Shown here: positions 1-64,000 of the stretch, piece by piece
Numbering within the stretch: position 1 is the first letter of the stretch
Layout: each line of letters starts with the position of its first letter
NCBI GenBank assembly: GCA_934488695.1
Contig: CAKSSH010000001.1
Coordinates: 7,476 to 71,475, forward strand
DNA: 64,000 nucleotides
Source: an uncultured Oscillospiraceae bacterium
GTDB taxonomy: Bacteria; Bacillota; Clostridia; Oscillospirales; Ruminococcaceae
Reading direction: 5' to 3'
Program-made: the position numbers and the translations under genes
Notes under the pieces: generated by a model
What the model was told of the DNA's origin: nothing
What the model saw: the letters and a program-made list of their open reading frames with translations, nothing else
Databases searched by the model: none

Positions 1-541
1 GCAACGCGTGCATATGGTAGCTGTGATTACCGATTTCAACCAAACCGCTTTCGGCCATCTCTTTAATTTCTTCAAAGGTTACATGGGAGTACACGGGATT
101 GCTTTCGCCGTTTTGGCTGTAAAGCTCGCTGTAATAGCCGATGATTGACAAAACGGCCTTGCAGGAATGCTTTTTTAAGATTGGGAAAATATATTTATAA
201 AAGGAATAATATCCGTCATCAACTGTAATAAGAACCGGTTTTTCGGGCAAAGGGGCGCCGTTGTCAACAAAGTCCAAAAGCTCCTGAGCGCCGATTGTGT
301 GGTAACCGAGCGACAAAAGATGAAGAAGATCGTTTTCAAAAGCCTGCGGCGTAATCACATATTTACCGAGATGACCGCTTTCCGGTAAAAAGTGGTGATA
401 CATCAGCACAGGCAAAAAAACACCTTTATCCGCCTTTTCCCGGCTCGGAGCCGAGAGGACACGTAGACCAATCCCGCCCGTAATCATTAGAAGAAGTGCA
501 CAAAGTGAAAACAAAACCGATTTTTTCAGTCGAATTACCAT
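1..541 (-). CDS. polysaccharide deacetylase (NodB-type) family protein; C-terminal end lies outside the window
   Basis: Own minus-strand translation from ATG (541-539): MVIRLKKSVLFSLCALLLMITGG (signal/TM) ... LPVLMYHHF ... PVLITVDDGYYSFY ... GNHSYHMH. The frame stays open to position 1. It is open-ended, so it is absent from the ORF track. Confidence 0.7.
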   Translation of the reverse strand, partial: MVIRLKKSVLFSLCALLLMITGGIGLRVLSAPSREKADKGVFLPVLMYHHFLPESGHLGKYVITPQAFENDLLHLLSLGYHTIGAQELLDFVDNGAPLPEKPVLITVDDGYYSFYKYIFPILKKHSCKAVLSIIGYYSELYSQNGESNPVYSHVTFEEIKEMAESGLVEIGNHSYHMHAL

Positions 542-636
542 AAAATCGATCGCCGCCTTTCTAGGGATGTTTTATTGTATGCAAATGGATGCGCCGCATA
601 TTGCAAAAAAAAGAAGAGTTTTTTCACCGCAACCGC

Positions 637-665
637 TTGACAAACGATTTGGATGTTGCTATAAT
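637..665 (+). promoter_or_regulatory. sigma-A type promoter upstream of tRNA-Lys
   Basis: TTGACA (637-642), a 17-nt spacer, then TATAAT (660-665). Both hexamers match consensus exactly. Confidence 0.6.
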
Positions 666-701
666 AGACAAGCATCATCGCGATGATGTATTTTTTATTG
701 C

Positions 702-777
702 GATCCATTAGCTCAGTTGGCAGAGCACTTGACTTTTAATCAAGGTGTCCGGAGTTCGAATCTCCGATGGATCACCA
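702..777 (+). tRNA. tRNA-Lys (anticodon UUU), CCA encoded
   Basis: Hand-folded cloverleaf of 76 nt. Acceptor GATCCAT/ATGGATC, D stem GCTC/GAGC, anticodon stem CTTGA/TCAAG with loop CTTTTAA, T stem CGGAG/CTCCG with loop TTCGAAT, 3' ACCA. Confidence 0.9.
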
Positions 778-838
778 TTGGAGTATAATCCGAACTGCTT
801 TGGTTTGGATCTGCAGATAAAATCTTCATTCTTGCTTG

Positions 839-875
839 CCGCTTGATGTTTTCTATCAAGCGGTTTTATTCTTTT
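839..875 (+). terminator. intrinsic terminator after tRNA-Lys
   Basis: Stem CCGCTTGAT / ATCAAGCGG (9 bp) with a 7-nt loop, followed by TTTTATTCTTTT. Confidence 0.6.
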
Positions 876-894
876 CAGAGGACGAAAATGCCGC

Positions 895-923
895 TTGCAT
901 TTCAAAATAACATATGGTATAAT
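895..923 (+). promoter_or_regulatory. sigma-A type promoter of the tyrS leader
   Basis: TTGCAT (895-900), a 17-nt spacer, then TGgTATAAT (extended -10, TATAAT at 918-923). Confidence 0.55.
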
Positions 924-929
924 GTAGCT

Positions 930-1197
930 GTCAAAGGCATTGACGGAGACACAGTAGCGCAAAAAAAGTGCTGAAGAGACCATTCGGGTGGTGCGAGAAT
1001 GGGGCTTTTTTGCGGTGAAATACCCTCCCGAGCCGTTGCCTGGAGCCGTGGCTGTAAGGCATACCGGGTGCGCCCGTTAACGCGCAGGTGTATTTTTTTA
1101 TACACGCCGAGAAGCGCCTTGCGAGAGGGGCTTGAACCAGAGGTGGTACCGCGAAGGATTTTCGCCCTCTGTCCCGAAAGGGGCGGAGGATTTTTTA
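930..1197 (+). promoter_or_regulatory. T-box riboswitch leader (Tyr, specifier UAC) controlling tyrS
   Basis: AGAGA element in stem I. Candidate specifier UAC at 1021-1023. Conserved T-box sequence GGTGGTACCGCG at 1142-1153. Terminator stem 1166-1175/1180-1189 with a GAAA loop, followed by TTTTTT (1191-1196), just before the tyrS RBS. Confidence 0.8.
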
Positions 1198-1215
1198 TTT
1201 CAAGGAGGAATTGTC

Positions 1216-2439
1216 ATGCAAATTTATGAAGAGCTCAGAGAGCGCGGCCTGATTGCACAGGTGACGGATGAAGCAGAAATCCGGGAGCTTATCAATCGCG
1301 GCGGCGCACGTTTTTATATTGGCTTTGACCCGACGGCGGATTCGTTGCATGTCGGCCATTTTATGGCGCTGTGTTTGATGAAGCGGCTGCAAATGGCAGG
1401 AAACCGGCCGGTCGTTTTGATCGGAGGCGGAACCGGGTACGTCGGGGATCCTTCGGGAAGAACGGATATGCGCAGCATGATGACACCGGAGGTTATTGAA
1501 CACAACTGTAACTGTTTTAAAAAGCAGATGGAACGCTTTATTGAGTTCGGTGAAGACAAGGCCATTATGGTGAACAATGCCGAATGGCTTTTAAAGCTTA
1601 ATTATATTGAGCTTTTGCGGGAGGTCGGTGCCTGTTTTTCGGTGAATAATATGCTGCGCGCCGAGTGCTATAAGCAGCGCATGGAGCGTGGCTTAAGCTT
1701 TTTGGAATTTAATTACATGATCATGCAGTCTTATGATTTCTATTATCTGCATAAGAAGTACGGGTGCAATATGCAATTCGGTGGGGATGATCAGTGGAGC
1801 AATATGCTTTTCGGTGCTGATTTGATTCGCAAAAAAACAGGGGAAGACGCCTATGCCATGACGATCACCCTTCTAATGAACAGCGAGGGCAAGAAAATGG
1901 GCAAAACGGCCAATGGCGCCGTGTGGTTGGATCCGAACAAAACTTCTCCGTTTGATTTCTATCAATATTGGCGGAATGTTGATGATGCCGATGTTATGAA
2001 GTGTATCCGGATGCTGACCTTTATCCCGTTGGATCAGATTCGGCAGATGGATAGCTGGTCGGCTGAACGGATCAATGAGAAAAAAGAAGTGCTGGCTTAT
2101 GAGTTGACGTCACTGGTGCACGGTCAGCAGGAGGCGGACAAGGCTCGTGAGGCTTCCCGGGCACTGTTTTCCGGTGAGGGAGACGACAGTAGTATGCCGA
2201 CAACGCAGTTGGATGTTGCCGACCTTTCCGGGGATGGTATTGCCATTATCGATTTGCTGCTTTGCTGCAAGCTTGTCTCCAGCCGCGGCGAGGCACGTCG
2301 TCTGATTGACCAGGGCGGCGTTTCGGTGGATGGCGAGCGCGTTCCCGATTTTGACTTTGTTGTTTCAAAAGAACAATTGATGAACGGCGTAAAGGTGCGC
2401 AAAGGGAAAAAGGTCTTTCATAAGGTGATTTTAAAATAA
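1216..2439 (+). CDS. tyrS: tyrosine--tRNA ligase
   Basis: ATG at 1216 follows AAGGAGG. The track ORF start at 1132 lies inside the T-box leader. HIGH-type motif HVGH, KMSKS-type motif KMGKT, C-terminal S4-like domain. Confidence 0.95.
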   Translation: MQIYEELRERGLIAQVTDEAEIRELINRGGARFYIGFDPTADSLHVGHFMALCLMKRLQMAGNRPVVLIGGGTGYVGDPSGRTDMRSMMTPEVIEHNCNCFKKQMERFIEFGEDKAIMVNNAEWLLKLNYIELLREVGACFSVNNMLRAECYKQRMERGLSFLEFNYMIMQSYDFYYLHKKYGCNMQFGGDDQWSNMLFGADLIRKKTGEDAYAMTITLLMNSEGKKMGKTANGAVWLDPNKTSPFDFYQYWRNVDDADVMKCIRMLTFIPLDQIRQMDSWSAERINEKKEVLAYELTSLVHGQQEADKAREASRALFSGEGDDSSMPTTQLDVADLSGDGIAIIDLLLCCKLVSSRGEARRLIDQGGVSVDGERVPDFDFVVSKEQLMNGVKVRKGKKVFHKVILK

Positions 2440-2460
2440 TTTGTTGAAAGGAGCTTTTAT

Positions 2461-2712
2461 ATGTTAACGTATCAATATGACACTCAGCTTTTGATTGAGG
2501 GACAAGATTTGGATGAGGACGCTATTCGGGCGTACTTTGAACAGAATTTTAAGGGTGATTGTCTGATTGCCGTTGGTGATGACGAGCTTATTAAAATTCA
2601 TTTTCACACCAACGAGCCGTGGGACGTACTGCGCTATTGCGCGTCGCTCGGCAGTATCTTCGACATTGTTGTTGAGGACATGCAGCGCCAGTCGGATGGG
2701 CTGCAGGGGTAA
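2461..2712 (+). CDS. small stand-alone protein resembling the middle domain of DAK2/FakA (YloV)-type fatty-acid kinases
   Basis: 83 aa with RBS GAAAGGAG. The motif GDCLIAVGDDELIKIHFHTNEPWDVL ... VEDMQRQ resembles the GDSLvvv..d...KVHVHT..Pg ... eNM..Q segment I recall from YloV/FakA proteins. Confidence 0.5.
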   Translation: MLTYQYDTQLLIEGQDLDEDAIRAYFEQNFKGDCLIAVGDDELIKIHFHTNEPWDVLRYCASLGSIFDIVVEDMQRQSDGLQG

Positions 2713-2773
2713 TATTAAAACACAGACAGCACGGCGCTAAGAACACGGGCTGTGTTTTGTTCAAACAACGAAA

Positions 2774-2815
2774 GGCGGCAGAAACCAAAAGGTTTCTGCC
2801 GCCTTAACTTTTGTT
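2774..2815. terminator. bidirectional intrinsic terminator
   Basis: Perfect 13-bp stem GGCGGCAGAAACC / GGTTTCTGCCGCC with loop AAAA. T-rich on the plus side, and TTTCGTTGTTT on the minus side. Sits between convergent genes. Confidence 0.7.
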
Positions 2816-2917
2816 TTGCGCAAGGAAAATGATTTTGGAACAACTGCGCAAGCCTTTCGGAAAATCCCCGAAAAAGGAAAGCGCTTTTTTGAAATTAAGA
2901 TTTAAAGTCCGGTACAA

Positions 2918-4099
2918 TTATCGCCCGAAACGCTCCGGCTCAGGAGCGGAAGAGGATTCCGGAAGAGAAAAATCAACCGAGGAATCGTAATTGGAGGACA
3001 CGGTCTCGGATTCGGCGCCCTTTTGGGACGTAGGCGGAGTCGGCTCTGTCGCTTCACCAGAAAGAGCAGACAGGGAAAATCGCCAAATGCCGCCTTGCAG
3101 AAGCTGTTTTTGCGGCAAATTCGGATACGCGTCCGGTGTGGTAGAGGATAAGTAGAGGAAATCGCCGATACAGCAAATTGAATCCGCGGTGTAATCTGAA
3201 AGCTTAAATAGGTTGCCGGAGCTGAATGGAACGGTATAAATGCCGCCGTCCCGACCACAGAAGTAGGCGTTTGTTTTGCTGACGGTACAGGTCCAAAGAT
3301 TGAGCTGAACGGCAAGGCGGATCGGTTCGTTGGAAAACATTTGCACAATATAAGTGGCGTCGGCGGTGCTGTACAATAATTGACTGCCGACGACCATAAA
3401 TCCGCTCAGGTCGTGCGGAGTTTCACGAATAAGCTGCGTATCGCTTCCGTCCGGATTCATGGAGAAAACAGCGGACCCGGCATTGTAGAAAATACGGCCG
3501 CGAATAATGTAAAATTCATTGACCTCTCGTGCCAAGGCCGTGACCTTTCCGTCTTGCTGACAGTATAAAGTGCTGCGGCCGTAATGTCCCTTATCGGCCA
3601 AGAAAAAATCCTTGTCTTCATAATGCAACAGAGAGGAAATGCTTTTTTGCTCAAATAACGGATCGATTATGGCAGCGGAAAGCGTTTTTTCTTTGAGGTC
3701 AAACACACTGTACCCGGTTGCACCGTCCTCTTTGCGGTAGCCGACGCTGATTTTTTGCGGCATGATATATTGAATCGAAGAAAAGGTATAGGCGTTGTGG
3801 GCGTACACCTTGGAAAGAGCATTTTTTAGAGCTAACTGCTTGTAGATGCCGCCGGAATCGGCGCAATAAAATATATCGCCGTTTTCATCCGCTGAAATAA
3901 AGGTGGGGCGCAGCAGGTCAGCTTCAGCGTCCGCCATTCCCCATCCGGAGGCGTTGTACGGATATGAAAATGTGTTTTCGGTCACCGCAGTTTCGGAGAC
4001 GGCGGTTAATGAAGACGTTGTCAGCACCTCTTTCCGGCAGGAGGAAAGAAGGACGCAGGCAAGCAGCACTATGACCGATAACATATGCTTTTGAAGCAT
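2918..4099 (-). CDS. predicted lipoprotein with beta-propeller-like repeats (DUF5050/TolB-like)
   Basis: Signal peptide with lipobox LLSSC. Recurring motifs IFYCADSGGIY, FFLADKGHYGRSTLY, IFYNAGSAVFSMNPDGSDTQLI and AYFCGRDGGIYTV. RBS AGGAGAG. Confidence 0.6.
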   Translation of the reverse strand: MLQKHMLSVIVLLACVLLSSCRKEVLTTSSLTAVSETAVTENTFSYPYNASGWGMADAEADLLRPTFISADENGDIFYCADSGGIYKQLALKNALSKVYAHNAYTFSSIQYIMPQKISVGYRKEDGATGYSVFDLKEKTLSAAIIDPLFEQKSISSLLHYEDKDFFLADKGHYGRSTLYCQQDGKVTALAREVNEFYIIRGRIFYNAGSAVFSMNPDGSDTQLIRETPHDLSGFMVVGSQLLYSTADATYIVQMFSNEPIRLAVQLNLWTCTVSKTNAYFCGRDGGIYTVPFSSGNLFKLSDYTADSICCIGDFLYLSSTTPDAYPNLPQKQLLQGGIWRFSLSALSGEATEPTPPTSQKGAESETVSSNYDSSVDFSLPESSSAPEPERFGR

Positions 4100-4120
4100 G
4101 AAATCTCTCCTTGTTTGGGG

Positions 4121-4645
4121 TTACAGGGTTTCAGGTGCGGGATAGGCTTGGCCGAAGGTGTCCACAGTGACTTTTTCAATCGCCTGATCCTCGTACGGCT
4201 TGTCCCGGAAATCACGGGCTGCCGATACAATGGTATCAACCGTTTCCATGCCGGCAAGGACTCGCCCAAAAGCGGCGTACTGCCCGTCCAGGTGCGGGGC
4301 GTTCTCCGTCATGATGAAAAACTGAGAGCCGGCACTGTCGGGGTCCATGGAGCGCGCCATGGAAATGACGCCGCGGGTGTGCGCAAGGTTATTGTCAAAC
4401 CCGTTTGCGGAAAATTCACCGGCAATGGCATAGCCGGGCCCGCCGATACCGGTTCCTTGCGGATCGCCGCCTTGAATCATAAAGCCGGGAATGACCCGGT
4501 GAAAAATAAGACCGTCATAAAAATGCTGCTCAACCAGAGAAATAAAATTCCGAACGGTGTTGGGGGCTGTTTCCGGAAAAAGCTCGATTTCAATCGGTGT
4601 CAGTGCACTGTCTTGCATTTTAATATGAACAATAGGGTTTTTCAT
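4121..4645 (-). CDS. ppiB: peptidyl-prolyl cis-trans isomerase, cyclophilin type
   Basis: Motifs FHRVIPGFMIQGGDP and SMARS..PDSAGSQFFI. Start taken at MKNPIVH (4645). Lies 21 nt upstream of the lipoprotein gene on the same strand. Confidence 0.9.
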   Translation of the reverse strand: MKNPIVHIKMQDSALTPIEIELFPETAPNTVRNFISLVEQHFYDGLIFHRVIPGFMIQGGDPQGTGIGGPGYAIAGEFSANGFDNNLAHTRGVISMARSMDPDSAGSQFFIMTENAPHLDGQYAAFGRVLAGMETVDTIVSAARDFRDKPYEDQAIEKVTVDTFGQAYPAPETL

Positions 4646-4766
4646 AAAAAGACACAACCTTCGTTTTATTATTGAAAAAGTATAGCATATTTTTCTAAAA
4701 AAAGCAAGGGGCGCATGCCGCAGTCCATTGCGGAATATATATAGGAAAAAACGGGAGAGGGATAAT

Positions 4767-5354
4767 GTGGGAACTGTGGTACTGGGGATCTGCCTTTTGT
4801 CATTGGCGGCAGCTGCTTTTTTCGGGAATGCGCAGCCGTTGGCTCAGGCAGCGGTCAATGGGGCAGGGGAGGCAGTGCGGTTGGTGCTGTTGTTGACCGG
4901 CGGCCTGTGTTTTTGGGGCGGCGTTATGCGTCTTGCGCAAAAAGCCGGACTGTGCACGCTTTTGTCTAAGCTTCTCTCACCGCTACTTCGCCGGCTGTTT
5001 CCGCTTCTAAAAAAGGGGGACCGAGCCGCCGAGCTTATCAGTATGAATCTTTCGGCCAATTTGTTGGGGCTTGGCAATGCGGCAACCCCGTTTGGACTTG
5101 CCGCCATGCGGGAGCTGCAGAAGCAAAATCCGACGCCGCCTCGTGCCACAGACGCCCAAGTGACCTTTGCGGTGCTTAACAGTGCTTCATTACAGCTTTT
5201 GCCGACGACGCTCTGTGTTTTACGGGCGGCACACGGTTGCAAAAATCCGCTGAATATTTTGCCGGCGGTGCTTTGCACCTCGGCGTTGTCTCTTGCGGTC
5301 GGTCTTTTTGCTGACCGGATGTTTCGTGCCTTGAGCGGGAGGAAAAGGAAATGA
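4767..5354 (+). CDS. spmA: spore maturation protein A (nucleoside recognition domain membrane protein)
   Basis: Multi-TM Gate-domain-like sequence (GGLCFWGGVMRLAQKAGL, NLLGLGNAATPFGL). GTG at 4767 follows GGGAGAGGG. Overlaps spmB (ATGA). Confidence 0.75.
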   Translation: MGTVVLGICLLSLAAAAFFGNAQPLAQAAVNGAGEAVRLVLLLTGGLCFWGGVMRLAQKAGLCTLLSKLLSPLLRRLFPLLKKGDRAAELISMNLSANLLGLGNAATPFGLAAMRELQKQNPTPPRATDAQVTFAVLNSASLQLLPTTLCVLRAAHGCKNPLNILPAVLCTSALSLAVGLFADRMFRALSGRKRK

Positions 5355-5875
5355 ACTGGACGCTGTACCTTTTGCCGGGGATTCTCTGCGCTGTTTTGCT
5401 TTGCGCAAAGCTTCGGCGAGTTGATATTCTTAAAGAATTTTCAATCGGCGCTTCCCAAGGGCTTCAAACTGCTGCCGGGTTGATCCCGACACTGTCTTTA
5501 CTGATGACGGCAGTCGGCATGCTGCGTGCCTCGGGCGCACTGGAGGCGGTAACAGGTTTGCTGGCGCCTGCAGTCTCTCGTCTCGGGATTCGGCAAGAGG
5601 TCTTGCCGCTCATGCTTTTGAAACCGTTTTCCGGATCCGGGTCCTTTGCACTGCTGGAGGACATTTTTACTCATTACGGCGCTGACAGCTTTGTCGGCCG
5701 TGTTGCTTCGGTGATTGCCGGCTCCACCGAAACGACTTTTTATACCGTTGCTGTCTATTTCGGCTCAATCGGTGTCAGCCGTACGCGTCACACCGTTCCG
5801 GCGGCCGTCGCGGCGGACATCACCGGATTTCTGCTCAGCGGCTTTTTTGTCCGCATTTTTCTTCAAAAGGCATAA
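5351..5875 (+). CDS. spmB: spore maturation protein B
   Basis: 174-aa membrane protein translationally coupled to spmA. Motifs LKPFSGSGSFALL and GSTETTFYTVAVYFG are typical of SpmB. Confidence 0.75.
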   Translation: MNWTLYLLPGILCAVLLCAKLRRVDILKEFSIGASQGLQTAAGLIPTLSLLMTAVGMLRASGALEAVTGLLAPAVSRLGIRQEVLPLMLLKPFSGSGSFALLEDIFTHYGADSFVGRVASVIAGSTETTFYTVAVYFGSIGVSRTRHTVPAAVAADITGFLLSGFFVRIFLQKA

Positions 5876-5935
5876 ATTAGGGCAATTTTACCAATAAAAA
5901 ATTAAAAAATTTATGATGTTTGGGTATTTTACCAC

Positions 5936-5964
5936 TTTACTTTAGCTAAATAAAGTGATAAACT
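5936..5964 (+). promoter_or_regulatory. candidate promoter of the ABC transporter operon
   Basis: TTTACT, a 17-nt spacer, then TGaTAAACT. An imperfect match. Confidence 0.35.
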
Positions 5965-5997
5965 AATAGCACAGTAAACCAAACGGAGGAAAAAACC

Positions 5998-6807
5998 ATG
6001 AAAAAAATCATTGCATTATTGATCGCCGTTGTGCTGACAGCTGTTTTGTTTGTCGGCTGCGGCAAAAAAGAGGACAAGACAGACGCGGCTTATATTCTGG
6101 ACAAAAAGACTTTGATTGTCGGCATTACCGATTTTGAGCCGATGGATTATCAGGCGGCCGGCATGACCGGTGATGAGTGGACCGGCTTTGACGCCGAGCT
6201 TGCCAAAAAGGTTGGCGAAAAATTGGGCGTCAGCGTAAAGTTCCAGTTGGTTGACTGGGAGAAAAAAGAAACCGAGTTGGCTTCTAAAACGATTGACTGC
6301 CTTTGGAACGGCCTTACCTGGGACGAAGAACGTGCCCAAAACATGAGCATGAGCGACTATTATATGCGCAACCGTCAGGTGCTGGTAGTTGCCGGGAAGA
6401 ACAAGGAAAAGCTCAACACCATTGAGGCTCTTTCTAAGGTCAAGATTGCTGCCGAAAGCGGGTCGGCCGGTGAGAAGTTTATCGGTGAAAAGCTGCCGGA
6501 CGCCACTTATATTGAAAAGGATGCTCAAAAAGATGTGTTGACCGAATTGCTTGCCGGAACGGTTGATGCCGGCGTGATCGACTACATTATGGCGTATTAC
6601 CTCATCAATAAAGAGGGCAGCGACTTTTCAAGCCTTGCCATTTTGGACGGCGTTGTCAAGACCGAAGAGGAATATTATGCTGTGGCTTTCCGCAAAGGAA
6701 GCGACATGACGGCGAAGGTCAATGAGATTCTTCGTGAATTCAAAGCAGACGGTACCGTGAAGAAGCTGGCGGAGAAATACAGCCTGCAGGATGCGCTTGC
6801 GGATTAA
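5998..6807 (+). CDS. amino acid ABC transporter substrate-binding lipoprotein (family 3 SBP)
   Basis: Lipobox LFVGCG. SBP_bac_3-like sequence (DFEPMDY, FDAELAKKVGEKLGV, IDCLWNGLT). First gene of the SBP-permease-ATPase unit. Confidence 0.85.
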   Translation: MKKIIALLIAVVLTAVLFVGCGKKEDKTDAAYILDKKTLIVGITDFEPMDYQAAGMTGDEWTGFDAELAKKVGEKLGVSVKFQLVDWEKKETELASKTIDCLWNGLTWDEERAQNMSMSDYYMRNRQVLVVAGKNKEKLNTIEALSKVKIAAESGSAGEKFIGEKLPDATYIEKDAQKDVLTELLAGTVDAGVIDYIMAYYLINKEGSDFSSLAILDGVVKTEEEYYAVAFRKGSDMTAKVNEILREFKADGTVKKLAEKYSLQDALAD

Positions 6808-6893
6808 GATTTTTCAATAGGGGAATAATCGACGGGCGACGGGAATTTTCCCGCCGCCGTCGTCCTGCGTTTGGGGAATAAGGAGACTTATAC

Positions 6894-7547
6894 ATGTATC
6901 GTTTTGGGGATATTTTTGTTGCGCTGGCAGCCGGATTTGGGGTTACGCTGAAGCTTTTTGCCTTGACGCTGCTGTTTGCGTTGCCGTTGGGGCTGATTTT
7001 TGCGTTCGGTTCCATGTCTAAATTTCGGCCGTTGTCTTATCTTGTTAAGATTTTTGTCTGGATTATTCGCGGAACGCCGCTGATGCTTCAGATTATGGTG
7101 GTTTTTTATGTTCCGGGGATTGTTTTCGGTGCTCCGATTTTTGCCAATAACCGTTTTTTGGCGGCACTGATCACCTTTGTCATCAATTACGCCTGCTACT
7201 TTTCCGAAATATATCGCGGCGGGATTGAAGGAATTTCCCGTGGTCAGTATGAGGCCGGCCAGGTGCTCGGAATGAGCCGGGGACAAATTTTCTTTCGGAT
7301 TGTGCTTCCACAGGTTATCAAGAGAATTGTTCCGCCGATGTCCAATGAAATTATCACACTGGTGAAAGACACTTCGCTTGTTCGGGTAATTTCCATTATT
7401 GAGATTATTAAAGTGGCTGAAAAATTTGCCGCCAAGGGCCTTATCTGGCCGCTGTTCTTTACCGGCGTATATTATTTGGCTTTCTGTGGTTTGTTGACGC
7501 TGTTGTTCGGCTATATCGAAAAGAAGCTCAGTTATTATAAGGTGTAA
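6894..7547 (+). CDS. amino acid ABC transporter permease (His/Glu/Gln/Arg/opine type)
   Basis: 217 aa, multi-TM. Motifs IIRGTPLMLQI and EAGQVLGMSRGQIFFRIVLPQ (EAA-loop like). Confidence 0.85.
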   Translation: MYRFGDIFVALAAGFGVTLKLFALTLLFALPLGLIFAFGSMSKFRPLSYLVKIFVWIIRGTPLMLQIMVVFYVPGIVFGAPIFANNRFLAALITFVINYACYFSEIYRGGIEGISRGQYEAGQVLGMSRGQIFFRIVLPQVIKRIVPPMSNEIITLVKDTSLVRVISIIEIIKVAEKFAAKGLIWPLFFTGVYYLAFCGLLTLLFGYIEKKLSYYKV

Positions 7548-7559
7548 GGAGGTGCCGTT

Positions 7560-8306
7560 ATGGCAGTTTTGGAAATTTGTAATTTAACAAAAGGCTTTGG
7601 GAAAACCGATGTGCTCAACGGCATCTCTTTTTCGGTCGAAAAAGGACAAACCGTTGCCGTGATCGGCTCTTCCGGCAGCGGGAAATCTACACTTTTGCGG
7701 TGTGCAACGCTGCTTGAGCGGGCGGACGGCGGCAGCATCGCCTATAACGGGGAGTACCTGCTGCAAGACCATGTTTATGCAGAGGGCGCCGACCGTAGAC
7801 GGATATGCAGCTATTTCGGATTGGTTTTCCAAAATTTCAATTTATTCCCGCACCTTTCGGTGATGCAAAATATCATTGAGGCACCGATTCGCGTTCAAAA
7901 ACGTGCGCGGGACGAGGTCTTGGCACAGGCGCGTGCGCTGCTTGGTCAAATGGGCCTTTCCGATAAAGAAAACGCCTATCCCTGCGAGCTTTCGGGTGGA
8001 CAGCAGCAGCGGGTGGCTATTGCACGGGCCCTTGCACTATCACCGGAAGTCCTATTCTTTGACGAGCCGACCAGTGCATTGGACCCCGAGCTTACCGGGG
8101 AAGTGTTATCGGTTATTCGTGCTTTAGCCGAGAAAAAGATGACGATGGTGATAGTTACGCATGAAATGGCCTTTGCGCGTGACGTTGCCGACCGGGTTGT
8201 TTTCATGGACGGCGGCATGATTGCCGAGGAGGGAAATCCGGAGGAGCTTTTTTATCATCCGAAATCCGAACGGCTGAAAAGCTTTTTGAAAAGTGCAAAT
8301 CTTTAA
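7560..8306 (+). CDS. amino acid ABC transporter ATP-binding protein
   Basis: Walker [10 protein letters not shown], signature [15 protein letters not shown], Walker [12 protein letters not shown]. Confidence 0.9.
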
Positions 8307-8312
8307 TAGTCG

Positions 8313-8337
8313 GGCGGCGCTGCGGCGCCGCCTTTTT
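8313..8337 (+). terminator. intrinsic terminator after the ABC operon
   Basis: Stem GGCGGCGC / GCGCCGCC (8 bp) with loop TGCG, followed by TTTTT. Confidence 0.7.
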
Positions 8338-8397
8338 GCATGAAATTTCCAAAAGGGTGCAGACTATAAACGAACGGCGGATTTGTACGGGCCGGAA

Positions 8398-8426
8398 TTG
8401 ACAAATTATGATATTAATGGTATAAT
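8398..8426 (+). promoter_or_regulatory. sigma-A type promoter of the envelope gene cluster
   Basis: TTGACA (8398-8403), a 17-nt spacer, then TGgTATAAT (TATAAT at 8421-8426). Consensus hexamers plus an extended -10. Confidence 0.6.
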
Positions 8427-8463
8427 AAAACGGTTAATCGGAAAGGAAACGAGAGGGAGCCTC

Positions 8464-9372
8464 ATGTCGGATAAACGGAGCGTTTTTAATAAAAAAAGCA
8501 AAACTTACGCGGTGCGGCTTAACAGCACCTTGACAGCCTTGTCGGCACTGGCTCTTTTTTTGTCTGTTGCCTTGATTCTGTCTGTGGTATGGCTGTTTTC
8601 CGGCAATGCCTCCGATAAGAATATTATTGCGGTCCGGCCGGATGCGTCGGACTTGGTGTCCTCGGAGAAGGTTGTCTCGACAGACAGCTCCGGAGCGGCT
8701 TCATCTGTTTCTTCCAAAACTGCGGTTTCTTCTAAGCTTCCGCCGGATCCCAATCGGTTTTCAATGCCGCTCGGCGAGTCCGATATGCGCGAAACAGCGT
8801 ATTTTGCCGACGCAGTCTTTGTGGGCGATTCTATTACGACGGGAATTGACCTGTATTCGGCCTTGACCGGCACTAAGGTTATTGCATCCACCGGCATCAA
8901 CCTGGAAACGGTACTGACTGCCAAATCGGTTCGCAATCAGGCCGGCGAAAAAGTAACGATTCCGGAGGCCGTCCGTGCGGCGGCGCCGTCCAAAATCTAT
9001 CTGATGCTGGGAACCAACGGAATCGACTGGATGAGCTTGGATGCGATGATAGAACAGTACGAAAAAGTGCTGGATGTTTTGCAAAAAGATAATCCCAAAG
9101 CAATTTTTTATTTGCAATCTTTGCCGCCGGTCACGCAGGAAAAGGCGAAGAAATCCAGCGGGCTAACGCTTGCTAATATTAAAACCTTTAACAGCCGGCT
9201 TCTGAAGCTTGCTGAGAAAAGAAAAATGTATTTTGTGGATGTATACAGTGCCATTGCCTCCCCGGATGGGTACCTTTCACCTCAGATGAGTACGGATGGT
9301 GTGCATTTCAAATCCGAGCTTTACACAGCATGGATTGAATATGTACGTCGGCATACCTCGAGATACGAATAA
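8464..9372 (+). CDS. membrane-anchored SGNH/GDSL-family hydrolase
   Basis: ATG at 8464 follows GAGGGAG. N-terminal TM (LSALALFLSVALILSVVWLF), Ser-rich linker, then SGNH blocks FVGDSITTG, LMLGTNG and DGVHF. Confidence 0.8.
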   Translation: MSDKRSVFNKKSKTYAVRLNSTLTALSALALFLSVALILSVVWLFSGNASDKNIIAVRPDASDLVSSEKVVSTDSSGAASSVSSKTAVSSKLPPDPNRFSMPLGESDMRETAYFADAVFVGDSITTGIDLYSALTGTKVIASTGINLETVLTAKSVRNQAGEKVTIPEAVRAAAPSKIYLMLGTNGIDWMSLDAMIEQYEKVLDVLQKDNPKAIFYLQSLPPVTQEKAKKSSGLTLANIKTFNSRLLKLAEKRKMYFVDVYSAIASPDGYLSPQMSTDGVHFKSELYTAWIEYVRRHTSRYE

Positions 9373-9386
9373 AGGAGGGCGTTTTT

Positions 9387-9857
9387 ATGAAAAAAACAGC
9401 TTTAATATTGACCTTGATTATGGGACTGCTTGCAGTTTTGTGCTGCGGCTGCGGCAAAAAAGAAGGAAAAACGCCGGACACGGCCGCTGTTGCGGACGCC
9501 ATTGAGAAATCCGGCAGCTTTGATGAGTTGATCGACCTTACCGACGATAACATTGCCCGTCGGTATTACGGGCTGGATTTAGACGCGGTCGACAGCTATA
9601 CGGTGCGGGTTTGTTCCAGCGGTGCGCTGGCGGATGAAATTGCCGTTTTTAAAATGAAAAAGCACCAAGATGTCGAGGATATGCTGGAGGTGCTCAAGGA
9701 GCGCAAGCAAGAGCTGTACGACAGCTTTGTGGATTATGTCCCTACCGAGACCGATAAGATCAACAATGCCATTATCGGGTCGAATGGGAATTATGTTTAT
9801 CTGATTGTTTGCACCGACCGCAGCAGTGCAAAAACCGCGGCGGAAAACTGTTTTTAA
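9387..9857 (+). CDS. DUF4358-type lipoprotein
   Basis: Lipobox VLCCGCG. Sequence resembles the DUF4358 family as I recall it (DDNIARRYYGLD, ADEIAVFKMK). Lies 14 nt after the SGNH gene. Confidence 0.65.
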   Translation: MKKTALILTLIMGLLAVLCCGCGKKEGKTPDTAAVADAIEKSGSFDELIDLTDDNIARRYYGLDLDAVDSYTVRVCSSGALADEIAVFKMKKHQDVEDMLEVLKERKQELYDSFVDYVPTETDKINNAIIGSNGNYVYLIVCTDRSSAKTAAENCF

Positions 9858-9889
9858 AACATAATGAGCATCAAAGAGACGGGAACAAG

Positions 9890-11287
9890 ATGAAAAAAAT
9901 CGTTCGGAATTTCGGTCGGTCGCTTTATTATTTGGATGCGCTTTGTGAGATTGCGTTGATTTCTACTGTTTTTGTTGTGGCGTTGAAAGACTGGTTTTGC
10001 CACGGCAGCGTGCCGATTGATAATCACGCGACCATTGTGCCGATTGTTATTTTCTCAGCGCTTTTTCTGTATATGACCGGCTCCTTTGACGTCACGAAAA
10101 AGCGTGCGCTGGAGCTTATAGTGACAGGTGCAGCGTCAGTGCTGCTCAGTGACCTAGCCGCACTTGTAATTATCAGGACGTATTCGTTTGTATGGTTTAC
10201 GGCGACGGACTTGTTTTTGACTATTCTGCTGCAGCTTGTCGCTGTGGCGGTATGGGCCAGCATTTCGCGGCTGATTTACCGTGCTTTTAAAAAACCGCAG
10301 CGCGCCGTTGTGGTTTGTTATGATTTGGAAAATATCGATAGCTATATCCAAAAAATTCGCGGCTATGCCGATAAGTATAACATTACTGAGATCATCAGTT
10401 ATGAGGACGCAAACCTTTATTATGCCATATGTCAGAGCGAAGCGGTTTTTTTGCTGGATCTTTCAAGCAAAAAGCGGGAAAAGGTGGCACAGTACTGTCT
10501 GGCGCTTAATAAGAATATTTATATACTGCCGGAGCTTTATGAGATTGCCGTTCGCAATTCAAATTTGGTCCAAATTGATGATATTCCGTTCTTTTCCTGC
10601 AAGCCAATGACGCTGACGATGGAAGAAAAACTGATAAAGCGGTTGTTTGACATAGTTTTTTCGCTGATTGCCATTGTGTTGACGTCGCCGGTTATGCTTA
10701 CGATCGCCTGTCTTATCAAACATGATGACGGCGGTAAAGTCTTTTATAAGCAGGATCGAATCACCGAGAATTACAGGCCTTTTAAGGTCTTAAAATTTCG
10801 GACCATGGTGGAAAACGCCGAGCAGCTGAGCGGGGCGACATTGTCTGTAAAAGAGGATCCTCGGGTGACCAAAATCGGCAAAAAATTGCGGGCTGTCCGA
10901 CTTGATGAGCTGCCACAGCTGTTTAATATTCTGATTGGGGATATGAGCTTTGTCGGCCCGCGTCCCGAAAGAGATATTTTTATACAGGAATATGTGAAAA
11001 CGGTCCCTGAGTTTGTATACCGGCTGAATGTTAAGGCCGGCCTGACCGGTCTTGCACAGGTTCGCGGCAAGTATAACACCACTCCGCAGGACAAACTCAA
11101 GATGGATCTTTTGTATATCAATGATTTTTCCTTTTTAAACGACTTAAAAATCTGTTTTTTGACGCTGAAAGTCCTTTTTTCAAAAGAAAGCACCGAGGGA
11201 ATAGACGGAACGGTTCAAAACGAAAAAACCTTTCGGCAGCAAAACGAGCAGTCTGAAAAGAACGGAGCGGAGGAGTCCGGTGAATAA
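9890..11287 (+). CDS. polyprenyl-phosphate glycosyl-1-phosphate transferase (bacterial sugar transferase, WbaP/EpsL-like)
   Basis: ATG at 9890. N-terminal TM bundle plus a Rossmann-like region. C-terminal Bac_transf motifs KVLKFRTM, DELPQLFNILIGDMSFVGPRP and KMDLLYI. Confidence 0.85.
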   Translation: MKKIVRNFGRSLYYLDALCEIALISTVFVVALKDWFCHGSVPIDNHATIVPIVIFSALFLYMTGSFDVTKKRALELIVTGAASVLLSDLAALVIIRTYSFVWFTATDLFLTILLQLVAVAVWASISRLIYRAFKKPQRAVVVCYDLENIDSYIQKIRGYADKYNITEIISYEDANLYYAICQSEAVFLLDLSSKKREKVAQYCLALNKNIYILPELYEIAVRNSNLVQIDDIPFFSCKPMTLTMEEKLIKRLFDIVFSLIAIVLTSPVMLTIACLIKHDDGGKVFYKQDRITENYRPFKVLKFRTMVENAEQLSGATLSVKEDPRVTKIGKKLRAVRLDELPQLFNILIGDMSFVGPRPERDIFIQEYVKTVPEFVYRLNVKAGLTGLAQVRGKYNTTPQDKLKMDLLYINDFSFLNDLKICFLTLKVLFSKESTEGIDGTVQNEKTFRQQNEQSEKNGAEESGE

Positions 11288-12290
11288 GCTGAAATATTTG
11301 GCCGCACGAATTCGCGGAATGGATTTTAAAAATATGATGCGCCAGGCGCGGGTGGTCCGAAAACGGACCGGCCGCCCCTGCTTTATAACGCTTGTTGATA
11401 TGATTTATTGCGGTTTTCGCTACATGGCCGGCTACATGGATTATGTGGTTTTTGAGTTTTATCGGCTCAATCGCGCTCAGCGTAAAACGCAAATTACGCG
11501 CGGCATGAATAATGCGCTGGTTCGTCGGTTTAATGCGCCGGACAGCTTTCATAAATTCGACCGAAAAAACGAGTTCAACGAAATCTTTGCCGACTGTCTG
11601 CATCGGGATTGGCTGGATCTTTCTTCGGCAGATGAGGCCGCATTGCAAGCATTTTGCGGCCGTCACGCCGAAATAATTGTCAAGCCCTGTGACGGAGCCT
11701 GCGGGAAAGGGATAGAAAAGCTGAAGATCTCGGATTTTTCGGACCCGGAAAGCTTGCGGCAACACTGTCTGCAGACGGGGCAGACGGTTGCCGAGCAAAT
11801 TATTGTGCAGCACTCAAAGCTCAATGAGTTGTTTGCGGGGTGCGTTAATACGGTGCGTATGGTCACAATTACACATAACGGAAAAGTGCATGTTGTTTTT
11901 TGCGCTATCCGCATCGGCGCCGGAAACACCCTGGTGGATAATTTAAACAGCGGAGGGATGGCGGCATTAGTGGACGTGGATACCGGCTGTATCAAGACCG
12001 ACGCTGCAGATAAAAACGGTGTTGTGTACCAAAAACATCCGGACACCGGGACTGTTATTCAAGGCTTTGAAATCCCGTTCTTTCGAGAGGGGCGCGCAAT
12101 GGTTGAACAGGCTGCGCTTCGAGTGCCGGAGATAGCCTATGTCGGCTGGGATATTGCGTTCCAGCAGGACGGGCCGTTGCTTATTGAGGGGAATCATTTC
12201 CCGGGGCATGATATTTACGGTATGCCGGCTCTTACGCCGGACGGTTACGGCTTTTGGCCGCAGTTTCAGGCGGCAATTGCCGAGGATTGA
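11280..12290 (+). CDS. sugar-transfer associated ATP-grasp family protein (predicted amidoligase)
   Basis: The GTG start overlaps the transferase stop by 8 nt. The N-terminus (FITLVDMIYCGFRYMAGYMDYVVFEFY...RKTQITRG) and ATP-grasp core (IVKPCDGACGKGIEK, LIEGNHFPG) fit the ATPgrasp_ST family. Confidence 0.7.
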   Translation: MNKLKYLAARIRGMDFKNMMRQARVVRKRTGRPCFITLVDMIYCGFRYMAGYMDYVVFEFYRLNRAQRKTQITRGMNNALVRRFNAPDSFHKFDRKNEFNEIFADCLHRDWLDLSSADEAALQAFCGRHAEIIVKPCDGACGKGIEKLKISDFSDPESLRQHCLQTGQTVAEQIIVQHSKLNELFAGCVNTVRMVTITHNGKVHVVFCAIRIGAGNTLVDNLNSGGMAALVDVDTGCIKTDAADKNGVVYQKHPDTGTVIQGFEIPFFREGRAMVEQAALRVPEIAYVGWDIAFQQDGPLLIEGNHFPGHDIYGMPALTPDGYGFWPQFQAAIAED

Positions 12291-12315
12291 TATTTCGGAC
12301 GGTTTGTAGTATAAT
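12287..12315 (+). promoter_or_regulatory. candidate internal sigma-A promoter in front of the PASTA pseudokinase gene
   Basis: TTGATA (12287-12292, overlapping the ATP-grasp stop), a 17-nt spacer, then TATAAT (12310-12315). Confidence 0.5.
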
Positions 12316-12358
12316 TTAGGTGCAAAAAACGGTTTCAGAGAACAGGAGTGAGCAATAC

Positions 12359-14041
12359 ATGAATCCGGAAAATCTTTGTATGGGATGCATGCGTGAAAAA
12401 GGAGAAGGCGTTGTTAAATGCCTGCGTTGCGGTTATGTGGACGGTTCTCCCTATTTGCCTGCTTATTTGGCGCCGCGCACCGTACTGCAGGAGCGGTATC
12501 TTGTCGGAAAGGTACTCTCCTATAACGGCTGCGGTGCAACTTATATTGCCTATGACGCAATCATGAATTGCAAGGTCAAAATCCGGGAATATATGCCGGA
12601 AAATCTGGCCTCTCGCGAAAAGGGCAGTCCGGCAGTCCGGGTCAACACCGGCAGTGAGATTCAATATAAATCCCTGAAAATGGATTTCTTGGAGCTTTCG
12701 CAGCGTTTGATGAAGCTGGGAACGCTTACAGAAGTGGAACATGTGCTGGGCGTTTTTGAGGCGAATAATACCGCATATGCAGTATTAGAGTTTGTTGAAG
12801 GGATGACCTTGACAGAGTTTTTGAAGAAGAACGGCGGGTATTTGTCTTGGGAGGACACACGGCAGCTGTTTATGCCGCTGCTTTCCTGCCTGAATGCAAT
12901 ACATAATTGCGAATTGCTGCACCGCGGCATCAGCCCGGAGACGATTTTGGTCGACCGAAGCGGCAATCTTAAGCTGACTTCTTTTGATATTGCCCCTGCT
13001 CGGACGGCTCGCAGTGAGTTGGTAGCACAGCTTTATGCCGGTTATGCGGCGCCTGAGCAATACACCTCCAGCGCATGGCAGGATACCTATACGGATGTTT
13101 ATGCTATTGCCGCAACTATTTATCGTACCCTGACCGGTACAATGCCGGTGGAAACACTTTCCCGGGTCGCAAATGACAATTTGGTTTCGGCCAGCACGTT
13201 GAATCAAAGTATTCCTAAAAATGTTTCCAATGCGTTGACGGCGGCTATGCAGTTGTCGCCCGAAAAGCGCACGCAAACGGTCGGAGAGCTGATTGCGGAG
13301 CTGTCTCAGGTGATGGACTTCGGTGATGGCTCGGAGAATCCGCAGGCGGAAGCACCTGTGGTGAAAGAAAAAGAAAAAGACAAGAAAAACGGCGCACGAT
13401 ATGCTGCGATTTCGGTCGCGATCAGCGCACCGGTGTTGATTTTGATCATCGTTGTTTTAATGTTGACTCTTTTTCCGCGAAAAAAACCGAGTAATGTTTC
13501 CAGTAAAGGGCTTTCTTCGATTTCGGTTAGCTCGGAAAGCTCGTCGTCCGAGACCTCTTCCAAGACGCGATTTTTGTATGCAGTCCCGTCTTTTGTGAGC
13601 CGGAATGTCGATGCTATTATTAATGACACGGATTATACTGAAAAATACAAATTTAAAACAGTATATGACTATAACGAGGAGTACGCGGAGGGAACTGTTG
13701 TTGAGCAGTCGGTCGAGGCCGGTACGCCGGTTGAAAGCAACGGAACCGAAATCACGCTGACCGTCAGCCGCGGCTCTAAATGGCGGGTGTTGCCGGATTT
13801 GGTCGGTAGAAATGTCGACTATGCTAAGGACACCCTCAATGATAAATTTATCCGTTATGAGGTCGAGACGCTGACAGGGACCTACGGGGATCCGCAGGTG
13901 GTTGCGAAAATGAGCAAGGAAGAAGGAACGCGCCTTGATATTTCACAGGGACAGACTGTGATTTTATATGTTTATGAAGCGCTTCCGTCGTCGTCCTCCA
14001 GCTCAAAGCCCGATACTGATTGGGTAAACGACCTGCAATAA
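12359..14041 (+). CDS. zinc-ribbon / protein-kinase-like / PASTA-domain membrane protein with degenerate catalytic motifs (predicted pseudokinase)
   Basis: ATG at 12359 follows AGGAG. N-terminal CxxC-x11-CxxC. Kinase fold with HRGISPETIL in place of HRDxKPxN and SFD in place of DFG, while APE is kept. One TM (ISVAISAPVLILIIVVLMLTLF), a Ser-rich linker and two PASTA-like repeats. Confidence 0.8.
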   Translation: MNPENLCMGCMREKGEGVVKCLRCGYVDGSPYLPAYLAPRTVLQERYLVGKVLSYNGCGATYIAYDAIMNCKVKIREYMPENLASREKGSPAVRVNTGSEIQYKSLKMDFLELSQRLMKLGTLTEVEHVLGVFEANNTAYAVLEFVEGMTLTEFLKKNGGYLSWEDTRQLFMPLLSCLNAIHNCELLHRGISPETILVDRSGNLKLTSFDIAPARTARSELVAQLYAGYAAPEQYTSSAWQDTYTDVYAIAATIYRTLTGTMPVETLSRVANDNLVSASTLNQSIPKNVSNALTAAMQLSPEKRTQTVGELIAELSQVMDFGDGSENPQAEAPVVKEKEKDKKNGARYAAISVAISAPVLILIIVVLMLTLFPRKKPSNVSSKGLSSISVSSESSSSETSSKTRFLYAVPSFVSRNVDAIINDTDYTEKYKFKTVYDYNEEYAEGTVVEQSVEAGTPVESNGTEITLTVSRGSKWRVLPDLVGRNVDYAKDTLNDKFIRYEVETLTGTYGDPQVVAKMSKEEGTRLDISQGQTVILYVYEALPSSSSSSKPDTDWVNDLQ

Positions 14042-14059
14042 AAAGGTTTTCATAGTGGT

Positions 14060-14094
14060 ATGCCGCCGGCGCCTTGACGCCGGCGGCATTTTTT
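14060..14094 (+). terminator. intrinsic terminator ending the envelope cluster
   Basis: Perfect 12-bp stem ATGCCGCCGGCG / CGCCGGCGGCAT with a 6-nt loop, followed by TTTTTT. Confidence 0.75.
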
Positions 14095-14110
14095 GAAAAG
14101 GAGGGGGACA

Positions 14111-14848
14111 ATGCAGCACTATAATTATGAAGAAATTGAACGGTGCAGCATGGAAATACAAAAAGACCTGATAGCCCTTTCAGATGCTGGATACCGGGAG
14201 TTTCAGGCAAGGCTGATCCCGACAGTTGATAAAGAAAAAATTCTCGGCGTCCGGATACCGCAATTGCGCCGATACGCAAAAACGCTTTCCTCGGAGCAGA
14301 CGGAGCTTTTTTTGAGTGTGCTGCCGCATAATTATTATGAAGAAAATTGCCTGCATGGTCTGTTGATAGAACAAATTTACGATTTTGACGCCTGTGTTGT
14401 CGCGCTGCGGCGATTTTTGCCATACGTGGATAATTGGGCAACTTGTGATATCATCTCTCCTCGGATTTTTGCTCAAAATAAAGCGGCGTTGTTGCCGGTG
14501 ATGAAAGCGGGGCTTACCGAAAAATCGGTTTATGCGGTGCGTTTTTGGCTTCGGATGTTAATGATTTATTTTTTAAAGGATGATTTTCAGGCGAGTTTTT
14601 TCGACTGGGTAGCTGCGGTGCGGCGTGGAGATTATTATTTGTATATGATGGTTGCATGGTATTTTGCAACGGCACTTGCTTATCAGCCGGAAAGTGCCTT
14701 TGCTTTTTTATCTACCGACCAATTAGATGCCCGGACACGTCGCAAGGCAATTCAAAAGGCGTTGGAAAGCAATCGGGTGTCCTTGGAGATGAAAGAAAAG
14801 CTTCGTGCGCTGCGCGCACAAATCGGCTTGTGCGCACAGGAAGAATGA
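14111..14848 (+). CDS. DNA alkylation repair protein (AlkD-like HEAT-repeat family)
   Basis: ATG at 14111 follows AAGGAGGGGG. Motifs YREFQARLIPT, LGVRIPQLRRYAK and VDNWATCD are typical of the DNA_alkylation family. Confidence 0.7.
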   Translation: MQHYNYEEIERCSMEIQKDLIALSDAGYREFQARLIPTVDKEKILGVRIPQLRRYAKTLSSEQTELFLSVLPHNYYEENCLHGLLIEQIYDFDACVVALRRFLPYVDNWATCDIISPRIFAQNKAALLPVMKAGLTEKSVYAVRFWLRMLMIYFLKDDFQASFFDWVAAVRRGDYYLYMMVAWYFATALAYQPESAFAFLSTDQLDARTRRKAIQKALESNRVSLEMKEKLRALRAQIGLCAQEE

Positions 14849-15055
14849 TAACGTTGTATAAGCTAAATTGCCTCTGCCGGTTGGACACAGAAGGGATATA
14901 AGATTGCACGCAAACCTAACTTAAAAAACACGCAGAAAAAGGGTTTAAAGGCAACCCGCAATGAAAATTTCGCAAGCAAAAACAGCGTGTTTTGTACATA
15001 TATAAAGCTTATGGCGATTGCTTGTGCGAAAAATGGTATGGCAGCGTATAAAAAT

Positions 15056-15089
15056 AAAAGCCCCGGCGCGTGAATCGCGCCGGGGTTTT
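15056..15089. terminator. bidirectional intrinsic terminator
   Basis: Perfect 10-bp GC stem CCCCGGCGCG / CGCGCCGGGG with loop TGAAT, flanked by AAAAG on the 5' side and TTTT on the 3' side. Sits between convergent genes. Confidence 0.7.
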
Positions 15090-15096
15090 CGGCCAT

Positions 15097-15933
15097 TTAG
15101 GCTTCCCGGTAAAAAAACAGGGCACAGCGAAACAGAAAAACAGACAAAGTCAAATCAACAAAATGCATAAACACATCTGAGCCGCCGACGCTTTCAGATC
15201 CGCAAACAAAGCAAAAAATGGCCGGTATTGACAAAACAAAGCCCAGCACAATGGTGATGGGTGTAACGATATGAAAGAGACGCAGCCCTTTTTTTCGGTC
15301 GACGTCGGAAAAAACACGCGCCGCAGACAAAATGCTAATCAGCAGCATACAAAGATAAAGAATGTCGAGCAGATTTTTTGAAATATAAAACAGAGTGGTA
15401 AAGCTGACAAAATCACGCAGGATACGAAAAATAACCCACGCAGCTATTACGAGGCAAAGGCCTGACTGACCGATATGCTGATTTTCAATCAAAAAAGAGA
15501 GCATTAAAAAGAAAATCAAGCTGGCTGCCGAAAGCAGAGTTGTCATAACAGCAAAAAGAGTTATGTTTGCGTTAGGGTTGTCGGTGGGCATGGGGTTTGC
15601 AAGCCGAAAGATTTCATAAAAAGTGTTGACGGCAAAGCCGACAGTCATCATTGCAAACAAGGGACGCTGGTTTGCAAGCGGAGCGAAATCATAATTAAGA
15701 TTTACCGGAAGCACTGCGCGACGCTTCAAAACAAACTGCCAGCAAACGCCGAATAATAAAGCCGCTGCCAGCAGAATCAAAAGCAGCACCCGGTCGGCTG
15801 CGCTGCGGCTTTTGTAAAAACCGGTGGATGGGTCTATATTTGCATAAAGGGTTAGAGTCCGCAGGGAAATTGCCAGTAGAGAAATTATAGAAACAGTTAA
15901 AAAATAGCTTTTTTTGCAAAGCAGGTTTTTCAA
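15097..15933 (-). CDS. hypothetical polytopic membrane protein
   Basis: 278 aa with about 8 hydrophobic segments. TTG start follows AGGAG. I recognise no family. Coding call rests on ORF length, RBS and terminator. Confidence 0.5.
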   Translation of the reverse strand: MKNLLCKKSYFLTVSIISLLAISLRTLTLYANIDPSTGFYKSRSAADRVLLLILLAAALLFGVCWQFVLKRRAVLPVNLNYDFAPLANQRPLFAMMTVGFAVNTFYEIFRLANPMPTDNPNANITLFAVMTTLLSAASLIFFLMLSFLIENQHIGQSGLCLVIAAWVIFRILRDFVSFTTLFYISKNLLDILYLCMLLISILSAARVFSDVDRKKGLRLFHIVTPITIVLGFVLSIPAIFCFVCGSESVGGSDVFMHFVDLTLSVFLFRCALFFYREA

Positions 15934-16138
15934 GATGACATCTCCTAAATAAGTGAATAAATTTCAAAAAAGGGAACCAAAAAGCTTGCGTGGCAGGTCT
16001 TTTCGGAATTCATCTGGCATACATTAAAAAAAGACAGCTTGTCTGTCAGGACTTAAAATATACTATGGTTATTTTAAAACAAAACGGCGGTAAAGTCAAG
16101 AGCGAATACTGCCGAATCCGTGCGAAGGAAGAGGTTTT

Positions 16139-17059
16139 ATGAAGGCAATGCTGCAAAAAAGTCTAACAATACTGCTGCTCATTACCCTTCTGCCGCTAAC
16201 AGCCTTTGTGTTCCAATCAAATAACAAAAATGGACGCCGTTTCAAAATCTATGATAAGACTTGGCAAAAAACACTGCAGCTGTCGGCCAAGGAGTATGTG
16301 CTTGGAGCATTATGCTGTGAAATGCCGCCAACCTTTCATTCGCAAGCATTGATTGCACAGGCGGTGGCAATCTACACAAATGCGTTACGAAGCCAAAGCG
16401 CCGGCGAGGATATTGTGACAACGGCAGAGAGCGGGAAATATATCGGTTACGCTGCACCGGAACAATTTCAAGATCGGTGGGGAAAACGGTATACGCAGTA
16501 TCGACAAAAGATGTGTAATGCGGTTGAACAAGCACTTTATAAGGTCATTACCTATGACGGGAAACCGATTTTAGCGGCATATCATGCCATGTCCGGCGGT
16601 AAAACAGAGGCGGCGGAAAATGTTTGGGGCCAGGCGGTGCCGTATCTTACGGCGGTTGAAAGTGAAGGGGATTTGTTTTGCAGTCAGTATGAAACAATCG
16701 TTACGCTGCCGACACAAAAAGCACGAGAAATGCTGACAAGCGCTTATGAAAATATTAAGCTGCCCGAGAATGATGCACAGTTGCTGACGCAGATTGAAAC
16801 CTCTCCGTCCGGCACTGTGCTACAGGTGATGGCGGGAAACACCAAAATTCGAGGGCAACAGCTACGGACGCTTTTTTCGCTGCGAAGTGCAGTCTTTACC
16901 GTGTCTGTTTCCGACGGGAAATTGACTTTTACGGTGCACGGCTACGGACATGGGGTTGGTCTCAGTCAATATGGCGCGGATTTTATGGCGCGGCAAGGGG
17001 CCGATTATCGTGCGATACTTGCGCATTATTATTCCGGGACAGAATTAATGCAGTCTTAA
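16139..17059 (+). CDS. spoIID: stage II sporulation protein D (SpoIID/LytB domain)
   Basis: Motifs AQAVAIYTNA, AYHAMSGGKTEAAENVWG and GHGVGLSQYGADFMARQG, plus an N-terminal signal/TM segment. Confidence 0.85.
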   Translation: MKAMLQKSLTILLLITLLPLTAFVFQSNNKNGRRFKIYDKTWQKTLQLSAKEYVLGALCCEMPPTFHSQALIAQAVAIYTNALRSQSAGEDIVTTAESGKYIGYAAPEQFQDRWGKRYTQYRQKMCNAVEQALYKVITYDGKPILAAYHAMSGGKTEAAENVWGQAVPYLTAVESEGDLFCSQYETIVTLPTQKAREMLTSAYENIKLPENDAQLLTQIETSPSGTVLQVMAGNTKIRGQQLRTLFSLRSAVFTVSVSDGKLTFTVHGYGHGVGLSQYGADFMARQGADYRAILAHYYSGTELMQS

Positions 17060-17246
17060 TAAAAACGGAAAAAGTAAATATTGCCGCAGCAAACGCTGTT
17101 TGTCAGTGAAAAAAGGCAAACCGGCACCGATTTTTGCGTGGGAAATAGCCGGTATAAAGATAAATTAAAATCTATTATCGAAATGTGACAGGGCAGAGAC
17201 ATCCCGAGACGGTAAAAAACAACTGGCACCGAGCTGCAACCAACAT

Positions 17247-17306
17247 AAAAAGCTATTGCTCATGAGCAAAACAAAGGCGTTTCGCGTTCATGTGCAATAG
17301 CTTTTT
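17247..17306 (-). terminator. probable tsf terminator (long imperfect hairpin)
   Basis: On the minus strand, AAAAAGCTATTGCACATGA ... TCATGAGCAATAGCTTTTT forms about 18 bp with one mismatch and a 22-nt loop, ending in a T-run. Confidence 0.45.
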
Positions 17307-17343
17307 GTCCGGCCTTAAAAACGGCCGATTTTGTTATGAGAGA

Positions 17344-18252
17344 TTATTTTACCATTCCGGCAACTTCGGAGGCAAAATCGTCATTTCTCTTTTCCAGGCC
17401 TTCGCCCTTTTCAAAACGAACAAAGTCTGCAATAACAATGCTGCCGCCGAGGGCTTTTGCTGTTTGGTCGGTGTATTTGTTGATTGTCAGCTCATCGTTT
17501 TTAACAAAGAGCTGCTCAGTCAAGCAAACTTCCTTATAGTACTTGTTGATACGACCCATAACCATTTTCTCGGCGATGTTGGCGGGCTTGCCTTCGTTAA
17601 TGGCCTGAACGGTCAAAATTTCCTTTTCCTTGGCAATTGTATCGGCCGGAACCGCTTCTTTATTCAAGAACTGCGGATTGGCAGCGGCAATCTGCATGGC
17701 AATGTCCTTTGCGTATTCGGCAAAACCATCCTTGTCCGCAACGTCGGTCGCAAATTTAACCATAACACCGATACGGCCGTTACCGTGGATATAGGTGACA
17801 AGATCGCCTTCCATGCGGACAAAACGACGAATCTTCAGATTCTCACCGATGGTTAGAACCTTTTCCTGCAGCGCTGCTGCAACCGTTTCGTTTCCGCCGG
17901 AAATCGTTTTGTTCAACAAGTCATCCACATCTGCCGGGTTCTCATCAATGACGGTTTTGGCACAGGCAGCAACAAAGTCTACAAAGCTCTGATTTTTGGC
18001 GACAAAGTCGGTTTCTGAGTTAACCTCAATCAAAGCGCCGACCTTTTTGGCGTCGTCTACCAGCCCATAAACCAGACCCTCTGCGGCAATTCTGCCGGAC
18101 TTCTTTGCAACCGCGGCAAGGCCTTTTTCACGCAGAAATTCAATTGCCTTGTCGGTATCACCGTTGGATTCGGTCAGTGCCTTTTTGCAGTCCATCATGC
18201 CGCAACCGGTGCGCTCACGCAGTGCTTGGACGTCTTTCGCTGTAAAAGCCAT
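17344..18252 (-). CDS. tsf: translation elongation factor Ts
   Basis: The N-terminus (VQALRERTGCGMMDCKKAL) and the overall sequence are EF-Ts. Lies downstream of rpsB. Confidence 0.95.
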   Translation of the reverse strand: MAFTAKDVQALRERTGCGMMDCKKALTESNGDTDKAIEFLREKGLAAVAKKSGRIAAEGLVYGLVDDAKKVGALIEVNSETDFVAKNQSFVDFVAACAKTVIDENPADVDDLLNKTISGGNETVAAALQEKVLTIGENLKIRRFVRMEGDLVTYIHGNGRIGVMVKFATDVADKDGFAEYAKDIAMQIAAANPQFLNKEAVPADTIAKEKEILTVQAINEGKPANIAEKMVMGRINKYYKEVCLTEQLFVKNDELTINKYTDQTAKALGGSIVIADFVRFEKGEGLEKRNDDFASEVAGMVK

Positions 18253-18326
18253 ATTTTATTCCTCCTGATTCGTGAAAAATTCAGCCTTCAAGGCATAATG
18301 CAAAGAAGGCTGATTTCGGTTTTTAA

Positions 18327-19067
18327 TTATTCGGCGTCGGCCGCTTCCGCAGCCTCTTCGGCAGGGGCTTCAGCGGCTGTTTGCTCGCCTTGCTTGCCCT
18401 CGAGAATCGCATCCGCCATTGTTGCGGCAATCAACTTAACCGCTCGGATTGCATCGTCATTTCCGGGGATGACATAATCGATCTCGTCCGGATCGCAGTT
18501 GGTGTCAACGATCGCGACCACGGGAATGCCGAGCTTCTTTGCTTCGGAAACAGCAATTTTCTCCTTCTTGGGATCGACAACAAAGAGGGCTCCGGGGAGC
18601 TTCTTCATGTCCTTGATACCGCCGAGGAACTTCTCAAGCTTCTCAATTTCCAACTTGAGCTTGACCACTTCCTTCTTGGGGAGCACATCAAAGGTACCGT
18701 CCTCTTCCATGGCACGCAGCTGCTCTAACCGAGCAATTCTTCTGCGGATGGTTTTGAAGTTGGTCAGCATGCCGCCGAGCCAACGGGCATTGACATAGTG
18801 CGCACCGGCACGCAGGGCTTCCTCTTTAATGGAATCCTGAGCCTGCTTTTTGGTGCCGACAAAGAGAACGGAATCTCCGTTGGCGGCAACATCGCGAACG
18901 AACAGGTATGCCTCTTCCAGGCATTTGACCGTCTTTTGAAGGTCAATGATATAAATCCCGTTACGCTCGGTGAAGATGTAACGCGCCATTTTGGGGTTCC
19001 ATCTTCTGGTCTGATGTCCGAAATGGACGCCTGCTTCAAGAAGCTGCTTCATTGAAACGACTGACAT
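18327..19067 (-). CDS. rpsB: 30S ribosomal protein S2
   Basis: Start at [27 protein letters not shown] (19067) follows GGAGG. The track ORF start at 19133 is an upstream extension. Confidence 0.95.
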
Positions 19068-19171
19068 TTGTTTTCCTCCTAACAGTTTCATCCTCCGCTC
19101 TGCGCATTTTGAAGAGGTAACCGCGGACGGCACTGTCTCTCAATTGCAGGGCGTGTGTGATTTACCGAACA

Positions 19172-19200
19172 ATTATAACATACCTTTTTTAAAATTACAA
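19172..19200 (-). promoter_or_regulatory. candidate sigma-A promoter of rpsB-tsf
   Basis: Minus strand: TTGTAA (19200-19195), a 17-nt spacer, then TATAAT (19177-19172). Confidence 0.5.
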
Positions 19201-19280
19201 GACTTTTTTGCATTTTTTGCCTGTTTTTTCGGTCTTTTTCGGCCTAAACATTCGGCCGAGAATCAAAAGGTGAAAATAAT

Positions 19281-21653
19281 TTAACGCAGGGTGACGCCGT
19301 GCTCCTCCAGTGCGTGCAGGATTTTGGCAACGGCGCGATCGGCTTCTTCGGCCGTCAGGGTCTTTTGGTGAGAACGGAGAGTGATTTTAAAAGCAAGACT
19401 CTTCTTGCCGTCACCCAGCTGTTCGCTGCGATAAACATCAAAAAGCGTAATGTTTTCAAGCAAGCGGGGGACTGCTGTTCGGATAAGCTCTTCCATTTTG
19501 CCCGCCGGCAGCAGCTCATCACAAACCAGCGCAAGGTCGCGGACAATGGCCGGGAATTTAGGCAACGGATGATACAGGATCTCGGTCTGCCCGGCAGCAA
19601 ACAGCGCGTCCATGGACAGCGCCGCACAATAAGCACGGGTGCCAAGCTCGAAGTTTTTAAGCACGGTCGGGTGAATTTCTCCGAGCAGACCCAATGCAGT
19701 GTCGCCGGCATACACTGCGGCGCAGCGCCCCGGATGATAGCTGGGGCAGTCGCAGACAGGATCAAAACGAAGCTTTCCAATGTGCAGCGCTTCGGCTAAA
19801 GATTCAACGATCCCTTTCAGGACAAAAAAGTCGACGTTATCGCCGTACATCCCAAGGGTTAATACATCGCGTTCAATGGGTAGCACGTCGGCGCCGCGGT
19901 TTTGATATTCCGAGGCGACTTCATATAGGGCAGCTGATAAATTTCGATTGTTGTAGTTACGCGACAAGGTCTCCAGCATGGAGGAAAGGGCGGTTGTGCG
20001 CATAATGCCGGTATCTTCGCCCAAGGGATTTAAGATTCGCACCGGGTCGCGCAACGGGCTGTCTTGCGGAACACAAAGACGGTCCAACGTTTTGGGGCTG
20101 ACAAAAGAATAGGTCATGATTTCCGACAAACCGCGGGCACGCATGAGCTGTGCGACCTCCCGTTCAAACTTCTGCCGCTCGGTCAGAGACCCCTGCGCCG
20201 TTCCGCGAATCGTAGTAGACGGAATCCGGTCGTATCCGTAGAATCGAGCAACCTCCTCCGCAAGATCGGCCTTGTGATGAATGTCTGTACGGTAACTTGG
20301 AACTGTAACGGTGTCATCCTTTACAGCAAATCCGGCACGCTTCAAATACGAACAAATTTCCTCATGTGATAAATCGATTCCAAGAAAACGATTGATAAAC
20401 TGCCAGTCCAGCTTCAGGGAAACGGGCTGCTTGTCGGAATAGTCCGAATCCAGGACACCGTCCACCACCTCGCCGGCTCCGAGCTCTTCAACCAACTGAC
20501 AGGCCCGCAGCAGAGCAGGCAGCGTGTTTTGGCGATCCAGGTCTTTTTCAAAACGACCGGAGGCCTCGGTGCGCATGCCAAGGCGCTGCGCCGTCCTGCG
20601 CACGCTGGATCCCAGGAAGCAAGCGGATTCAAAGACCACGGTATGCGTGTCCGGCATAATGCCGCTGTACTCGCCGCCCATCACGCCGGCAACGGCAATC
20701 GGCGCTTTTGCGTCGGCAATAACCAGCATGTCGGGTGTCAGGTCGCGCTCAATGCCGTCAAGTGTTGTAATGGTTTCTCCCTTTACAGCGTTTCGGACCA
20801 CAATCTTGTTGTCGGTAACATAGCGCAGGTCAAAGGCATGCATCGGTTGACCGTATTCCAGCATGACAAAATTGGTGATATCCACCAGATTGTTGATGGA
20901 GCGGACGCCCTGCGCTCTCAGCCGTTCCCGCATCCAGCGGGGAGAGGGCGCAATTTTGACGTTTCGGATAATTTTAGCGGTGTATCGCGGGCAAAGTTGT
21001 GTGTTGAGCACCTTGACTGACAAAAGCTCTCGAACATCTCCGCCGCAGCCTTGCACCTGAGGCTCCGGCAGTCGAATCGGCAACTGATAGGTCGTCGCAA
21101 CCTCGCGCGCAAGCCCGATGATCGACAGGCAGTCCGGCCGATTGGAGGTGATTTCAAAATCAAAGACCGTGTCGTTGAGACCAAGTGCGTCATGCACATC
21201 GTCGCCGATGTTGCACGGCTCTTCGATGATAAAAATACCGTCTTCAATCGCATAAGGAAAATCGCCGACGGTCAGCCCCAGCTCTTTCAGCGAACAGAGC
21301 ATGCCATAGCTTTCTACGCCGCGCAGTTTCCCTTTTTTGATTTTGACGCCGGCGGGCAGGGTGGCGCCGTCAAGGGCAACCGGCACCAAGGCGCCTTCAA
21401 AGACGTTTTGTGCGCCGGTAACGACCTGCAGGGGGTCTTGTTTGCCGATGTCAATGCTGCAAACAAGCAGCTTGTCAGCGTCGGGATGCTTTTCAATGCG
21501 CAAGATTTTTCCAATCACAACACCGGAGAAATCTTGCCCCTCTTGTTCCCACCCCTCCACCTTGGAGCCGGACAGGGTCAGAGCTTCAAAAAAATCACGG
21601 TTGTCTACGTCAATAGAAACATAGTCATTGAGCCATCTTTTCGATAATTTCAT
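19281..21653 (-). CDS. pheT: phenylalanine--tRNA ligase beta subunit
   Basis: 790 aa with an N-terminal tRNA-binding domain plus B3/4 and B5 regions, and a typical PheT sequence. Lies 14 nt after pheS. Confidence 0.95.
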   Translation of the reverse strand: MKLSKRWLNDYVSIDVDNRDFFEALTLSGSKVEGWEQEGQDFSGVVIGKILRIEKHPDADKLLVCSIDIGKQDPLQVVTGAQNVFEGALVPVALDGATLPAGVKIKKGKLRGVESYGMLCSLKELGLTVGDFPYAIEDGIFIIEEPCNIGDDVHDALGLNDTVFDFEITSNRPDCLSIIGLAREVATTYQLPIRLPEPQVQGCGGDVRELLSVKVLNTQLCPRYTAKIIRNVKIAPSPRWMRERLRAQGVRSINNLVDITNFVMLEYGQPMHAFDLRYVTDNKIVVRNAVKGETITTLDGIERDLTPDMLVIADAKAPIAVAGVMGGEYSGIMPDTHTVVFESACFLGSSVRRTAQRLGMRTEASGRFEKDLDRQNTLPALLRACQLVEELGAGEVVDGVLDSDYSDKQPVSLKLDWQFINRFLGIDLSHEEICSYLKRAGFAVKDDTVTVPSYRTDIHHKADLAEEVARFYGYDRIPSTTIRGTAQGSLTERQKFEREVAQLMRARGLSEIMTYSFVSPKTLDRLCVPQDSPLRDPVRILNPLGEDTGIMRTTALSSMLETLSRNYNNRNLSAALYEVASEYQNRGADVLPIERDVLTLGMYGDNVDFFVLKGIVESLAEALHIGKLRFDPVCDCPSYHPGRCAAVYAGDTALGLLGEIHPTVLKNFELGTRAYCAALSMDALFAAGQTEILYHPLPKFPAIVRDLALVCDELLPAGKMEELIRTAVPRLLENITLFDVYRSEQLGDGKKSLAFKITLRSHQKTLTAEEADRAVAKILHALEEHGVTLR

Positions 21654-21667
21654 TGTTTTCTTCCCCC

Positions 21668-22687
21668 TTAGAACTGTGCCAAAAACTTAACGTCGTTTTC
21701 GTAAAACAGGCGCATATCGTCAATTTGATACCGGCGCATAACCAGACGTTCAAGACCCATGCCGAAAGCAAAACCGCTGTATTCCTCCGGGTCGATCCCG
21801 CAGATGGACAGCACCTTCGGATGCACCATGCCGGCACCAAGAATCTCAATCCAGCCTTCGCCCTTGCACAGGCTGCATCCCTTGCCGTGACAATTAAAGC
21901 ACATAACGTCTACTTCGGCGGAGGGTTCGGTAAAAGGGAAGTGGTGCGGCCGGAAACGGACCTCACTCTGCGGGCCGTACAGCTTTTTCACAAACATTTC
22001 AAGGGTGCCCTTTAAGTCCGCCATGGTAACACCGCGGTCCACCACCAGACCTTCGATTTGGTGAAAGACGGGGGAATGCGTCGCGTCGACGGCGTCGGAA
22101 CGATAGACCCGTCCGGGGGAAATAATACGAATGGGCGGCTTTTTTTGTTCCATGGTCCGGATTTGAACCGGGGAGGTCTGCGTGCGCAGCAGGATGTTTT
22201 CGGAAATATAGAAGGTGTCCTGCGTGTCTCTGGCCGGATGATCCTTTGGAATGTTTAAGGCCTCAAAGTTGTAATAGTCGGTTTCGATTTCGGGCCCGCG
22301 GACCACATCAAATCCCATACCGAGAAACATTTCCTTGATTTCGTCCAACACCAGCGTCAGCGGGTGCCGGTGTCCCTGCGTGAACGGCTTGCCCGGCAAG
22401 GTTACGTCAATCATTTCACTTTTCAAGCGCAGCTGCAGCGCCGCGTCCTTGAGGTCCTCGCTTTTTTTAGCAAAGCTTTCCTCCAGGGTATTGCGCACCT
22501 CATTGGCAAGCTGACCCATAATCGGACGCTGTTCCGCAGACAGTGTCCCCATTTGTTTCAGAATAGCTGTCAATTCGCCCTTTTTGCCGAGAAAACGCAC
22601 ACGCAGCTGTTCCAAATCTTCGGCACGGCTGACGTTTTTAAGTGCATTTTGCACGTCCTTACGAATTTGCATGAGCTGTTCCTTCAT
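21668..22687 (-). CDS. pheS: phenylalanine--tRNA ligase alpha subunit
   Basis: Class II motifs (HPLT, FRPHHFPFTEPSAEVD, GAGMVHP). ATG at 22687 is preferred over TTG at 22693. Confidence 0.95.
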   Translation of the reverse strand: MKEQLMQIRKDVQNALKNVSRAEDLEQLRVRFLGKKGELTAILKQMGTLSAEQRPIMGQLANEVRNTLEESFAKKSEDLKDAALQLRLKSEMIDVTLPGKPFTQGHRHPLTLVLDEIKEMFLGMGFDVVRGPEIETDYYNFEALNIPKDHPARDTQDTFYISENILLRTQTSPVQIRTMEQKKPPIRIISPGRVYRSDAVDATHSPVFHQIEGLVVDRGVTMADLKGTLEMFVKKLYGPQSEVRFRPHHFPFTEPSAEVDVMCFNCHGKGCSLCKGEGWIEILGAGMVHPKVLSICGIDPEEYSGFAFGMGLERLVMRRYQIDDMRLFYENDVKFLAQF

Positions 22688-22704
22688 TCTCAAACATCCT
22701 TTCC

Positions 22705-22990
22705 GAAAACAGTTTCAAAATAAAAAAACGCCCTCATTCCGGCCGACCGGCCGAAACGGGGACGAAATCTACAAACATAGCTTCCGCGGTACCACCCACG
22801 TTTTTGCTTTTTTCTGCAAAACAGGAAAGAGCAAACACTCTTTTTGCCGATAACGGGGCATGCCGGCGACGCCTAATGCCGTTGTACGGGTTCAGCGAAG
22901 CTGCTCGGGAGGGAACTTGGGCTATTTGAGCGGGAGCCTGCTTTCAACCGAGGCAGGCCTCTCTGTGCGCGCTTAAAAGGCTTACTTTTC
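22705..22990 (-). promoter_or_regulatory. T-box riboswitch leader (Phe, specifier UUC) controlling pheST
   Basis: Minus strand: AGAGAGG element, candidate specifier UUC (22915-22913), T-box sequence GGGTGGTACCGCGG (about 22800-22782), and a GC-rich terminator followed by TTTTTTT (22728-22722). Confidence 0.8.
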
Positions 22991-23013
22991 TCCGTCGTCG
23001 CATCATAAATATC

Positions 23014-23041
23014 ATTATAACAGTTTTTTACAAAAATTCAA
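23014..23041 (-). promoter_or_regulatory. candidate sigma-A promoter of the pheST leader
   Basis: Minus strand: TTGAAT (23041-23036), a 16-nt spacer, then TGtTATAAT (TATAAT at 23019-23014). Confidence 0.5.
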
Positions 23042-23119
23042 GCTTTTTTCAAAAAATAAAATCGAGTGCTCGCATAATGTGTCGCCGGAGCCGAAAAAAT
23101 ATAATGGGAGGAATGAATA

Positions 23120-23548
23120 ATGCAATCGGATATATTTAAAAAACAGGCGGAAGAACGCCTGATCGGCAGATTGGCATCTTATCAGCTATGGGCGGCCGAT
23201 CAAATGAAGCTTTGTGCAAGGGAAACCGAAGACGCACAGCTCAAAAGCCAATACGAACAAATTGCGGCCGTTAATCGGATGCTTTACGAAAAGCTTCCGT
23301 ACGACCGCGAAGCGGCGTTGAAGCGAGAGCCGGCAGCACAGGAAGTAAAGCGGCTGCTGCGCGCCTTTTTTTGCCAAAAAGCCCTGTATGATACACTATC
23401 ACAGCTGATGTGCCGCTGCGTTCGGCCGCCTGTTCTGGACGAAATGCTTGACCGTCAGGTGAAAATCTGTCGTCAGCTGTCAGAAGAGATGCAAATACGC
23501 CTTAAAACACTGCGAGAGAATTTTGAAAAAAAGCAAAACGACTCTTGA
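23120..23548 (+). CDS. hypothetical protein (predicted all-helical, cytoplasmic)
   Basis: 142 aa. RBS GGGAGG, preceded by a TATAAT. No recognisable family motif. Confidence 0.4.
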   Translation: MQSDIFKKQAEERLIGRLASYQLWAADQMKLCARETEDAQLKSQYEQIAAVNRMLYEKLPYDREAALKREPAAQEVKRLLRAFFCQKALYDTLSQLMCRCVRPPVLDEMLDRQVKICRQLSEEMQIRLKTLRENFEKKQNDS

Positions 23549-23635
23549 TTATTTCAGGGCTGTATAGTATAATAATCCAAAGGAAAGATTTTGTAACACG
23601 CATTTTCGGATAGAAAAAACAGGGAGAGTGCTGTT

Positions 23636-24919
23636 TTGGAAAAATATATTGTAACTGGAGGAACACCGCTGCACGGTGAAGTGACAATCAGCGGCGCTAA
23701 AAACGCTGCGGTTGCGATTTTGTCGGCCACAGTGCTGGCAGAAGGGGTTTGTGTGATTGAAAATGTCCCCGACATTCGGGATGTTTTTACGACTCTTAAA
23801 ATCTTAGACGAGTTAGGCGCGCAGGTGCGTTATCTTGATAAAACCACGGTTGAAATTGATACAACCCATTTAAATACGACCACGATTCCTCATGAGCTGA
23901 CCTGTAATATGCGGGCTTCCTATTATTTTTGGGGCAGTATGTTGGGCCGGTACGGACATGCGCGGGTCTCCATGCCCGGCGGGTGCGATTTCGGCGTTCG
24001 GCCGATTGACCAGCATAAGCGCGGCTTTGAGGCGCTGGGTGCCGGGGTTGAGATCGAGGACGGCATGCTGGATGTGCACGCCGATCGGCTTATCGGTAAT
24101 CAGATTTTTTTTGATAAGGTTTCGGTGGGCGCCACGATGAATGTTATGCTGGCGGCTGTTCGTGCCTCCGGCGTAACGGTGATGGAAAATGTGGCTAAAG
24201 AACCGCATATTGTGGATTTGGCAAACTTTTTAAACTCCATGGGCGCCAATATTATGGGCGCCGGAACCGATGTGATTAAGATCCACGGTGTGTCGCAGAT
24301 GCACGGAACTAATTACGCGATTATTCCGGATCAGATTGAGGCAGGTACCTATATGGTTGCGGCCGCCGCGACCCGCGGGGATGTGCTCATTCGCAACGTC
24401 ATTCCGAAACATATGAAGCCGATTACCGCCAAGCTTGAAATGATGGGGGTCGAGGTCGAGGAGTTTGACGAGGCAATTCGGATTCGTGCGAAAGGCCCGC
24501 TCAAGAAAATTGATATTAAAACGCTGCCGTACCCCGGCTTTCCGACCGATATGCAGCCGCAAATGGCAACGCTTGCCTGCCTTGCCGAGGGCACCAGCAC
24601 GGTGACCGAGGGCGTGTGGGACAATCGTTTTCGGTATGTTTACGAGCTGCAAAAGATGGGCGCCGATATTAAGGTGGACGGGAAAATGGCCGTGATCGAA
24701 GGAATTGAAGGGTTCAAGGCTGCTCCTGTTAAGGCTGTTGACCTGCGCGCCGGCGCCGCAATCGTCATTGCGGCTTTGTGCGCGGACGGAGAGACCGAAA
24801 TTGAGGATATATATCACATTGAACGCGGGTACGAGGGCTTTGAAGTGAAGCTTTGCGCGCTCGGCGCACAGATTCAGAAAATTGAGGTCTCGCGCGAACC
24901 GGTTGTTTCCGCGGGTTGA
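23636..24919 (+). CDS. murA: UDP-N-acetylglucosamine 1-carboxyvinyltransferase
   Basis: TTG start follows GGGAGAG. Motif ISGAKNAAVAIL and active-site Cys context PGGCDFGVRPIDQH. 427 aa. Confidence 0.95.
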   Translation: MEKYIVTGGTPLHGEVTISGAKNAAVAILSATVLAEGVCVIENVPDIRDVFTTLKILDELGAQVRYLDKTTVEIDTTHLNTTTIPHELTCNMRASYYFWGSMLGRYGHARVSMPGGCDFGVRPIDQHKRGFEALGAGVEIEDGMLDVHADRLIGNQIFFDKVSVGATMNVMLAAVRASGVTVMENVAKEPHIVDLANFLNSMGANIMGAGTDVIKIHGVSQMHGTNYAIIPDQIEAGTYMVAAAATRGDVLIRNVIPKHMKPITAKLEMMGVEVEEFDEAIRIRAKGPLKKIDIKTLPYPGFPTDMQPQMATLACLAEGTSTVTEGVWDNRFRYVYELQKMGADIKVDGKMAVIEGIEGFKAAPVKAVDLRAGAAIVIAALCADGETEIEDIYHIERGYEGFEVKLCALGAQIQKIEVSREPVVSAG

Positions 24920-24930
24920 TTTGAAAAAAC

Positions 24931-24970
24931 GGCAGAGGCAGGGGTAAGTGCTGCCTTTGCCATTTTCTTT
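24931..24970 (+). terminator. intrinsic terminator after murA
   Basis: Stem GGCAGAGGCAG / CTGCCTTTGCC (11 bp including one G-U pair) with a 9-nt loop, followed by ATTTTCTTT. Confidence 0.55.
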
Positions 24971-24987
24971 ATGAAACGGGTGAAAAC

Positions 24988-25779
24988 ATGGCCAGGGTTT
25001 TATCGCTGGGCAGCGGCAGCAGCGGAAACAGCTTTTTTGTAGGAGATGCTGCAGGCGGCGTTTTGATTGACGTCGGCCTGAGCTTTTCCAAGATTTTCAA
25101 AGCTCTTGCACAGCAGGGGATCGGCCAGCGGCAGGTGGAAGCGCTGCTGTTGACGCATGAGCACAGTGACCACGTTAAAGGTCTCGGCACTTTTCTTAAA
25201 AAAACCGATATTCCCGTATATGCCACCGAGGGCTGTGCACAGCGCCTTTTTCGTTCACTGCCGGAGCTGGAGCCGCGGCTGCGCCCGGTTGAGAAGAAAA
25301 AGACCTTTTCGGTCGGTCACGCCGCTTTTTCGGCCTTTTCGGTTTATCATGACGCGGCGGACGCCGTCGGTTATCGGGTCGAAACTGCCGACCGGCGGCA
25401 GGTGGTGTATTGTACCGATGTCGGACATGTAGACGAAGCGCTTTTACAGGATCTTTCAGAGGCGGATTTTCATATTTTGGAAGCAAATTATGACGTCGGC
25501 ATGCTGCAATGCAATGTCGCTTATCCGTTCTTGCTGCGCCAGCGTATTTCGGGCGAGAAAGGGCACCTGTCAAATGCGGACTGTGCCGAAACGGTGCTGC
25601 AATTGCTGGATACCGGCAGCCGACGCTTTTTGCTGGCTCATTTGAGTGAACAAAATAACACGCCGCAAATTGCCTATGAGACAGTCCGCTGTGCGCTGGG
25701 AAATGCAGGCTATGTCGAGAACAGCGATTACGAGCTTTGTGTGGCGCCGCGTGACGACGTAAGGATGTTGATTTTTTGA
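24988..25779 (+). CDS. MBL-fold metallo-hydrolase (YycJ-like)
   Basis: Motif LLLTHEHSDHVKGL. 263 aa. Its stop overlaps the next gene's start. Confidence 0.8.
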   Translation: MARVLSLGSGSSGNSFFVGDAAGGVLIDVGLSFSKIFKALAQQGIGQRQVEALLLTHEHSDHVKGLGTFLKKTDIPVYATEGCAQRLFRSLPELEPRLRPVEKKKTFSVGHAAFSAFSVYHDAADAVGYRVETADRRQVVYCTDVGHVDEALLQDLSEADFHILEANYDVGMLQCNVAYPFLLRQRISGEKGHLSNADCAETVLQLLDTGSRRFLLAHLSEQNNTPQIAYETVRCALGNAGYVENSDYELCVAPRDDVRMLIF

Positions 25780-26453
25780 AAAACAAAAAGCAAGAATGGC
25801 TTTCGGTCAACGGTTCCCGCATACTGGTGGATGATGTGCATAGGTTTGGAACCGACGCGCTGCAGCTTTTTCGGTTTGCGCAGGTCCGGCCGCGGGAAGG
25901 CGTGTGCGATTTCGGCAGCGGAAGCGGTATTTTCACGGTGTTGCTGCGTAGTTCCGGGCACACAGGGCCGATTTTTGCCGTGGAACTGCAACCGCAAGCG
26001 GCGGCGCTTTTTAAGCGGACGGTTGAGGCTAATCGATTTGAGCATGTCCGGCCTGTTTGTTGTGATTTGCGCGATAAGGACGTTTTGCGCCGCGAAATCG
26101 GAAACAATTGTTTGGATCTTGTTATTTGCAATCCGCCGTTTTATCGGCAAGGCTGCGGCGGAGAATCGCCTATCTTGTCCCGGCAGGTTTGCCGTAGTGA
26201 TGCGGGCGCAAGCATTGATGAGGTGACACTGGCGGCTCGTAGGCTTTTAAAACACGGCGGACGGTTTTGTGTTTGCTTTAAGCCGGAACGTCTTTGTGAT
26301 TGTATTGCTGCTATGCGACACAGCGGCTTGGAGCCGAAACGCCTGCAAATGGTGCACCAAACGACACAAAGGCCGCCGTGGCTTTGCCTGTTAGAAGGAA
26401 GAAAAGGTGCCGCGCCGTTTTTGCAGGTGCTGCCGCCTTATATCATGAAATAA
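25776..26453 (+). CDS. SAM-dependent methyltransferase, tRNA (adenine-N6)-methyltransferase (YfiC/YabB)-like
   Basis: SAM motif VCDFGSGSGI and catalytic motif VICNPPFY. Its position directly upstream of rsmI mirrors B. subtilis yabB-(yazA)-yabC. Confidence 0.7.
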   Translation: MKNKKQEWLSVNGSRILVDDVHRFGTDALQLFRFAQVRPREGVCDFGSGSGIFTVLLRSSGHTGPIFAVELQPQAAALFKRTVEANRFEHVRPVCCDLRDKDVLRREIGNNCLDLVICNPPFYRQGCGGESPILSRQVCRSDAGASIDEVTLAARRLLKHGGRFCVCFKPERLCDCIAAMRHSGLEPKRLQMVHQTTQRPPWLCLLEGRKGAAPFLQVLPPYIMK

Positions 26454-26466
26454 AGGAGATGCTCCG

Positions 26467-27309
26467 ATGTCCGGAATCCTGTATGTCGTCGGAACACCGA
26501 TCGGCAATCTGTCTGATTTTTCGCCCCGAGCGATTGAGACACTGCGGCAGGTGGATTTTATTGCCGCGGAGGACACCAGGGTCACGCTAAAGCTCTTAAA
26601 TCATTTTGAAATCAAAAAGCCGCTGATTAGCTATTTTGAGCATAATCGTCAGGAAAAAGGTCGGCAGATTGCCGATCGATTGATGGCGGGAGAAAACGCG
26701 GCAATTGTGACCGACGCCGGCATGCCCTGTATTTCCGATCCCGGTGAGGATTTGGTGGCCTTGTGCCGTCAGCTTGGGATTCCGGTTGCAGTTGTTCCGG
26801 GCCCAACGGCGGCATTGTCTGCTGTGGCTGTGTCCGGACTTTCCTGTGGACGTTTTTGCTTTGAAGGCTTTTTGTCGACCGGCAAAAAAAGCCGTGCCGA
26901 ACACCTTGAAAAACTTCGGTACGAAGAGCGCACCATGATTTTTTACGAAGCGCCGCATAAACTGCGCGCAACCCTGAAAGATTTTGCGCAGACTTTCGGG
27001 CCGGAACGCCGGATTGCTTTGTGCCGTGAGCTGACCAAGCTGCATGAGCAGGTGCTTGAAATGACGCTGGAACGGGCTTGTGCCTATTATCAGGAACAGG
27101 AGCCTCGCGGCGAGTTTGTGTTGGTTTTGGAGGGAGCACAGATACCTTCGCAGCCCGAATGCACCATGGAGGAATGTCTTGAAGCCATGTGTGAAATGCT
27201 GCGTTCCGGGAAAAGCAAAAACGAGGCGGCGCGGCTTATGGCGCGTCGAAGCGGTTATCGTAAAAACGAACTGTATCGATTGCTTATTGAAAAGGAGGCG
27301 AAAAAATGA
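26467..27309 (+). CDS. rsmI: 16S rRNA (cytidine1402-2'-O)-methyltransferase
   Basis: Motifs LYVVGTPIGNLSDFSPRAIETL, IAAEDTR and ISDPG are typical RsmI tetrapyrrole-methylase fold signatures. Confidence 0.9.
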   Translation: MSGILYVVGTPIGNLSDFSPRAIETLRQVDFIAAEDTRVTLKLLNHFEIKKPLISYFEHNRQEKGRQIADRLMAGENAAIVTDAGMPCISDPGEDLVALCRQLGIPVAVVPGPTAALSAVAVSGLSCGRFCFEGFLSTGKKSRAEHLEKLRYEERTMIFYEAPHKLRATLKDFAQTFGPERRIALCRELTKLHEQVLEMTLERACAYYQEQEPRGEFVLVLEGAQIPSQPECTMEECLEAMCEMLRSGKSKNEAARLMARRSGYRKNELYRLLIEKEAKK

Positions 27310-28655
27310 ATTGTAGGTCTGTAATTGCCGGCGTTCTATGTTTTGCTCTTTGTATGGGAATGAGCAGCTGTAAGGGCAAAAAAAACACCAGTAGTACGGT
27401 TGCGGAAACAGAATCCTCTGTTTCCGATCAATCGGCGACAGATAAAAATTCGTCAAAAGTTAGCGATATTTCTTCTTTGGACGTTTCTGCCGTGTCCGGA
27501 AGCCGTCAAGCAAGCAGTAGTAAAAAAAATGATAAGGTGTCAAGCAGTAATCCTGTGCCAAGCAGCAAAAAGCCGTCGCAGGCTGCTTCTCAGCTTGACT
27601 CCGTGCCGCTGCGGCCGATTGATTCAGAACGGTATTACGGAAAACAGCTTTTAAAAAAGACGGGAAGTGCTGCCGAAAACGCGGCATACAACGCCTTTGT
27701 GGAGCAAATCGGCAATTATCAAAAGACGGTTGTTTTTGATTTTGACCTGACGATAGAGGAGGCAAAAAAGGCGTATTCTTACTATCGTGATGACTGGCCG
27801 CAGCATTTTTGGCGAGGAAATCAATACCATTTTTCCGCGCGTAATAATAAGGTTGTTACCATGACTTTTTCGGACATAACCGAAACGCCGGACCAGCTCC
27901 GGCAGAAGATGCAGCGTGTCACAGCTCAGGCTGAGGTTATTTTGAGTCAATTGAGCGCGTCAATGAGCGAATTTGAGCGGGAACGGCTGATTCACGATGC
28001 GATTATCAATAAGGTTCGATTTGATACGACACTAAAAGCGCCGGATGCGCACGACCTGTACGGCGCACTGGTGAACGGTAAAGCGGTTTGTGAGGGATAT
28101 GCTGCAGCCTTTCAGTACCTCATGCGTCAAGCCGGTATTCAATGTATCGTTGCTAAAGGGACGCTTACACAGGGCGGTCAGTCCGTTAACCATGCGTGGA
28201 ATATGGCGGAGATAGCCGGACAGTTTTATCATGTGGATGTTACGGCGGATGACCCGGTCATTTCCGGCTTTGACGATGTTTTAAAATTTAATTATTTCAA
28301 CGTGACACAACAGCGCATCTTGCGCGATCATACTTTGGAAGACAACGCTTATCCATTGCCGTCCGCCACGTCGGAAAAGTATGAATTTTTTAACCGAAAC
28401 GAACTGGTTTTTGACACGCTGAGCGTTGACGCGGTGGCTCGCGCCTATGTATACAGTGTGCGTCACGGCTATGCTTTTGCACATTTGCGACTGGTGAGCG
28501 GACGGGCAGAGGAAACGACTGCTTATTTGCAGCGTAATTTGTATTCTGTTGTGGATCGTGCTAATGAAATGCTGGGCGAAAAGAAAATTGAGACAAACGG
28601 CCAAATTCTTGTGATCACCGATTCGCTGAACAATATTTGCAGTATAAAGCTGTGA
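27306..28655 (+). CDS. lipoprotein with transglutaminase-like cysteine protease domain
   Basis: Lipobox GMSSCKG, then a Ser-rich linker. Cys-His-Asp core: GKAVCEGYAAAFQYLMRQAG, NHAWNMAEI, YHVDVTADD. The ATG overlaps the rsmI stop. Confidence 0.7.
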   Translation: MNCRSVIAGVLCFALCMGMSSCKGKKNTSSTVAETESSVSDQSATDKNSSKVSDISSLDVSAVSGSRQASSSKKNDKVSSSNPVPSSKKPSQAASQLDSVPLRPIDSERYYGKQLLKKTGSAAENAAYNAFVEQIGNYQKTVVFDFDLTIEEAKKAYSYYRDDWPQHFWRGNQYHFSARNNKVVTMTFSDITETPDQLRQKMQRVTAQAEVILSQLSASMSEFERERLIHDAIINKVRFDTTLKAPDAHDLYGALVNGKAVCEGYAAAFQYLMRQAGIQCIVAKGTLTQGGQSVNHAWNMAEIAGQFYHVDVTADDPVISGFDDVLKFNYFNVTQQRILRDHTLEDNAYPLPSATSEKYEFFNRNELVFDTLSVDAVARAYVYSVRHGYAFAHLRLVSGRAEETTAYLQRNLYSVVDRANEMLGEKKIETNGQILVITDSLNNICSIKL

Positions 28656-28727
28656 CCGGGCTTGTTCTTTGCAAAAAAATATGCTACAATATTTGAAAAA
28701 TAGTAATTTCGGGACAGGAGAAAATTT

Positions 28728-29360
28728 ATGGCAATAAAAAAGAATCAGCAAAACGAAGCGGATATTTTATCCGGAGAGCTGGAGCGGCTGCGGCGCCAGA
28801 CGGCTGAATTGGACCTTTCCGGCAGAAAAGCACAGCAGCGAAAAAAGAAACGTGTTGTGCTGCTGTCTGTTCTGACGGCGGTGGTTTTGCTTTCGGCGTT
28901 GATCGGTACAGTGATATATCTGAACGGACAGAGTGAGGTCAGCTGGGGGCCGAATGTTGCTGCGTCGGAAAGAACCGAAGAAAAGACCGAGGCTCATGAA
29001 AAACGGCTTAAAAAAATGGACGCTGCCATGAAAGAAAACGAGCAGGAGCGGCAGGGGCTTTGCTTTGCCGGGTACGACGCTTTCTTTGATGAAGAGGGAA
29101 ACCTGATTGTAGACGGGTATTTCCGTAATTTTACCGGCCATGAGGTTTATAATATCACCGGCAATGTTACGGTGACAACGCCGAACGAGGACAATGTCGG
29201 CGCGGCTTATTTTGAGTTTCCGGAGAAAGAGTTCGGGTCGCTCAAAAGCGGAAAATCTCGCCCGTGGCGACTGATTTTTGAAGATGATTATGTGAATGTT
29301 AATATTACAAACCTTTCAAAATTCAACATTACAACCGAGTTTGAATACTATCAAAAGTAA
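28728..29360 (+). CDS. hypothetical single-pass membrane protein
   Basis: 210 aa. Charged N-terminus, TM (VVLLSVLTAVVLLSALIGTVIYL), extracytoplasmic C-terminal domain. RBS GGAGAA. Confidence 0.45.
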   Translation: MAIKKNQQNEADILSGELERLRRQTAELDLSGRKAQQRKKKRVVLLSVLTAVVLLSALIGTVIYLNGQSEVSWGPNVAASERTEEKTEAHEKRLKKMDAAMKENEQERQGLCFAGYDAFFDEEGNLIVDGYFRNFTGHEVYNITGNVTVTTPNEDNVGAAYFEFPEKEFGSLKSGKSRPWRLIFEDDYVNVNITNLSKFNITTEFEYYQK

Positions 29361-29364
29361 AACA

Positions 29365-29401
29365 AAAAGGGATGATTTCCCTCGGGGAAATCATCCCTTT
29401 T
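29365..29401. terminator. bidirectional intrinsic terminator
   Basis: Perfect 15-bp stem AAGGGATGATTTCCC / GGGAAATCATCCCTT with loop TCG, flanked by A-runs and T-runs. Sits between convergent genes. Confidence 0.7.
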
Positions 29402-29408
29402 GCGGGAC

Positions 29409-29618
29409 TTAGTGAAACCGACACGGCATGCTGTCCAAAAAGCTTTCGACCGAGTTTATTGCTTTGTCGGCGCCTTTTTTAATGTTCTTTTTGGCGCGGC
29501 GATAGGTCTTGGAATTTTGTACGGCAGGCAACGTTACGGCGCCTAATGCTCCCAGTGTGATGCCGGCGGCCATTCCGATAGCAACGCCTGCAGTCATATT
29601 TTTACCTTTCGTTTTCAT
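29409..29618 (-). CDS. small Gly/Ala-rich membrane protein (glycine-zipper-like)
   Basis: 69 aa. RBS AAGGAG. Hydrophobic segment AGVAIGMAAGITLGALGAV followed by a basic tail. Confidence 0.4.
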   Translation of the reverse strand: MKTKGKNMTAGVAIGMAAGITLGALGAVTLPAVQNSKTYRRAKKNIKKGADKAINSVESFLDSMPCRFH

Positions 29619-29698
29619 AAAATCGCTCCTTTTCTTTAAGACTTTGCTATTATCATATCCCGAAATGTCCGTTTCACTCCCGAGAAAAGAGGAAAATC

Positions 29699-30211
29699 AT
29701 GCCGCAATTAAATCTTGTGCTTGTAGAGCCGCAAATCCCGCAAAATACCGGCAATATTGCACGAACCTGTGCCGTTACCGGCGCCAGATTGCATATTGTA
29801 AAGCCAATGGGCTTTACAGTTGATGACAAAAAATTAAAACACGCCGGGCTGGATTATTGGCACCTGTTGGACATTACCTATTATGAAAGCTTGGATGATT
29901 TTTTAAAACTGCATGCGCAGGACGCAGAGCGTTTTTATTTTTTCAGCACCAAGTCGCATCGGGTGTACAGCGACGTTGTTTACCCGGACGGGTGTTATCT
30001 GTTTTTCGGCCGTGAGGATCGCGGGCTGCCGGAAACATTGTTATTGCAAAATCGGGAACGCTGTGTCCGTATGCCGATGATTTCGCAGGCACGCAGTTTA
30101 AACCTGTCTAACTCGGTTGCAATCGGGGCGTATGAGGTGCTGCGGCAGTGGAATTTTCCCAATCTTGAGAATTTCGGAACGCTTTTTGACGAAAAAAGCG
30201 CTTTTTGTTAA
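29699..30211 (+). CDS. trmL: tRNA (cytidine/uridine(34)-2'-O)-methyltransferase, SpoU/TrmL family
   Basis: LVEPQIPQNTGNIARTCA, GREDRGLP and SLNLSNSVAIGAYE are the TrmL signature. 170 aa. Confidence 0.85.
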   Translation: MPQLNLVLVEPQIPQNTGNIARTCAVTGARLHIVKPMGFTVDDKKLKHAGLDYWHLLDITYYESLDDFLKLHAQDAERFYFFSTKSHRVYSDVVYPDGCYLFFGREDRGLPETLLLQNRERCVRMPMISQARSLNLSNSVAIGAYEVLRQWNFPNLENFGTLFDEKSAFC

Positions 30212-30220
30212 AAAAATATC

Positions 30221-30249
30221 TTGCAAAATTGAGCGGAATGAGATAGAAT
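30221..30249 (+). promoter_or_regulatory. candidate sigma-A promoter of pgk-tpiA-gpmI
   Basis: TTGCAA (30221-30226), a 17-nt spacer, then TAGAAT (30244-30249). Confidence 0.5.
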
Positions 30250-30299
30250 AATTAACGGAGAATCAGAAGTTTGGAAATTGATGGGAAAGGAAGATTTTT

Positions 30300-31493
30300 A
30301 TGACGTCTGTAAACAAAAAAACAGTTGAGGATATTGAGGTCCGCGGTAAGCGGGTGCTGGTCCGCTGTGATTTTAACGTTCCTTTTAAGGACGGAAAGAT
30401 TTCGGATGATAAACGTATTCGCGGCGCGCTTAAGACCATTCAATATTTGAAGGATCACGGCGCAAAGGTTATTCTTTGCTCTCATATGGGTCGCCCGAAG
30501 GGAGAATTTAACCCGGCTTTTTCATTGGCGCCGGTTGCGAAACGTCTTTCGGAGCTGCTCGGCTGTGAGGTCAAGATGGCTAAGGATGTTATCGGAGAGG
30601 ACGCTCAAAGAATCGTTTCTTCGCTGCAGGACGGGGAGATCGCCCTGCTTGAAAATGTGCGTTTCCATAAAGAAGAAACTGCAAATGCCCCCGATTTTGC
30701 AAAGAAGCTGGCTTCCTTTGCAGATATTTTTGTCAATGACGCTTTTGGTACTGCGCATAGAGCGCACGCCTCCACAGAGGGAGTCTCTCATTACCTGCCC
30801 TCAGTTTGCGGTTTCCTGATTCAAAAAGAAATCAGCATTATGGGCAAAGCGCTCAACGACCCCAAAAGACCCTTTGTGGCTATTCTCGGCGGTGCTAAGG
30901 TCTCGGACAAGATTGGTGTTATCAACAGCCTGCTTGAGAAGTGCGACACAATCATTATCGGCGGCGGTATGGCGTACACCTTCTTTAAAGCATGCGGTCA
31001 CGATATCGGCACCTCTATTTGTGAGGACGATAAAATTGAACTTGCGCGGGATATTATGAAAAAAGCACGCGATAAGGGTGTAAACTTCCTGCTTCCGGTG
31101 GATAATGTAATCGGCCGTGAATACAAAGAGGAAACCACCTATATGCGTATTTATTCCGATTCTATCCCGGACGGTTGGATGGGTCTGGACATCGGCGAAA
31201 AGACGCAGGAGCTGTTTGCTAAAACGCTGATTGGTGCCGGAACCGTTATCTGGAACGGTCCGATGGGCGTTTCCGAATGGAAGAACTTTGCATCCGGTAC
31301 AGTATCTGTGGCTCGCGGTGTTGCGGAAAGCGGCGCCATCTCCATTATCGGCGGCGGCGATTCTGCGGCCGCGGTCGAAAATCTCGGCTTTGCCGATAAG
31401 ATGACCCATATTTCCACCGGCGGCGGTGCTTCTCTTGAGTTTTTGGAGGGCTTGGAGCTGCCCGGCATCGCTTGCTTGCAGGATAAAGAATAA
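30300..31493 (+). CDS. pgk: phosphoglycerate kinase
   Basis: Motifs [15 protein letters not shown] and [15 protein letters not shown]. 397 aa. Confidence 0.95.
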
Positions 31494-31547
31494 AAGAGCA
31501 GGCAGCTTTTTAAAAAGCTGCCTGTCCGTTTGTCAGGAGGAACTGAA

Positions 31548-32315
31548 ATGAATAAAAAATTGAGAAAAGCTGTCATTGCCGGCAACTGGAAGATGAATAA
31601 GACGCCGCGTGAGGCAGCAGCTTTGGTTTGTGAATTGAAAAAGACCGTTGCCGATGCCGGCTGCGAGGTGGTCATCTGTGTTCCGTTTGTCGATTTGGAA
31701 ACGGCATTGCGGGAAACGGCCGGAACCGAAATTCGGGTCGGTGCGGAAAATTGCCATTTTGAAAAAAGCGGAGCCTTTACGGGCGAAATCTCGGCGGATA
31801 TGCTGGCGGAAATGGGCGTAGAATATGTTATTATTGGCCATTCCGAGAGACGGACCTATTTTGGCGAAACCAATGAAACGGTCAATCTGCGGACACTTGC
31901 AGCACTGCGTGCCGGTCTGAAGCCGATTGTTTGTGTCGGTGAAACGCTGGAACAGCGCGAGCAGGGAATCACTCGGGAGCTGGTTGCCATGCAGGTGAAA
32001 ATTGCCTTGCAGGGCGTTACGGCAGATGAAATGAAACGGCTGATCATTGCTTATGAGCCTGTTTGGGCTATTGGTACCGGCAAGACGGCAACCAGTGAAC
32101 AGGCAAACGAGGTCAATGCTTGTATTCGAGCAACGGTGGCGGAGCTTTACGGCCAGGCTGTTGCGGATGGTTTGACGGTGCAGTACGGCGGATCCATGAA
32201 TGCCAAAAATGCAGAGGAGCTGCTGGCTCAGCCGGATGTTGACGGCGGTTTGATTGGCGGCGCTTCTCTGAAGGCGGAGGATTTTGGTATTATTGTCCGG
32301 GCAGCCGGCAAGTAA
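31548..32315 (+). CDS. tpiA: triose-phosphate isomerase
   Basis: ATG at 31548 follows AGGAGG. Motifs [25 protein letters not shown] and GGASL. Confidence 0.95.
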
Positions 32316-32328
32316 AAGAGGTAAAAAA

Positions 32329-33843
32329 ATGAGTAAAAAACCACTTGTTTTAATGATTTTGGACGGATTCGGGAACGGTCCTGCTAAGGATAATGCCATA
32401 TATTCTGCAAAAACCCCGAACTTAGATCGCCTTTTTCGGGAAAATCCGCTGACAGAGATCGGCGCGTCCGGGGAAAGTGTCGGTCTGCCGGAGGGACAGA
32501 TGGGAAACAGTGAGGTTGGGCATACTAATATCGGTGCCGGCCGGATTGTATACCAGGAGCTGACGAGAATTTCCAAAACTATCCGGGAAGGTAAGCTTGC
32601 CCAAAACGAGGCACTTGCCAATGCTATGCAGCATGCTGCTGCGAACGGAAATACACTGCATCTGATGGGTCTTTTGTCGGACGGTGGTGTGCACAGCCAT
32701 CAGGAACATTTGTATGGGCTTTTGGAAATGGCCAAGTCGTTCGGCGTTCAAAAAGCATATGTACATTGTTTTTTGGACGGACGGGATGTTCCGCCCAAGT
32801 CCGGTGCAGAGTACATTGACGCGTTGCAGCACAAGCTTTCCGAGATTGGAATCGGTGAAATTGCAACTGTCATGGGACGTTATTATGCGATGGATCGTGA
32901 TAATCGTTGGGAACGGGTTGAAAAAGCGTATGCCGCCATGGTGTACGGTGAGGGCGTTGTATGTAATGACGCGCATCGGGCAGTTTTAGATTCTTATGCC
33001 CGGGACGTGACCGACGAGTTTGTCGTTCCGACGGTTTGCAACAAAGAGGGCGTTATCCGTCCGCAGGATTCGGTGATTTTCTTTAATTTCCGTCCTGACC
33101 GTGCCCGGGAAATCACCCGTACGCTGGTCGATCCGGATTTTCAGGGATTTGAGCGCCGCGGCGGTGCAGTGCTTCCGCATTTTGTTTGCATGACACAATA
33201 TGACGCGACCATGCCGAATGTGTCGGTTGCTTTTTCTCCGCAGTCGCTTAAAAACACATTGGGAGAATACCTTTCTCAGCATGGTATGACACAGCTTCGT
33301 ATTGCCGAAACCGAAAAGTATGCGCACGTGACCTTTTTCTTTAATGGCGGCGTTGAAACAGTTTACAACGGTGAGGATCGCTGCCTTATTGCATCTCCTA
33401 AGGTTGCAACCTATGATTTGAAGCCGGAGATGAGTGCTTTTGAAGTAACGGACAATGTGGTTGAGCGTATTGAAAGCGGAAAATATGATGTTATAATTTT
33501 GAATTATGCTAATTGCGACATGGTCGGTCACACCGGTGTTTTTGAAGCGGCAGTTGCTGCGGTCGAGGCGGTGGACACCTGTGTCGGTCGGGTTGTTGAT
33601 GCTACACTGAAGATGGGCGGCCGGCTGTTAATCACGGCCGATCACGGTAACGCTGATCATATGCGCGATGAGGACGGGAAACCGTTTACCGCGCACACCA
33701 CAAATCCCGTTCCGTTCTGTGTTGTCGGCGAGGCTTGTAAATTGCGTGATGGCGGAATTTTGGCTGACATTGCGCCGACCATGCTGAAAATGCTGAATCT
33801 TCCTCAACCGGCTGAAATGACCGGGAAAAGCATTATTTTGTAA
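32329..33843 (+). CDS. gpmI: 2,3-bisphosphoglycerate-independent phosphoglycerate mutase
   Basis: Start at [15 protein letters not shown] (32329). Motifs [23 protein letters not shown] and ITADHGNA. Confidence 0.95.
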
Positions 33844-33850
33844 ACAAAAA

Positions 33851-33883
33851 ATGAGCAAAAGAAAAACTTTTGCTCATTTTTTT
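33851..33883. terminator. intrinsic terminator after gpmI
   Basis: Stem ATGAGCAAAAG / CTTTTGCTCAT (11 bp) with loop AAAAA, flanked by an A-run and TTTTTTT. Confidence 0.7.
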
Positions 33884-33956
33884 ATCGGGGTCTTGATTTT
33901 TGCAGCGGCAAAGGATATAATAGAGTAAACAGTTTTATTGAACGGAGGTTTTTTCT

Positions 33957-34184
33957 ATGTTGAAAAAAGTTTTGGCCGTGATCGGATTTGTAGCTTTGAT
34001 TGCCGGAACAGTTGCCGGTGTGCTTTACTTCTTAAAACTTCGCCGTGAAGACGAAGAGCGTGACGAGTTTGATTTTGACAATTATGATTTTGATGATTGC
34101 TGCTGTGACGATTGTGACTGCCCCGAGGGCTGTGACGAGGATGCCTGCGCAGACGAAAAAAAATCAGAAGATTCGGACAAATAA
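33957..34184 (+). CDS. small membrane-anchored acidic Cys/Asp-rich protein
   Basis: 75 aa. RBS GGAGG at 8-nt spacing. One TM (VLAVIGFVALIAGTVAGVLYFL), then an acidic tail with 7 Cys in 17 residues (CCCDDCDCPEGCDEDAC). Has terminators on both sides. Confidence 0.5.
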   Translation: MLKKVLAVIGFVALIAGTVAGVLYFLKLRREDEERDEFDFDNYDFDDCCCDDCDCPEGCDEDACADEKKSEDSDK

Positions 34185-34190
34185 GCAGTT

Positions 34191-34226
34191 AAAAAGCCGG
34201 GACATGAGATGTCCCGGCTTTTTTTA
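34191..34226. terminator. bidirectional intrinsic terminator
   Basis: Stem AAGCCGGGACAT / ATGTCCCGGCTT (12 bp) with a 3-nt loop, flanked by AAAAA and TTTTTTT. Confidence 0.7.
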
Positions 34227-34228
34227 TG

Positions 34229-34918
34229 TCAATTTTCAGTGAGAACAGCTGTCAATTCATTTTCGCTACACAGAATATGCGTTGAGCGTTTGCCGACCTT
34301 TTCCCGATCACATAAAAAATAGCTTTTTCGAGACTGCGGCAGCAAAGCACGACGCAAATGAGTTTCAGCTTCGCTGTAGTCATATACCTTGCCGTCGCAA
34401 AAGCCGCTGCTGGAGAAGAAAAAAGCGTCAAAATAGACACTTTGAGCCATTTTAACCGCCCACTCGCCCGAAAAATTTTTAGAAAGTCGATCATACCGCC
34501 CGCCCAAGCAAAATGTCGGGATATCCAGCTCGGAAAGCAGCTGGCAAAGCTCGGCACCGTAGGTATAAACAACCAATCCTTTTTTGTGTTCAAGATAAGG
34601 GGCCATATGCAGGCAGGTCGAGGATCCATCAATAAACACAGTGCTGTTTTCCGAAACGAGCTCAGCCGCTTTGCGGGCGATCATGTCCTTAGCACGGTGA
34701 TTTTTTTGCAGACGCAGCTCAATCGGGGTGTTGACGTTGCTCCGAATCAGCTCGGCGCCGCCATAGCTGCGCTGTATCAGACCCATTCGCTGAAGCTCGG
34801 CCAGCTGACGCCGAATTGTCGACGGACTGGTATAGGTTGCGGATGCTAAAAATTTCACTGTGGCAAAGCCGTTTTTTTGAATAAGCCCCACCAATTTATC
34901 TATTTGTTCTTCTCTCAT
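34229..34918 (-). CDS. DeoR-family transcriptional regulator
   Basis: Start at MREEQIDKLVGLIQKNGFATVKFLASATYTSPSTIRRQLAELQRMGLI (an HTH region). C-terminal DeoR sugar-phosphate sensor domain (VFIDGSSTC). Divergent from the HAD/araM/araD genes. Confidence 0.8.
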   Translation of the reverse strand: MREEQIDKLVGLIQKNGFATVKFLASATYTSPSTIRRQLAELQRMGLIQRSYGGAELIRSNVNTPIELRLQKNHRAKDMIARKAAELVSENSTVFIDGSSTCLHMAPYLEHKKGLVVYTYGAELCQLLSELDIPTFCLGGRYDRLSKNFSGEWAVKMAQSVYFDAFFFSSSGFCDGKVYDYSEAETHLRRALLPQSRKSYFLCDREKVGKRSTHILCSENELTAVLTEN

Positions 34919-34935
34919 TGTACACCTGCACAATC

Positions 34936-34971
34936 GCTCAAAAAACAGCGCAAAAAATGCGCGTTTTGAGC
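34936..34971. promoter_or_regulatory. nested palindrome in the divergent deoR/HAD intergenic region (candidate operator)
   Basis: Outer arms GCTCAAAA (34936-34943) and TTTTGAGC (34964-34971) enclose GCGCA-AAAAA-TGCGC. Lies 18 nt upstream of the deoR start codon. Confidence 0.3.
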
Positions 34972-35008
34972 TGTTTTTGTGGAAATATAGCATATTAAGC
35001 GCCAAATA

Positions 35009-35036
35009 TTGCGTAATAAATCAATTCTGGTATAAT
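35009..35036 (+). promoter_or_regulatory. candidate promoter of the HAD-araM-araD operon
   Basis: TTGCGT (35009-35014), a 16-nt spacer, then TGgTATAAT (TATAAT at 35031-35036). Confidence 0.4.
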
Positions 35037-35075
35037 GATATCAGAATCTATCGGAGCTGTCAAGGAGAAAACAAA

Positions 35076-35813
35076 ATGAGCAAGAACAAAATTCGTTTAT
35101 TTGCTTTTGATTTGGACGGAACACTGACACAACACAAGACACCGCTTTCGGCGGAAAATCGCGCAGTTTTGGAAATGCTTGCCCGAAAATTTCATCTTTG
35201 CATGGTCGGCGCGGGGATGTGTCGACGTATTTATGAGCAGATGGGACGGTTTCCACTGGATATTATCGGGAATTATGGAATGCAAACGGCGTTATACAAT
35301 GCAGAGAGGGATGTGCTTGAAATTGTTGAGGATACAACCGTTCCGGCAGATTGTGCAATAATCGAAAAGCGGGTGACCGATCTGCGGGAAAGGCACGGAT
35401 TTTGTCATTTTTCCGGAGACAATGTGGAATACCATGCGTCCGGCTGCATTACATTTCCAATTTTAGGGACTGCTGCTGCCGCACCCGACAAGCTTGCCTT
35501 TGATCCGGATCGAGCAAAAAGACGGGCTATTTATGCGGATGTATGCAGTATGTTTCCGGAGTATACGGTGTTTGTGGGCGGTTCTTCTTCCTTTGATATT
35601 GTACCGAGGCCGTTTAACAAATACTATGCACTGGATCGGTATTGTCAACAAAAAGGGTTTTCGCATAGCGAAGTGGTTTTTGTAGGAGACGATTATGGAA
35701 TGGGCGGAAATGACGAATCGGTTTACCGGTCGGATATTTTGTTTTTAAAAACAGATGATTATCGAAAATTTCCGCAAATTATTCGGCGGTTTTTAGAGGA
35801 GGAATCGTTGTGA
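35076..35813 (+). CDS. HAD-superfamily (IIB/Cof-like) phosphatase
   Basis: ATG at 35076 follows AAGGAGAA. Motif I FAFDLDGTLT and motif IV VFVGDDYGMGGNDE. Confidence 0.75.
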   Translation: MSKNKIRLFAFDLDGTLTQHKTPLSAENRAVLEMLARKFHLCMVGAGMCRRIYEQMGRFPLDIIGNYGMQTALYNAERDVLEIVEDTTVPADCAIIEKRVTDLRERHGFCHFSGDNVEYHASGCITFPILGTAAAAPDKLAFDPDRAKRRAIYADVCSMFPEYTVFVGGSSSFDIVPRPFNKYYALDRYCQQKGFSHSEVVFVGDDYGMGGNDESVYRSDILFLKTDDYRKFPQIIRRFLEEESL

Positions 35814-36991
35814 TTGAACAGAAATGTACTTGTGCAAGGAAGGTTCACCGGGCGCCGCTTGACCAATGTTTAATTAGCAAGGGAGCAGTTAATCGGCTTC
35901 CGCAGCTGCTTGCGTCGTATCATCGGGTCTATATGGTTTGCGATGAAAACACATACCGCGTGCTTGGAAAAAAAGCGGAGGGCATTTTGAAAAGCGCCGG
36001 CATTTTTTCACATAAGCATATCCTGACAGGAACAGTCCTGCCAAGCGCACATTATATCGGCGATGTGCTAATTCATTTAAATGATCCAAAAGCGGATTCC
36101 GATATTTTTTCCTATTCGCCGAAGCCTGATTTTATTTTGGCGGTTGGTTCGGGCGTCGTGAATGATATTTGCCGGCTTGTGTCTTATAGGCTGGGAATCC
36201 CGTATGGGGTGGCTGCGACGGCCCCATCTATGGACGGGTATGCTTCGGCCGGCTCGCCAACGCTGTTTGACGGGACCAAAGCAACCATTAAGTGTACTAC
36301 TCCTAAAATCATTGTTGGAGATCTGGACGTTCTTCGAGCGGCGCCGTATGATATGTTGCTGTCCGGTATCGGAGACATGTTCGGCAAGTATATCGGTATT
36401 TTGGACTGGGAGCTTGCGCGTGACTACAACGGAGAATTTTTTTGCTCCAAAATTGCGAATGACGTGATAGAAGCAACCGATCTTTGCCTTAAAAACGGGT
36501 ACAAGCTTGAGGGACGGGACGTCGCTTGTATCCAAAACATCATGAACGGTTTTATGGTGACCGGGCTCGGTATGGCTTTTATCGGAAATTCGCGGCCCGC
36601 TTCCGGCTCGGAGCATATTATTGCTCACGCTTGGGAGCTTGCCAGCGTTGAAGCGGGACAAAAGCCGAATTTGCACGGTCTGGAGGTCTGCGAAGGAACT
36701 CGACTGGTCGCGGAAATGTACCGACTTTTGTATGTAGAAACACAAGATGATCATCTCAAAGCATTGATTGAAAAATATTTACCTTGTTTTGACGCCATCG
36801 AGAAGTTTTGCATTAAGATGAAAATGCCGAATATTACGCTGGATCGACAGGAGATTCTGCAAGGGATTCATCGTGCGCTGACCTTGCGCGACCGTTATAC
36901 CATTCTTTTTTATCTGCGTGATCGGGGGCTTTTTGAGCGCTACGCACAGGAGGCTGCCGACAGGCTTCTAAAAAAGCTTGGTGAAGCTTGA
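35810..36991 (+). CDS. araM: sn-glycerol-1-phosphate dehydrogenase (AraM/EgsA-like, iron-containing ADH superfamily)
   Basis: GTG at 35810 overlaps the HAD stop. Motifs AVGSGVVNDICRLVS, VATAPSMDGYAS, GIGDMFGKY and SGSEHIIAH resemble B. subtilis AraM-type G1P dehydrogenases. Confidence 0.7.
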   Translation: MIEQKCTCARKVHRAPLDQCLISKGAVNRLPQLLASYHRVYMVCDENTYRVLGKKAEGILKSAGIFSHKHILTGTVLPSAHYIGDVLIHLNDPKADSDIFSYSPKPDFILAVGSGVVNDICRLVSYRLGIPYGVAATAPSMDGYASAGSPTLFDGTKATIKCTTPKIIVGDLDVLRAAPYDMLLSGIGDMFGKYIGILDWELARDYNGEFFCSKIANDVIEATDLCLKNGYKLEGRDVACIQNIMNGFMVTGLGMAFIGNSRPASGSEHIIAHAWELASVEAGQKPNLHGLEVCEGTRLVAEMYRLLYVETQDDHLKALIEKYLPCFDAIEKFCIKMKMPNITLDRQEILQGIHRALTLRDRYTILFYLRDRGLFERYAQEAADRLLKKLGEA

Positions 36992-37080
36992 AGCAACAAA
37001 AAGGGTGTGCCGCAAAAGAGAAGAAAACTTTCGCAAAAAGAACAGGCGCCGATGAAACTATTTCACGGAGGCTAAAAGAT

Positions 37081-37770
37081 ATGCTGAAAACCATGAAAGA
37101 AAGTGTTTGCGCAGCAAATAAGGCACTAAAACAGCTGGGACTTGTGATCTTAAATTTCGGCAATGTTTCCGAGATTGACCGAGAGAGAGGACTTGTGGTT
37201 ATTAAGCCGTCAGGTATTCCTTATGATGTTATGCGCTCTGAGGACATGGTGGTGGTAGACCTTGACGGAAATCTGGTCGATGGAACGAACAGGCCTTCCT
37301 CGGACACCGAAACGCACTTGGAATTGTATCGTGCATTTCCGAAAATCGGCGCAGTAGCGCATACGCACTCAAGGTGGGCAACCGTTTTTGCGCAGGCCGG
37401 TGAGTCGATTCCAATGCTCGGCACAACACATGCCGATACCTTTTTAGGCCCCGTTCCGTGTACGCGTCCTCTACATACACAAGAAATTGCAAAAAGCTAT
37501 GAAAAAAAGACCGGACAGGTAATTGTTGAAGCCTTCCCGGGTGATTGCTATAAAAAGGTGCCGGCTGCTTTGGTTTGCTCTCATGGGCCGTTTGTGTGGG
37601 GTGACAGGGGTACAGCTGCAGTTGAGACGGCCGCGGTGTTGGAGCAGGTGGCTATGATGGCATGGCATACGCTGCTGCTTAACAAAAACGCTGAGCTTCA
37701 GCAGGAGCTGGCAGAACGTCATTTTTTCAGAAAACACGGGGAGGATGCATATTACGGGCAGCAGGCCTGA
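37081..37770 (+). CDS. araD: L-ribulose-5-phosphate 4-epimerase (class II aldolase/adducin fold)
   Basis: ATG at 37081 follows GGAGG. Close to E. coli AraD as I recall it: GNVSEIDRERGLVVIKPSG, PSSDTETHLELY, HTHSRWATVFAQAG, GTTHAD, HGPFVWG and RKHGEDAYYGQ. Confidence 0.85.
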   Translation: MLKTMKESVCAANKALKQLGLVILNFGNVSEIDRERGLVVIKPSGIPYDVMRSEDMVVVDLDGNLVDGTNRPSSDTETHLELYRAFPKIGAVAHTHSRWATVFAQAGESIPMLGTTHADTFLGPVPCTRPLHTQEIAKSYEKKTGQVIVEAFPGDCYKKVPAALVCSHGPFVWGDRGTAAVETAAVLEQVAMMAWHTLLLNKNAELQQELAERHFFRKHGEDAYYGQQA

Positions 37771-37778
37771 TTTCAACG

Positions 37779-37836
37779 AAAAAAGCCCCCTTTACGGCAG
37801 GATCGGCAATCTGCTGTAAAGGGAGCTTTGTTTTTA
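37779..37836. terminator. bidirectional terminator between araD and mtnN
   Basis: Roughly 16-bp imperfect stem GCCCCCTTTACGGCAG / CTGCTGTAAAGGGAGC, flanked by AAAAAA (5') and TTTGTTTTT (3'). Confidence 0.55.
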
Positions 37837-38577
37837 TTATTCAAATAAAGCACATAGAATACCGCCGGTGTAGAGAGATGCAGCTGCGGCAAACCGGTCA
37901 GAAGAAATTTCGGCGTCGCTGTCCGCTCCATCCGAAACAACCCGTATGACCGCGCAGGGGACGGATGTTTCAAAGCAGACTTGTGCAACAGCTGCTCCTT
38001 CCATTTCAACGCAGAGTGCCTGCGGCAGATGACGGCAGATAAAATCTCGACGCTCTCCGCCACTGATAAACTGATCGCCGGATGCAATAGCGCCGATGTG
38101 TACCTGCGGAGTTTTTACATTGACGTCATGCCAAAAGGAAACCAACTCCGCCTTTTCTGCGGCGGTTTTTAAAAATCGATGACAAGCCGCGGAACACCGG
38201 CCCGACAGCTCCGGGTCGCAGGGGAGCTCGACCTTGTTGATAATCGGAATACGAAAAAGATCGTCGTCTGACAAATAAAAATCGTGCTGAACACACTGGT
38301 CGGCAACAACAATGTCACCGATTTTTACCTGAGGCTTGAGGGAGCCGGCAATGCCGCAAAACAAAATAGAAGAAACGCCAAAACGGTCAATAAGCAGCGT
38401 GCAAGTGACTGCGGCGGCCACCTTGCCGATACGAGAGACCACCGCGACCACCTCGGCATTGCCGAGGCGGCCTTGAATAAATTCCCGTCCTGCAATATGG
38501 GTCTTGTGCGCGTTTTGAATATATGCTTCCAGCACGCCGAATTCCTCCGGCATGGCACAGATGATTCCGTATAACAT
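37837..38577 (-). CDS. mtnN: 5'-methylthioadenosine/S-adenosylhomocysteine nucleosidase
   Basis: Motifs MLYGIICAMPEE, VVSRIGKVAAA, GIAGSL and CVEMEGAAVAQVC. 246 aa. Confidence 0.85.
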   Translation of the reverse strand: MLYGIICAMPEEFGVLEAYIQNAHKTHIAGREFIQGRLGNAEVVAVVSRIGKVAAAVTCTLLIDRFGVSSILFCGIAGSLKPQVKIGDIVVADQCVQHDFYLSDDDLFRIPIINKVELPCDPELSGRCSAACHRFLKTAAEKAELVSFWHDVNVKTPQVHIGAIASGDQFISGGERRDFICRHLPQALCVEMEGAAVAQVCFETSVPCAVIRVVSDGADSDAEISSDRFAAAASLYTGGILCALFE

Positions 38578-38595
38578 AGGTTGCCTCCGATTGTA

Positions 38596-39096
38596 TCAAA
38601 CACAAATGTCGTTCTTAATATTTTGATAAATTTTTTCACCAATTCCGCTGACTTGACAGATTTCCCGGGGATTATGGAAGGGACCGTTTGCCTCGCGATA
38701 AGCAGCAATAGACAGCGCTTTGGATTTCCCGATACCGTTGAGCTTGCACAGGGTGTCAATATCGGCAGTGTTGATATTGATTCTCCCGTTCTTATAGCCT
38801 GCCGTCATTTTTTCGGCGGTTTCGGAGATGGGACGGGCTTTGACAAAAACAGCATCTGATACCGGCCGGTATACTGCGTTGCAGTAGTATGCGCAAAAGC
38901 CGATACACATTAGGGTCAGAAGCACCAGCACAAAAACAGTAAAATCCCTGGGCCGCGGCTCATCGTAAAACAGCTTTTCCGGCAATGCCTCATCGACGGC
39001 TGTGCTTTTTATGCCGGACTGTTTGGCGCCTTCGGGTTTTTCCTTCGGCTGCGCTTTTAAATATTGTTCAAAAGAAATTTTATCGGAAGGCTCCAC
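38596..39096 (-). CDS. comEA: ComEA-family helix-hairpin-helix DNA-binding protein
   Basis: N-terminal TM, then tandem HhH motifs (ININTADIDTLCKLNGIGKSKALSI and ICQVSGIGEKIYQNI). GTG start 4 nt after the ligA stop. Confidence 0.8.
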   Translation of the reverse strand: MEPSDKISFEQYLKAQPKEKPEGAKQSGIKSTAVDEALPEKLFYDEPRPRDFTVFVLVLLTLMCIGFCAYYCNAVYRPVSDAVFVKARPISETAEKMTAGYKNGRININTADIDTLCKLNGIGKSKALSIAAYREANGPFHNPREICQVSGIGEKIYQNIKNDICV

Positions 39097-39100
39097 AAGC

Positions 39101-41140
<2,040 letters not shown>

Positions 41141-41183
41141 TTACCACCGTTTTTTGAAAAAATGCGTGATTTGCGGTTTTTGG

Positions 41184-41212
41184 TTGATATTACGTCGTTT
41201 TTATGTTATAAT
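41184..41212 (+). promoter_or_regulatory. candidate sigma-A promoter of recJ-relA
   Basis: TTGATA (41184-41189), a 17-nt spacer, then TATAAT (41207-41212). Confidence 0.5.
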
Positions 41213-41245
41213 ATAACAATTCATTGAAAAAGGGAGGCAAAAAGC

Positions 41246-43261
41246 TTGCGTTTTGCAAAGTGGCGGATCGGGGACAGTCGGCAGGCGCCGGAAATTGCAC
41301 GGCAATACGGAGTCGGTTCGCTTGCGGCAAAGGCTGCGGCGGCGCGCAGTGCGGATATTTCGCCGGAAATGCTGTTTTCGACCGAGGACGGGATTTCGTC
41401 TCCTTTTGATTATTATGATATGGCTCGGGCCGTTGAGGCTATTGAGGCTGCGCTTGACGCACAGCAACGGATTGTTGTTTACGGGGATTATGATGTTGAC
41501 GGGATTACTGCAACCGTTATTTTGTACTCCTATTTACAGGCTCTTGGGGCCGATGTGGACTTTTATATTCCGAATCGTGAAACCGAGGGATATGGTTTGA
41601 ATGCCCGGGCAATTGAAGAAATTGGACGGCAGGGCTGTGCGCTTTTAATCACCGTGGATAATGGGATTGCAGCCGTTGAAGAAGTGGCGTTGGCGCAAAG
41701 TCTTGGCATGACGGTGGTGGTAACCGACCATCATCAACCCCCCGAGATTTTGCCGGACTGTATTGCTGTGGATCCGCACCGCCCTGATTGTTCCAGTCGT
41801 TTTAAGGAGCTGTGCGGTGCAGCGGTGGCCTTTAAATTGGTCGCTGCGCTGGAGGGCGGGGATTATGAAGGCGCCTTTGAGCAGTACGCCGAGCTGTTAG
41901 CGCTTGCAACGATTGCCGACGTAGTTCCGCTTGTCGGTGAAAATCGGACGCTGGTCCGGCTGGGTCTTTTGCGTATGCGGGAAACCGATAATCTTGGTTT
42001 ACATGCCTTGATCGAAGCCTCACTTTCTCCGCAGGCAAAACTGGATTCCGTTTCGGTGGCTTACAGTTTGGTCCCGCGGCTTAATGCGGCCGGGCGAATG
42101 GGCAGTGCTCTGCGTGCGGTGGAGCTGCTTCTGTGTGAGGACGATACCCGTGCGCAAGAGCTGGCCGAAGAGCTGTGCCGGGCAAATGCAAGCCGGCGGG
42201 AAAGCGAAACGGCCGTTTTGGAGGAGATTGACAGGTTGTTTCTTGATCAGCCGCAGCTGTTTGACGATCGGGTGATTGTTTTATGTGCGGACGGTTGGCA
42301 CCCCGGCGTTTTGGGGATTGTGGCTGCTAAAGTTGTGGAGCGCACCGGAAAACCGGCGCTTTTGCTGTCAAAAAACGGAGAGACAGCGTCCGGGTCGGGC
42401 CGCAGTGTGGAGGGTTTTCCTCTTTTAGAGGCGCTGCGCGCATGCAGCGCACAGTTGACGCGCTTCGGCGGTCACAGTTTGGCGGCGGGGCTCTGTTTGC
42501 AGGCAACGCAGGTGGACGCTTTTCGCCGGGCAATCAATGCTTATGCGCGGCAGCATTTTCCGTTCATGCCGGAGGCAATCGTTTCGGCTGATGCGGTGAT
42601 TGAAGCACAGGAGGTCACGCTGGCAGCAGTGCGGGAATTGTCCGTTCTGGAGCCATTTGGCAGGCAAAATCCGGAGCCGGCTTTCGTTTTTCGTGAGATG
42701 ATGCTCAAAGCGGTCAGCACTATTGGCGGCGGCAAGCACAGCCGACTTTCGGTTTCGGACGGCAATGCGGTCTTTACGGCGGTTTGTTTCGGAAAGACGG
42801 CGGAGGAGTTCGAGCCGTTTGTCGGAAACAAGGTTGATTTGCTGGTCCGGCTTAAAATAAACGTTTATCAGCAAACCGAATCGGTAACGGTTCAGGTGTT
42901 GTCTCTGCGTCCGTCGGGTTTGCGCGACGAGGTGTTTTTCAAGGAACGTCAGCTTGCCTCTTCGGCTGCGCAGGGCGAGGTGTTGACCGCTAAGTCGGCG
43001 GCTTATTTGTACCCGACGCGGGAACAGGCGGCAGCGGTTTACCGCCTGCTGCGTCGACAGTCCGCAAAAACGGACGCCGACACCTTGTGGTGGCAGCTGG
43101 GCGGCAGTATCAACCGTGCAAAGCTCGGCGCTGTATTGGAGGCGTTTTGCCAATGCGGTCTTTTGCAGCGGCAAGGGAACGGGTTTTCAGTGTGCTCGGT
43201 CGGCGGTAAAACGGATTTGTTTCAGTGCGGTGTTTTATTACATATCAAACAAGCCATGTAA
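41246..43261 (+). CDS. recJ: single-stranded-DNA-specific exonuclease RecJ
   Basis: TTG start follows GGGAGG. DHH-family motifs GDYDVDGITA, ITVDNG, VVVTDHH and GGHSLAAG. Confidence 0.9.
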   Translation: MRFAKWRIGDSRQAPEIARQYGVGSLAAKAAAARSADISPEMLFSTEDGISSPFDYYDMARAVEAIEAALDAQQRIVVYGDYDVDGITATVILYSYLQALGADVDFYIPNRETEGYGLNARAIEEIGRQGCALLITVDNGIAAVEEVALAQSLGMTVVVTDHHQPPEILPDCIAVDPHRPDCSSRFKELCGAAVAFKLVAALEGGDYEGAFEQYAELLALATIADVVPLVGENRTLVRLGLLRMRETDNLGLHALIEASLSPQAKLDSVSVAYSLVPRLNAAGRMGSALRAVELLLCEDDTRAQELAEELCRANASRRESETAVLEEIDRLFLDQPQLFDDRVIVLCADGWHPGVLGIVAAKVVERTGKPALLLSKNGETASGSGRSVEGFPLLEALRACSAQLTRFGGHSLAAGLCLQATQVDAFRRAINAYARQHFPFMPEAIVSADAVIEAQEVTLAAVRELSVLEPFGRQNPEPAFVFREMMLKAVSTIGGGKHSRLSVSDGNAVFTAVCFGKTAEEFEPFVGNKVDLLVRLKINVYQQTESVTVQVLSLRPSGLRDEVFFKERQLASSAAQGEVLTAKSAAYLYPTREQAAAVYRLLRRQSAKTDADTLWWQLGGSINRAKLGAVLEAFCQCGLLQRQGNGFSVCSVGGKTDLFQCGVLLHIKQAM

Positions 43262-43275
43262 AAGAGGTGAGACGG

Positions 43276-45456
43276 ATGGAGGAGCTGTACCAAACGCTTT
43301 TGGATGCGATTGATCGAAATGCCAAAAATTTAAACCGTGAGAAGATTCTTTCGGCTTACAGTTTTGCGCAAAAGGCGCATGACGGGCAGCTGCGCAAGTC
43401 CGGGCAGCCTTATATCATACACCCCATCGAGGTCGCTAAAATTCTCATTGAAATGGGAATGGATACCGACACGGTGGTGGCGGCGCTTTTGCATGATGTG
43501 GTGGAGGATACACCGGTCACTTTGGATCAGGTGCGCAGCTTGTTTGGAGAAGATGTTGCGGCGTTGGTGGACGGCCTCACCAAGCTGAGTCTTTTGCCAT
43601 TAACAACACGGGAGGAGCAGCAGGCTGAAAATGTGCGCAAAATGCTGCTTGCCATGTCTCAGGATATCCGCGTTGTTATTATTAAGCTGGCTGACCGCCT
43701 GCATAATATGCGAACCATTGATTATGTTGATGAACAGAAGCAGCGGGATAAGTCTCTGGAAACCATGGAGGTGTATGCACCGATTGCGCACCGCCTCGGA
43801 ATCCGTGCGGTGAAAGAAGAGCTTGAGGATCTTTCTCTGCGTCATTTGGACCCTATTGGGTATCACCAAATTGAAGAAAAGCTGGTAGGTCAGAAAGAGG
43901 AACGGCAGGAGTTTTTAAATCGAATCCAATGCCGAATTCGGGAACGGCTCGGAGATCAGTCCAATATTGTGATCGAGGGTCGTATTAAGAGTATTTACGG
44001 GATTTACCGCAAGGTCTTTATGCAGGGGAAGATCTTTGAGGAAATTTATGACATTTATGCGGTGCGGATTATTGTGGACAGTGTGTTTGATTGCTACAAT
44101 ATTTTAGGGATTATCCATGATATGTTCCGGCCGATCCCCAATCGATTCAAGGACTATATTTCAACTCCGAAGCCTAATATGTATCAATCTCTGCATACGA
44201 CGGTTATTGATAAAGAGGGCGTTCCGTTTGAGGTGCAGATTCGCACATGGGATATGCATCATACCGCCGAGTACGGCATCGCTGCGCACTGGAAATATAA
44301 ACAGGGCGTCAGCGGTAAGGATAAGCTGGAGGAACGGCTTACATGGGTGCGTCAGCTGCTGGAGGCACAGAAGGATGCAGACGATGTCGAGGAAATCGTC
44401 CGCAGCATTAAGTCGGATATTGCGCCGGAGGAGGTTTTTGTTTTTACGCCTAAAGGCGATGTTATCAGTCTGCCGTCCGGCTCTTGTATTATTGACTTTG
44501 CTTACGCGATCCACACGGCGGTCGGCAACCGGACGGTGGGTGCCAAGGTGGACGGAAAAATCGTCCCGCTCAATTATCCGGTCAAAACCGGAGAAATCGT
44601 AGAGGTTTTGACGACCAATGCGCCGGGGCACGGCCCCAGTCGGGATTGGATTGGCATGGCAAAGACCAGTGAGGCGAAGAATAAGATTCGCAGCTGGTTT
44701 AAAAAAGAGTATCGAGAAGAAAATATTGAACAAGGGAGACTGGAGCTGGAGGGCGAGCTTCGACGCAACTTTATCAATCTCGAAGGAGAGGCGCGGGAGC
44801 AGTTTACACTGGAAATCGCACGTCGACAGCACTACAACACGCTGGAGGATTTCTATGCTGCCATTGGATACGGCGGCGTGTCTCTTTCCAGAATCATGCC
44901 GCGCATCAAGGACGAGTATGCAAAGCAGGTCAAAGAAGAACAGCTTAAAAATCAGCCCCTTTCGGTGCAGGATGTTGTCAGTGACGTCAAGCAAAAAAGG
45001 GCGCATGGCAGTGTAATTGTCGAGGGAATAGACAGCTGTCTCGTGAAATTTGCCAAGTGCTGCAGCCCGCTTCCGGGCGACGATATCGTGGGCTTTATTA
45101 CCCGCGGTTACGGCGTTTCGGTGCACAAAAGCGATTGTGTCAATGCCCAAAACGGACAAAAGCAGGAGCCGGAGCGTTGGGTGCGGGCACATTGGGTGCA
45201 TGCCGCGCAAAAAAGCAGTTATGATGTGTCGCTGCATATTTGGGCCAATTCTCGGCCGAATTTGCTTTTGGATATCAGCACTCTGTTTGCTGCTATGCAC
45301 ATCTCTATTCACGGGATCAGTGCGAAAGAGACTACTGACGGGAGGACTTTTTTCAGGCTGTCTATCAGCATTGAAAGCACCGAACAGCTTAAAAATATTA
45401 TAGAAAGGCTCGGTAAGGTACCGGGTGTAAACAGTGTGGAAAGGGCGAATAGCTGA
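43276..45456 (+). CDS. relA: bifunctional (p)ppGpp synthetase/hydrolase (RelA/SpoT homolog)
   Basis: ATG at 43276. HD domain (HPIEVA, LHDVVEDT), synthetase domain (YQSLHTTV, EVQIRT), and TGS plus ACT C-terminal domains. Confidence 0.95.
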   Translation: MEELYQTLLDAIDRNAKNLNREKILSAYSFAQKAHDGQLRKSGQPYIIHPIEVAKILIEMGMDTDTVVAALLHDVVEDTPVTLDQVRSLFGEDVAALVDGLTKLSLLPLTTREEQQAENVRKMLLAMSQDIRVVIIKLADRLHNMRTIDYVDEQKQRDKSLETMEVYAPIAHRLGIRAVKEELEDLSLRHLDPIGYHQIEEKLVGQKEERQEFLNRIQCRIRERLGDQSNIVIEGRIKSIYGIYRKVFMQGKIFEEIYDIYAVRIIVDSVFDCYNILGIIHDMFRPIPNRFKDYISTPKPNMYQSLHTTVIDKEGVPFEVQIRTWDMHHTAEYGIAAHWKYKQGVSGKDKLEERLTWVRQLLEAQKDADDVEEIVRSIKSDIAPEEVFVFTPKGDVISLPSGSCIIDFAYAIHTAVGNRTVGAKVDGKIVPLNYPVKTGEIVEVLTTNAPGHGPSRDWIGMAKTSEAKNKIRSWFKKEYREENIEQGRLELEGELRRNFINLEGEAREQFTLEIARRQHYNTLEDFYAAIGYGGVSLSRIMPRIKDEYAKQVKEEQLKNQPLSVQDVVSDVKQKRAHGSVIVEGIDSCLVKFAKCCSPLPGDDIVGFITRGYGVSVHKSDCVNAQNGQKQEPERWVRAHWVHAAQKSSYDVSLHIWANSRPNLLLDISTLFAAMHISIHGISAKETTDGRTFFRLSISIESTEQLKNIIERLGKVPGVNSVERANS

Positions 45457-45917
45457 TGATTGCTTTGGTACAGAGGAGCTTGGAGGCACAAGTGACAGTG
45501 GCAGAAAAATGTGTTGGGAAAATTGACCGCGGTTTGGCGGTTTTTCTCGGTGTAGTGCAGGAGGATATGCGGGAGCATGCAGCGCTCTTGGCACGAAAAA
45601 TTGCTGCGCTGCGCATTTTTGAGGATGAAAACGGGAAGATGAATCGTTCTATTTTGGAAACCGGCGGTAAGGTATTGGCAATTTCAAATTTTACCTTGTG
45701 CGCCAATGCGAAAAAGGGAACGCGTCCGTCCTATGATCGGGCCATGCGGCCGCAGGGAGCCATGGAGTTGTACGATTTTTTCTGCGACGAGCTTTTAAAA
45801 AACGGCGTTTCAGCAGTTGAAAAGGGCGTGTTCGGCGCTTATATGCAGGTGAGTGTCTGCGGTGACGGACCGGTTTCTATTGTGCTGGATACCGAACAGC
45901 TTATGCCGAAATCGTAA
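45456..45917 (+). CDS. dtd: D-aminoacyl-tRNA deacylase
   Basis: Motifs MIALVQR, AISNFTL and GAYMQVSV..DGPV. The start overlaps the relA stop (TGATG). Confidence 0.9.
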   Translation: MIALVQRSLEAQVTVAEKCVGKIDRGLAVFLGVVQEDMREHAALLARKIAALRIFEDENGKMNRSILETGGKVLAISNFTLCANAKKGTRPSYDRAMRPQGAMELYDFFCDELLKNGVSAVEKGVFGAYMQVSVCGDGPVSIVLDTEQLMPKS

Positions 45918-45929
45918 AGAGGAGCCGTT

Positions 45930-46553
45930 ATGGAAATTCAAACAATTATTACCGGGAAGCTTTGCAATAATACGTATCTTGTAATCAGTAAGCAGGGGAA
46001 CGCCGTCATGATCGATCCCGGCGTCGGTACAGCCGAAATCCTGCGCGCGCTGCATCAAAGCGGGGCGCATCTTTCGTATATTTTATTGACGCATGGGCAT
46101 TATGATCATACTGCGTCGGTTGCGGCGCTTATGGAGGAGACCGGGGCAAAAAGTGTTTTACACCGGCGGGATGCGCAGATGCTTTGTGATGATCACAAAT
46201 GCATGTCGTATCTTTTTACCAAAAAACCGGCGGTTTTTGAGCCGTCTCTGCTCTCGCAGGATGGGACAGAGATCATTTTGGATGAGCTGACCTTTACGTT
46301 TATCAGCACACCGGGGCACACGCGCGGAAGCTGTGTTATCCGTTGCGGCGATGTGCTGTTTACCGGGGATACGGTGCTGGAGGGCACCGTTGGCCGAACC
46401 GATTTTTATAGCGGCAGTGAGGAACTGATGATACAGTCCGTTCGGCGTCTGTCGGCGATGGAGGGGGATTTTCGGCTTCTTTGCGGGCATGGCAGCCCGT
46501 CTACCCTGTCGCGTGAACGATGTGAAAATGCGTATTTTGTGCAATATGGATAG
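45930..46553 (+). CDS. MBL-fold hydrolase (hydroxyacylglutathione hydrolase-like)
   Basis: Motifs ILLTHGHYDHTASV, TPGHTRGS and GDTVLEGTVGRTD. Confidence 0.75.
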   Translation: MEIQTIITGKLCNNTYLVISKQGNAVMIDPGVGTAEILRALHQSGAHLSYILLTHGHYDHTASVAALMEETGAKSVLHRRDAQMLCDDHKCMSYLFTKKPAVFEPSLLSQDGTEIILDELTFTFISTPGHTRGSCVIRCGDVLFTGDTVLEGTVGRTDFYSGSEELMIQSVRRLSAMEGDFRLLCGHGSPSTLSRERCENAYFVQYG

Positions 46554-46562
46554 GAAATTGCT

Positions 46563-48023
46563 ATGCAGATTATCATAAATCATCATCCGTTTCGTTATGA
46601 AATGGAAAATATTGTCCGAATGTTTTTTCATGCCTTACCGCTGCAGGTATGCGAAAATCTGCAGGCGCCGTCGGGCGATTATGTACTGACGGCGTTCTCC
46701 GAAACCGAAATGACAGCGGAAGTTTCGCTTAACGGGCAAAAACTGCGCCGGTTCGCGCCGCTGCCGGCAGATCAAATGCCGCAAGACTCCGAGTGGCTGC
46801 TTGCAACGCTGCTGTATGACTGTCTTTGCAGCTTTACCGGGCACGGACAAAAGTGGGGCATGCTGACCGGTGTACGGCCGACAAGGCTTGTGCACCGTAT
46901 GCTGGATGAGGGAAAAAGTCCCGCCGAAATTCGGCAGCGGTTTGTGGAGACCTATCGAGTGGATCCGGAAAAGTTTGTGTTGCTGTATCAGACAGCGCTT
47001 GCAGAACGTCCGGTGATTGCAGACAGTGCGCCGCAGGATTTCAGCCTTTATCTTTCGATTCCGTTTTGCCCGACCCGGTGCAGCTATTGCTCGTTTGTGT
47101 CACAGTCGGTGTCTCGTTTTGGCAATTTATTAGAGCCTTATGTGGCAGCGCTTGGCAAGGAAATTGAAGAGACGGCGCGAATTGCCCGGATCGCCGGCCT
47201 TCGGCTGCGCTCGGTCTATTTCGGCGGCGGAACGCCGACCACGCTGTCGGCAGAGCAGCTGTCTTTTTTAATGGAAAAAATTGCACGGCTTTTTGATTTT
47301 TCGGCGGTGCGGGAGTATACCGTTGAAGCAGGACGGCCCGACACCATTACATCGGAAAAGCTTCATGCCATCCGGGACGGCGGGGCGCGCCGTATCAGCA
47401 TTAATCCGCAGACCTTTCAGCAGGAGCTGCTGGATCGCATCGGGCGTTGCCACACTGTTTCTCAGACGCTGGAGGCTTTTGAGATTGCTCGTCGTGTCGG
47501 GTTTGACGCTGTAAATATGGATTTGATTGCAGGACTGCCGGGAGACCGGCCGGAGGCTTTTGCCGCGTCTTTGGAACAGGCGCTGTCTCTTTCGCCGGAG
47601 AACATTACCCTGCACACGCTGACCCTGAAACGGGCGGCGGACTTTTCTGTGGCTGCGCAAGAGATCTTTCGCAGCGGAGATAGTCCCGCTGAGCAAATGG
47701 TGACCGGCGCCCAGCGGCGGTTTTCCGAATCGGGATACCATCCGTATTATTTATACCGCCAGAAAAACAGCCTTTCCAACCTTGAAAACGTCGGCTATTG
47801 CAGGCCGGGGCATGAGGGAATTTATAATATATATATTATGGACGAAGTTCACACTATTTTGGCCTTGGGCGCCGGCGCCGTCACCAAGCTGTGCGGCGGC
47901 GGGGAGCAGCGTTTGCAGCGGATTTTTAATTATAAGTATCCGACTGAATATCTGCATGGCTTCGACAATATAATAAACAGAAAACGAGAGGTTTTGAAAT
48001 TCTATGAGCAGCATCCTGTTTAA
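46563..48023 (+). CDS. hemZ: radical SAM protein, oxygen-independent coproporphyrinogen oxidase family (HemZ-like)
   Basis: The CPTRCSYCSF cluster motif and HemN-like body (YFGGGTPT, INPQTF). 486 aa. Confidence 0.75.
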   Translation: MQIIINHHPFRYEMENIVRMFFHALPLQVCENLQAPSGDYVLTAFSETEMTAEVSLNGQKLRRFAPLPADQMPQDSEWLLATLLYDCLCSFTGHGQKWGMLTGVRPTRLVHRMLDEGKSPAEIRQRFVETYRVDPEKFVLLYQTALAERPVIADSAPQDFSLYLSIPFCPTRCSYCSFVSQSVSRFGNLLEPYVAALGKEIEETARIARIAGLRLRSVYFGGGTPTTLSAEQLSFLMEKIARLFDFSAVREYTVEAGRPDTITSEKLHAIRDGGARRISINPQTFQQELLDRIGRCHTVSQTLEAFEIARRVGFDAVNMDLIAGLPGDRPEAFAASLEQALSLSPENITLHTLTLKRAADFSVAAQEIFRSGDSPAEQMVTGAQRRFSESGYHPYYLYRQKNSLSNLENVGYCRPGHEGIYNIYIMDEVHTILALGAGAVTKLCGGGEQRLQRIFNYKYPTEYLHGFDNIINRKREVLKFYEQHPV

Positions 48024-48975
48024 CGGGCGGGGGCAGGTAACCGAAAATGTGATTAACACCCTTGCCAAAAACAATCCGGCAGAGCTGATTGCCGGCAGTG
48101 AGGACTATTATAATACCCAGCTTTTTGACATCTGTCAGCGGATTGTCAAGTCGGAGGATATTCGGATTATCTTGATTTCCGGGCCCTCCGGCTCCGGCAA
48201 GACCACAACGGCGCAAAAGCTTTCCCGTTGTCTTGCGGCCGGCGGCAGAAATGCTGTCTGTCTTTCCCTGGACGATTTTTTTTACAACCGGGACGCTTTG
48301 CCGCGCCTGACAAACGGAGAGACGGATTTTGAGTCTGTTAACACACTGGACGTTCCTGAGATTCGGCGTTGTTTTGTTCGGCTGCTGGCCGGGGAACCGG
48401 CTGTGATCCCGTATTTTGATTTTGTGACCGGGCAGAGAATCGCCGAAAAACAGCGCGAAATCACCTGTGAGGAGAAGGATCTTATTATTTTGGAAGGCTT
48501 GCACGGTCTGAATCCGCTGCTGACCGACGGAATTGAGACGCAGGGGCGTGGTTTTCTCAAAATTTATGTCAATCCCATGAGTCAGATTGTATCGGAAAGC
48601 GGTAAACCGGTGTTGCGCCGGCGCAGCCTCAGGCTTATGCGTCGTATGATTCGGGACTATCAATTTCGCGGCAGCTCTCCCGAGAACACCTTACGCATGT
48701 GGGACGGCGTTTGCCGGGAAGAAATCAAAACGATTGCAGATTACTGTGCCCGAGCGGATTTTATCCTGGACACGACGCATTTTTATGAGCCATGTATTTA
48801 TCATCATTTCTTGCCGACGATGATTGCCGAAAACCCGGTGTCGACGCCGCGGTATCGCGAGACGCTGCAGGGGCTTCTTCAAAAGCTGGATGATTTTGAA
48901 AATCTGCCGCTGGAGCGGGTGCCGGAGCAGTCCATGATTCGCGAGTTTATCGGTGAGAAAAAGACGGACTTGTAA
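48004..48975 (+). CDS. P-loop nucleoside/uridine kinase family protein
   Basis: Walker A ISGPSGSGKTTT and LDDFF, with a PRK/uridine-kinase-like layout. Overlaps the hemZ 3' end by 20 nt. Confidence 0.6.
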   Translation: MSSILFNGRGQVTENVINTLAKNNPAELIAGSEDYYNTQLFDICQRIVKSEDIRIILISGPSGSGKTTTAQKLSRCLAAGGRNAVCLSLDDFFYNRDALPRLTNGETDFESVNTLDVPEIRRCFVRLLAGEPAVIPYFDFVTGQRIAEKQREITCEEKDLIILEGLHGLNPLLTDGIETQGRGFLKIYVNPMSQIVSESGKPVLRRRSLRLMRRMIRDYQFRGSSPENTLRMWDGVCREEIKTIADYCARADFILDTTHFYEPCIYHHFLPTMIAENPVSTPRYRETLQGLLQKLDDFENLPLERVPEQSMIREFIGEKKTDL

Positions 48976-49024
48976 AAAATGCAATAATCCTGTATAATAA
49001 AAGCACCTTATTAAGACAGAAAGG

Positions 49025-49474
49025 ATGTTGTGGCTTATGGAGGTTTTGGATCGTGCATTAAAAAACGTCAAGGACGTTGCGTGTAAAGCCGGCAACAAAG
49101 CAGAAGAACTGCTGTGTCAGGGGAAAACACAACTTCAAATCAGAAAGCTTCGTCGGGAGCTGAAAAAAAATTATGCTTGTCTCGGCCTGCGAATTTACGG
49201 TAATGTGAAGGGCGGCGAGGAATACGGGCCGGCGATTGCAACAAAGGTAAATGAAATCGACGCGCTACGTCGGCAGCTTTCGGATTTAAAGGAACAGGCG
49301 GATCTGATTCAGTATTGCAGAAGGTGTAAAAACTGCGGCGCGTATAATGACCGCGAGGATGATTTTTGTTTGAACTGCGGCGCAACCATGCGTCCGTATC
49401 ACAAGACGGTTTATACGGTTCAGTTTGACGGTGAGCAGCCGTCTGAGCAGCAAGAGCCGAAAACCGAAGAATAA
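49025..49474 (+). CDS. coiled-coil protein with C-terminal zinc ribbon
   Basis: Motif CRRCKNCG...CLNCG. The start is ambiguous (49025 or 49037). No family recognised. Confidence 0.45.
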   Translation: MLWLMEVLDRALKNVKDVACKAGNKAEELLCQGKTQLQIRKLRRELKKNYACLGLRIYGNVKGGEEYGPAIATKVNEIDALRRQLSDLKEQADLIQYCRRCKNCGAYNDREDDFCLNCGATMRPYHKTVYTVQFDGEQPSEQQEPKTEE

Positions 49475-49491
49475 TTCGGAGGTCGGTTTTC

Positions 49492-51243
49492 TTGAAGCAG
49501 TCCGCTGAAAAGCGCTCCTCCCAAAGCTTTTTGGAGGGAGCACTGATTTTGGTGCTGGCAACGGTGGTTGTGAAAATCATCGGGGCAATTTTTAAAATTC
49601 CGCTCGGTAATTTACTGGGCGAAGAGGGCTTTGCTTACTTTTCGGTTGCCTATAATGTTTTCACGCCGCTGTATTCACTGGCAATGGCCGGACTTCCGGT
49701 GGCGGTAGCACGGATGGTATCTGAAAATGCCGCACAAAAAAACTATCGGGACGTACGGCGCATCTTGCGGGTGTCAACTACGGCCTTTACCGTAACCGGC
49801 GCCGTCGGCAGTGTTTTAATGCTGGCTTCCGCCGGGTTTTATTCTCATAAAATCGTTGAAACGCCGGCGGCTTTTCTTTCGATTGTTTGTCTGTCTCCCG
49901 CTGTGTTTTTTTGCTGTATGATGAGCTCTCGCCGCGGGTATTACGAAGGACTTAAAAACATGGTGCCGACCGCGGTTTCTCAAATGATTGAGGCGCTGTT
50001 CAAGCTGGTGTTCGGGCTTTTGTTTTCATGGCTGGTTATTCGGGTCGGAACAGCCCAGTTTGAAACAAATCAAACCGTGTTCGGAACTCTGTGCGAAAGC
50101 CGCAGTGAAGCGATGTCCATTATTTATCCCTTTTCTGCGGCGGCGGCAATTTTAGGCGTTACGCTCAGCACATTGGTTGGGGCACTTTATCTGCATATTC
50201 TTTATCGAGTGCGGGGAGATCATATCACGCAGCAACAGCTGGCGCTTTCGCCGCCGGCGCGCGGCAGTCGTGCAATTTTGCGTTCTCTTTTGGCAATTGC
50301 CATTCCGGTGTCTCTCGGAACATTGGCGACAACGATTACGTCTTTTATTGACTCCAGCTCGGTTTTGAATCGTCTTAAATATGTCATGCAGCAGGACCCG
50401 CAGGCTATTTTAAAGATGTATCCCGGGATTCAGGAAAAAGCAACCGAGATTCCGGATTTTATTTATGGCGCTTATTGCTATGCGCTGAGCATTTTTAATC
50501 TGGTGCCGACGATCACAACAACGTTTGCAATCAGTGCTCTGCCGGCAGTAACGGCGGCGTGGACTTTGCGGGATCGCGTTCAAACTCGGCAGAGTGTCGA
50601 GGCGGTTTTGCGCATTACCAGTCTGGTGGCTTTTCCGTCTGGAATCGGCATTGCGGTTTTGTCTAAGCCGATTCTAAAGCTTCTGTATCCGTCGGCACAG
50701 CGTGCCATGGGGGTCGACATAGCGGCGCCGGCCTTGTCGCTGCTTGGAGTCGGCGTCATTTTTGTGGCGCTGTTGACGCCTATCAACAGTATGTTGCAGG
50801 CCGTCGGACGAGCCGACTTGCCGGTAAAGCTGATGCTGGTGGGCGGCAGTATTAAAATTGTCACAAACTTTTTGCTGGTTTCAATTCCGTCTGTTAACGT
50901 GAAAGGCGCTCCGGTCGGGACAATTCTTTGTTATATTTTTCTGTTCACAGCCAGTATGATTTTTCTGTGTCGAAGAATCGATATGGTGCCTCGTATCCGA
51001 AGCGTTTTTATAAAGCCTTTTGCCGCTGCGGCGGTCTGCGGTGCTGCCGCAGCGCTGTCATATCGGCTTTTCTTGCTCATTTTCTCACAGCGGATTTCTA
51101 CGGCATTTTCCATAATTTTTGCTGCGATTATTTATGCAATTTGCCTACTTCTTTTCCGGGCAATTACAAAAGAGGATTTAAATATGCTTCCGAAAGGGAA
51201 AAAACTTGCAAAAATACTTGAAAAAAAAGGGCTGATAGGTTAA
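49492..51243 (+). CDS. MOP-superfamily flippase (SpoVB/YabM/MurJ-like polysaccharide biosynthesis protein)
   Basis: TTG start follows GGAGG. 583 aa with about 14 TM. N-terminus (FLEGALILVLATVVVKIIGAIFKIPLGNLLG). Positioned like B. subtilis yabM, ahead of yabO-yabR. Confidence 0.75.
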   Translation: MKQSAEKRSSQSFLEGALILVLATVVVKIIGAIFKIPLGNLLGEEGFAYFSVAYNVFTPLYSLAMAGLPVAVARMVSENAAQKNYRDVRRILRVSTTAFTVTGAVGSVLMLASAGFYSHKIVETPAAFLSIVCLSPAVFFCCMMSSRRGYYEGLKNMVPTAVSQMIEALFKLVFGLLFSWLVIRVGTAQFETNQTVFGTLCESRSEAMSIIYPFSAAAAILGVTLSTLVGALYLHILYRVRGDHITQQQLALSPPARGSRAILRSLLAIAIPVSLGTLATTITSFIDSSSVLNRLKYVMQQDPQAILKMYPGIQEKATEIPDFIYGAYCYALSIFNLVPTITTTFAISALPAVTAAWTLRDRVQTRQSVEAVLRITSLVAFPSGIGIAVLSKPILKLLYPSAQRAMGVDIAAPALSLLGVGVIFVALLTPINSMLQAVGRADLPVKLMLVGGSIKIVTNFLLVSIPSVNVKGAPVGTILCYIFLFTASMIFLCRRIDMVPRIRSVFIKPFAAAAVCGAAAALSYRLFLLIFSQRISTAFSIIFAAIIYAICLLLFRAITKEDLNMLPKGKKLAKILEKKGLIG

Positions 51244-51330
51244 AATAGAGACAGTGGAAATAAGGCGACGCCTTGTTTCGGACTGGAATAAGTTGTGTTA
51301 CGCACAACGAAATAAAGGAGAAGAAAAACA

Positions 51331-51603
51331 ATGACCAAAGTTGAACTTATCAATGCAATTGCCGAGAAGGCAGAGATTTCCAAGAAAGATGCTGATGCAG
51401 CGCTGAAGGCTACCATCGAAGCGATTACTGCTGCGTTGAAGAAGGGTGACAAGGTTCAGCTGGTCGGTTTCGGTACCTTTGAGGTCCGTGCACGCGGTGC
51501 AAGAACCGGCAGAAACCCCAGAACGAAAGAGACCATCAAGATTGCCGCCTCTAAGGCTCCCGCTTTCAAGGCCGGTAAGGCTCTGAAGGACGCTGTGAAA
51601 TAA
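51331..51603 (+). CDS. hup: DNA-binding protein HU
   Basis: The sequence [21 protein letters not shown]...[20 protein letters not shown] is a canonical HU sequence. 90 aa. Confidence 0.95.
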
Positions 51604-51614
51604 GCACAATTTTT

Positions 51615-51655
51615 AAAAGCTGTTTCGGTCCCGTGCCGAAGCAGCTTTTTCTTTT
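51615..51655 (+). terminator. intrinsic terminator after hup
   Basis: Stem AAAAGCTGTTTCGG / CCGAAGCAGCTTTT (14 bp including one G-U pair) with a 7-nt loop, followed by TCTTTT. Confidence 0.5.
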
Positions 51656-51668
51656 AAAGGAGAATAGC

Positions 51669-51920
51669 ATGCGAATCGACAAGTATTTAAAAAACACGCG
51701 TATTATCAAACGTCGGACAGTTGCCAATGAGGCTTGCGATCATCAGAGAATTTCGGTAAACGGCCGGCCGGTCAAGGCCTCTTATCAGGTGGCTGTCGGG
51801 GATATTATCGAGGTTGGTTTTGGCAGTCGGACATTGAAGGTGCGGGTGTGCTCGGTACAAGAGAATGTCCGTAAGGAGGAGGCTGCGCTGCAATACGAGG
51901 TGCTGGAGTCAGCCGAATAA
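51669..51920 (+). CDS. yabO: RNA-binding S4 domain protein (YabO/Hsp15-like)
   Basis: Start at MRIDKYLKNTRIIKRRTVA (51669) follows AAAGGAG. Shows the S4 fold signature. Confidence 0.8.
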   Translation: MRIDKYLKNTRIIKRRTVANEACDHQRISVNGRPVKASYQVAVGDIIEVGFGSRTLKVRVCSVQENVRKEEAALQYEVLESAE

Positions 51921-51974
51921 TTTTGCTGTGCGCCGAATAGAATGTTATAGCAGCAAAAAAAAGGAGGCGACACG

Positions 51975-52253
51975 GTGACCGAAGAAAAGAATCTGCCCAA
52001 AAAGCCGCATAATATCATTATGAGCAATTGTGAAAAGTTGAGCTTGACGGGAGTGCGGGACGTTGAGAGCTTTGACGAGCATCTCGTTGTTTGTTTTACG
52101 GATTGCGGAGAACTGGTTATTCGTGGGAATATGCTGCATGTCGACCACATGAATGTGGAAACAGGAGATATGGAGCTTGCCGGGAGCATAACTTCGCTTA
52201 CCTATACCGGCGAAAAGAAACGCGGCGGATTTTTCTCGCGCCTGCTACGATAA
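51975..52253 (+). CDS. yabP: sporulation protein YabP
   Basis: The sequence HNIIMSNCEKLSLTGVRDVESFDEHLVVCFTDCGELVIRGNMLHV matches the YabP family pattern. GTG start. Confidence 0.8.
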   Translation: MTEEKNLPKKPHNIIMSNCEKLSLTGVRDVESFDEHLVVCFTDCGELVIRGNMLHVDHMNVETGDMELAGSITSLTYTGEKKRGGFFSRLLR

Positions 52254-52274
52254 TACAAAAACGGAGGGAATGTC

Positions 52275-52850
52275 TTGACGGTCGAACTCGGACAGCAGTT
52301 GACTTTACTGGGCTTGGCTCTCCTGCTCGGGGCGGCCGGCGGCGTTCTTTATGATATTTTTAAAATTCTGCGACTGATTGGGCTGAACGGGCGCTTTTTT
52401 TGTTTTGTAGAGGACCTTTTGTTTTTTGCTGTTATGACGGTGGCTGTTTTTTCTTTTCAGCTCAATCAGACCGATGGTAAAATCCGAATTTTTGTGCTGC
52501 TTTCAGTGGCTGGGGGCTTTGCATTATATCGTTTGACATTGGAACGGCCGGTGTTTTTTATTATTCAAAAACTGTACTGCTTTGTGGCATCGATTATCGG
52601 GTTTTTATATCGCAAAATTGCTTTTCCCGTTTTTCGGGGAGCTTTTTTGGTCCTGCGTCGCACGGTCGGGCGGCCGATAAGGGCAGTTTCGGAAAAAATT
52701 TGCATAAAAACCCGTCTTTTTTTCAAAAAGCGATTGACGCGGGGACGCAAAGTGTTATATAATAAAGCGGGAATATTAAAACGAAGAAAGGACCCGAAGG
52801 ACAATGACAGCCCAAACAACAAAACCGGCCAAAAAGCGTTCTATTGTTAG
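52275..52850 (+). CDS. yabQ: spore cortex biosynthesis protein YabQ
   Basis: TTG start follows GGAGGG. TM-rich N-terminal half (GVLYDIFKILRL, EDLLFF, GKIRIFVLL) resembles YabQ. Basic C-terminal tail. Synteny after yabP. Confidence 0.6.
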   Translation: MTVELGQQLTLLGLALLLGAAGGVLYDIFKILRLIGLNGRFFCFVEDLLFFAVMTVAVFSFQLNQTDGKIRIFVLLSVAGGFALYRLTLERPVFFIIQKLYCFVASIIGFLYRKIAFPVFRGAFLVLRRTVGRPIRAVSEKICIKTRLFFKKRLTRGRKVLYNKAGILKRRKDPKDNDSPNNKTGQKAFYC

Positions 52851-53112
52851 TGCTCTTTTGAAACTGGCTGCGCTTTGCGTTGTGGTCTATGTTGCTTTTT
52901 CGGTCATTTCCCTGCAGATTGAGCTTTCCGAAAAGAAAAGGACACTTGCTAAGCTGGAGGCGCAGCGTGACGCGCTGTCTCTGGCAAATCAAGAGACCAG
53001 TGAACTGATTGAAAAAAGCGATCAGAATGAATTCGTAGAGCGTATCGCCCGGGAGTACTTCGGTTTTGCTTATCCAAATGAGCATATTTTTATTGATATT
53101 TCCGGAAGCTGA
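52804..53112 (+). CDS. divIC: septum formation initiator family protein (DivIC/FtsB)
   Basis: TM followed by a coiled coil (IELSEKKRTLAKLEAQRDALSLANQE) and C-terminal IAREYFGFAYPNE. Overlaps yabQ by 47 nt. Confidence 0.75.
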   Translation: MTAQTTKPAKKRSIVSALLKLAALCVVVYVAFSVISLQIELSEKKRTLAKLEAQRDALSLANQETSELIEKSDQNEFVERIAREYFGFAYPNEHIFIDISGS

Positions 53113-53154
53113 GCAATCGGCGATTCATTATAGTTAAGGAGCTTTTTTAGTCTT

Positions 53155-53595
53155 ATGCAGCTTTCAGTCGGAAACATTTTGGAAGGTAAAGTAACAGGAA
53201 TCACTAAGTTTGGCGTATTTGTTGACCTGGGAGAGGGAAAAACCGGAATGGTACACATTTCGGAGGTTTCGTCATCTTATGTCACGGATATAAATGAGCA
53301 TGTCAAGGACGGTCAGAACGTTCAGGTTCGGGTGCTGAGCATCGGGGATGACGGGAAAATTCGTCTTTCGATGAAACGGCTTAACGGAGACGCTGCCCAG
53401 GCGCAGCCGCCGAGGCGTGAGGGTTTTCAACCGCGGGAGCCCCGTGGAGATTTCGGCGCCAGAAAGAGCAATCAGCCGATGACCTTTGAGGATATGCTGA
53501 CACGCTTTAAGCAGTCCAGCGATGAGAAAATGAGTGATTTAAAGCGTAATATGGATTCCAAACGCGGCAGCGGCCGTCGGGGCGGAAGATCCTAA
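53155..53595 (+). CDS. yabR: S1 RNA-binding domain protein (YabR-like)
   Basis: The sequence GNILEGKVTGITKFGVFVDLGEGKTGMVHISEVS...VRVLSIGDDGKIRLSMK is an S1 domain. Basic C-terminal tail. Confidence 0.85.
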   Translation: MQLSVGNILEGKVTGITKFGVFVDLGEGKTGMVHISEVSSSYVTDINEHVKDGQNVQVRVLSIGDDGKIRLSMKRLNGDAAQAQPPRREGFQPREPRGDFGARKSNQPMTFEDMLTRFKQSSDEKMSDLKRNMDSKRGSGRRGGRS

Positions 53596-53607
53596 AAATC
53601 TAAGCGG

Positions 53608-53636
53608 GCGAAGTGGCAACACTTCGCTCTTTTATT
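53608..53636 (+). terminator. intrinsic terminator after yabR
   Basis: Stem GCGAAGTG / CACTTCGC (8 bp) with loop GCAA, followed by TCTTTTATT. Confidence 0.5.
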
Positions 53637-53652
53637 GCCCGGGGAGGAAAAA

Positions 53653-54768
53653 ATGACGGATTTGACGATGGTTTGTCCTTGCCATTTCGGCTTGGAAAGT
53701 GTGTTGGCAGGGGAAATGAAAAGGCTTGGTTTTCAGAACGTGGCGTGCGAAAACGGAACCGTTCGGTTTGAAGGCTCCTTTGCGGAAATTGCCCGTGCCA
53801 ACCTGCAGCTGCGAACAGCAGAGCGCGTTCTGATTGAGCTGGGGCGGTTTCCGGCACGCAGCTTTGACCAACTGTTTGAGGGGACTCGCGCTCTTCCTTG
53901 GGAAAGATTTATTGGGGTGCAGGGAGCTTTTCCCGTCAAAGGCTGGGCACTCAATTCTAAGCTTCACAGCGTACCGGACTGTCAGTCTATTATTAAAAAG
54001 GCGATTGTTCGGCGACTGGAAAAAGAGTATAATATTCATATTTTCCCCGAGACGGGCGAAAAGTATCAGGTGCAGTTTTCGCTGTTGAAGGATGAGGCAC
54101 GACTATATCTGGATACCAGCGGAGCAGGGCTGCACAAGCGTGGTTATCGTCCGTCTGCCAATGCCGCGCCTATAAAGGAAACGTTGGCGGCAGGGATTTT
54201 AGATTTGGCTCGAGTACGCGGAGCCTGTACTTTATATGATCCGATGTGCGGCAGCGGAACCCTGCTGATTGAAGGCGCGTTGCGCGCCACCCGAACGGCG
54301 CCGGGGATTCGTCGCAGCTTTGCCGCGGAAAAATGGGGCTGTTTTGATGCGCACTATTGGCAGCAGGCGCGTCGGGAGGCACTGGACCTTGTGGATCGTT
54401 CGGTGAATTTTCGCGCAGTCGGGGCTGATATCAGTGCCGAGGCGGCGGAGTTGACACGCCAGAATGCAAAACGGGCCGAAATGACGCCGTTTTTAACAGT
54501 CTCAACAGCGGACATTTCCTCTTTTAAGGCACCTGAAAGCGGTATTGTGGTTGTAAATCCGCCTTACGGAGAACGTTTGGAGGATCTGCGAACGGCCGAG
54601 GCTTTATATCGGCGTCTTGGCAAGGCTTTTGTGCCGAAAAAAGGCGTTAGTTATTATATTATTTCGCCGCACGAACAGTTTGAAAGCTTTTTCGGTCGTC
54701 CAGCCGATAAAAAACGCAAGCTTTATAACGGCATGATTCGATGCAACCTTTATCAGTATTTTAAGTAA
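53653..54768 (+). CDS. THUMP-domain class I SAM-dependent RNA methyltransferase (RlmL/K N-terminal-like, COG0116 type)
   Basis: ATG at 53653 follows GGGGAGGA. THUMP-like N-terminus, SAM motif DPMCGSGTLLIE and catalytic motif VVVNPPYGERL. Confidence 0.8.
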   Translation: MTDLTMVCPCHFGLESVLAGEMKRLGFQNVACENGTVRFEGSFAEIARANLQLRTAERVLIELGRFPARSFDQLFEGTRALPWERFIGVQGAFPVKGWALNSKLHSVPDCQSIIKKAIVRRLEKEYNIHIFPETGEKYQVQFSLLKDEARLYLDTSGAGLHKRGYRPSANAAPIKETLAAGILDLARVRGACTLYDPMCGSGTLLIEGALRATRTAPGIRRSFAAEKWGCFDAHYWQQARREALDLVDRSVNFRAVGADISAEAAELTRQNAKRAEMTPFLTVSTADISSFKAPESGIVVVNPPYGERLEDLRTAEALYRRLGKAFVPKKGVSYYIISPHEQFESFFGRPADKKRKLYNGMIRCNLYQYFK

Positions 54769-54790
54769 AAAAGAAGAATCAATTTTTTAC

Positions 54791-54819
54791 TTTACACATC
54801 GCTTGGAATATTGTATAAT
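54791..54819 (+). promoter_or_regulatory. candidate sigma-A promoter of pyrH-frr-uppS-cdsA-dxr-rseP-ispG-polC
   Basis: TTTACA (54791-54796), a 17-nt spacer, then TATAAT (54814-54819). Confidence 0.5.
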
Positions 54820-54851
54820 ATAGGATGAAAAAATAGGGTGGAGGAACTGAA

Positions 54852-55562
54852 ATGGCTTTAAAATATCAACGAGTTTTGCTGAAGCTCAGCGGGGAAGCGC
54901 TCGCCGGCGAAAAAAAAGTCGGGATTGATAATAAGACGGTGGCGGTCATTTGCAAGAGTATTAAAAAATGCGCAGACGCCGGCGCACAGATTGCCATTGT
55001 GGTCGGTGGAGGAAATTTCTGGCGTGGTCGCTCCAATGAGCATATGGATCGAACACGTGCCGATCACATCGGTATGCTGGCAACCGCTATGAATGCTTTG
55101 GCGGTCGGCGATATGCTGGAAAGTCTGGGCTGTGAGGTTCGGGTGCAGACGGCAATTGATATGCACCAAATTGCCGAGCCGTACATTCGCAATAAGGCCA
55201 TTAAGCATCTGGAAAAGGGGCGTATTGTGATTTTTGGGTGCGGTGTTGGCAGCCCTTATTTTTCAACCGATACGGCGTCTTCGCTACGTGCCGCGGAAAT
55301 TAATGCGGATATTATGCTGAAGGCAACTATGGTGGACGGAGTGTATGATAAGGATCCGCACCGGTATGCCGATGCGGTTCGGTTTGAAACCCTGCCGCTT
55401 TCGGAGGTTTTGTCCCGCGGGCTTGCGGTGATGGACAGCACGGCGGCTGCCTTGTGCAAGGACAATAAAATGCCGGTGCTGGTGTTTAGCTTGGAGGACC
55501 CCGAGAATATTTATCGTGCTGTGTCCGGGGGAAATATCGGAACGGTAGTTTACACCGAATAA
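54852..55562 (+). CDS. pyrH: UMP kinase
   Basis: Motifs [23 protein letters not shown] and [14 protein letters not shown]. Confidence 0.95.
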
Positions 55563-55582
55563 AGCGAAGAGGAGAATGAGTC

Positions 55583-56137
55583 ATGCAAGAAGAAATGAAG
55601 CTGTTAAAGGAAAAAATGACCAAGAGCGTCGATATTATGAAGGATGAGTTTTCTGCAATTCGTGCGGGGCGCGCCAATCCGGCCGTTCTTGATAAAATCA
55701 CGGTGGATTATTACGGGACGCCGACACCGATTGCTCAAATGGCGGCTGTTTCGGTTTCGGAAGCACGGGTGCTGGTGATCCAGCCTTGGGATGCTTCGAC
55801 GCTGAAAAACATTGAAAAAGCAATTAATGCGTCCGATATCGGTATTAACCCGATGAATGACGGCCGAATTATCCGGCTGACCTTCCCGCCGCTGACTGAA
55901 GAACGTCGTCGGGATATTGCCAAGGAAATTTCCAGGCTGGCGGAGAATTGCAAGGTGGCTATTCGCAGCATTCGCCGCGACGGTATGGAAAAATTCAAGA
56001 CGATGAAGAAAAACAGCGAGATTACCGAGGATGATTTAAAAAATTGCGAAAAGCAGGTCCAGGACCTGACCGATCAGTTTTGCAAAAATATTGATGAGCT
56101 TGCTAAGGTTAAGGAAAAAGAAATTATTGAATTATAA
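55583..56137 (+). CDS. frr: ribosome recycling factor
   Basis: Motifs RAGRANPAVLD, LTEERRRDIAK and IRSIRRD. 184 aa. Confidence 0.95.
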   Translation: MQEEMKLLKEKMTKSVDIMKDEFSAIRAGRANPAVLDKITVDYYGTPTPIAQMAAVSVSEARVLVIQPWDASTLKNIEKAINASDIGINPMNDGRIIRLTFPPLTEERRRDIAKEISRLAENCKVAIRSIRRDGMEKFKTMKKNSEITEDDLKNCEKQVQDLTDQFCKNIDELAKVKEKEIIEL

Positions 56138-56146
56138 GGCGTCGTT

Positions 56147-56875
56147 ATGAGAAAATTATTTAAAAAAGCGATGCATCTGCCTGTTGTTCCGCAACATGTC
56201 GGCATTATCATGGACGGAAACGGCCGATGGGCCAAAAAACGCGGATTGCCGCGTTCGGTCGGGCATCGTAAAGGGGCGGCAGTCTTTAAAACCATTACAC
56301 GTCATTGCCGGGATCGCGGCGTTCGATTTTTGACGGTCTATGCCTTTTCCACCGAAAACTGGAAACGGAGTCCGGAGGAAGTGGACGGGATCATGGAGCT
56401 TCTTCGCGAATATTTGCGGGATGTTGAAAATTATACACGCGACAATATTCGGGTGCGTTTTATCGGGGATCGCAGTGTGCTGGATGAAGATATTGTTCGG
56501 CTCATGGAAAATACCGAGAAAACCTCGGAGAATTACACGGCTATGACGCTGAATATTGCCGTTAATTATGGCGGACTGCCCGAAATCACGCGTGCGGCGC
56601 GTCGTTGTGCCGAGCGAACGGCGAGTGGCGAGCTTTGCCCGGAGCAAATCACCGAGCAGCTGCTGGAACAGGAGCTTTACACGGCCGGACAGCCGTCGGC
56701 AGACCTCATTATCCGCACCGGAGGAGAATGGCGGTTGTCTAATTTTTTAACCTGGCAATCAGCATATAGCGAGCTTTATTTTTGTGATGTTCTATGGCCG
56801 GATTTTACACCGCGGCATTTAGATCAAGCCCTTTCCGCCTTTGCCGGTCGGCAACGGCGTTACGGCGGCGCCTAA
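56147..56875 (+). CDS. uppS: isoprenyl transferase (undecaprenyl diphosphate synthase)
   Basis: Motifs HVGIIMDGNGRWA, FSTENWKR, RTGGEWRLSNFLTWQSAYSELYF. Confidence 0.95.
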   Translation: MRKLFKKAMHLPVVPQHVGIIMDGNGRWAKKRGLPRSVGHRKGAAVFKTITRHCRDRGVRFLTVYAFSTENWKRSPEEVDGIMELLREYLRDVENYTRDNIRVRFIGDRSVLDEDIVRLMENTEKTSENYTAMTLNIAVNYGGLPEITRAARRCAERTASGELCPEQITEQLLEQELYTAGQPSADLIIRTGGEWRLSNFLTWQSAYSELYFCDVLWPDFTPRHLDQALSAFAGRQRRYGGA

Positions 56876-56917
56876 ATCCGGCAAAAAGCTTTGGTATGAC
56901 AAAAAGGAGTCTTGTTT

Positions 56918-57739
56918 ATGAAACAGCGTGTCATTTCCGGTGCTGTCTGCGTTGTGGCGTTGGCAGTTGTTTTATGTTTGTATCACACCTTGGCGCTTGA
57001 GGCGGCAGTTTGTGCGCTTTCCGCCATTGCCGTTTATGAGCTTTTGACGGCGGATGGTTTCCGGGAGCATCGGGCTTTTTTGCTTCCGTCTGTGATTTTT
57101 GCCGGAGTATTGCCTTATGCCAGCTGTTTTAATTGTGAAAATTGGGTCATTATAGCGTTTTTGGCACTAATCGTGCTTTTAATGCTGGCTTTTCATGAGT
57201 CGGTTTCTTTTGAAAAAGTGAGCTTTTTGGTTTTGGCTGCTCTGTTTGTGCCGATTTCGTTTATAAGCTTGCTTCGTCTGCGCAATAACTTTGCCCGTGA
57301 CGGACTCTTTTATCTGTTGATGGTGTTTGGTGGCGCTTGGTTTGCCGATACCGGAGCCTTTTTTGTCGGGAAATTTTTCGGAAAACATAAGCTTTCTCCT
57401 AAAATCAGCCCTAAAAAAACAGTGGAAGGCGCTGTCGGTGGCGTTTTGACCAATGTGTTGCTGTTTTATCTAATGGCGTTGATTTATGCTGCTATTCGGC
57501 GAGCCGGCGGAATATCGGTGCAGGTGCATTATGTCCAGCTGATCGTTTTGGCGGTCGGATTGGCCGTGTGCGGCATGGTTGGAGATTTGCTGGCATCGGT
57601 CATCAAACGCCAGTTGAATATTAAGGATTACGGAAAATGTATTCCGGGACACGGCGGAATCATGGACCGATTTGACAGTATTCTTTTTACGGCGCCTGCA
57701 GTTTATGCGGCGACCAAGATATTGCGTATTCTCGGATAA
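56918..57739 (+). CDS. cdsA: phosphatidate cytidylyltransferase
   Basis: ATG at 56918 follows AAAGGAG. Multi-TM. Motifs SPKKTVEG and GDLLASVIKRQLNIKDYG..IPGHGGIMDRFDS. Confidence 0.9.
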   Translation: MKQRVISGAVCVVALAVVLCLYHTLALEAAVCALSAIAVYELLTADGFREHRAFLLPSVIFAGVLPYASCFNCENWVIIAFLALIVLLMLAFHESVSFEKVSFLVLAALFVPISFISLLRLRNNFARDGLFYLLMVFGGAWFADTGAFFVGKFFGKHKLSPKISPKKTVEGAVGGVLTNVLLFYLMALIYAAIRRAGGISVQVHYVQLIVLAVGLAVCGMVGDLLASVIKRQLNIKDYGKCIPGHGGIMDRFDSILFTAPAVYAATKILRILG

Positions 57740-57799
57740 AAAACGGCCACCGACTGCTGAAAAACAGCCGGTGGCCGTATGGTTAAAGGAAGAAATGTT

Positions 57800-58948
57800 A
57801 TGCGTAAAATCTCTTTGCTCGGCGCAACCGGTTCCATCGGCACTCAAACGCTGGATGTAGCCAGGACACACAATGTAAAGGTTTGTGCCATTACGGGAAA
57901 TCGGAATTTAAAGTTGTTAGAGCAACAGGCACGGCTTTTTCGTCCACAGCTTGTCTGTACCGCTGACGACACCTGTTACCGAGAACTTTGCCGTGCCTTG
58001 GCGGACACTGATATAACAGTTGAAGCAGGGGAAGAAAGTATACTTCATGCCGCAACCCTGGAGGGCTGCGACCTTGTTGTTAACAGCATTGTCGGCATTG
58101 CCGGCCTGCGACCGACGCTTGCAGCAATCAACGCCTGTAAAGATGTTGCCCTTGCCAACAAAGAATCACTGGTGACCGGCGGAGATCTTGTCATGCGGGC
58201 AGTTGCGGAGAAGGGTGTTCGGCTGCTGCCGGTGGATAGCGAGCATTCGGCTATTTTCCAATGTATGCAGGGGTGTCGGGAAAGCGAGGTGCGCCGCATT
58301 TTGTTGACGGCGTCGGGAGGACCTTTTTTCGGCTATACCCGCGACATGCTTCGTGCCGTAACCCGGGAGCAGGCGCTGCGCCATCCGAATTGGCAGATGG
58401 GTCCCAAAATCACCATTGATTCGGCTACGCTGATGAATAAAGGCGCGGAGCTGATCGAAGCAGTTTTTTTATTTCATCAAAAGCCTGAAAATGTTGAAAT
58501 TGTTGTTCATCGACAGTCGATCGTTCATTCCTTGATTGAGCTTGCCGATCACGCTGTGCTGGCACAGTTAGGCACTCCGGATATGCGGATTCCGATTCAA
58601 TATGCCATCACTTATCCGCAACGATTAGAATCGACAGCGCCGCCGCTTTCTTTGTTTGATGTTGGCTGTTTGAGCTTTGAAAGGCCTGACGAGGAGACGT
58701 TTGAGTCTTTGGCGGCATGCCGAGAGGCTATTCGACGCGGAGGATTGTATCCTTGCGCCGTCAACTGTGCAAATGAGCAGGCGGTTGAACTGTTTTTGGC
58801 GGGGAAAATTTCGTTTTTGGAGATTGGCAGATTGGTAACATCGGCGCTGTCATATCGGGATTTCAGCGGTGAATATACATTAAAGGATGTTTTGAATACC
58901 GACCGGGAAATTCGGGAATATGTAAAAGAAACGGCAGTACACTCGTAA
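57800..58948 (+). CDS. dxr: 1-deoxy-D-xylulose 5-phosphate reductoisomerase
   Basis: Start at MRKISLLGATGSIGTQTL (57800). Motifs LANKESLV, PVDSEHSAIFQC and NKGAELIEA. Confidence 0.95.
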   Translation: MRKISLLGATGSIGTQTLDVARTHNVKVCAITGNRNLKLLEQQARLFRPQLVCTADDTCYRELCRALADTDITVEAGEESILHAATLEGCDLVVNSIVGIAGLRPTLAAINACKDVALANKESLVTGGDLVMRAVAEKGVRLLPVDSEHSAIFQCMQGCRESEVRRILLTASGGPFFGYTRDMLRAVTREQALRHPNWQMGPKITIDSATLMNKGAELIEAVFLFHQKPENVEIVVHRQSIVHSLIELADHAVLAQLGTPDMRIPIQYAITYPQRLESTAPPLSLFDVGCLSFERPDEETFESLAACREAIRRGGLYPCAVNCANEQAVELFLAGKISFLEIGRLVTSALSYRDFSGEYTLKDVLNTDREIREYVKETAVHS

Positions 58949-58963
58949 AAGAAAGGTAATTTT

Positions 58964-60019
58964 ATGTATATTGCAATAACGATTTTGCTGACAGTTTTGA
59001 TGTTCGGCTTGCTGATTTTGGTGCATGAGACCGGGCATTTTATTGCAGCGAAGCTGTTTGGTGTGCGAGTCAATGAATTTTCCTTGGGCATGGGACCGCG
59101 TCTGTTCGGTTTCGGCCGAGGAGAAACGAAATATAATATTCGCGCATTGCCGATCGGCGGGTATGTCAGTATGGAGGGCGAAGAAACCGATACGGAGGAT
59201 CCGCGCGGGTTTCGTCGGCAAAAAGTATGGAAACGGATGGTCATTTGTGTGGCCGGCGTTTTAATGAATTTTTTGCTGGGTTTTCTGATTGCTGTTTTGT
59301 TGGTGGCAGTCCCCGGCAGTAAACAATTGGCCGGAACAACAGTTGCGGGTGTGGTTCCGGGTGCGCAGGTGGGCGGGCTGCAGGAGGGCGACCGAATCGT
59401 ATCAATTTCGGGATACCGTATTTTTGTCGGTGAGGATATTTCTTTTGGCATTTCCCGCAGTGACCCGACCGGGAAAAGCGAAATAACGCAATTGGAGACC
59501 CGGATGGTTGTTCTGCGTGACGGTCAGCGGTTAACCCTGAACGATTTTCATCCGTTTACGCGGGTTTCTTATGAGGATGGAACACAGGAGGACCGGTACT
59601 CTTTTTATGTGCGTGCGGAAAAAAAGAACTTTTTCAGTGTGCTTCGGCATGGTTTTTTTGAGTCGCTTTCTTATATTCGGACTACCTATCTCGGCCTTTC
59701 GGACTTATTGACGGGCCGTATCGGGATTGATTCGCTCGGCAGCGTTGTCCGAATCGGTCAGGTGGTCGGCAAGGTGGCAAAAAGCGGAATGCCAAACCTT
59801 TTTTATCTAATGGCATTGATCTCGGTTAACCTCGGCGTCATGAATTTGCTGCCGATTCCGGCGTTGGACGGCGGCCGTTTGGTATTGCTGCTGTTTGAGG
59901 GATTGTTTAGACGGAAGATTAACGGTAAGGTTGAATATGCATTGATTGCCGGTAGCATGATTTTGCTGTATCTGCTGGTTTTTCTGGTGACGGTCAAGGA
60001 TATTATAACTATTTTTTGA
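58964..60019 (+). CDS. rseP: RIP (site-2) zinc metalloprotease RseP/RasP family
   Basis: HETGHF (HExxH) in TM1, a PDZ-like middle region, and C-terminal NLLPIPALDGG. Confidence 0.9.
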   Translation: MYIAITILLTVLMFGLLILVHETGHFIAAKLFGVRVNEFSLGMGPRLFGFGRGETKYNIRALPIGGYVSMEGEETDTEDPRGFRRQKVWKRMVICVAGVLMNFLLGFLIAVLLVAVPGSKQLAGTTVAGVVPGAQVGGLQEGDRIVSISGYRIFVGEDISFGISRSDPTGKSEITQLETRMVVLRDGQRLTLNDFHPFTRVSYEDGTQEDRYSFYVRAEKKNFFSVLRHGFFESLSYIRTTYLGLSDLLTGRIGIDSLGSVVRIGQVVGKVAKSGMPNLFYLMALISVNLGVMNLLPIPALDGGRLVLLLFEGLFRRKINGKVEYALIAGSMILLYLLVFLVTVKDIITIF

Positions 60020-60031
60020 CGGAGCGATACG

Positions 60032-61072
60032 ATGAGAAATTCAAGAAAAGTCCGAATCGGAGACCTCGTTATCGGCGGTGGGGCGCCGGTGGCAGTCCAG
60101 TCGATGTTGAATGTGCCCAGCTGTAATATTGCGGAAAACGTCGCACAGGCGCAGCGCCTTGAGGCGGCAGGCTGTGAAATCTTGCGATTTTCGGTGCCGG
60201 ATCGGCAATCGGTTCGGCTTATCGACGCGATTCGGGAAAAGGTGAAAATACCGTTAGTGGCGGATATTCATTTTGATTATAAAATCGCGTTGGACTGTGC
60301 AGCGGCCGGCGTGGACAAAATCCGGATCAACCCCGGAAATATTGGCGCGCCGGAGCGTGTTCGAGCGGTTGCACAAGCGTGCTTGCAGCACAAAATACCG
60401 ATTCGGATTGGCGTGAATTCCGGTTCTCTTGAAAAAAGACTTTTGGAAAAGCATGGTGGACCGACGCCGCAGGCGCTTTGTGAAAGCGCACTGTTGCAGG
60501 CGCGTATGCTGCAGGATTTTGGACTTGAGGATATTGTGATTTCGCTTAAATCCTCAGACGTTCGGCGGACTGTAGAGGCATATCGTTTGGCTGCTGCCGC
60601 CTGTGATTTTCCACTGCATCTCGGCGTAACCGAGGCCGGCAGTGCCCGAATGGGGCTGATTAAGTCCGCTGTTGGGATTGGTGCGCTGCTTTGTGACGGA
60701 ATCGGGGACACATTACGGGTGTCTTTGACCGACTCTCCCGAAAAAGAGGTCGAGGCGGGTCTTAATATTCTGAAAGCGCTTAATATGCGTGACGGCGTTC
60801 AACTGATTTCCTGCCCGACCTGTGGACGAACCCGCATTGATTTGATCTCGATTGCACAGCAGGTGGAGGAAGCAGTGAAATCGATTCAAAAGCCTATTAC
60901 GGTTGCAGTGATGGGCTGCGTCGTGAACGGCCCCGGAGAAGCTGCAGAAGCGGATATCGGTATTGCCGGAGGCGACGGGTGTGCCGTTTTGTTTAGACAC
61001 GGAAAAATTTTGCGCAAAGTGCCGGAAAACGAAATTGTTAAGGCGCTTTTGGACGAAATTCAAAAGCTTTAG
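60032..61072 (+). CDS. ispG: 4-hydroxy-3-methylbut-2-en-1-yl diphosphate synthase (flavodoxin)
   Basis: Motifs APVAVQSM, VADIHFDY, RINPGNIG, GVNSGSL and CPTCGR...MGCVVNGPGE. Confidence 0.95.
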   Translation: MRNSRKVRIGDLVIGGGAPVAVQSMLNVPSCNIAENVAQAQRLEAAGCEILRFSVPDRQSVRLIDAIREKVKIPLVADIHFDYKIALDCAAAGVDKIRINPGNIGAPERVRAVAQACLQHKIPIRIGVNSGSLEKRLLEKHGGPTPQALCESALLQARMLQDFGLEDIVISLKSSDVRRTVEAYRLAAAACDFPLHLGVTEAGSARMGLIKSAVGIGALLCDGIGDTLRVSLTDSPEKEVEAGLNILKALNMRDGVQLISCPTCGRTRIDLISIAQQVEEAVKSIQKPITVAVMGCVVNGPGEAAEADIGIAGGDGCAVLFRHGKILRKVPENEIVKALLDEIQKL

Positions 61073-61094
61073 AATAAAAGAAATGGAAAGACAT

Positions 61095-64000
61095 ATGGGG
61101 AATTTTAAGGAACTATTTGAGAATTATTTGCCACAGGAGCTGCTGGCGCCTTTTTCGGGCTGTGAAGTCCTTCGGATTCGCCTGGAAGAGGAAATCCGGC
61201 AGGTTTTTTTAGAGACTTCTTTTGAAAAGCTGCCGTACCCTCAGGAGCTTTTTTCGGCAGAACAGCAGCTGTCTAAAGCACTTTTACATCGCACCCGATT
61301 TGCATTGCGCCTTCGGGAAGAGCAGTTAACACCGCAGCTTTTGCCGTATCTTATTGAAGAATTGAAAGCACGCGGCAAAACGGCTAACGGTTTTTTTGGG
61401 GACGCGGTGTTGACCTGTGCCGAGGACGGCTGCGTGATATATTTATCTCACGGCAGAGAAATATTGGAAAAAAGCGATTGCGATACGCTTTTATCTCAAA
61501 TTTTGGAGGAATGGTTTTCTAAAAAAATACCGGTACGCTTTGAAGAGGATATAAACAAGCTTGCTCCGCAGCCGGTCGAGGATGCCGAGGAGATTGTTTA
61601 CTATAGCCGGCCGCAACCGGTGCAGCCGCCGCGGCGGGGAAAATTTACAGGAGAATATCTGCGCCCTTACAGCGCCGAGGATGGGGAGATGCTGCTGGGG
61701 CGGGGGAAGCTTCAGGGAGAGCCGGAGCCGATCGCAGAGCTTTCGGCAGAAACGCAGCGGGTGTTGATTTGGGGCGATGTTTTCTTTAAAGACAGCCGAG
61801 AGACCCGTAACGGAAACACAACTATCTACACCTTTTATGTCAGCGACGGAACCGATTCGGCGGTGCTCAAATGCTTTGTCAAAAAAGAGACCGAAAGCTC
61901 GGTTTCCAAAATTGCTCTTGGGGACACACTGCTTTTGGAGGGAACCTATCAGTTGGATGATTATGCCGGCGAGTATATCATTCGGCCTAAAAAAATCTGC
62001 CGGGTCCGCCGACTGACAAAGCAGGATCTTGCGCCGGAAAAGCGGGTGGAGCTTCATGTGCACACCAATCTTTCCGAGCAGGATGGGGTGTCGTCTCCGA
62101 AATCGTTGATTCGGCAGGCATATGAATGGGGTCACCGAGCTATTGCGATTACAGACCACGGGGTGGTACAGGCTTTTCCGGAGGCCATGAATGCCGTTGA
62201 AGAAATTTGGAGCAAGGGCGGAGATTTTAAAATTCTTTACGGGATGGAAGGCTATTTGGTTGATGATTCAATCAAAAGCATGGTCGGTACGGCAGATATT
62301 GCCTTTTCCGAATCGATGGTTGTTTTTGACTTGGAAACCACCGGTATCAATGCCCGTCTGGAGAGAATTACCGAAATCGGCGCCGTACGGCTGGTTAACG
62401 GAGAAATCACCGAGACTTTTAATACCTTTGTCCATGCCGGAAAGCCGATTCCCGCGCACATCACCGAGCTTACCGGAATAACCAACGAGATGATAGCCGA
62501 CGCGCCCGATGAACGGACGGCGCTACAACGTTTTTTTGATTTCTGCAAGGGGAGCAAGGTGCTGGTAGCTCATAATGCTCCCTTTGATACCGGCTTTTTG
62601 CGGGCAACTTGCGCGCGTTGCGAATTGCCGTATGATTTCACATCGATCGACACAGTGCCGTTGATTCGTAAGCTTTATCCCGATATAAGACGAGTGACGC
62701 TGGACAGTGTGGCAAAGCATTTAAAGCTACCGCCGTTTCATCATCACCGGGCTTGTGATGACGCACAAATGCTAGCCGAAATCTTTAGAATGATGCTCTC
62801 AAAATTAAAAAAAGACCATGGAATAACACGCACCGGCGAGCTTAACGATAAATTCGGCAGTATCGACCCGCGCAGACTGCACCCGAATCACTTGGTGCTG
62901 CTGGTGAAAAATGCCGTTGGTCTTAAAAATTTATATAAGCTTGTTTCAAAATCTCATCTGGAGCATTTTTATCGACGCCCCTTGATTTTGCGCAGTGAGC
63001 TTGAGACGATGCGAGAGGGCCTGATTCTCGGAAGCGCGTGTGTTGCCGGAGAGCTGTATGAGGCGATTTTAGACGGGAAAAGCGATGAGGAACTGAAAAA
63101 TATTGCGCAATTCTATGATTATTTGGAGGTCCAGCCGCTGGAGAACAATGCCTACCTGGTCCGGGAAAATCAGGTGGAAAGCATGGAGGTTATCCGAGAT
63201 TTTAATCGGACGGTAGTCCAAATCGGCGAGGAGCTTCACATCCCGGTGGTGGCTACCGGAGATGTGCATTTTCTGTCTCCGGATCAGGCTGTTTTTCGCA
63301 AAATCATTCAGCCGGCCGAGGGAAATCAAGAGCAGCAAGCGCCGCTTTATTTTCGCACGACCGAGGAAATGTTAGCGGAATTTTCTTATTTGTCACCGGA
63401 AAAGGCGGAGGAAATCGTTATACGAAATCCAAATCTGGTGGCAGACTGGATCGAAAAAGAGATTCGTCCGATTCCAAAAGGGACCTATCCGCCGTCCATT
63501 GAGGGTTCCGAAGAAACGCTGACGCGCATTACCCATGAACGCGCCCGGAAAATTTACGGGGATCCGCTGCCGCAGCTTGTTCGGGAACGGCTGGAAAAGG
63601 AATTGGATTCTATTATCAAACATGGGTTTGCGGTTTTGTATATCATTGCACAGAAGCTGGTTTGGAAGTCGGTAGAGGACGGATACCAGGTCGGCTCGCG
63701 TGGTTCGGTCGGCTCCTCCTTTGTGGCTACAATGGCCGGCATTTCAGAGGTAAATCCGCTGGTTCCGCATTATATATGCCCTGAATGCAAGTATTTTGAG
63801 ACATTTGAAAAGGGAGAGTTCGGCTCTGGCTTTGATCTGCCGCCGAAGGACTGTCCGAACTGCGGAACTCCGCTTAATCGAGACGGGCACAACATCCCGT
63901 TTGAGACGTTTTTGGGCTTTAAGGGAGACAAATCGCCCGATATCGACTTAAATTTTGCCAGTGAATATCAAAACCGTGCGCACCGATACACCGAAGAGCT
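61095..64000 (+). CDS. polC: DNA polymerase III PolC-type alpha subunit, N-terminal ~968 codons (continues beyond the window)
   Basis: Own translation from ATG at 61095 (an in-frame ATG at 61083 is also possible): MGNFKELFENYL... PHP motif VELHVHTNLSEQDG. Inserted 3'-5' exonuclease domain MVVFDLETTG ... AHNAPFDTGFL ... HHRACDDA. The frame stays open to 64000, so it is absent from the ORF track. Confidence 0.9.
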   Translation, partial: MGNFKELFENYLPQELLAPFSGCEVLRIRLEEEIRQVFLETSFEKLPYPQELFSAEQQLSKALLHRTRFALRLREEQLTPQLLPYLIEELKARGKTANGFFGDAVLTCAEDGCVIYLSHGREILEKSDCDTLLSQILEEWFSKKIPVRFEEDINKLAPQPVEDAEEIVYYSRPQPVQPPRRGKFTGEYLRPYSAEDGEMLLGRGKLQGEPEPIAELSAETQRVLIWGDVFFKDSRETRNGNTTIYTFYVSDGTDSAVLKCFVKKETESSVSKIALGDTLLLEGTYQLDDYAGEYIIRPKKICRVRRLTKQDLAPEKRVELHVHTNLSEQDGVSSPKSLIRQAYEWGHRAIAITDHGVVQAFPEAMNAVEEIWSKGGDFKILYGMEGYLVDDSIKSMVGTADIAFSESMVVFDLETTGINARLERITEIGAVRLVNGEITETFNTFVHAGKPIPAHITELTGITNEMIADAPDERTALQRFFDFCKGSKVLVAHNAPFDTGFLRATCARCELPYDFTSIDTVPLIRKLYPDIRRVTLDSVAKHLKLPPFHHHRACDDAQMLAEIFRMMLSKLKKDHGITRTGELNDKFGSIDPRRLHPNHLVLLVKNAVGLKNLYKLVSKSHLEHFYRRPLILRSELETMREGLILGSACVAGELYEAILDGKSDEELKNIAQFYDYLEVQPLENNAYLVRENQVESMEVIRDFNRTVVQIGEELHIPVVATGDVHFLSPDQAVFRKIIQPAEGNQEQQAPLYFRTTEEMLAEFSYLSPEKAEEIVIRNPNLVADWIEKEIRPIPKGTYPPSIEGSEETLTRITHERARKIYGDPLPQLVRERLEKELDSIIKHGFAVLYIIAQKLVWKSVEDGYQVGSRGSVGSSFVATMAGISEVNPLVPHYICPECKYFETFEKGEFGSGFDLPPKDCPNCGTPLNRDGHNIPFETFLGFKGDKSPDIDLNFASEYQNRAHRYTEE

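What the first reader, a model, noticed from the sequence alone, without database searches (positions are those of the whole stretch)
12359..14041. PASTA-domain kinase homolog with every catalytic-loop residue replaced, plus an N-terminal zinc ribbon
Seen in sequence: the kinase-like domain keeps the beta3 Lys context (CKVKIREY), the alphaC Glu and the APE motif (YAAPEQ). However, it reads HRGISPETIL where Hanks kinases have HRDxKPxN, so D, K and N are all lost. It reads KLTSFDIAP where they have DFG, so the Mg-binding Asp is replaced by Ser. A CxxC-x11-CxxC ribbon precedes the domain, and one TM, a Ser-rich linker and two PASTA-like repeats follow it. A strong-looking private promoter (TTGATA-17-TATAAT, 12287-12315) sits right upstream, which also argues against the GTG 12320 start given in the ORF track. 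Established knowledge: PrkC/Stk1/PknB-type PASTA kinases need these residues for phosphotransfer. Inference: this is a signalling or scaffolding pseudokinase, not an enzyme. Bacterial PASTA pseudokinases are to my knowledge essentially undescribed.
Basis: partly seen in the sequence, partly recalled or inferred. Interest (0 to 1): 0.6.

Follow-up and report, generated by a model that had tools for sequence, protein, structure and literature searches.

The report
Conserved PASTA-domain membrane pseudokinase
This gene encodes a membrane receptor that looks like a cell-wall-sensing protein kinase but has lost its catalytic residues, and it belongs to a large, apparently undescribed family kept intact in many gut Clostridia alongside a normal PASTA kinase.

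Summary
The ORF at 12359-14041 (+) encodes a 560-aa protein. Its parts are an N-terminal four-Cys ribbon, a Hanks-type kinase fold, one TM helix, a Ser-rich linker and two PASTA domains.

Aligned to solved kinases and to the genome's own canonical PrkC, the catalytic positions are gone:
- HRD is HRG.
- The catalytic-loop Asn is Thr.
- DFG is SFD.

This is not decay. Gly at the HRD position occurs in 116/117 homologs and in 108/112 of a second branch (Ruthenibacterium, Fournierella, Gemmiger). Full-length copies occur in most genomes of the window's GTDB family (44/44 high-quality genomes have a match) and in at least two sister families. They co-occur with a canonical rlmN-PP2C-PrkC locus.

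The kinase-like domain is not a degraded PrkC. It is one clade (100/100) next to active zinc-ribbon kinases (AIKEYxP, HRDISPDN, DFG), which already carry Ser for the catalytic-loop Lys.

There is no conserved operon partner and no FHA protein in the genome. My best reading is a non-catalytic peptidoglycan-sensing receptor or scaffold, probably acting with PrkC. None of the seven catalogued bacterial pseudokinase families fits it.

The parts
12287..12315 (+). Sigma-70-like promoter TTGATA-17-TATAAT. It overlaps the stop codon of the upstream ATP-grasp gene.
   Evidence: 11 of 12 consensus positions, the best match in the region.
12344..12348 (+). Shine-Dalgarno AGGAG, 10 nt upstream of ATG 12359.
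   Evidence: Read directly from the sequence.
12359..14041 (+). Coding sequence of the 560-aa PASTA pseudokinase, stop codon included.
   Evidence: Homolog N-termini support ATG 12359 as the start.
12377..12430 (+). Cytoplasmic four-Cys ribbon (C7-x2-C10-x10-C21-x2-C24).
   Evidence: The Cys are conserved wherever the column is filled (107-116 of 117 homologs; the rest are gaps). pLDDT is about 80-86. There is no Pfam hit. The same ribbon occurs in the active paralogs.
12476..13312 (+). Kinase-like (pseudokinase) domain, residues about 40-318.
   Evidence: Pfam Pkinase, E 1.6e-19. The AF2 model (pLDDT 82) matches PpkA 5hnv with target-normalised TM-score 0.83, and also PknB and Stk1.
12584..12586 (+). 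Arg76 at the beta3 (VAIK) Lys position.
   Evidence: Alignments. Across the family this position is R in 80 and K in 36 of 117 homologs.
12920..12949 (+). Degenerate catalytic loop HRGISPETIL (HRD Asp to Gly190; Asn to Thr195).
   Evidence: Gly occupies this position in 116/117 homologs.
12980..12988 (+). SFD in place of DFG (the Mg-binding Asp is Ser208).
   Evidence: The position varies across the family: G55, S22, D22, A14.
13001..13057 (+). Conserved activation segment RTARSEL...GYAAPE (R215 invariant; T216 in 95/117; S/T219 in 111/117).
13397..13474 (+). Single transmembrane helix, preceded by a Lys-rich cytoplasmic stretch (N-in, C-out topology).
   Evidence: AF2 helix 345-371; hydrophobic segment read from the translation.
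13475..13573 (+). Low-complexity Ser-rich extracellular linker.
   Evidence: Read from the translation. pLDDT is below 50 for residues 378-404.
13574..13981 (+). Two extracellular PASTA domains.
   Evidence: Pfam PF03793, two stretches, E 3.8e-17. The family profile also matches the PASTA region of PrkC proteins in related genomes at about 86-90 bits.
14060..14099 (+). Intrinsic terminator: a 12-bp GC-rich stem followed by a T-tract.

Best explanation
The gene encodes a catalytically dead, membrane-anchored receptor: a pseudokinase of a conserved Oscillospirales family.

Architecture: an N-terminal cytoplasmic zinc ribbon and a kinase-fold domain sit inside the cell. A single TM helix and a Ser-rich stalk carry two PASTA domains outside.

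Origin: the kinase fold derives from the zinc-ribbon 'AIKEYxP / HRDISPDN / DFG' receptor kinases. In one ancestral event it lost the catalytic base (HRD to HRG, thereafter fixed) and the Mg-binding Asp, and became joined to PrkC-like PASTA repeats.

What is shown:
- the kinase fold;
- loss of the canonical catalytic residues;
- strong purifying selection on the rest of the protein, including the activation segment, the APE motif and the C-lobe;
- co-occurrence with a canonical PP2C-PrkC module.

What is inferred:
- the protein does not transfer phosphate;
- its PASTA domains bind a peptidoglycan-derived ligand or place it at sites of wall synthesis;
- the dead kinase domain signals by protein-protein contact.

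The most likely contact partner is PrkC, the only canonical Hanks kinase found in this genome. The pseudokinase could act as its allosteric partner, its substrate, or both; the conserved T216 and S/T219 in the activation loop are candidate phospho-sites.

I put about 0.85 on 'selected non-catalytic pseudokinase' and about 0.35-0.4 on the PrkC-partner mechanism specifically.
For: - Kinase fold: Pfam Pkinase. The AF2 model (pLDDT 82) matches PpkA with target-normalised TM-score 0.83, and also PknB.
- Residue mapping against 4eqm, 5hnv and the genome's own PrkC: K to R76, D to G190, N to T195, D to S208, and a degraded G-loop (GxGGxA to SYNGCG).
- Selection: G190 in 116/117 homologs; H188, R189, F209, R215, APE, D246 and R304 invariant or nearly so. 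HRG occurs in 108/112 of the Ruthenibacterium/Fournierella/Gemmiger branch.
- Distribution: full-length matches in 19/19 genomes of the own family and in all sampled genomes of f13 and f26 in the order scan. In the family scan, 44/44 high-quality genomes matched across 61 genera, most of them full-length. At least 581 species genomes carry a relative. Outside the order, no full-length match was found among 300 Clostridia genomes.
- Single origin: all PASTA pseudokinases form one clade with 100/100 support, separate from the active zinc-ribbon kinases.
- Canonical partner: an rlmN-PP2C-PrkC locus (HRDIKPQN, DFG, three PASTA) lies on contig 35. Apart from the pseudokinase itself, it is the only Pkinase hit above the cut-off. 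PrkC-like ORFs of 640-800 aa co-occur in nearly all family genomes.
- The gene looks monocistronic, with its own promoter and terminator.
Against: - No biochemical data exist. Kinases lacking canonical motifs can still be active; WNK is one example, and E. coli YegI is cited as such in PMC9674922.
- Some family members keep the beta3 Lys (36/117, and 110/112 in the second branch), the Asn (24/117) or the DFG Asp (22/117). Nucleotide binding therefore cannot be excluded.
- Nothing links the protein physically or genetically to PrkC. It is never in the PrkC operon, and no neighbour is conserved (at most 17 of 80 loci).
- No FHA reader protein is present in the genome, which removes the MviN-FhaA type of read-out.
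- PASTA ligand binding is assumed by analogy.
- Model coordinates could not be inspected, so the alphaC-beta3 geometry is unknown.
Confidence: 0.6

Rival explanations
1. It is a PrkC-independent sensor or scaffold. The PASTA ectodomain reads the state of the cell wall, and the zinc ribbon plus dead kinase domain recruit or regulate a non-kinase partner. Candidates are a divisome, elongasome, envelope-polymer or sporulation protein, in the way EssB/YukC serves as a structural pseudokinase in T7SSb.
For: - The kinase-like domain descends from a different kinase lineage than PrkC.
- The zinc ribbon and the linker PYLPSYLAP are near-invariant.
- The gene is not in the PrkC operon.
- In the closest relatives it follows an envelope module: SGNH hydrolase, DUF4358, sugar transferase, ATP-grasp.
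- Spo0A and SpoIID genes lie nearby in some loci.
Against: - The envelope-module synteny holds only in the 7 closest loci (65-73% identity), and no other neighbour is conserved.
- No candidate partner has been identified.
- The conserved activation-loop Thr/Ser and P+1 region look like a kinase-kinase or kinase-substrate interface.
Confidence: 0.25
2. It is an atypical but active kinase, or another nucleotide-dependent enzyme, that uses non-canonical residues. Candidates are Asp210 of SFD, Glu194 of HRGISPET, and Arg76.
For: - The active-site neighbourhood is conserved, not scrambled: HRG, F209, and an acidic residue at position 194.
- In this clade, beta3 Arg always co-occurs with Asp/Glu at DFG+2 (39/39). 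This recalls the R-D salt bridge proposed for ATP-binding DYD kinases (PMC12599244).
- Many members keep the beta3 Lys.
Against: - The catalytic base is Gly in about 99% of members.
- The DFG Asp position varies freely (G, S, D, A, C) and Asn is mostly Thr.
- No member combines Lys, Asn and the DFG Asp.
- The first two Gly of the G-loop are lost.
- Glu/Asp194 is also present in the active paralogs, so it is not a compensating change.
- The R-D co-occurrence comes from one clade and is not phylogenetically independent.
Confidence: 0.1
3. It is a decoy or competitor. The protein only titrates PASTA ligands, or occupies PrkC's septal binding sites, and the cytoplasmic part has no signalling role.
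For: The PASTA pair is homologous to PrkC's PASTA repeats (about 86-90 bits to the profile).
Against: The cytoplasmic ribbon and kinase-like domain are the MOST conserved parts of the protein. Most of the invariant columns lie in residues 7-304, and only Q450 and L493 are invariant in the ectodomain.
Confidence: 0.04
4. It is a recently decayed kinase gene on its way to becoming a pseudogene.
For: Several catalytic residues are missing.
Against: - The ORF is intact in hundreds of species across at least three GTDB families.
- The replaced residues are fixed.
- Identity of 35-70% is retained over the full length.
Confidence: 0.01

Closest known systems
PrkC / PknB / Stk1 / StkP PASTA Ser/Thr kinases (NCBIfam NF033483; the 'KAPD' family of the bacterial kinome atlas)
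   Same: The overall receptor layout is shared: a cytoplasmic Hanks-fold domain, one TM helix and extracellular PASTA repeats. The PASTA repeats are homologous. Both occur in Gram-positive bacteria. A true member is encoded in the same genome (L001).
   Different: - It scores 157 bits against a cut-off of 450.
- It lacks the beta3 Lys, the HRD Asp, the Asn and the DFG Asp.
- It has an N-terminal zinc ribbon and an insert of about 18 residues after beta3, both absent from PrkC.
- It has two PASTA domains; the own PrkC has three plus a C-terminal domain.
- It is not linked to a PP2C phosphatase gene.
- Its kinase domain groups with a different lineage.
Zinc-ribbon 'AIKEYxP-HRDISPDN-DFGA' receptor kinases of Clostridia (unnamed; the solved relative is the P. 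aeruginosa PpkA kinase domain, PDB 5hnv)
   Same: - The same N-terminal CxxC...CxxC ribbon.
- The same (R/K)EY(M/F)P motif and post-beta3 insert.
- The same Ser in the catalytic loop.
- The best sequence and structure match (83.7 bits, target-normalised TM-score 0.83).
- 250-320 bits to the family profile over residues 2-330.
   Different: - Those proteins keep Lys, HRD, Asn, DFG and the GxGGFG loop.
- They carry long, variable ectodomains (600-1400 aa in total) and not PASTA.
- They are often multi-copy tandem arrays.
- The pseudokinases are single-copy and form a separate clade with 100/100 support.
MviN (MurJ) pseudokinase domain of M. tuberculosis (ActPs3 family)
   Same: It is a membrane-associated bacterial pseudokinase with all catalytic motifs degraded, tied to peptidoglycan synthesis. 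It is regulated through phosphorylation by the PASTA kinase PknB (PMC12599244). This is the best functional analogy for a PrkC-linked scaffold.
   Different: - It is actinobacterial and fused to a flippase.
- It has an activation-loop deletion and no PASTA or zinc ribbon.
- Its read-out needs the FHA protein FhaA, and no FHA domain exists in this genome.
EssB / YukC, the T7SSb membrane pseudokinase of Firmicutes
   Same: It is a single-pass membrane pseudokinase of Firmicutes with a structural, non-catalytic role.
   Different: It is part of a secretion-system operon and has a different ectodomain. It was not detected by sequence here, and the window shows no T7SS context.
DYD pseudokinase family (bacterial kinome atlas)
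   Same: It is found in Firmicutes and Actinobacteria, is membrane-associated and has beta3 Lys replaced by Arg. An Asp two residues after the DFG-Asp position is proposed to pair with that Arg. The window protein has R76 and SFD.
   Different: DYD keeps the HRD motif, the first Asp (DYD) and the catalytic-loop Asn, and it lacks the alphaC Glu. This family has HRG, has lost the first Asp, and adds a zinc ribbon and PASTA domains.

Membership tests
Hanks-type protein kinase fold (Pfam PF00069) | Bilobal kinase fold detectable by profile and by structure. | tested here: met
   Pkinase scores 70.8 bits against a cut-off of 31.7, covering profile positions 59-251. The AF2 model matches PpkA, PknB and Stk1 with target-normalised TM-scores of 0.80-0.83.
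Catalytically competent Hanks kinase | beta3 (VAIK) Lys. | tested here: not met
   Arg76 occupies the position. Across the family it is R in 80 and K in 36 of 117 homologs.
Catalytically competent Hanks kinase | HRD catalytic Asp. | tested here: not met
   Gly190 occupies the position, and Gly is found there in 116/117 homologs.
Catalytically competent Hanks kinase | Catalytic-loop Asn and DFG Asp (Mg ligands). | tested here: not met
   Thr195 and Ser208 occupy these positions. In the family, Asn is kept in only 24/117 and the DFG Asp in only 22/117, and never together with Lys.
Catalytically competent Hanks kinase | Phosphotransfer or nucleotide binding shown in vitro. | not testable with these tools
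   This needs purified protein.
Stk1/PknB/PrkC PASTA kinase (NF033483) | Score above the equivalog cut-off. | tested here: not met
   157 bits against a cut-off of 450.
Stk1/PknB/PrkC PASTA kinase (NF033483) | Architecture: kinase domain, TM helix, PASTA repeats. | tested here: met
Stk1/PknB/PrkC PASTA kinase (NF033483) | Kinase domain orthologous to PrkC and encoded next to a PP2C phosphatase. | tested here: not met
   The real PP2C-PrkC pair is on contig 35. PrkC scores only about 100-120 bits to the family profile, against 250-320 bits for the zinc-ribbon kinases.
PASTA domain (PF03793) | Profile match above the cut-off. | tested here: met
   Two stretches, 62.4 bits against a cut-off of 23.2.
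Zinc ribbon | Two CxxC knuckles conserved; metal binding. | tested here: inconclusive
   The four Cys are conserved wherever the column is filled (107-116 of 117 homologs; the rest are gaps), and the region is modelled confidently. There is no Pfam hit, and metal binding was not tested.
Catalogued bacterial pseudokinase families (ActPs1-3, GLW, CP1, DYD, DLHK) | Family motifs and taxa as described in PMC12599244 and bioRxiv 10.1101/2025.01.12.632604. | tested here: not met
   - GLW motif: absent.
- ActPs3 activation-loop deletion: absent.
- CP1 is cytosolic with COG3899; this protein is membrane-bound.
- DYD and DLHK keep HRD and/or DFG; this protein keeps neither.
- The families are actinobacterial, proteobacterial or cyanobacterial, apart from DYD.

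The comparison was by motif against the papers' text. The atlas's own models were not available.
MviN-type phospho-scaffold | An FHA-domain reader protein in the genome. | tested here: not met
   There is no PF00498 match in the 94%-complete genome.

The most novel reading that the evidence does not exclude
The PASTA pseudokinase is an obligate co-receptor of PrkC, making a bacterial kinase/pseudokinase receptor pair analogous to HER2/HER3. In this reading, sensing of peptidoglycan ligands by a dedicated dead receptor allosterically switches the single active PASTA kinase through kinase-domain heterodimerisation. Cell-wall signalling in a major clade of gut Clostridia would then depend on a non-catalytic partner that has not been described.
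Probability: 0.25. Interest if true: 0.8.

Novelty: new variant of a known kind. Interest (0 to 1): 0.58.

Why it matters
PASTA kinases are the main eukaryote-like cell-wall sensors of Gram-positive bacteria. They are studied as determinants of beta-lactam tolerance and as drug targets. Bacterial pseudokinases, by contrast, are barely explored experimentally.

This report describes a large, strongly conserved, single-copy family that joins the PASTA sensor to a dead kinase domain. It is found in Ruminococcus-like genera and in Ruthenibacterium, Fournierella, Gemmiger and Huintestinicola, and it is near-universal in at least one large GTDB family of Oscillospirales. It always accompanies a normal PrkC.

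The family offers a natural system for asking what PASTA receptors do without catalysis, and whether bacteria use kinase/pseudokinase receptor pairs.

It also corrects database names. UniRef labels some members 'non-specific serine/threonine protein kinase'.

Tried and rejected
- Conserved operon partner. I called ORFs in 80 related loci and clustered all neighbours. The most frequent neighbour occurs in 17/80 loci. The candidates (IspD, PheA, PfkA, an amino-acid ABC transporter, Spo0A) are unrelated housekeeping genes. The upstream SGNH-DUF4358-sugar transferase-ATP-grasp block is shared only by the 7 closest loci. I therefore rejected the 'envelope module including the pseudokinase' as a family-wide unit.
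- FHA-based read-out, as in MviN-FhaA. No FHA domain is present in the genome.
- Degraded PrkC duplicate. Rejected on profile scores and on the tree.
- Anti-phage kinase (the MADS6, BREX PglW and lanthionine synthetase hits in NCBIfam). All score far below their cut-offs (106 against 460, and so on) and reflect only the shared kinase fold.
- Kwon et al. 2019, the pseudokinase survey (PMC6997932), is not held in the library. I cannot exclude that its supplementary tables list such sequences.
- Plasmid location. The only near-full-length plasmid-collection hit is a doubtful 'Subdoligranulum plasmid' record that looks chromosomal.
- Model coordinates cannot be read, so I made no geometric check of the alphaC-beta3 pairing or of how the ribbon docks.
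Full report
**What is there**

The + strand ORF from ATG 12359 to TAA 14041 encodes 560 aa. Pfam finds a protein kinase domain (70.8 bits, covering only profile positions 59-251) and two PASTA stretches. NCBIfam's Stk1/PknB PASTA-kinase equivalog scores 157 bits, far below its cut-off of 450.

An AlphaFold2 model built on 66 homologs has mean pLDDT 82. It shows:
- a confidently modelled N-terminal ribbon and kinase fold;
- a long helix at 345-371, which is the TM segment, preceded by a Lys-rich stretch;
- a disordered Ser-rich stalk;
- two alpha/beta PASTA units.

Foldseek places the kinase fold closest to P. aeruginosa PpkA (5hnv, target-normalised TM-score 0.83), then PknB and Stk1.

The consensus scan confirms TTGATA-17-TATAAT at 12287-12315 (11/12) and a strong terminator at 14060-14089. 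AGGAG lies 10 nt before ATG 12359. Homolog N-termini (MNxxNLCMGC) agree with that start and not with GTG 12320.

**Catalytic positions**

I aligned the protein with solved kinases using phmmer and with the genome's own canonical PrkC using MAFFT. The mapping is:

| Canonical feature | Canonical sequence | This protein |
|---|---|---|
| G-loop | GIGGMA | SYNGCG |
| beta3 | VAVK / VAIK | VKIR (Lys position is Arg76) |
| Catalytic loop | HRDIKPQN | HRGISPET |
| Mg-binding motif | DFG | SFD |

APE, the alphaF Asp and the alphaH-I Arg are kept.

First, the beta3 Lys is not kept. Second, the Ser that replaces the catalytic-loop Lys is not evidence of decay, because the closest active relatives read HRDISPDN and PpkA reads HRDISLDN.

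**Is it selected?**

Yes. The evidence is as follows.

- Among 117 full-length homologs (35-72% identity), the HRD position is Gly in 116. The single exception is an aberrant chimeric-looking entry.
- His, Arg, Phe209, Arg215, APE, D246 and R304 are invariant or nearly so. The four Cys are conserved wherever the column is filled (107-116 of 117).
- The DFG-Asp position drifts freely (G55, S22, D22, A14). The Asn is Thr in 93. beta3 is Arg in 80 and Lys in 36. No member combines Lys, Asn and Asp.
- A second branch includes cultured Ruthenibacterium lactatiformans, Fournierella/Allofournierella massiliensis and Gemmiger. It has HRG in 108/112 and GYA/GFA in place of DFG, but it keeps the beta3 Lys.
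- A pattern scan of one genome per species found at least 581 genomes with a relative.
- In the order-level scan, every sampled genome of the window's GTDB family (19/19) and of two sister families had a full-length match.
- With one genome per genus of the family, 44/44 high-quality genomes matched, most of them full-length at 300-800 bits. Nearly all also carry a PrkC-like ORF of 640-800 aa.
- Among 300 Clostridia genomes outside the order, no full-length match appeared.

**Origin**

The family profile scores 250-320 bits on the first ~330 residues of long ORFs (600-1400 aa) in many Clostridia. These ORFs are often arranged in tandem arrays.

Reading them shows the same CxxC...CxxC ribbon and the same (A/V)(I/V)KEY(M/L/F)P motif with its post-beta3 insert. 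They also have intact HRDISPDN and DFGA. They are active-looking zinc-ribbon receptor kinases with variable ectodomains. PrkC scores only about 100-120 bits to the same profile.

A maximum-likelihood tree puts all PASTA pseudokinases in one clade with 100/100 support, apart from these kinases and from PrkC. That clade includes the divergent HAG, HRL and HRG-IDEST variants from other GTDB families. One degenerate member of a tandem array (L086:8960) arose independently.

The PASTA pair matches the PASTA region of PrkC proteins at about 86-90 bits.

The protein is therefore best seen as a zinc-ribbon kinase domain that lost catalysis once, long ago. It is joined to PrkC-like PASTA repeats.

**Context**

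The genome (1.57 Mb, 94% complete) has the classic rlmN-PP2C-PrkC locus on another contig. That PrkC has HRDIKPQN, DFG and three PASTA domains. Apart from the pseudokinase itself, it is the only Pkinase hit above the cut-off.

The pseudokinase gene looks monocistronic. The upstream SGNH hydrolase-DUF4358-sugar transferase-ATP-grasp block travels with it only in the 7 closest loci. Across 80 loci, no neighbour is shared by more than 17. No FHA-domain protein is encoded.

**Mechanism**

Shown:
- a kinase fold without the canonical catalytic base and metal ligands;
- strong constraint on the ribbon, the N-lobe insert, the activation segment (R215; T216 in 95/117; S/T219 in 111/117), the P+1/APE region and the C-lobe;
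- weaker constraint on the ectodomain;
- co-occurrence with PrkC.

Inferred:
- the protein is a non-catalytic receptor whose PASTA domains read peptidoglycan status or target it to sites of wall synthesis;
- its cytoplasmic domain signals by binding.

Because PrkC is the only canonical Hanks kinase in this genome, I favour a PrkC partner role (about 0.35-0.4). This could be as allosteric co-receptor, as substrate through the conserved activation-loop Thr/Ser, or as both.

The rivals are:
- a PrkC-independent scaffold (0.25);
- an atypical enzyme (0.1), hinted at by the R76-D210 pairing (39/39, but within one clade) and by retained Lys in many members;
- a ligand decoy (0.04), disfavoured because the cytoplasmic part is the most conserved;
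- a decaying gene (0.01), refuted.

**Comparison with the known**

The 2025 atlas of bacterial Ser/Thr kinases and the accompanying review list seven pseudokinase families: ActPs1-3, GLW, CP1, DYD and DLHK. They also discuss EssB/YukC and MviN.

None of these has PASTA domains, a zinc ribbon or an HRG signature. The PASTA family (KAPD) is treated there as canonical.

Full-text searches for PASTA together with pseudokinase found no description of such a protein. Kwon et al. 2019 could not be read.

Database names are generic: 'PASTA domain-containing protein' and 'protein kinase'. UniRef even uses an enzyme name.

Other first-stage notes of this scan flagged the same architecture in two other genomes. 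I treated those as leads only, and my family survey is consistent with them.

**Verdict**

This is a real, strongly selected and apparently undescribed family of bacterial pseudokinases with a PASTA sensor. It is a new variant within the known kind 'bacterial pseudokinase / PASTA receptor'. Its function and its lack of activity remain to be tested at the bench.

Noticed in passing
L084:1193-10000; L085:1906-7628; L086:601-10501: Related Oscillospirales genomes carry tandem arrays of 2-5 active-looking zinc-ribbon receptor kinases (CxxC..CxxC, AIKEYxP, HRDISPDN, DFGA). Their ectodomains are long and variable (400-1400 aa in total). The last gene of one array (L086:8960-10501) is an independently degenerate copy with HGNIRPEN and LNYGG.
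   Followed up: partly
window 8383-12290: The four co-directional genes upstream are a GDSL/SGNH hydrolase, a DUF4358 lipoprotein, a Bac_transf polyprenyl-phosphate sugar transferase and a 'sugar-transfer associated' ATP-grasp. They are syntenic with the pseudokinase only in the 7 closest loci (65-73% identity).
   Followed up: partly
L090 (OY725877.1, 126661-136208), ORF 3986-5701: This record is labelled 'Subdoligranulum variabile plasmid 43' and is almost unannotated. It encodes a family member 94-100% identical to Ruthenibacterium lactatiformans proteins. The organism or replicon label looks doubtful.
   Followed up: partly
L018 and L067: MAG bins titled 'Prevotella sp.' and 'Escherichia coli' hold contigs with this clostridial gene (about 36-39% identity to the query). 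These are probably mis-binned contigs.
   Followed up: no
window 12584-12586 and 12986-12988 (R76, D210): In 117 homologs, Asp/Glu at the DFG+2 position occurs only together with beta3 Arg (39/39). This recalls the Arg-Asp salt bridge proposed for the DYD kinases. All 39 belong to one clade, so the association is not independent evidence.
   Followed up: partly
P0192, P0204, P0228 (Fournierella/Allofournierella massiliensis): UniRef names these HRG/GYA proteins 'non-specific serine/threonine protein kinase'. That enzyme annotation is unlikely to be correct.
   Followed up: no
window 14093-17059: The downstream genes are a DNA alkylation repair (AlkD-like) protein, an unannotated multi-pass membrane protein on the minus strand (15097-15933) and a SpoIID homolog (16139-17059). 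The membrane protein and SpoIID are syntenic only in the closest relatives.
   Followed up: partly
G000 contig 54, 7301-7543 (L003): This is a weak third Pkinase-like hit (19.6 bits, below the cut-off) in a 263-aa ORF of the same genome. I did not examine it.
   Followed up: no
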